Shown here: positions 1 to 12,292 of the stretch, one piece after another
Layout: every line of letters begins with the position of its first letter
How positions within the stretch are numbered: position 1 is the stretch's first letter
Sequence record: NZ_CP118941.1
Length of the DNA stretch: 12,292 bases
Strand: one strand, 5' to 3'
Origin: a plasmid
The notes under the pieces: generated by a model
What the model was told of the DNA's origin: nothing
Seen by the model: the letters and a program-made list of their open reading frames with translations, nothing else
Database searches by the model: none
Made by a program: the position numbers and the translations under genes

Positions 1-224
1 ATGCCCTTCAAGGTAGATACTGAAAATAGGAAGATGCTTGTGTGCAATTACTTTGGTCTGGAGCTTCAGAAGCAGGGACGCTCTGGCCAATATAATGGTT
101 CCATATCAAGGCGGATGATTGGAAACGACCTAATTTACTGCCTTATTGTTTTCATAAATGAGCATCCTAACGGCTATGTTAGTCAGGTGTTTTATTCTGT
201 GACCGGAAATACAAGCAATGGAAC
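1..224 (+). pseudogene. 5' part of an AT-rich hypothetical ORF (orfA), interrupted at ~224 by IS insertion; may also be partial at the window edge
   Basis: The six-frame ORF starts at position 1 and runs through the IS junction at 224, so its C-terminal residues are encoded by IS sequence. The AT-rich composition matches the DNA to the right of the second IS copy. No recognisable motif. Confidence 0.3.
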
Positions 225-1315
225 CGCGAATTCAACTCCGAAGTGCAACACCCGCCAAATCAAGCAACCTGTCGTAGTTCATCAAACACGATCTGCGGTT
301 GCCTGAAATCCAAACATTTGCGCGGTCTAAGGTTGAGTCGCCGCTCGAAGGCCGACAACTCATCCGGGCTGAGCTGGCTCAGGTCGCTGCCCTTGGGCAC
401 ATACTGCCGCAACAAGCCATTGCTGTTCTCGTTCAGACCTCGCTCCCACGCGCTGTATGGATGCGCGAAGTAAAACTGGGCATTTAGCACCTTGGCTACT
501 CGCTCATGTTCCACAAATTCACTGCCATTGTCCGCGGTGATTGTATGAACATGTGCCTTGTAGGGCTCTAGCATGCAGATGATGGCATCGGCCACTGCAG
601 CTGCCGTCTTGGCAGGCACATACTGCACTAGGTAGAGTCGGCTCTTACGCTCGGCCAGTGTCACGATGGCACCACTACCTTGTTTGCCCGAAACGGTATC
701 CACCTCCCAGTCACCCAATCGGCTACGAGAGTCGACTATCGCTGGGCGCTCATCGATCGATACCGGGTTGGGGATCACGCAGCGCTTGGCATTCTGTCCC
801 TTACGGTAACGTTTGTGGCCTTGCCGCAAGTGACGGAACAGCTTGCCACCGTTGGCCTTATCCTGCGCCACATAGCGGTAGATCCACTCATGACTGACAG
901 GGCAACCAATGCGCCTGCAGACCGAGCTTATCTGCTCCGGACTCCAGTCTGCGGCCAACGCCATGGTCACGAAAATAAGGGTATCTTCCGGGACACGATA
1001 TTTGCTGCTGGAACATCGTCGCAGGGTGGCCGATTGATGAGCCTCTGCTGGTTGATAACCTTGCGCACACCGGTTGCGACGGAGTTCGCGACTAATGGTG
1101 GATGGATGCACACCCACCTTGCGGGCAATCATTGCTTGGCTCAAGCCATGGTCATGAAGGCAGGCGATCTGGTATCGTTGTCCTTCGGTCAACTGATGGT
1201 ATCTCATGGTGTTCCGCTTTGTTTCTTTGGCGAGAAGAAGCGTACCAGAACCGGCAGTTGGCCTCTTCTCTCCTATGCACCATGGGTGTTGCAGTTATTA
1301 TCTGAATTCGCGACC
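224..1315 (-). mobile_element. IS30-family insertion sequence, copy 1 (~1088-1092 bp)
   Basis: 224-1315 is base-for-base identical to 3133-4224 (offset 2909). It contains one 315-aa transposase ORF. The termini are imperfect inverted repeats: left CGCGAATTCAACTCCGAAGTGCAACACCC, right (reverse complement) CGCGAATTCAGATAATAACTGCAACACCC. The size is in the IS30-family range. Confidence 0.85.
260..1207 (-). CDS. tnp: IS30-family DDE transposase (315 aa)
   Basis: N-terminal HTH with STISRELRRNR. WSPEQIS motif. GDWEVDTVSG...ERKSRLYL block. C-terminal SAWERGLNENSNGLLRQYVPKG...NLRPRKCLDFRQP. These match the conserved blocks of IS30 transposase (recalled from memory). Confidence 0.85.
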   Translation of the reverse strand: MRYHQLTEGQRYQIACLHDHGLSQAMIARKVGVHPSTISRELRRNRCAQGYQPAEAHQSATLRRCSSSKYRVPEDTLIFVTMALAADWSPEQISSVCRRIGCPVSHEWIYRYVAQDKANGGKLFRHLRQGHKRYRKGQNAKRCVIPNPVSIDERPAIVDSRSRLGDWEVDTVSGKQGSGAIVTLAERKSRLYLVQYVPAKTAAAVADAIICMLEPYKAHVHTITADNGSEFVEHERVAKVLNAQFYFAHPYSAWERGLNENSNGLLRQYVPKGSDLSQLSPDELSAFERRLNLRPRKCLDFRQPQIVFDELRQVA

Positions 1316-1352
1316 CCGTCTTTTAAAACAAAAGCTTGCAACACAAGGGATC

Positions 1353-2414
1353 ATGATGAAAAAGCTGACAGTAGTAGCATTGGCTCTTACCGCCGCCTTC
1401 CAGGCTCAAGCCGTCGAAGTGTACAAAAACGAGAGCACCCTGCTCGACCTCTACGGCCGCATCTACGCCGGCCAGTTCTTCGGCGAGAAGAAAGAGCTGG
1501 ACGCCAACGGTGACATCAAGAACGAATACAGCGACAAGCAGGGGGCTAACCAGTTTGTCCGTCTGGGCGCCAAGGTAGAGAGCGAGATCAACCCGGGTCT
1601 CAAGGCGCTGGCCCAGTACGAACTGCAGATGTACATCAACGACAGCGAGAAGACCGTCAGCGAGAACTCCGACAACCTGCGTACCCGTCTGGCGTTCGCC
1701 GGTGTCGGCGCCAACTGGGGAACCGTCACCTTCGGTCGCCAGAAGGGGGCCCCTGGCTTCCTGGCGGACTGGACTGATGTCTCCCTCTCCGACGGTTACG
1801 GCAACGAGGCACTGGGCGCCAAGACCGACACCTTCGCCACCAACCGCGCCGGCTCCGTGCTGAAGTACTCCGGCCTGTTCAACGGTTTCCAGGTAGATAC
1901 CAGCTACAAGTTCGATGGCGGTGACACCGAAGAGACCTCCAGCAAGGACAGCGATGCCGCCTACGGTGCCGCCGTGGCCTACACCTTCCCGTTCAACCTT
2001 TCCCTGGGGACCGCCTACAACGTGGGCATCCGCGACAAGAGCGGTGAAGAGGATGCCAAGCTGTGGCTGCTCTCCGCCAAGTACGACAACAAGGCCCTCT
2101 ACGCCGCCCTGAGCTATGCCGACGGCAGCGACTTCCTGGCCACCGGCAAGGATCACACCGGCTGGGAAGGGGCGCTGGGTTACAACTTCGAGAGCGGCTT
2201 CGGCCTGATGGCCCTGTGGAACAAGCAGAAGGTGGAGCAGGCTGGCAAGTCTGACTACGACTCCATCGACTACTACACCCTGGGTGCCCAGTACAAGTTC
2301 AACAAGAACCTGCGCGTCATCGGCGAGTACCGCATCAACAACCTCGACAGCCATGACAGCGGCAAGCTCAACACCAAGGATGACTTCCAGCTGGCGGCCC
2401 GCTACGACTTCTAA
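1353..2414 (+). CDS. Gram-negative general porin (OmpC/OmpF-like trimeric porin family), 353 aa with signal peptide
   Basis: ATGATG start at 1353 with AAGGGA Shine-Dalgarno 4-9 nt upstream. Signal peptide MMKKLTVVALALTAAFQAQA with an AQA cleavage site. Beta-barrel-like alternating pattern. C-terminal LAARYDF ends in Phe, typical of porins. The longer listed ORF (1206..) starts inside the IS and is rejected. Confidence 0.85.
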   Translation: MMKKLTVVALALTAAFQAQAVEVYKNESTLLDLYGRIYAGQFFGEKKELDANGDIKNEYSDKQGANQFVRLGAKVESEINPGLKALAQYELQMYINDSEKTVSENSDNLRTRLAFAGVGANWGTVTFGRQKGAPGFLADWTDVSLSDGYGNEALGAKTDTFATNRAGSVLKYSGLFNGFQVDTSYKFDGGDTEETSSKDSDAAYGAAVAYTFPFNLSLGTAYNVGIRDKSGEEDAKLWLLSAKYDNKALYAALSYADGSDFLATGKDHTGWEGALGYNFESGFGLMALWNKQKVEQAGKSDYDSIDYYTLGAQYKFNKNLRVIGEYRINNLDSHDSGKLNTKDDFQLAARYDF

Positions 2415-2436
2415 GTCGGCAACCACCTGACGACAC

Positions 2437-2467
2437 GGCGCGCAGAGCACTCTGCGCGCCGTTTTTT
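2437..2467 (+). terminator. Rho-independent terminator downstream of the porin gene
   Basis: Perfect 10-bp stem GGCGCGCAGA / TCTGCGCGCC with loop GCAC, followed by GTTTTTT. It lies between the convergent porin and methyltransferase genes. Confidence 0.6.
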
Positions 2468-2473
2468 ATTGCG

Positions 2474-3172
2474 TCAGGCCAGGGGTTTGTACGCCGACAC
2501 CAGCAACAGCATGGGGCGCTCCGCCTCCTCCGCCAGGGCCGGGTTGGCCGCAATCTGCGCCGCCGTCGGCCCCCACTCCTCCACGCGGCGGATCTGGAAC
2601 CCGGCGGCGACAAGGGCATTGAGGTAGGTGCCCAGGGTGCGGTGATACTTGACCACCCCCTCCGCCAGCCAGTTGCTGACCCGCTTGCCCTCGGCCTGGT
2701 AGCCGTTGACGGGCCAGGAGCGGCGTCCCTCTGCATCCACCAGCCAGCCCTGCGGCTGCGGGCAGGTGAAGATGGGGTGCTCCACCGAGAACACCAGGCT
2801 GCCGCCAGCCACCAGCGCACAGTGGATCTCCGCAAACAGCGGCGCCACCTCGGGCAGGTAGTGCAGCGCCAGGGAACTGTAGATGAGATCGAAAGGCTCA
2901 TCGGACAGCGCAAGACCGTCCAGATCCCCCTGCCGATAGCGGATGGTCTCATCCCGGGTCAGCTCGGCGGCACGGGCCAGCATCTTCGCGGAGAGATCGA
3001 TACCGACCACATCGGCAGCCCCGAGATCTCTGGCTGCCCGGCAGAACCAGCCATAACCGCAGCCCAGATCCAGCACCCGCTTGCCGGCAAGATCCGGCAG
3101 CATGGCTTGCAGCGCCGGCCACTCCGGCGCCCCCGCGAATTCAACTCCGAAGTGCAACACCCGCCAAATCAA
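2474..3172 (-). CDS. Class I SAM-dependent methyltransferase (Methyltransf_11/25-like); 5' end apparently replaced by IS-derived sequence
   Basis: Motif I VLDLGCGYGWF, followed by an acidic residue and the DLS..ML motif region. The motif sits only ~33 residues from the ORF start. The first 12-13 codons (3172..3134) lie inside IS copy 2. Confidence 0.75.
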   Translation of the reverse strand: MIWRVLHFGVEFAGAPEWPALQAMLPDLAGKRVLDLGCGYGWFCRAARDLGAADVVGIDLSAKMLARAAELTRDETIRYRQGDLDGLALSDEPFDLIYSSLALHYLPEVAPLFAEIHCALVAGGSLVFSVEHPIFTCPQPQGWLVDAEGRRSWPVNGYQAEGKRVSNWLAEGVVKYHRTLGTYLNALVAAGFQIRRVEEWGPTAAQIAANPALAEEAERPMLLLVSAYKPLA

Positions 3173-4224
3173 GCAACCTGTCGTAGTTCATCAAACACGA
3201 TCTGCGGTTGCCTGAAATCCAAACATTTGCGCGGTCTAAGGTTGAGTCGCCGCTCGAAGGCCGACAACTCATCCGGGCTGAGCTGGCTCAGGTCGCTGCC
3301 CTTGGGCACATACTGCCGCAACAAGCCATTGCTGTTCTCGTTCAGACCTCGCTCCCACGCGCTGTATGGATGCGCGAAGTAAAACTGGGCATTTAGCACC
3401 TTGGCTACTCGCTCATGTTCCACAAATTCACTGCCATTGTCCGCGGTGATTGTATGAACATGTGCCTTGTAGGGCTCTAGCATGCAGATGATGGCATCGG
3501 CCACTGCAGCTGCCGTCTTGGCAGGCACATACTGCACTAGGTAGAGTCGGCTCTTACGCTCGGCCAGTGTCACGATGGCACCACTACCTTGTTTGCCCGA
3601 AACGGTATCCACCTCCCAGTCACCCAATCGGCTACGAGAGTCGACTATCGCTGGGCGCTCATCGATCGATACCGGGTTGGGGATCACGCAGCGCTTGGCA
3701 TTCTGTCCCTTACGGTAACGTTTGTGGCCTTGCCGCAAGTGACGGAACAGCTTGCCACCGTTGGCCTTATCCTGCGCCACATAGCGGTAGATCCACTCAT
3801 GACTGACAGGGCAACCAATGCGCCTGCAGACCGAGCTTATCTGCTCCGGACTCCAGTCTGCGGCCAACGCCATGGTCACGAAAATAAGGGTATCTTCCGG
3901 GACACGATATTTGCTGCTGGAACATCGTCGCAGGGTGGCCGATTGATGAGCCTCTGCTGGTTGATAACCTTGCGCACACCGGTTGCGACGGAGTTCGCGA
4001 CTAATGGTGGATGGATGCACACCCACCTTGCGGGCAATCATTGCTTGGCTCAAGCCATGGTCATGAAGGCAGGCGATCTGGTATCGTTGTCCTTCGGTCA
4101 ACTGATGGTATCTCATGGTGTTCCGCTTTGTTTCTTTGGCGAGAAGAAGCGTACCAGAACCGGCAGTTGGCCTCTTCTCTCCTATGCACCATGGGTGTTG
4201 CAGTTATTATCTGAATTCGCGACC
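3133..4224 (-). mobile_element. IS30-family insertion sequence, copy 2 (identical to copy 1, same orientation)
   Basis: 100% identity to 224-1315. Same inverted repeats and same transposase ORF. Confidence 0.85.
3169..4116 (-). CDS. tnp: IS30-family DDE transposase (315 aa), second copy
   Basis: Protein identical to that of 260..1207. Confidence 0.85.
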   Translation of the reverse strand: MRYHQLTEGQRYQIACLHDHGLSQAMIARKVGVHPSTISRELRRNRCAQGYQPAEAHQSATLRRCSSSKYRVPEDTLIFVTMALAADWSPEQISSVCRRIGCPVSHEWIYRYVAQDKANGGKLFRHLRQGHKRYRKGQNAKRCVIPNPVSIDERPAIVDSRSRLGDWEVDTVSGKQGSGAIVTLAERKSRLYLVQYVPAKTAAAVADAIICMLEPYKAHVHTITADNGSEFVEHERVAKVLNAQFYFAHPYSAWERGLNENSNGLLRQYVPKGSDLSQLSPDELSAFERRLNLRPRKCLDFRQPQIVFDELRQVA

Positions 4225-4247
4225 TGGGAAGCCAAAATGGAAAGGTA

Positions 4248-4568
4248 ATGCATTTGAAATACATTCACTTCGCCACTAACAGAAATCCTAAGGAAAATAC
4301 AATAAAGCAAGGTTTGCTGCTTAGTAAAAAATTTATAGAATCACCTCGGTGGACATTGCTTTTCTCAAAGGAAAACCATTCCAATGCAAGTGATAATGAT
4401 TTTTCCTTTAACGGAACCAAAGTTTGGCAGGATGTAAGGTCTGGTTTGTTAGTCGTTGAGTCATATTCAAGTAATCGCAATGGCGTGGTAAATTCGATTA
4501 GCTTTAAAGAAACTGCAGAGTGGCCAGAATCAACAAGCGAAACCAAAAATGCAGAACCGCCGTTTTAG
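4248..4568 (+). CDS. Hypothetical protein (106 aa), AT-rich backbone gene (orfB)
   Basis: The ORF starts at an ATG embedded in AGGTAATG. If the composite element is removed, the reconstructed upstream orfA ends with a TAA that overlaps this ATG (TAATG coupling). The opposite-strand ORF 4265..4546 was rejected. No recognisable domain. Confidence 0.35.
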   Translation: MHLKYIHFATNRNPKENTIKQGLLLSKKFIESPRWTLLFSKENHSNASDNDFSFNGTKVWQDVRSGLLVVESYSSNRNGVVNSISFKETAEWPESTSETKNAEPPF

Positions 4569-4908
4569 CGTGATGGGATTGCATCCTAGATGCGTTACTA
4601 CTGTAACGTACTCGTGATGGTCGTGGTGGAGCCAGTTGTTCATGGCATCGGTATCAACTCAGAAGGTGAGTGAGCCACGGTTAATCAGAGACCTGTTGTA
4701 TTGAGGCCAGTTGGTGATGGGATGAAGCGCCTTGCCCATGAATGCTGACTTGAAGGGGATGGTGGTGATCAGATCACCGCCTCCTCAGTTAGTTCCACCA
4801 AGCCGCATCGATTTGGGCAACACGGGCGTATCAGGTCAACCTCAGTTACAGTGGTAAACCCCGCAGCCCATTGCTTCAGGGAGTCTACTACTTGATGATG
4901 TAGGCCAA

Positions 4909-5049
4909 TCATATCTCCTCGTAAGGATCAGCATCAATAGCACGTCCAGTGTCGTCCCAGTCTGGATCTTCCTCACCAAACTCGGGCAGCACATCCTCAA
5001 ACATGTTGTCCTCGTCTTCAGGGTAATCAGATTCAAATTCACCGTACAT
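4909..5049 (-). CDS. Small hyper-acidic protein, 46 aa (MYGEFESDYPEDEDNMFEDVLPEFGEEDPDWDDTGRAIDADPYEEI)
   Basis: Hand translation of the minus strand. GGAG Shine-Dalgarno about 8 nt upstream of the ATG (..CTTGGAGTGAAAGATG). 20 of 46 residues are D/E and there is one basic residue. It is below the 60-aa cutoff of the ORF track. The overlapping listed 87-aa ORF looks random. Confidence 0.45.
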   Translation of the reverse strand: MYGEFESDYPEDEDNMFEDVLPEFGEEDPDWDDTGRAIDADPYEEI

Positions 5050-5174
5050 CTTTCACTCCAAGTTTGATCTAGGGGTTGGCACACCCAAGCGTTTATTAAA
5101 CACACACGCAGGATTTTACAGGTTGAAGTTCAACTGCTGGGCTCATTGAGCGAATCAACTCTTAATGAGTTGCA

Positions 5175-5582
5175 CTACAGATCACTTAATTCTGTTGGGG
5201 TCGTTTTGAATTTACCGGTTTGCTTGTTTACGTGATGGAGTTCTTGTGACTGGAAATCACCCATATGCTGACCGTCTAGGAACATCGCAACATTATACTG
5301 TATTAAGCAGACCCATTCCGTTTGAGTTCCCATGCTTTTAATGACTTTTAATGCAGAAAAATAGTTGCCAGATTTATTTTCACCTTCATCCTCAATCGTG
5401 GCAATATTGGCATACCTGTCCCCAAAAGCGGTGCACTGTTCGAATGCAGGCCCAGGAATATATTTGCCATCGACCATTTTTTCTTGAGGCCAATCAATCC
5501 CCAAGTCACCCGCGAATGCACTTTGAGAAAGCATGGAAAAATAACATGCCAAAGTAATAAATAGTGCTCGTGGCAAATGCAT
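5175..5582 (-). CDS. Secreted/periplasmic hypothetical protein (135 aa) with Sec signal peptide
   Basis: An internal Met of the 201-aa ORF begins MHLPRALFITLACYFSMLSQSAFA followed by GD, a classic n-h-c signal peptide with an AFA cleavage site. AGGA Shine-Dalgarno 7 nt upstream. The 66 codons further upstream have no ribosome-binding site and are AT-rich. Confidence 0.55.
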   Translation of the reverse strand: MHLPRALFITLACYFSMLSQSAFAGDLGIDWPQEKMVDGKYIPGPAFEQCTAFGDRYANIATIEDEGENKSGNYFSALKVIKSMGTQTEWVCLIQYNVAMFLDGQHMGDFQSQELHHVNKQTGKFKTTPTELSDL

Positions 5583-6006
5583 GATAATTCCTATATGTTG
5601 CTCAGTAAAAATAGATATTGGCTTGGCGCGTTTTGTACTATTCAGTGCCTTGTAGATTACATTATATATCCTGAATGGATACTGCATAAGCCTCCCCATG
5701 TCGGTGGTGATCTCATCCGTTGCTAAATAGCTGTTCCGAATAGTAGAACACTGCTCTCGTGTTGCCTTCTCAAGTGGCATTGATCACGCATAGTCGGTCT
5801 AAGCCTTGTCATGTCCGGCTTTGCCACCTGATGGCAGGGATGCCTCACACCACAAGGGAAGGCAATAAAAGCAGGGTGATGCCGCTGTGCAAAACAACCT
5901 GGGATGGATGTATCAAGAAGGTCGTGCTGTGCTACAGGACGATCAGTAGGCAGTGGTCACCTCACGGGATGAGCCCTTGTTAGCCTGCAAGATGGGTTGT
6001 CTTGCC

Positions 6007-6066
6007 GGGCGTTATCTCCCATTCTGCGCCCCCCTACACGGGGGAGCGTTCGCCAGTTTGGGGGCT
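6007..6066. repeat. Left copy of an imperfect ~50-60 bp direct repeat (candidate att / recombination site) with CCCCC-N5-GGGGG hairpin
   Basis: GGGCGTTAT..GCGCCCCCCTACACGGGGGAGCGTTCGCCAGTTTGGGGGCT aligns with 11904-11953. The last 14 bp, CCAGTTTGGGGGCT, are identical in both copies. The left copy carries a 10-bp insertion (CTCCCATTCT). Confidence 0.6.
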
Positions 6067-6175
6067 TACTGCAGGGCTGCCGCGCTATGCTTGGCGGCCC
6101 CCCCGCCCCGAGCGCGACAGACTGCGCTAGTCGCCCCGTTGCTGGGACTTTGTTTACTGCATGGTTCGGTAGTCG

Positions 6176-6205
6176 TTATAATGTAATTGCGATTGTAATT
6201 ACGGA
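6176..6205 (+). promoter_or_regulatory. Putative promoter -10 (TATAAT at 6177) and operator (TGTAATT-N5-TGTAATTAC) of the relBE operon
   Basis: A TATAAT hexamer lies 34 nt upstream of the antitoxin ATG. Direct repeats of TGTAATT sit at 6182 and 6194, overlapping the palindrome GTAATTAC. This is typical of an autoregulated TA operator. The -35 is weak (TTTACT with a 19-nt spacer). Confidence 0.4.
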
Positions 6206-6215
6206 GTGTGTGGAA

Positions 6216-6458
6216 ATGGGGACGATTAACCTTCGCATCGACGACGACTTAAAGGCTCGTTCGTATGCGGTTCTTGATAGGCTCGGTGTCACCCCCTCGG
6301 AGCTGCTGCGGCAAACCCTGGAGTATGTTGCTTCCCAGGAGCGGTTGCCGTTTCGGACGACCGTGGTAACGGAGGATGAGGAGGCGCTGCTTGCCCTCGT
6401 TCGTGAGCGGCTGGCCAGCCCCCAGAAAGGGATCAGGGTGTCGCTGGATGACCTTTGA
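6216..6458 (+). CDS. relB: RelB/DinJ (StbD)-family RHH antitoxin, 80 aa
   Basis: MGTINLRIDDDLKARSYAVLDRLGVTPSELLRQTL..LPF is the DinJ/RelB ribbon-helix-helix signature. GGAG Shine-Dalgarno ~9 nt upstream. It overlaps the downstream toxin gene by 11 nt. Confidence 0.75.
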   Translation: MGTINLRIDDDLKARSYAVLDRLGVTPSELLRQTLEYVASQERLPFRTTVVTEDEEALLALVRERLASPQKGIRVSLDDL

Positions 6459-6735
6459 GCTTGAGTTCGATCCACGAGCGTGGAAGGAGTGGAAGAAGCT
6501 GGGTGATACCGTGCGCCAGCAGTTCAAGAAGAAGCTGGCAGAGGTACTGGAGCGACCAAGGGTCGAGGCCAACCGCCTGCATGGGCTGCCGGATTGCTAC
6601 AAGATCAAGCTGCGTGGGGCGGGGTATCGGTTGGTGTACCAGGTACAGGATGATCGGGTGCTGGTATTCGTGGTCGCGGTGGGGAAACGAGAGCGGGAGC
6701 AGGTGTATTTGGACGCTGGCTCGAGGCTGGAATAG
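6448..6735 (+). CDS. relE: RelE/StbE-family toxin (mRNA interferase), 95 aa
   Basis: MTFELEFDPRAWKEWKKLGDTVRQQFKKKLAEVLERPRV...YKIKLRGAGYRLVYQVQDDRVLVFVVAVGKRER closely follows the plasmid StbE/RelE consensus (recalled). The start overlaps the end of the antitoxin gene. Confidence 0.8.
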   Translation: MTFELEFDPRAWKEWKKLGDTVRQQFKKKLAEVLERPRVEANRLHGLPDCYKIKLRGAGYRLVYQVQDDRVLVFVVAVGKREREQVYLDAGSRLE

Positions 6736-6784
6736 GTGAAGTTGCCGAGGGGTGGCTAGTGCGGTAATAACCGGGAGCAGGTTG

Positions 6785-7126
6785 ATGATTATCCACCGTG
6801 GTGAGGCTTGGCAGAGCGCACAGGTTGAGGCTGCATTGAGCGAGGCTGATGCTGGTGACTTTGTGCCGGAAAAAGATATGGCGGCGAAGCTCAATCAGTT
6901 GGGCAAGCGGAAAAAAGCAGAGGCTGACGGTTGGGCTCAGGATAACCATGAGGCCATCCAAGAACTTAACCGGATGGTCGAAGAGCGCGGTCTGTTTTCC
7001 GATGGCTTATTTAAGATCGAGCAGATCATGGAGAGGGTTCGCAAGGGAGAAGAGGTTCTGCATTCGCTGGACGATGTCGAACGAGAGCTTAGCCGGGATG
7101 ATCCGAGGTGTATCACGGATGTGTAG
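6785..7126 (+). CDS. Orphan RHH-type antitoxin-like protein with CcdA/ParD-like C-terminal motif (113 aa)
   Basis: Start chosen at ATG 6785, which has GGAG 8 nt upstream. The segment AEADGWAQDNHEAIQELNRMVEERGLFSDG resembles the CcdA C-terminus, WKAENQEGMAEVARFIEMNGSFADE (recalled). No ccdB-like ORF follows. Confidence 0.35.
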   Translation: MIIHRGEAWQSAQVEAALSEADAGDFVPEKDMAAKLNQLGKRKKAEADGWAQDNHEAIQELNRMVEERGLFSDGLFKIEQIMERVRKGEEVLHSLDDVERELSRDDPRCITDV

Positions 7127-7674
7127 ACGACCGAATACTTAGGGGTCGCTTCAGAATTCGGAAATTAAAGCACGTTAAGAGATCCGATACCCAGCAACTG
7201 CGCGGCTTTGCGCAAGCTGCCAACCCCTAGAAACAGCATTTTCGTGGTTCTCGAAACTCGGCTGTTTCAGCCGTGCAATATGAGAGTGGTTTTCGAGAAA
7301 GCAACATGCCATACCAGCACTAGCGCGGATCTGATTCTCATTGAAGCCTCTCAAAAACGATCGTTTGCGAGAAGCTAGACCATGCCAGCGGCTTACCGTA
7401 CGATTTTTTCCGTTTTCTGAGGTGACCCCACTTATGAGTATTGCGCCCTGTATCAGGCAGCTAAAGACGAGGCGTTTTCTTCACCAGGTGAAGAGTATTC
7501 AGCCGCATTTTATTACTTGTCGCGCATCAACTGGCTCGGTCTTATGGATGCTCAACGAATCGCCCAAGAGGCTTCAGAACGGGTTTTATTCGTTCGTACT
7601 AACGAAAGGAAATGTGAAGGAAAGTTAGATGCGGCTAACGTTGCTCATGTCTAGGCACCTGCGGTAACGTATTG

Positions 7675-7741
7675 CCCAGAAAAGACAAACCCCGAACCTC
7701 TGCTTAATCAACTTGGCGGGAGATTACAGAGAGTTCGGGGC
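7675..7741 (-). terminator. Rho-independent terminator on the minus strand (candidate 3' end of a rep antisense RNA)
   Basis: Stem 7690-7702 / 7727-7740 (CCCCGAACCTCTG / CAGAGAGTTCGGGG, one bulge) with a 24-nt loop. On the minus strand it is followed by UUUGUCUUUUCU. It lies ~80 nt upstream of the rep start, on the opposite strand. Confidence 0.45.
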
Positions 7742-7775
7742 TGTATGGATAAATACCACAGGAAAAGAATACCAC

Positions 7776-7829
7776 ATGGATCACACCAAACAACCCTGCA
7801 CCGCCAATAAGCGCGGTGTTCGATGGTAA
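7776..7829 (+). CDS. Candidate 17-aa leader peptide (MDHTKQPCTANKRGVRW) translationally coupled to rep
   Basis: ATG at 7776 with AGGAAAAG Shine-Dalgarno 8-9 nt upstream. Its stop TAA (7827-7829) overlaps the rep ATG (7823) in the arrangement cgATGGTAA. The rep ATG itself has no good Shine-Dalgarno. Confidence 0.25.
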   Translation: MDHTKQPCTANKRGVRW

Positions 7830-8836
7830 AACCAGCGCTTCAAGCCGCTGTCTTTGTCGATCGTATCCCTCGTCGCCCCTACTGTTCCGATGATCCGGCG
7901 CAGGGGCTGCTTATCCGCCCGCAAGCGACCGCGTTGGCATATCGCCATATCCAGCACAACCCGCCGCCCCATGTCTCCTGTCTGGTGTTTGACGTGGACA
8001 GGAAACCGCATGAGCAACATTGGCGGGAGGGGTATCACGAATGGCGAGAGCGTGGCTTGCCTGCTCCGCACTGGATCTCGATCAACCCCGAGAACGGCAA
8101 TTACCACCTTGGCTACCTGTTGGCCTCGCCTGTGGCGCGTACCAGTGCCGCAAAGTTAAAACCACTTCGCTATTTAGCGGCCATAGAACACGTTCTAGCG
8201 CGTCGGTTGGGTGCAGACATGGGGTACGTTGGCTTGATAACCAAAAACCCCGTACACAGCGATTGGTGGACGATATGGCATAACCATGTGCCCTATCCCC
8301 TCGACTATCTCGCGGAGTTCTGCCCAGATGCTGATTTAGCGGCCTACAACCGCCGTAGCGGTAAAGAGGCGAGCGGGCTGGGGCGTAACGTCACAGTGTT
8401 CGATAACGTGCGGGAATGGGGCTACTGCGCGGTGCGGGAGTATTGGCGGCCCAATGGCTATGAAGCATGGGCTGAGGCTGTCCGTGCCGCTTGTGAGAGC
8501 GCTAATGCGTTTGGACGCGAGCAAGGTGGCCCGTTGCCCCATAGTGAGATCAAGGCCACTGCCAAGAGCATCGCCCGTTGGATCTGGCGGCACCTTACCC
8601 CGACCTCGTTTGCGGATTACGTTGATCGGACACATACCACCGAGATCCAAGCGCGGAGAGGGGCTAAGGGCGGCAAGGTATCCAAGGGCGGGGGGAGACC
8701 GAGCAAGGCCGCTGATCTTCTGCCTGCGGTGTTAGAACTCAAGGCGCAGGGCTACAGTAACCGCGACATTGCCGAGGATTTAGGGATCGGTTCGGCAAGT
8801 GTTAGCCGCTATCTCTCCAAAATTTCGCCAGAGTGA
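7823..8836 (+). CDS. rep: Plasmid replication initiator of the primase type (ColE2-like Replicase / AEP primase + PriCT + C-terminal HTH), 337 aa
   Basis: CLVFDVD matches the AEP primase DxD motif. INPENGNYHLGY is an sxH-like motif. WGYCAVREYW region. C-terminal LKAQGYSNRDIAEDLGIGSASVSRYL is a helix-turn-helix. The start is uncertain because ATG 7823 lacks a Shine-Dalgarno. Confidence 0.7.
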   Translation: MVKPALQAAVFVDRIPRRPYCSDDPAQGLLIRPQATALAYRHIQHNPPPHVSCLVFDVDRKPHEQHWREGYHEWRERGLPAPHWISINPENGNYHLGYLLASPVARTSAAKLKPLRYLAAIEHVLARRLGADMGYVGLITKNPVHSDWWTIWHNHVPYPLDYLAEFCPDADLAAYNRRSGKEASGLGRNVTVFDNVREWGYCAVREYWRPNGYEAWAEAVRAACESANAFGREQGGPLPHSEIKATAKSIARWIWRHLTPTSFADYVDRTHTTEIQARRGAKGGKVSKGGGRPSKAADLLPAVLELKAQGYSNRDIAEDLGIGSASVSRYLSKISPE

Positions 8837-8863
8837 TCCAAAACAAGCCTATATCAGATAACA

Positions 8864-8886
8864 GCGCCCGCAGGGCGTTCGTTTCT
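8864..8886 (+). terminator. Rho-independent terminator after rep
   Basis: Stem CGCCC-GCA-GGGCG (8865-8877) followed by TTCGTTTCT. It is nested in a longer palindrome, ATATCAGA...TCTGATAT (8851-8891). Confidence 0.5.
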
Positions 8887-9028
8887 GATATGGCTTGTCA
8901 TTAGAAAGAGGATCTTGGCGAGGTGGGCAAGCGCCCGAACCGGAGGCCGTCCATCAGGCCGTGGGTTTGGCCTGTGGACGGGGGCGTTGTCCACGGAGCG
9001 TGGGTGGGGTTGGTTTTTGTCCTGGTTC

Positions 9029-9271
9029 TCAACGACTGGACAGATCGATCTCGATACGCCGAAAGCCAATGCCATTGGCGGTGTTGGCGGCGGCATCGAT
9101 GCTCTTGAACACCCGCCAGCCCCCGCGTTGTCGTTCCAGGACAATGGTCTCGCTCTGTTTGCCGAACTTCACCAGATGCAGATGGTAGCCAGCCCCCATC
9201 GGGGTGGGGGCAATCAGGGCCTTGGCAAACCCACCTTGGTCAAACGTCCACTTCGCTTGCAGTTCTTCCAT
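9029..9271 (-). CDS. Hypothetical protein, 80 aa (MEELQAKWTFDQGG...GYHLHLVKFG...RGGWRVFKSIDAA)
   Basis: Balanced, protein-like composition unlike the neighbouring GC-skewed shadow ORFs. AAGG about 12 nt upstream. A perfect palindrome lies in its upstream region. No family recognised. Confidence 0.35.
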   Translation of the reverse strand: MEELQAKWTFDQGGFAKALIAPTPMGAGYHLHLVKFGKQSETIVLERQRGGWRVFKSIDAAANTANGIGFRRIEIDLSSR

Positions 9272-9284
9272 ATCAAAACGCGCC

Positions 9285-9298
9285 TTTGATTAATCAAA
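9285..9298. promoter_or_regulatory. Perfect 14-bp palindrome TTTGATTAATCAAA in an AT-rich intergenic region (operator-like)
   Basis: Seen directly in the sequence. It lies between the stop of ORF 9330..9614 and the start of ORF 9029..9271, in a locally AT-rich stretch with promoter-like hexamers on the minus strand. Confidence 0.35.
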
Positions 9299-9329
9299 TT
9301 TACAAAATGATTCTAGCACAGCGCCGTCT

Positions 9330-9614
9330 TTATACCAGCGGTGGCTTCGGCGGTTCACCTGGCCGTTCCAGTAGCGCCCAAAGGAGGCAGAGTGCGTACC
9401 AATGATCCTGTCGTGTCCGATCTGCCAGCTGTGACTGGCGAGCCCAATAACGGTGGATGTGTGCCCGCCCTATCTGGGGCGGTTGGCGCACCCCCGGCTC
9501 GTATTGACGAATGTCGAGCAGGATGGCGATCAGCCGTTTGACCATGGCGCGGCGGCTGGTTTTGCCGCCGTGTCGCAGGTAGGTATCGACCCGTTCCCTT
9601 ACCCATTGCTCCAT
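9330..9614 (-). CDS. Integrase N-terminal SAM-like (core-binding) domain-only protein, 94 aa; possible remnant of a second tyrosine recombinase
   Basis: IGRAHIHRYWARQSQLADRTRQDHWYALCLLWALLERPG fits the core-binding domain pattern of tyrosine recombinases (I..HI..Y...S..T...YAL..LL..L). Perfect AAGGAGG Shine-Dalgarno 6 nt upstream of the ATG. The start is 10 nt after the stop of the upstream integrase gene. Confidence 0.4.
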   Translation of the reverse strand: MEQWVRERVDTYLRHGGKTSRRAMVKRLIAILLDIRQYEPGVRQPPQIGRAHIHRYWARQSQLADRTRQDHWYALCLLWALLERPGEPPKPPLV

Positions 9615-9623
9615 GTGTCCTCC

Positions 9624-10592
9624 TTATCCCAGGTACGCGTTGGTCACGTCGATCCGCCCGTGCCCCAGTTCGGCGGCCACCTGCTCACGGGCCTGCAAAT
9701 CCAGCTCCCGCGCCGCCGCGACCTCGATCCCCAACTGGGCGGCTAAAAACCGATGATGGTCGGCACCGTGACCGATCCCGGCCGCGACGGGCGCGGGGGC
9801 ACCCACCAGGGTTTCGTACCGTCCCTGGGCGTAGGCGTGTCGTTCGCCGTGCGACCGGATGCCCGCGCTGCGCAGCTCGCTATAGGCAGCCGTCCTAAAG
9901 TCCTTGTAGGACATTGAGGGCGGGATCAACGAGCGGCCCTCCTGTTGGGCGGCGGCCTGGGCCAGTGCGTGGTGCTGGGCGGGTGATTGGCAGGGAACCT
10001 GCCGCACGAGCCCGCCCTTGGTGCCGTCCTCGATGCGGATCTGGCCGTGCCGTTCGGCCTGGGCAAGCGCCCGTTGGGCGTCGAGTTTGGCCGCCTCCTC
10101 GAACCGCAATCCCAACGAACGTTGGAGGCTCAGCAGGGCTCCCACCCGCTCGGAGACGGCGGCCACGGCGGTGTCGTGCTGGGACACCGGCACGGCATGA
10201 TCGGTGGTAGCGATCCCGCTACGGGTCGGCAGCCCCGCCTCGCGCACGGGGTCGAGCCGCACGGCCCGGTCGCCTCGGGCTATCTCCATGACCCGGTTAA
10301 CGGCGGAGAGCGCATTTTGGGCGGTGGCGGGGCTGATCTCCCCCTGCTCCAGCCGCGCGATCAGGTGGGCGGCATAACCGCGCAGGGTGGCCGTCTCGAT
10401 GTGCCGCATGTCCCTGATCCCCGCCTCCTCACGCGCCCAACTGGCGAACTGGCCCCAGCGATCGGCCATCGTGGCGATCGAACTGTGGCTCTGCATTCCC
10501 TCGCGCAGGGCGCTGCGCCCGGCATAGCCCATATCCCGGCTGCCGAGGCCAAAATTTCGTGAATCGGGGTTTGCCCGATCACATCTCGCCAT
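9624..10592 (-). CDS. int: Tyrosine recombinase / phage-type integrase (322 aa from Met at 10592)
   Basis: Ordered catalytic motifs are present: box I Arg in LGLRFEE, Lys in IEDGTKGGLVRQVP, box II HGERHAY, and the Tyr motif LGHGRIDVTNAYL. GGAG Shine-Dalgarno ~8 nt upstream of ATG 10592. The listed ORF extends to 10781 but that part lacks a ribosome-binding site. Confidence 0.75.
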   Translation of the reverse strand: MARCDRANPDSRNFGLGSRDMGYAGRSALREGMQSHSSIATMADRWGQFASWAREEAGIRDMRHIETATLRGYAAHLIARLEQGEISPATAQNALSAVNRVMEIARGDRAVRLDPVREAGLPTRSGIATTDHAVPVSQHDTAVAAVSERVGALLSLQRSLGLRFEEAAKLDAQRALAQAERHGQIRIEDGTKGGLVRQVPCQSPAQHHALAQAAAQQEGRSLIPPSMSYKDFRTAAYSELRSAGIRSHGERHAYAQGRYETLVGAPAPVAAGIGHGADHHRFLAAQLGIEVAAARELDLQAREQVAAELGHGRIDVTNAYLG

Positions 10593-10903
10593 ATCAAATC
10601 TCCATATTGATTGATTGAAATTACGTTTTGATGCCCCATCCCCTGTTCCTGGTGGTGAGTGTTTTGCACCTGTTTTCGACTGTGCGTGTCGTGGGGGGCT
10701 TTTTTTTCTACATCTCCTTACGCGGTGAGCGTGATTGTTCCGCAGAGCGGAGGGGGCTGCTATGGCAGGGGGCTCCTGCAAGCAGGGCGCGGGTCGAGAT
10801 CGACTGCGCCGAGCGTCCGGCTGGCCTGTTTTCGTGCGTTTTCGTGCCAGTGAGATCTGGCGGCATGGCCCGAGGGCTAAGGGATAGCGCTGGGTTGGCG
10901 CTG

Positions 10904-10928
10904 GCCGTCTCTGTCAAACAGAGACGGC
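10904..10928. repeat. Strong hairpin: 10-11 bp perfect inverted repeat CCGTCTCTGT-caa-ACAGAGACGG
   Basis: Seen directly. Neither strand has a U-tract after it, so it is not a classical terminator. It sits in the ~460-bp non-coding region upstream of int. Confidence 0.5.
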
Positions 10929-10929
10929 A

Positions 10930-10940
10930 GGGGGGGGGGG
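10930..10940. repeat. Homopolymeric G tract (11 G)
   Basis: Seen directly, 2 nt after the hairpin. Tracts of this length are prone to slipped-strand mispairing and also to sequencing error. Confidence 0.6.
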
Positions 10941-11056
10941 CTGGGTATCATCGCATCGCATCTCATCGGCTACCCGGTGGGAGGCAGTGGCCGCAAGGCT
11001 CCGCCGGAGGCTTATTCGTGCGTGGCGTGATCCTTAGAGCAAGGAATACCTGAAAA

Positions 11057-11188
11057 GGTGTTGGTCTATAAAGTAAGAAATGCCTACAAGGTGCTAGTCT
11101 ATAAAGTAAGAAATGCCTACAAGGTGCTAGTCTATAAAGTAAGAAATGCCTGCAAGGTGCTAGTCTATAAAGTAAGAAATGCCTGCAA
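11057..11188. repeat. Four tandem 33-bp direct repeats (iteron-like), then a degenerate partial fifth
   Basis: Units start at 11057, 11090, 11123 and 11156, with consensus GGTGCTAGTCTATAAAGTAAGAAATGCCTRCAA. Units 1-2 have CCTACAA and units 3-4 have CCTGCAA. Unit 1 begins GGTGTTGG. There are no spacers, so this is not a CRISPR array. Confidence 0.85.
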
Positions 11189-11530
11189 GGGTTACTGAGT
11201 CGTTAAACGCATAAATGCGCAGATGCGTGTTGCAGTCGCATAACACTGTGTTGCAAGGTCTCCATCTTTAGATTTCGACCGTCCACATCCACCCGTGAGT
11301 TTCAGTGCGCCCGAGATTATCCAGTTGAGCTCGACTGGCGAGAAATATTCAGTTATTGCATTTTGTGCAATAAAAGAAGGGATTTCTCAGTTGGGGAAAT
11401 CAGAAAAATCAATTGGAATAGGAATCCGCTTTGCGTGGCAGCCACTCGGTACTGGCTGTGTTTGGGGAAATTCAGGCATGACAAATCGCCCCAGGGACCA
11501 CATGTCCCTTGAGGACGTCATGGTCGTGAG

Positions 11531-11653
11531 GTGATTCGACAGCGCAAAGCGAATTACACACTCGAAAGTGATTTAGGCCGGGCTGTTAGGCTCGGCGAGC
11601 TAGTGATTAGGCCCCACAGGGATAAATCACCTTAAATCTGCATCCCTATCCTG
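11531..11653. promoter_or_regulatory. Cluster of GTGATT(T)AGGCC-type repeats (3 direct, 1 inverted) followed by TATCCTG; oriT-like or protein-binding array
   Basis: GTGATT occurs at 11531, 11568 and 11603, a ~36-bp period, with GGGATAAATCACC inverted at 11619-11631. TATCCTG lies at 11647-11653 and resembles the MOBP nic core ATCCTG (recalled). There is no relaxase gene in the window. Confidence 0.25.
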
Positions 11654-11903
11654 TCAAGCCTCAGCCCGTGCGGCCTCCTGCTCGTCTGGCGTCCCTGTGG
11701 CGTAGATCTGGGCCACTCACCGCCCAGTTTGGCCGAAACCGGATAGGCCAGAGATCGCGGTCAAAACCTCTCCCAAACCGTCGCAAACTTTCAGCCGCCA
11801 AACCGCCTCGGCAGCCCTGCCTGAGCACTCTAAATGGCCCCTCTGCTGCCAGAACGGGGCGAACGGCCCGTTTTCCCTGGTAAAAAGGCCAATTAAACAT
11901 AAT

Positions 11904-11953
11904 GGGCGTTATGCGCACCCCCAAACCGGGGGCCGTTCACCAGTTTGGGGGCT
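11904..11953. repeat. Right copy of the imperfect direct repeat (candidate att site)
   Basis: GGGCGTTATGCGCACCCCCAAACCGGGGGCCGTTCACCAGTTTGGGGGCT. It shares the 14-bp perfect core CCAGTTTGGGGGCT with the left copy. It is embedded in the dyad GTTCACC-N12-GGCGAAC. Confidence 0.6.
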
Positions 11954-12205
11954 GGCGAACTTGAGCAAGGCGCTGGCCGAGTAGAGGAGCAGGCGAAAGA
12001 GGTCACGCAGGGGCGGAAGCACGAGTTGGAGCGTGAGCTGGGATTGTCGTTATGTTTTTTGTGTCACACAACCAGATGGCTAACGGTGTGGTTTTTCGCA
12101 AATTGCGATATTATTAACTTTAAAATCAGCTAGTCTCAGCTTTAATTTTTATAAATTTTAGTGTTTATTTTTCTTTAAAAAAGTTAATTATTTTTGAGGT
12201 ATTAG

Positions 12206-12292
12206 ATGTTTAAAGGTATAAGACTTGCTTTGTTGGCTTTAATCCTCTCCATAAACCATGCAAATGCCAGTATTCCTCTTCCATCCGGGGAG
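12206..12292 (+). CDS. N-terminus of a secreted protein (partial, runs off the window): MFKGIRLALLALILSINHANA...
   Basis: ATG at 12206 with GAGG Shine-Dalgarno 7 nt upstream. Signal-peptide-like n-h-c region with ANA. AT-rich backbone composition. Confidence 0.45.
   Translation, partial: MFKGIRLALLALILSINHANASIPLPSGE

What the first reader, a model, noticed from the sequence alone, without database searches (positions are those of the whole stretch)
224..4224. Composite-transposon-like unit: two identical IS30-family copies carrying a porin gene and a SAM methyltransferase gene, dropped into an AT-rich operon
Two 1092-bp IS copies are 100% identical and in direct orientation. They flank a 1.8-kb GC-rich segment (porin + methyltransferase) that is very different in composition from the AT-rich DNA outside.

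The outer flanks share a 2-bp AC (223-224 and 4222-4223), which is the duplication size expected for IS30-type elements.

If 225-4223 is deleted in silico, the interrupted upstream ORF reads ...SNGTWEAKMER and stops at a TAA. That TAA overlaps the ATG of the 4248 ORF as TAATG, so a translationally coupled two-gene operon is restored in frame.

This supports the whole IS-porin-methyltransferase-IS block having transposed as one unit into orfA, taking an outer-membrane porin with it.
Basis: partly seen in the sequence, partly recalled or inferred. Interest (0 to 1): 0.6.

Follow-up and report, generated by a model that had tools for sequence, protein, structure and literature searches.

The report
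IS30-family composite transposon carrying a porin
Two identical copies of an active IS30-family insertion sequence have carried a 1.8-kb piece of Aeromonas caviae chromosome (a porin gene and a clipped methyltransferase gene) into a small gene of an Aeromonas plasmid; this is a well-documented but ordinary case of gene capture by a compound transposon.

Summary
There is an exact 1092-bp direct repeat (224-1315 and 3133-4224). Within it, the insertion sequence (IS) proper is 1088 bp (225-1312 and 3134-4221). It has 29-nt imperfect inverted repeats and an IS30-family transposase.

- **Natural empty sites exist.** Ten related contigs read ...AATGGAACCTGGG... with an intact 111-aa orfA overlapping orfB as TAATG. 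The window therefore has a 3,997-bp unit plus a 2-bp AC duplication. This IS makes perfect 2-bp duplications at 8 of 8 independent single insertions.
- **The window is a whole circular plasmid.** It equals an 8.07-kb Aeromonas plasmid plus this unit plus a 288-bp miniature element.
- **The cargo is Aeromonas caviae-type chromosome.** It matches the glpX|porin-methyltransferase locus at about 99%. The porin protein is identical to the native one. The methyltransferase has lost its first 25 codons.
The cargo comes from the host genus, and it is the AT-rich orfA-orfB module that looks foreign. The methyltransferase is truncated. orfA starts at 12206, across the window ends.

One point stays open. 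The dinucleotide just inside copy 1 is AC, but native chromosomes read GC. One-step transposition is therefore favoured but not proven. No second copy of the unit was found. This is a new member of a known kind, of low interest.

The parts
12206..12292 (+). 5' part of orfA (111 aa when intact; predicted signal peptide MFKGIRLALLALILSINHANA by inspection). It continues at window base 1 because the plasmid is circular.
   Evidence: L004 bridges the window end to the window start at 99.5-100% identity. The translation is identical to the L004 orfA.
1..224 (+). Middle part of orfA, up to the insertion point.
223..224 (.). Left copy of the 2-bp target-site duplication (AC).
   Evidence: the empty sites read AATGGAACCTGGG, with a single AC.
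225..1312 (-). IS copy 1 (1088 bp, IS30 family). Inverted repeat at the transposase 3' end is 225-253; the transposase is 260-1207; the inverted repeat at the transposase 5' end is 1284-1312.
1313..1314 (.). Inner flank of copy 1 (AC). C1314 is native; A1313 is G in every native chromosome seen. This is unexplained.
1314..3133 (.). Captured segment of Aeromonas caviae-type chromosome, 98.7-99.2% identical to native loci. Homology runs to 3136 because the first 3 bases of the IS (CGC) coincide with the native sequence.
1353..2414 (+). General porin gene (353 aa; OmpF/PhoE-like beta-barrel). The protein is identical to the native chromosomal protein. Only 39 bp of native upstream DNA is retained.
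   Evidence: Porin_4 1e-29, Porin_1 8e-27; exact product on native chromosomes.
2435..2462 (+). GC-rich hairpin followed by a T-run between the convergent porin and methyltransferase genes (intrinsic-terminator-like).
2474..3133 (-). 5'-truncated class I SAM-dependent methyltransferase gene. The first 25 of 245 codons are replaced by the IS end; the SAM-binding core is retained.
3134..4221 (-). IS copy 2, identical to copy 1 (transposase 3169-4116). Its left flank is CC (native) and its right flank is AC (plasmid).
4222..4223 (.). Right copy of the 2-bp target-site duplication (AC).
4224..4248 (+). 3' remnant of orfA (last 8 codons plus TAA at 4246-4248).
4248..4568 (+). orfB (106 aa, no known family). 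Its ATG overlaps the orfA stop (TAATG). It is now separated from orfA by 4 kb.

Best explanation
Window positions 225-4221 are a 3,997-bp compound (composite) transposon. It has two directly repeated, identical copies of a 1088-bp IS30-family insertion sequence. Between them lie 1.8 kb of Aeromonas caviae-type chromosome: an intact general porin gene and a methyltransferase gene missing its first 25 codons.

The inferred history has three steps:
1. In a donor Aeromonas chromosome, one IS copy landed 39 bp upstream of the porin start codon and another landed inside the 5' end of the neighbouring methyltransferase gene.
2. The transposase then used the two outermost IS ends. By analogy with IS30 and ISApl1/Tn6330, this goes through a copied-out circle in which the two IS ends abut.
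3. The unit was pasted into an AC dinucleotide near the 3' end of orfA on a small (about 8 kb) Aeromonas plasmid, duplicating the AC.

Consequences: the last 8 codons of orfA are replaced, and orfB is uncoupled from orfA.

Shown here: the structure, the empty site, the 2-bp duplication, the IS family, the IS's 2-bp rule, and the chromosomal source. Inferred: the order of events, the circular intermediate, movement in one step, and any expression of the porin from the plasmid.
For: - The 1092-bp repeat is exact, and the IS limits and inverted repeats are defined.
- The transposase passes the NCBIfam IS30 equivalog at 313.6 bits against a cut-off of 80, and has HTH_38 plus rve domains.
- The same IS, 1088/1088 identical, sits at 8 independent single sites with perfect 2-bp duplications.
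- Ten natural empty sites match the reconstruction exactly, and the intact orfA product occurs on 265 contigs as an Aeromonas protein.
- L004, an 8,070-bp contig, is colinear with the window at 99.5-100% apart from 225-4223 and 7142-7429. It also bridges the window ends.
- The cargo matches four native chromosomal loci over 1314-3136 at 98.7-99.2%. The native gene order is glpX, porin, methyltransferase, acetyltransferase, TonB-dependent receptor.
- IS copy 2 has unlike flanks (CC and AC), as expected for an IS that is part of a larger unit.
- Its inner flank CC equals the native sequence, like the ancestral inside-end dinucleotides of Tn6330 (PMC5821093).
- For the related ISApl1, only the intact two-IS unit transposes, with 2-bp duplications and junctions where the IS ends abut (PMC6349718).
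Against: - The unit was found at only this one location. None of its four junctions occurs elsewhere in the plasmid records, GTDB genomes, JGI metagenome contigs, IMG/VR or the protein collection. Mobility as a unit is therefore inferred from one insertion.
- The inner flank of copy 1 is AC, but the native sequence is GC in 9 of 9 loci. Copy 1 on its own therefore also looks like a simple insertion with its own AC/AC duplication.
- No reads were available to confirm that both IS copies lie on one molecule.
Confidence: 0.62

Rival explanations
1. Assembly in place. A single IS copy first inserted into orfA and made the AC/AC duplication, which is still visible as 223-224 and 1313-1314. The cargo plus the second IS copy (1315-4221) arrived later. 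Possible routes are homologous recombination between the resident IS and an IS-plus-cargo circle excised from a chromosome, a plasmid-chromosome cointegrate resolved through another IS copy, or IS30-type insertion next to an existing IS end.
For: - Copy 1 is flanked by AC on both sides, and 1313 is A where all nine native loci have G.
- The A-variant of the native sequence has 0 hits in two large collections, although G-variant natives come from one of them.
- Circles holding one IS plus cargo have been detected for IS30-family compound transposons (PMC7104195, PMC6349718).
- The final structure is identical to that of one-step transposition.
Against: - Simple recombination with a chromosomal IS-plus-cargo circle would also import the native GC flank, so it does not explain A1313 without a further assumption (retention of the 2-nt circle spacer, or use of a pseudo-end).
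- Single-ended ISApl1 units did not transpose in experiments (PMC6349718).
- No plasmid with a single IS at this site was found.
- It needs more steps than one-step transposition.
Confidence: 0.28
2. Assembly artefact. The true molecules are a plasmid with one IS copy and some other replicon or chromosomal region carrying IS-porin-methyltransferase. The assembler joined them through the shared IS repeat.
For: A 1.09-kb exact repeat cannot be resolved by short reads. The assembly graph of one 12.3-kb circle equals that of two circles that share the IS. No reads were available here.
Against: - The cargo ends abut IS ends in the right polarity on both sides.
- A 2.9-kb IS-plus-cargo circle has no replication functions.
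- If the cargo were simply chromosomal and flanked by two IS copies, the outer chromosomal flanks would also be in the graph.
- The outer flanks form a perfect 2-bp duplication around a site that is intact in 10 relatives. A single-IS plasmid would give the same outer flanks, so this point does not discriminate.
Confidence: 0.07
3. The cargo was already part of the plasmid, and the two IS copies inserted independently on either side of it.
For: None beyond the general possibility.
Against: Ten relatives join the two outer flanks directly, with a single AC and an intact orfA. The cargo is 99% identical to a chromosomal locus whose neighbours (glpX, acetyltransferase) are absent from the plasmid. 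Copy 2 has no duplication of its own.
Confidence: 0.01

Closest known systems
Tn6330 (ISApl1-mcr-1-pap2-ISApl1), the IS30-family compound transposon that mobilised mcr-1 from Moraxella
   Same: Two directly repeated copies of an IS30-family IS of about 1.07-1.09 kb. A short (1.8-2.6 kb) piece of chromosome whose donor locus can be identified at 97-99% identity. The second cargo gene is truncated by an IS copy. There is a 2-bp target duplication. The inside-end dinucleotide next to the downstream IS copy matches the donor sequence (PMC5821093, PMC6349718).
   Different: A different IS (2-bp duplication rule shared, sequence unrelated to the level tested). The cargo is a general porin, not a resistance gene. 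It is known at one site only, against 20 or more sites for Tn6330. One inside-end dinucleotide (AC) does not match the donor (GC). No experimental transposition data exist.
Tn6518 (ISAs2-...-mcr-3.6-mcr-3-like-dgkA-ISAs2) of Aeromonas veronii
   Same: An Aeromonas compound transposon bounded by two direct copies of an IS30-family element and carrying chromosomal Aeromonas genes (PMC7104195).
   Different: ISAs2 is reported there with 50-bp inverted repeats and 3-bp duplications. The IS here has 29-nt inverted repeats and 2-bp duplications, so it is another element. Tn6518 is chromosomal and 8.4 kb.
ISCR1-associated capture of the homologous porin locus in plasmid pGSH8M-1-1 (Aeromonas caviae, NZ_AP019196.1)
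   Same: A porin 89% identical at the DNA level, taken from an Aeromonas chromosome onto a plasmid, starting at almost the same point upstream of the porin.
   Different: A different mobilising element (IS91-like ISCR1, between sul1 copies of a complex class 1 integron). Different downstream cargo (substrate-binding protein and TonB-dependent receptor, no methyltransferase). A different donor species.

Membership tests
IS30 family insertion sequence | A single transposase with an N-terminal helix-turn-helix and a DDE (rve-type) catalytic core that matches the family model. | tested here: met
   NCBIfam NF033563 transpos_IS30 at 313.6 bits (cut-off 80), covering model positions 1-267 of 267. 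Pfam HTH_38 at 2.7e-15; rve at 30.2 bits, just under its cut-off of 32.6.
IS30 family insertion sequence | Length about 1.0-1.25 kb, with terminal inverted repeats of about 20-30 bp. | tested here: met
   1088 bp. 29-nt inverted repeats, 79% complementary.
IS30 family insertion sequence | 2-3 bp target-site duplication. | tested here: met
   Eight of 8 independent single insertions have perfect 2-bp duplications.
IS30 family insertion sequence | Transposition through a circle or tandem dimer in which the two IS ends abut with a 2-bp spacer. | not testable with these tools
   Needs inverse PCR or reads from the isolate. Known for IS30 and ISApl1 (PMC6349718, PMC5821093).
Compound (composite) transposon | Two copies of the same IS bracketing unrelated cargo. 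| tested here: met
Compound (composite) transposon | A target duplication of the IS's characteristic length flanks the whole unit, and an uninterrupted empty site exists. | tested here: met
   AC at 223-224 and 4222-4223. Ten empty sites have a single AC.
Compound (composite) transposon | Individual IS copies lack their own duplications, and the inside-end flanks equal the donor sequence. | tested here: inconclusive
   Copy 2: flanks CC and AC, with the inner CC native (met). Copy 1: flanks AC and AC, with the inner flank differing from the native GC at 1313.
Compound (composite) transposon | The same unit is found at two or more different sites, or is shown to move experimentally. | tested here: not met
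   No second occurrence of the cargo with the IS, or of any junction. The searches were limited to the collections offered; no experiment was possible.
Compound (composite) transposon | The cargo is traceable to a donor locus that lacks the IS copies. | tested here: met
   Native glpX-porin-methyltransferase loci L013, L016, L017 and L021 match at 98.7-99.2%.

The most novel reading that the evidence does not exclude
The three AC dinucleotides (223-224, 1313-1314, 4222-4223) may be a mechanistic footprint rather than a coincidence. One possibility is that the IS copy resident in orfA seeded the chromosomal copy, and the 2-nt AC spacer of its circle was ligated into the new site: AC opposite native GC needs only a G.T wobble. 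The other possibility is that the cargo plus one IS inserted next to the resident IS end as a one-ended unit. Either would be an undescribed way for IS30-family elements to carry flank bases between sites or to build compound transposons in place.
Probability: 0.12. Interest if true: 0.45.

Novelty: new member of a known kind. Interest (0 to 1): 0.2.

Why it matters
This is a clean natural example of how an IS30-family element lifts chromosomal DNA onto a small plasmid. The donor locus, the empty target site, the duplication and the cargo limits are all recoverable to the base. It follows the same pattern that created the mcr-1 transposon Tn6330.

The cargo is a housekeeping-type porin rather than a resistance gene. 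A plasmid-borne extra porin copy could alter outer-membrane permeability, or phage or antibiotic susceptibility, but nothing here shows that it is expressed: only 39 bp of native upstream DNA came with it.

The IS is identical in Aeromonas, Klebsiella, Enterobacter, Citrobacter and Raoultella plasmids and chromosomes, so it is recently active and widely shared. No known principle is challenged.

Tried and rejected
1. **Other occurrences of the unit or its junctions.** All of these searches found nothing:
   - the inner IS1-cargo junction, which doubles as the native A-variant, in JGI metagenome contigs, GTDB genomes and IMG/VR;
   - the right outer junction in metagenome contigs;
   - the left outer junction in genomes;
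   - a homology search with the orfA-IS fusion product, which found only intact orfA relatives and unrelated genes fused to the same IS end.

2. **Naming the IS.** The literature and record annotations did not name it. ISAs2 was rejected because it has 3-bp duplications and 50-bp inverted repeats. The papers on ISApu1/ISApu2 gave no usable sequence features. Plasmid records call the protein only 'IS30 family transposase'. ISfinder was not available.

3. **An IS-end-like box next to the inner junction.** TGCAACACAA at 1337-1346 resembles the inner box TGCAACACCC of both inverted repeats. However, it is 5 nt out of register, and about 0.7 such matches are expected among all the flanks tested, so it was rejected as not significant.

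4. **Promoter scan.** No sigma-70-like site faces the porin, either in the window upstream region or in the native intergenic region. This says nothing firm about expression.

5. **'Cargo from a foreign GC-rich genus'.** Rejected. The cargo is Aeromonas, as are the plasmid's relatives.
Full report
**Observation.** The window holds an exact direct repeat of 1092 bp, at 224-1315 and 3133-4224. Inside it, 29-nt imperfect inverted repeats (CGCGAATTCA-N9-TGCAACACCC on both ends) delimit an insertion sequence (IS) of 1088 bp, at 225-1312 and 3134-4221. The additional C on the left and ACC on the right are flank bases that happen to agree.

Each copy encodes a 315-aa protein on the minus strand. It has an HTH_38 domain and an rve-type core. 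It scores 313.6 bits against the NCBIfam IS30 transposase equivalog, whose cut-off is 80.

Between the copies lie 1.8 kb at 61-69% GC. The DNA outside is 37-44% GC. The one adjustment is that the IS proper is 1088 bp, not 1092 bp.

**How this IS behaves elsewhere.** An exact look-up of the transposase returned ten further places, in enterobacterial-sized chromosomes. In all of them the IS is 1088/1088 identical to the window copies. Eight single insertions are each flanked by a perfect 2-bp duplication: AA, CT, CC, CT, GT, TG, GA and AG. One pair of inverted copies has swapped flanks, which is the mark of an inversion. The same IS also occurs at 99.7-100% identity in plasmids of Aeromonas, Klebsiella, Enterobacter, Citrobacter and Raoultella. 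It is therefore a recently active, widely shared element with a strict 2-bp rule. I could not attach an ISfinder name to it. ISAs2 is excluded because it has 3-bp duplications and 50-bp inverted repeats.

**The empty site.** An exact look-up of orfB (106 aa) returned ten contigs, L003-L012. In each, orfB is preceded by a 111-aa ORF whose stop overlaps the orfB start codon. All ten read ACAAGCAATGGAACCTGGGAAGCCAAAATGGAAAGGTAATG. The window reads ...AATGGAAC, then 225-4221, then ACCTGGG.... The flanks are 100% identical to the empty sites.

The reconstructed orfA product equals a protein annotated as a multispecies Aeromonas hypothetical protein, seen on 265 contigs. The disrupted product is not on record.

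**The window is a whole plasmid.** L004 is an 8,070-bp contig. It is colinear with the window at 99.5-100% identity apart from two segments, 225-4223 and 7142-7429. It also runs straight from the window end into the window start. The window is therefore a complete circular plasmid of 12,292 bp, linearised inside orfA. The true orfA start is at 12206.

The backbone carries RelB/ParE and CcdA-like modules, a Replicase-family initiator, an Integrase_1 protein and 33-bp repeats. Its closest plasmid relatives are all from Aeromonas.

**Origin of the cargo.** The whole 1.8 kb matches a 4.9-Mb Aeromonas caviae KAM479 replicon at 98.9%. That replicon is a chromosome filed among plasmids. An exact look-up of the porin protein found it on native chromosomes and long metagenome contigs. 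There the gene order is glpX, porin, a 245-aa methyltransferase (present in some genomes and absent in others), acetyltransferase, TonB-dependent receptor.

Homology to four native loci runs from 1314 to 3136 at 98.7-99.2%. The cargo therefore begins 39 bp upstream of the porin start codon and ends inside the methyltransferase gene. That gene has lost its first 25 codons to IS copy 2. The porin is an OmpF/PhoE-type general porin by Pfam and NCBIfam, below the equivalog cut-offs.

It therefore identifies the source rather than refuting the capture. The cargo is from the host genus. The AT-rich orfA-orfB module is the compositionally foreign part.

**Mechanism.** The pattern is that of Tn6330. 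An IS30-family element inserted on both sides of a chromosomal segment, and the unit then moved using its outer ends, leaving a 2-bp duplication. The inside ends keep the ancestral target dinucleotides (PMC5821093). For ISApl1, only the intact two-IS unit transposes, and it does so through junctions of abutting IS ends with 2-bp spacers (PMC6349718).

Here, copy 2 has unlike flanks (CC and AC), and its inner CC equals the native sequence, as expected. I therefore favour one-step transposition of the 3,997-bp unit into orfA, with confidence about 0.6. Two consequences follow directly from the sequence:
- the last 8 codons of orfA are replaced by IS-derived codons;
- orfB is separated from orfA by 4 kb.

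Whether the porin is expressed is unknown. No promoter-like site faces it, and almost all of the native intergenic region was left behind.

**What does not fit.** The dinucleotide to the right of copy 1 (1313-1314) is AC. All nine native loci read GC there. The A-variant of the native sequence has no hit in JGI metagenome contigs or GTDB genomes, although two of the G-variant natives come from JGI.

As a result, copy 1 on its own looks like a simple insertion with an AC/AC duplication, and 1315-4221 is also bracketed by AC. There are four candidate explanations:
- a polymorphism in the unsampled donor, roughly a 1% prior given 0.8-1.3% divergence;
- a consensus error at the first base after a long exact repeat;
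- an IS resident in orfA first, with the cargo and second copy added in place;
- retention of the 2-nt circle spacer at integration.

Plain recombination with an IS-plus-cargo circle would bring in the native GC, so it does not by itself explain the A. I give assembly in place about 0.28. I could not separate the models, because none of the four junctions occurs anywhere else in the collections available.

An IS-end-like box (TGCAACACAA, 1337-1346) next to the inner junction is out of register and is within chance expectation.

**Artefact.** Without reads, a repeat-mediated misjoin cannot be excluded. It is unlikely, at about 0.07. A 2.9-kb IS-plus-cargo circle has no replication functions, and both cargo ends abut IS ends in the correct polarity.

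**Verdict.** It needs three corrections: the methyltransferase is truncated, the cargo comes from the host genus, and orfA runs across the window ends. It is a new compound transposon of a well-known kind, seen once and carrying non-resistance cargo. Interest is low. The only mildly unusual detail is the unexplained inner AC.

Noticed in passing
window 7142-7429 (flanks 7137-7141 and 7430-7434): A 288-bp insert that is absent from the otherwise identical plasmid L004. Its ends are GGGGTCGCTTCAGAA ... TTCTGAGGTGACCCC, which resemble Tn3-family inverted repeats. It is flanked by a 5-bp direct repeat, ACTTA. It looks like a Tn3-derived miniature inverted-repeat element and is a second recent insertion in this plasmid.
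   Followed up: partly
window 11022-11186: Four to five tandem 33-bp repeats (AAGGTGCTAGTCTATAAAGTAAGAAATGCCTAC). They are probably iterons of the replication origin belonging to the Replicase-family initiator at 7823-8836.
   Followed up: no
window 4615-4822: A fragment of about 208 bp that is 85-89% identical to the IS5-like element ISAs4 of Aeromonas salmonicida plasmids. It is an IS remnant just downstream of orfB, and is also present in the empty-site relatives.
   Followed up: no
L002 (NZ_AP019196.1, pGSH8M-1-1) 4190-10362: ISCR1 sits directly upstream of a porin 89% identical to the cargo. It is followed by a substrate-binding protein and a TonB-dependent receptor, all between two qacEdelta1-sul1 copies. 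This is an independent capture of the homologous chromosomal locus by a different element.
   Followed up: partly
L030/L031 (CP162956.1, about 5,176,600-5,185,900): Two inverted copies of the same IS bracket a 295-aa gene next to brxL/pglZ. Their flanks are swapped (AA..GT and GT..AA), which indicates an IS-mediated inversion beside a BREX defence locus.
   Followed up: no
L001/L016 (A. caviae KAM479) 2800-5990: In this strain the native glpX-porin intergenic region is interrupted 33 bp upstream of the porin start codon by an IS21-like element. That element is itself split by an IS4-type transposase, with an IS66-type element nearby. The region upstream of this porin is therefore a repeated landing place for mobile elements.
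   Followed up: no
window 12206-12292, 1-224 and 4224-4568; L003-L012: The orfA-orfB pair (a 111-aa protein that looks secreted, plus a 106-aa protein) has no Pfam or NCBIfam match. Only three distant clusters exist in 5.8 billion proteins, yet orfB appears in 498 blocks of the collection and orfA on 265 contigs. It always sits on small Aeromonas-type plasmids with varying neighbours (relaxase, chemoreceptor, ParC-like protein). It is a conserved AT-rich module of unknown function.
   Followed up: partly
NZ_AP026896.1 in the plasmid collection: This 4.94-Mb 'plasmid pKAM479_3' record is evidently the Aeromonas caviae chromosome, mislabelled in the plasmid database.
   Followed up: no
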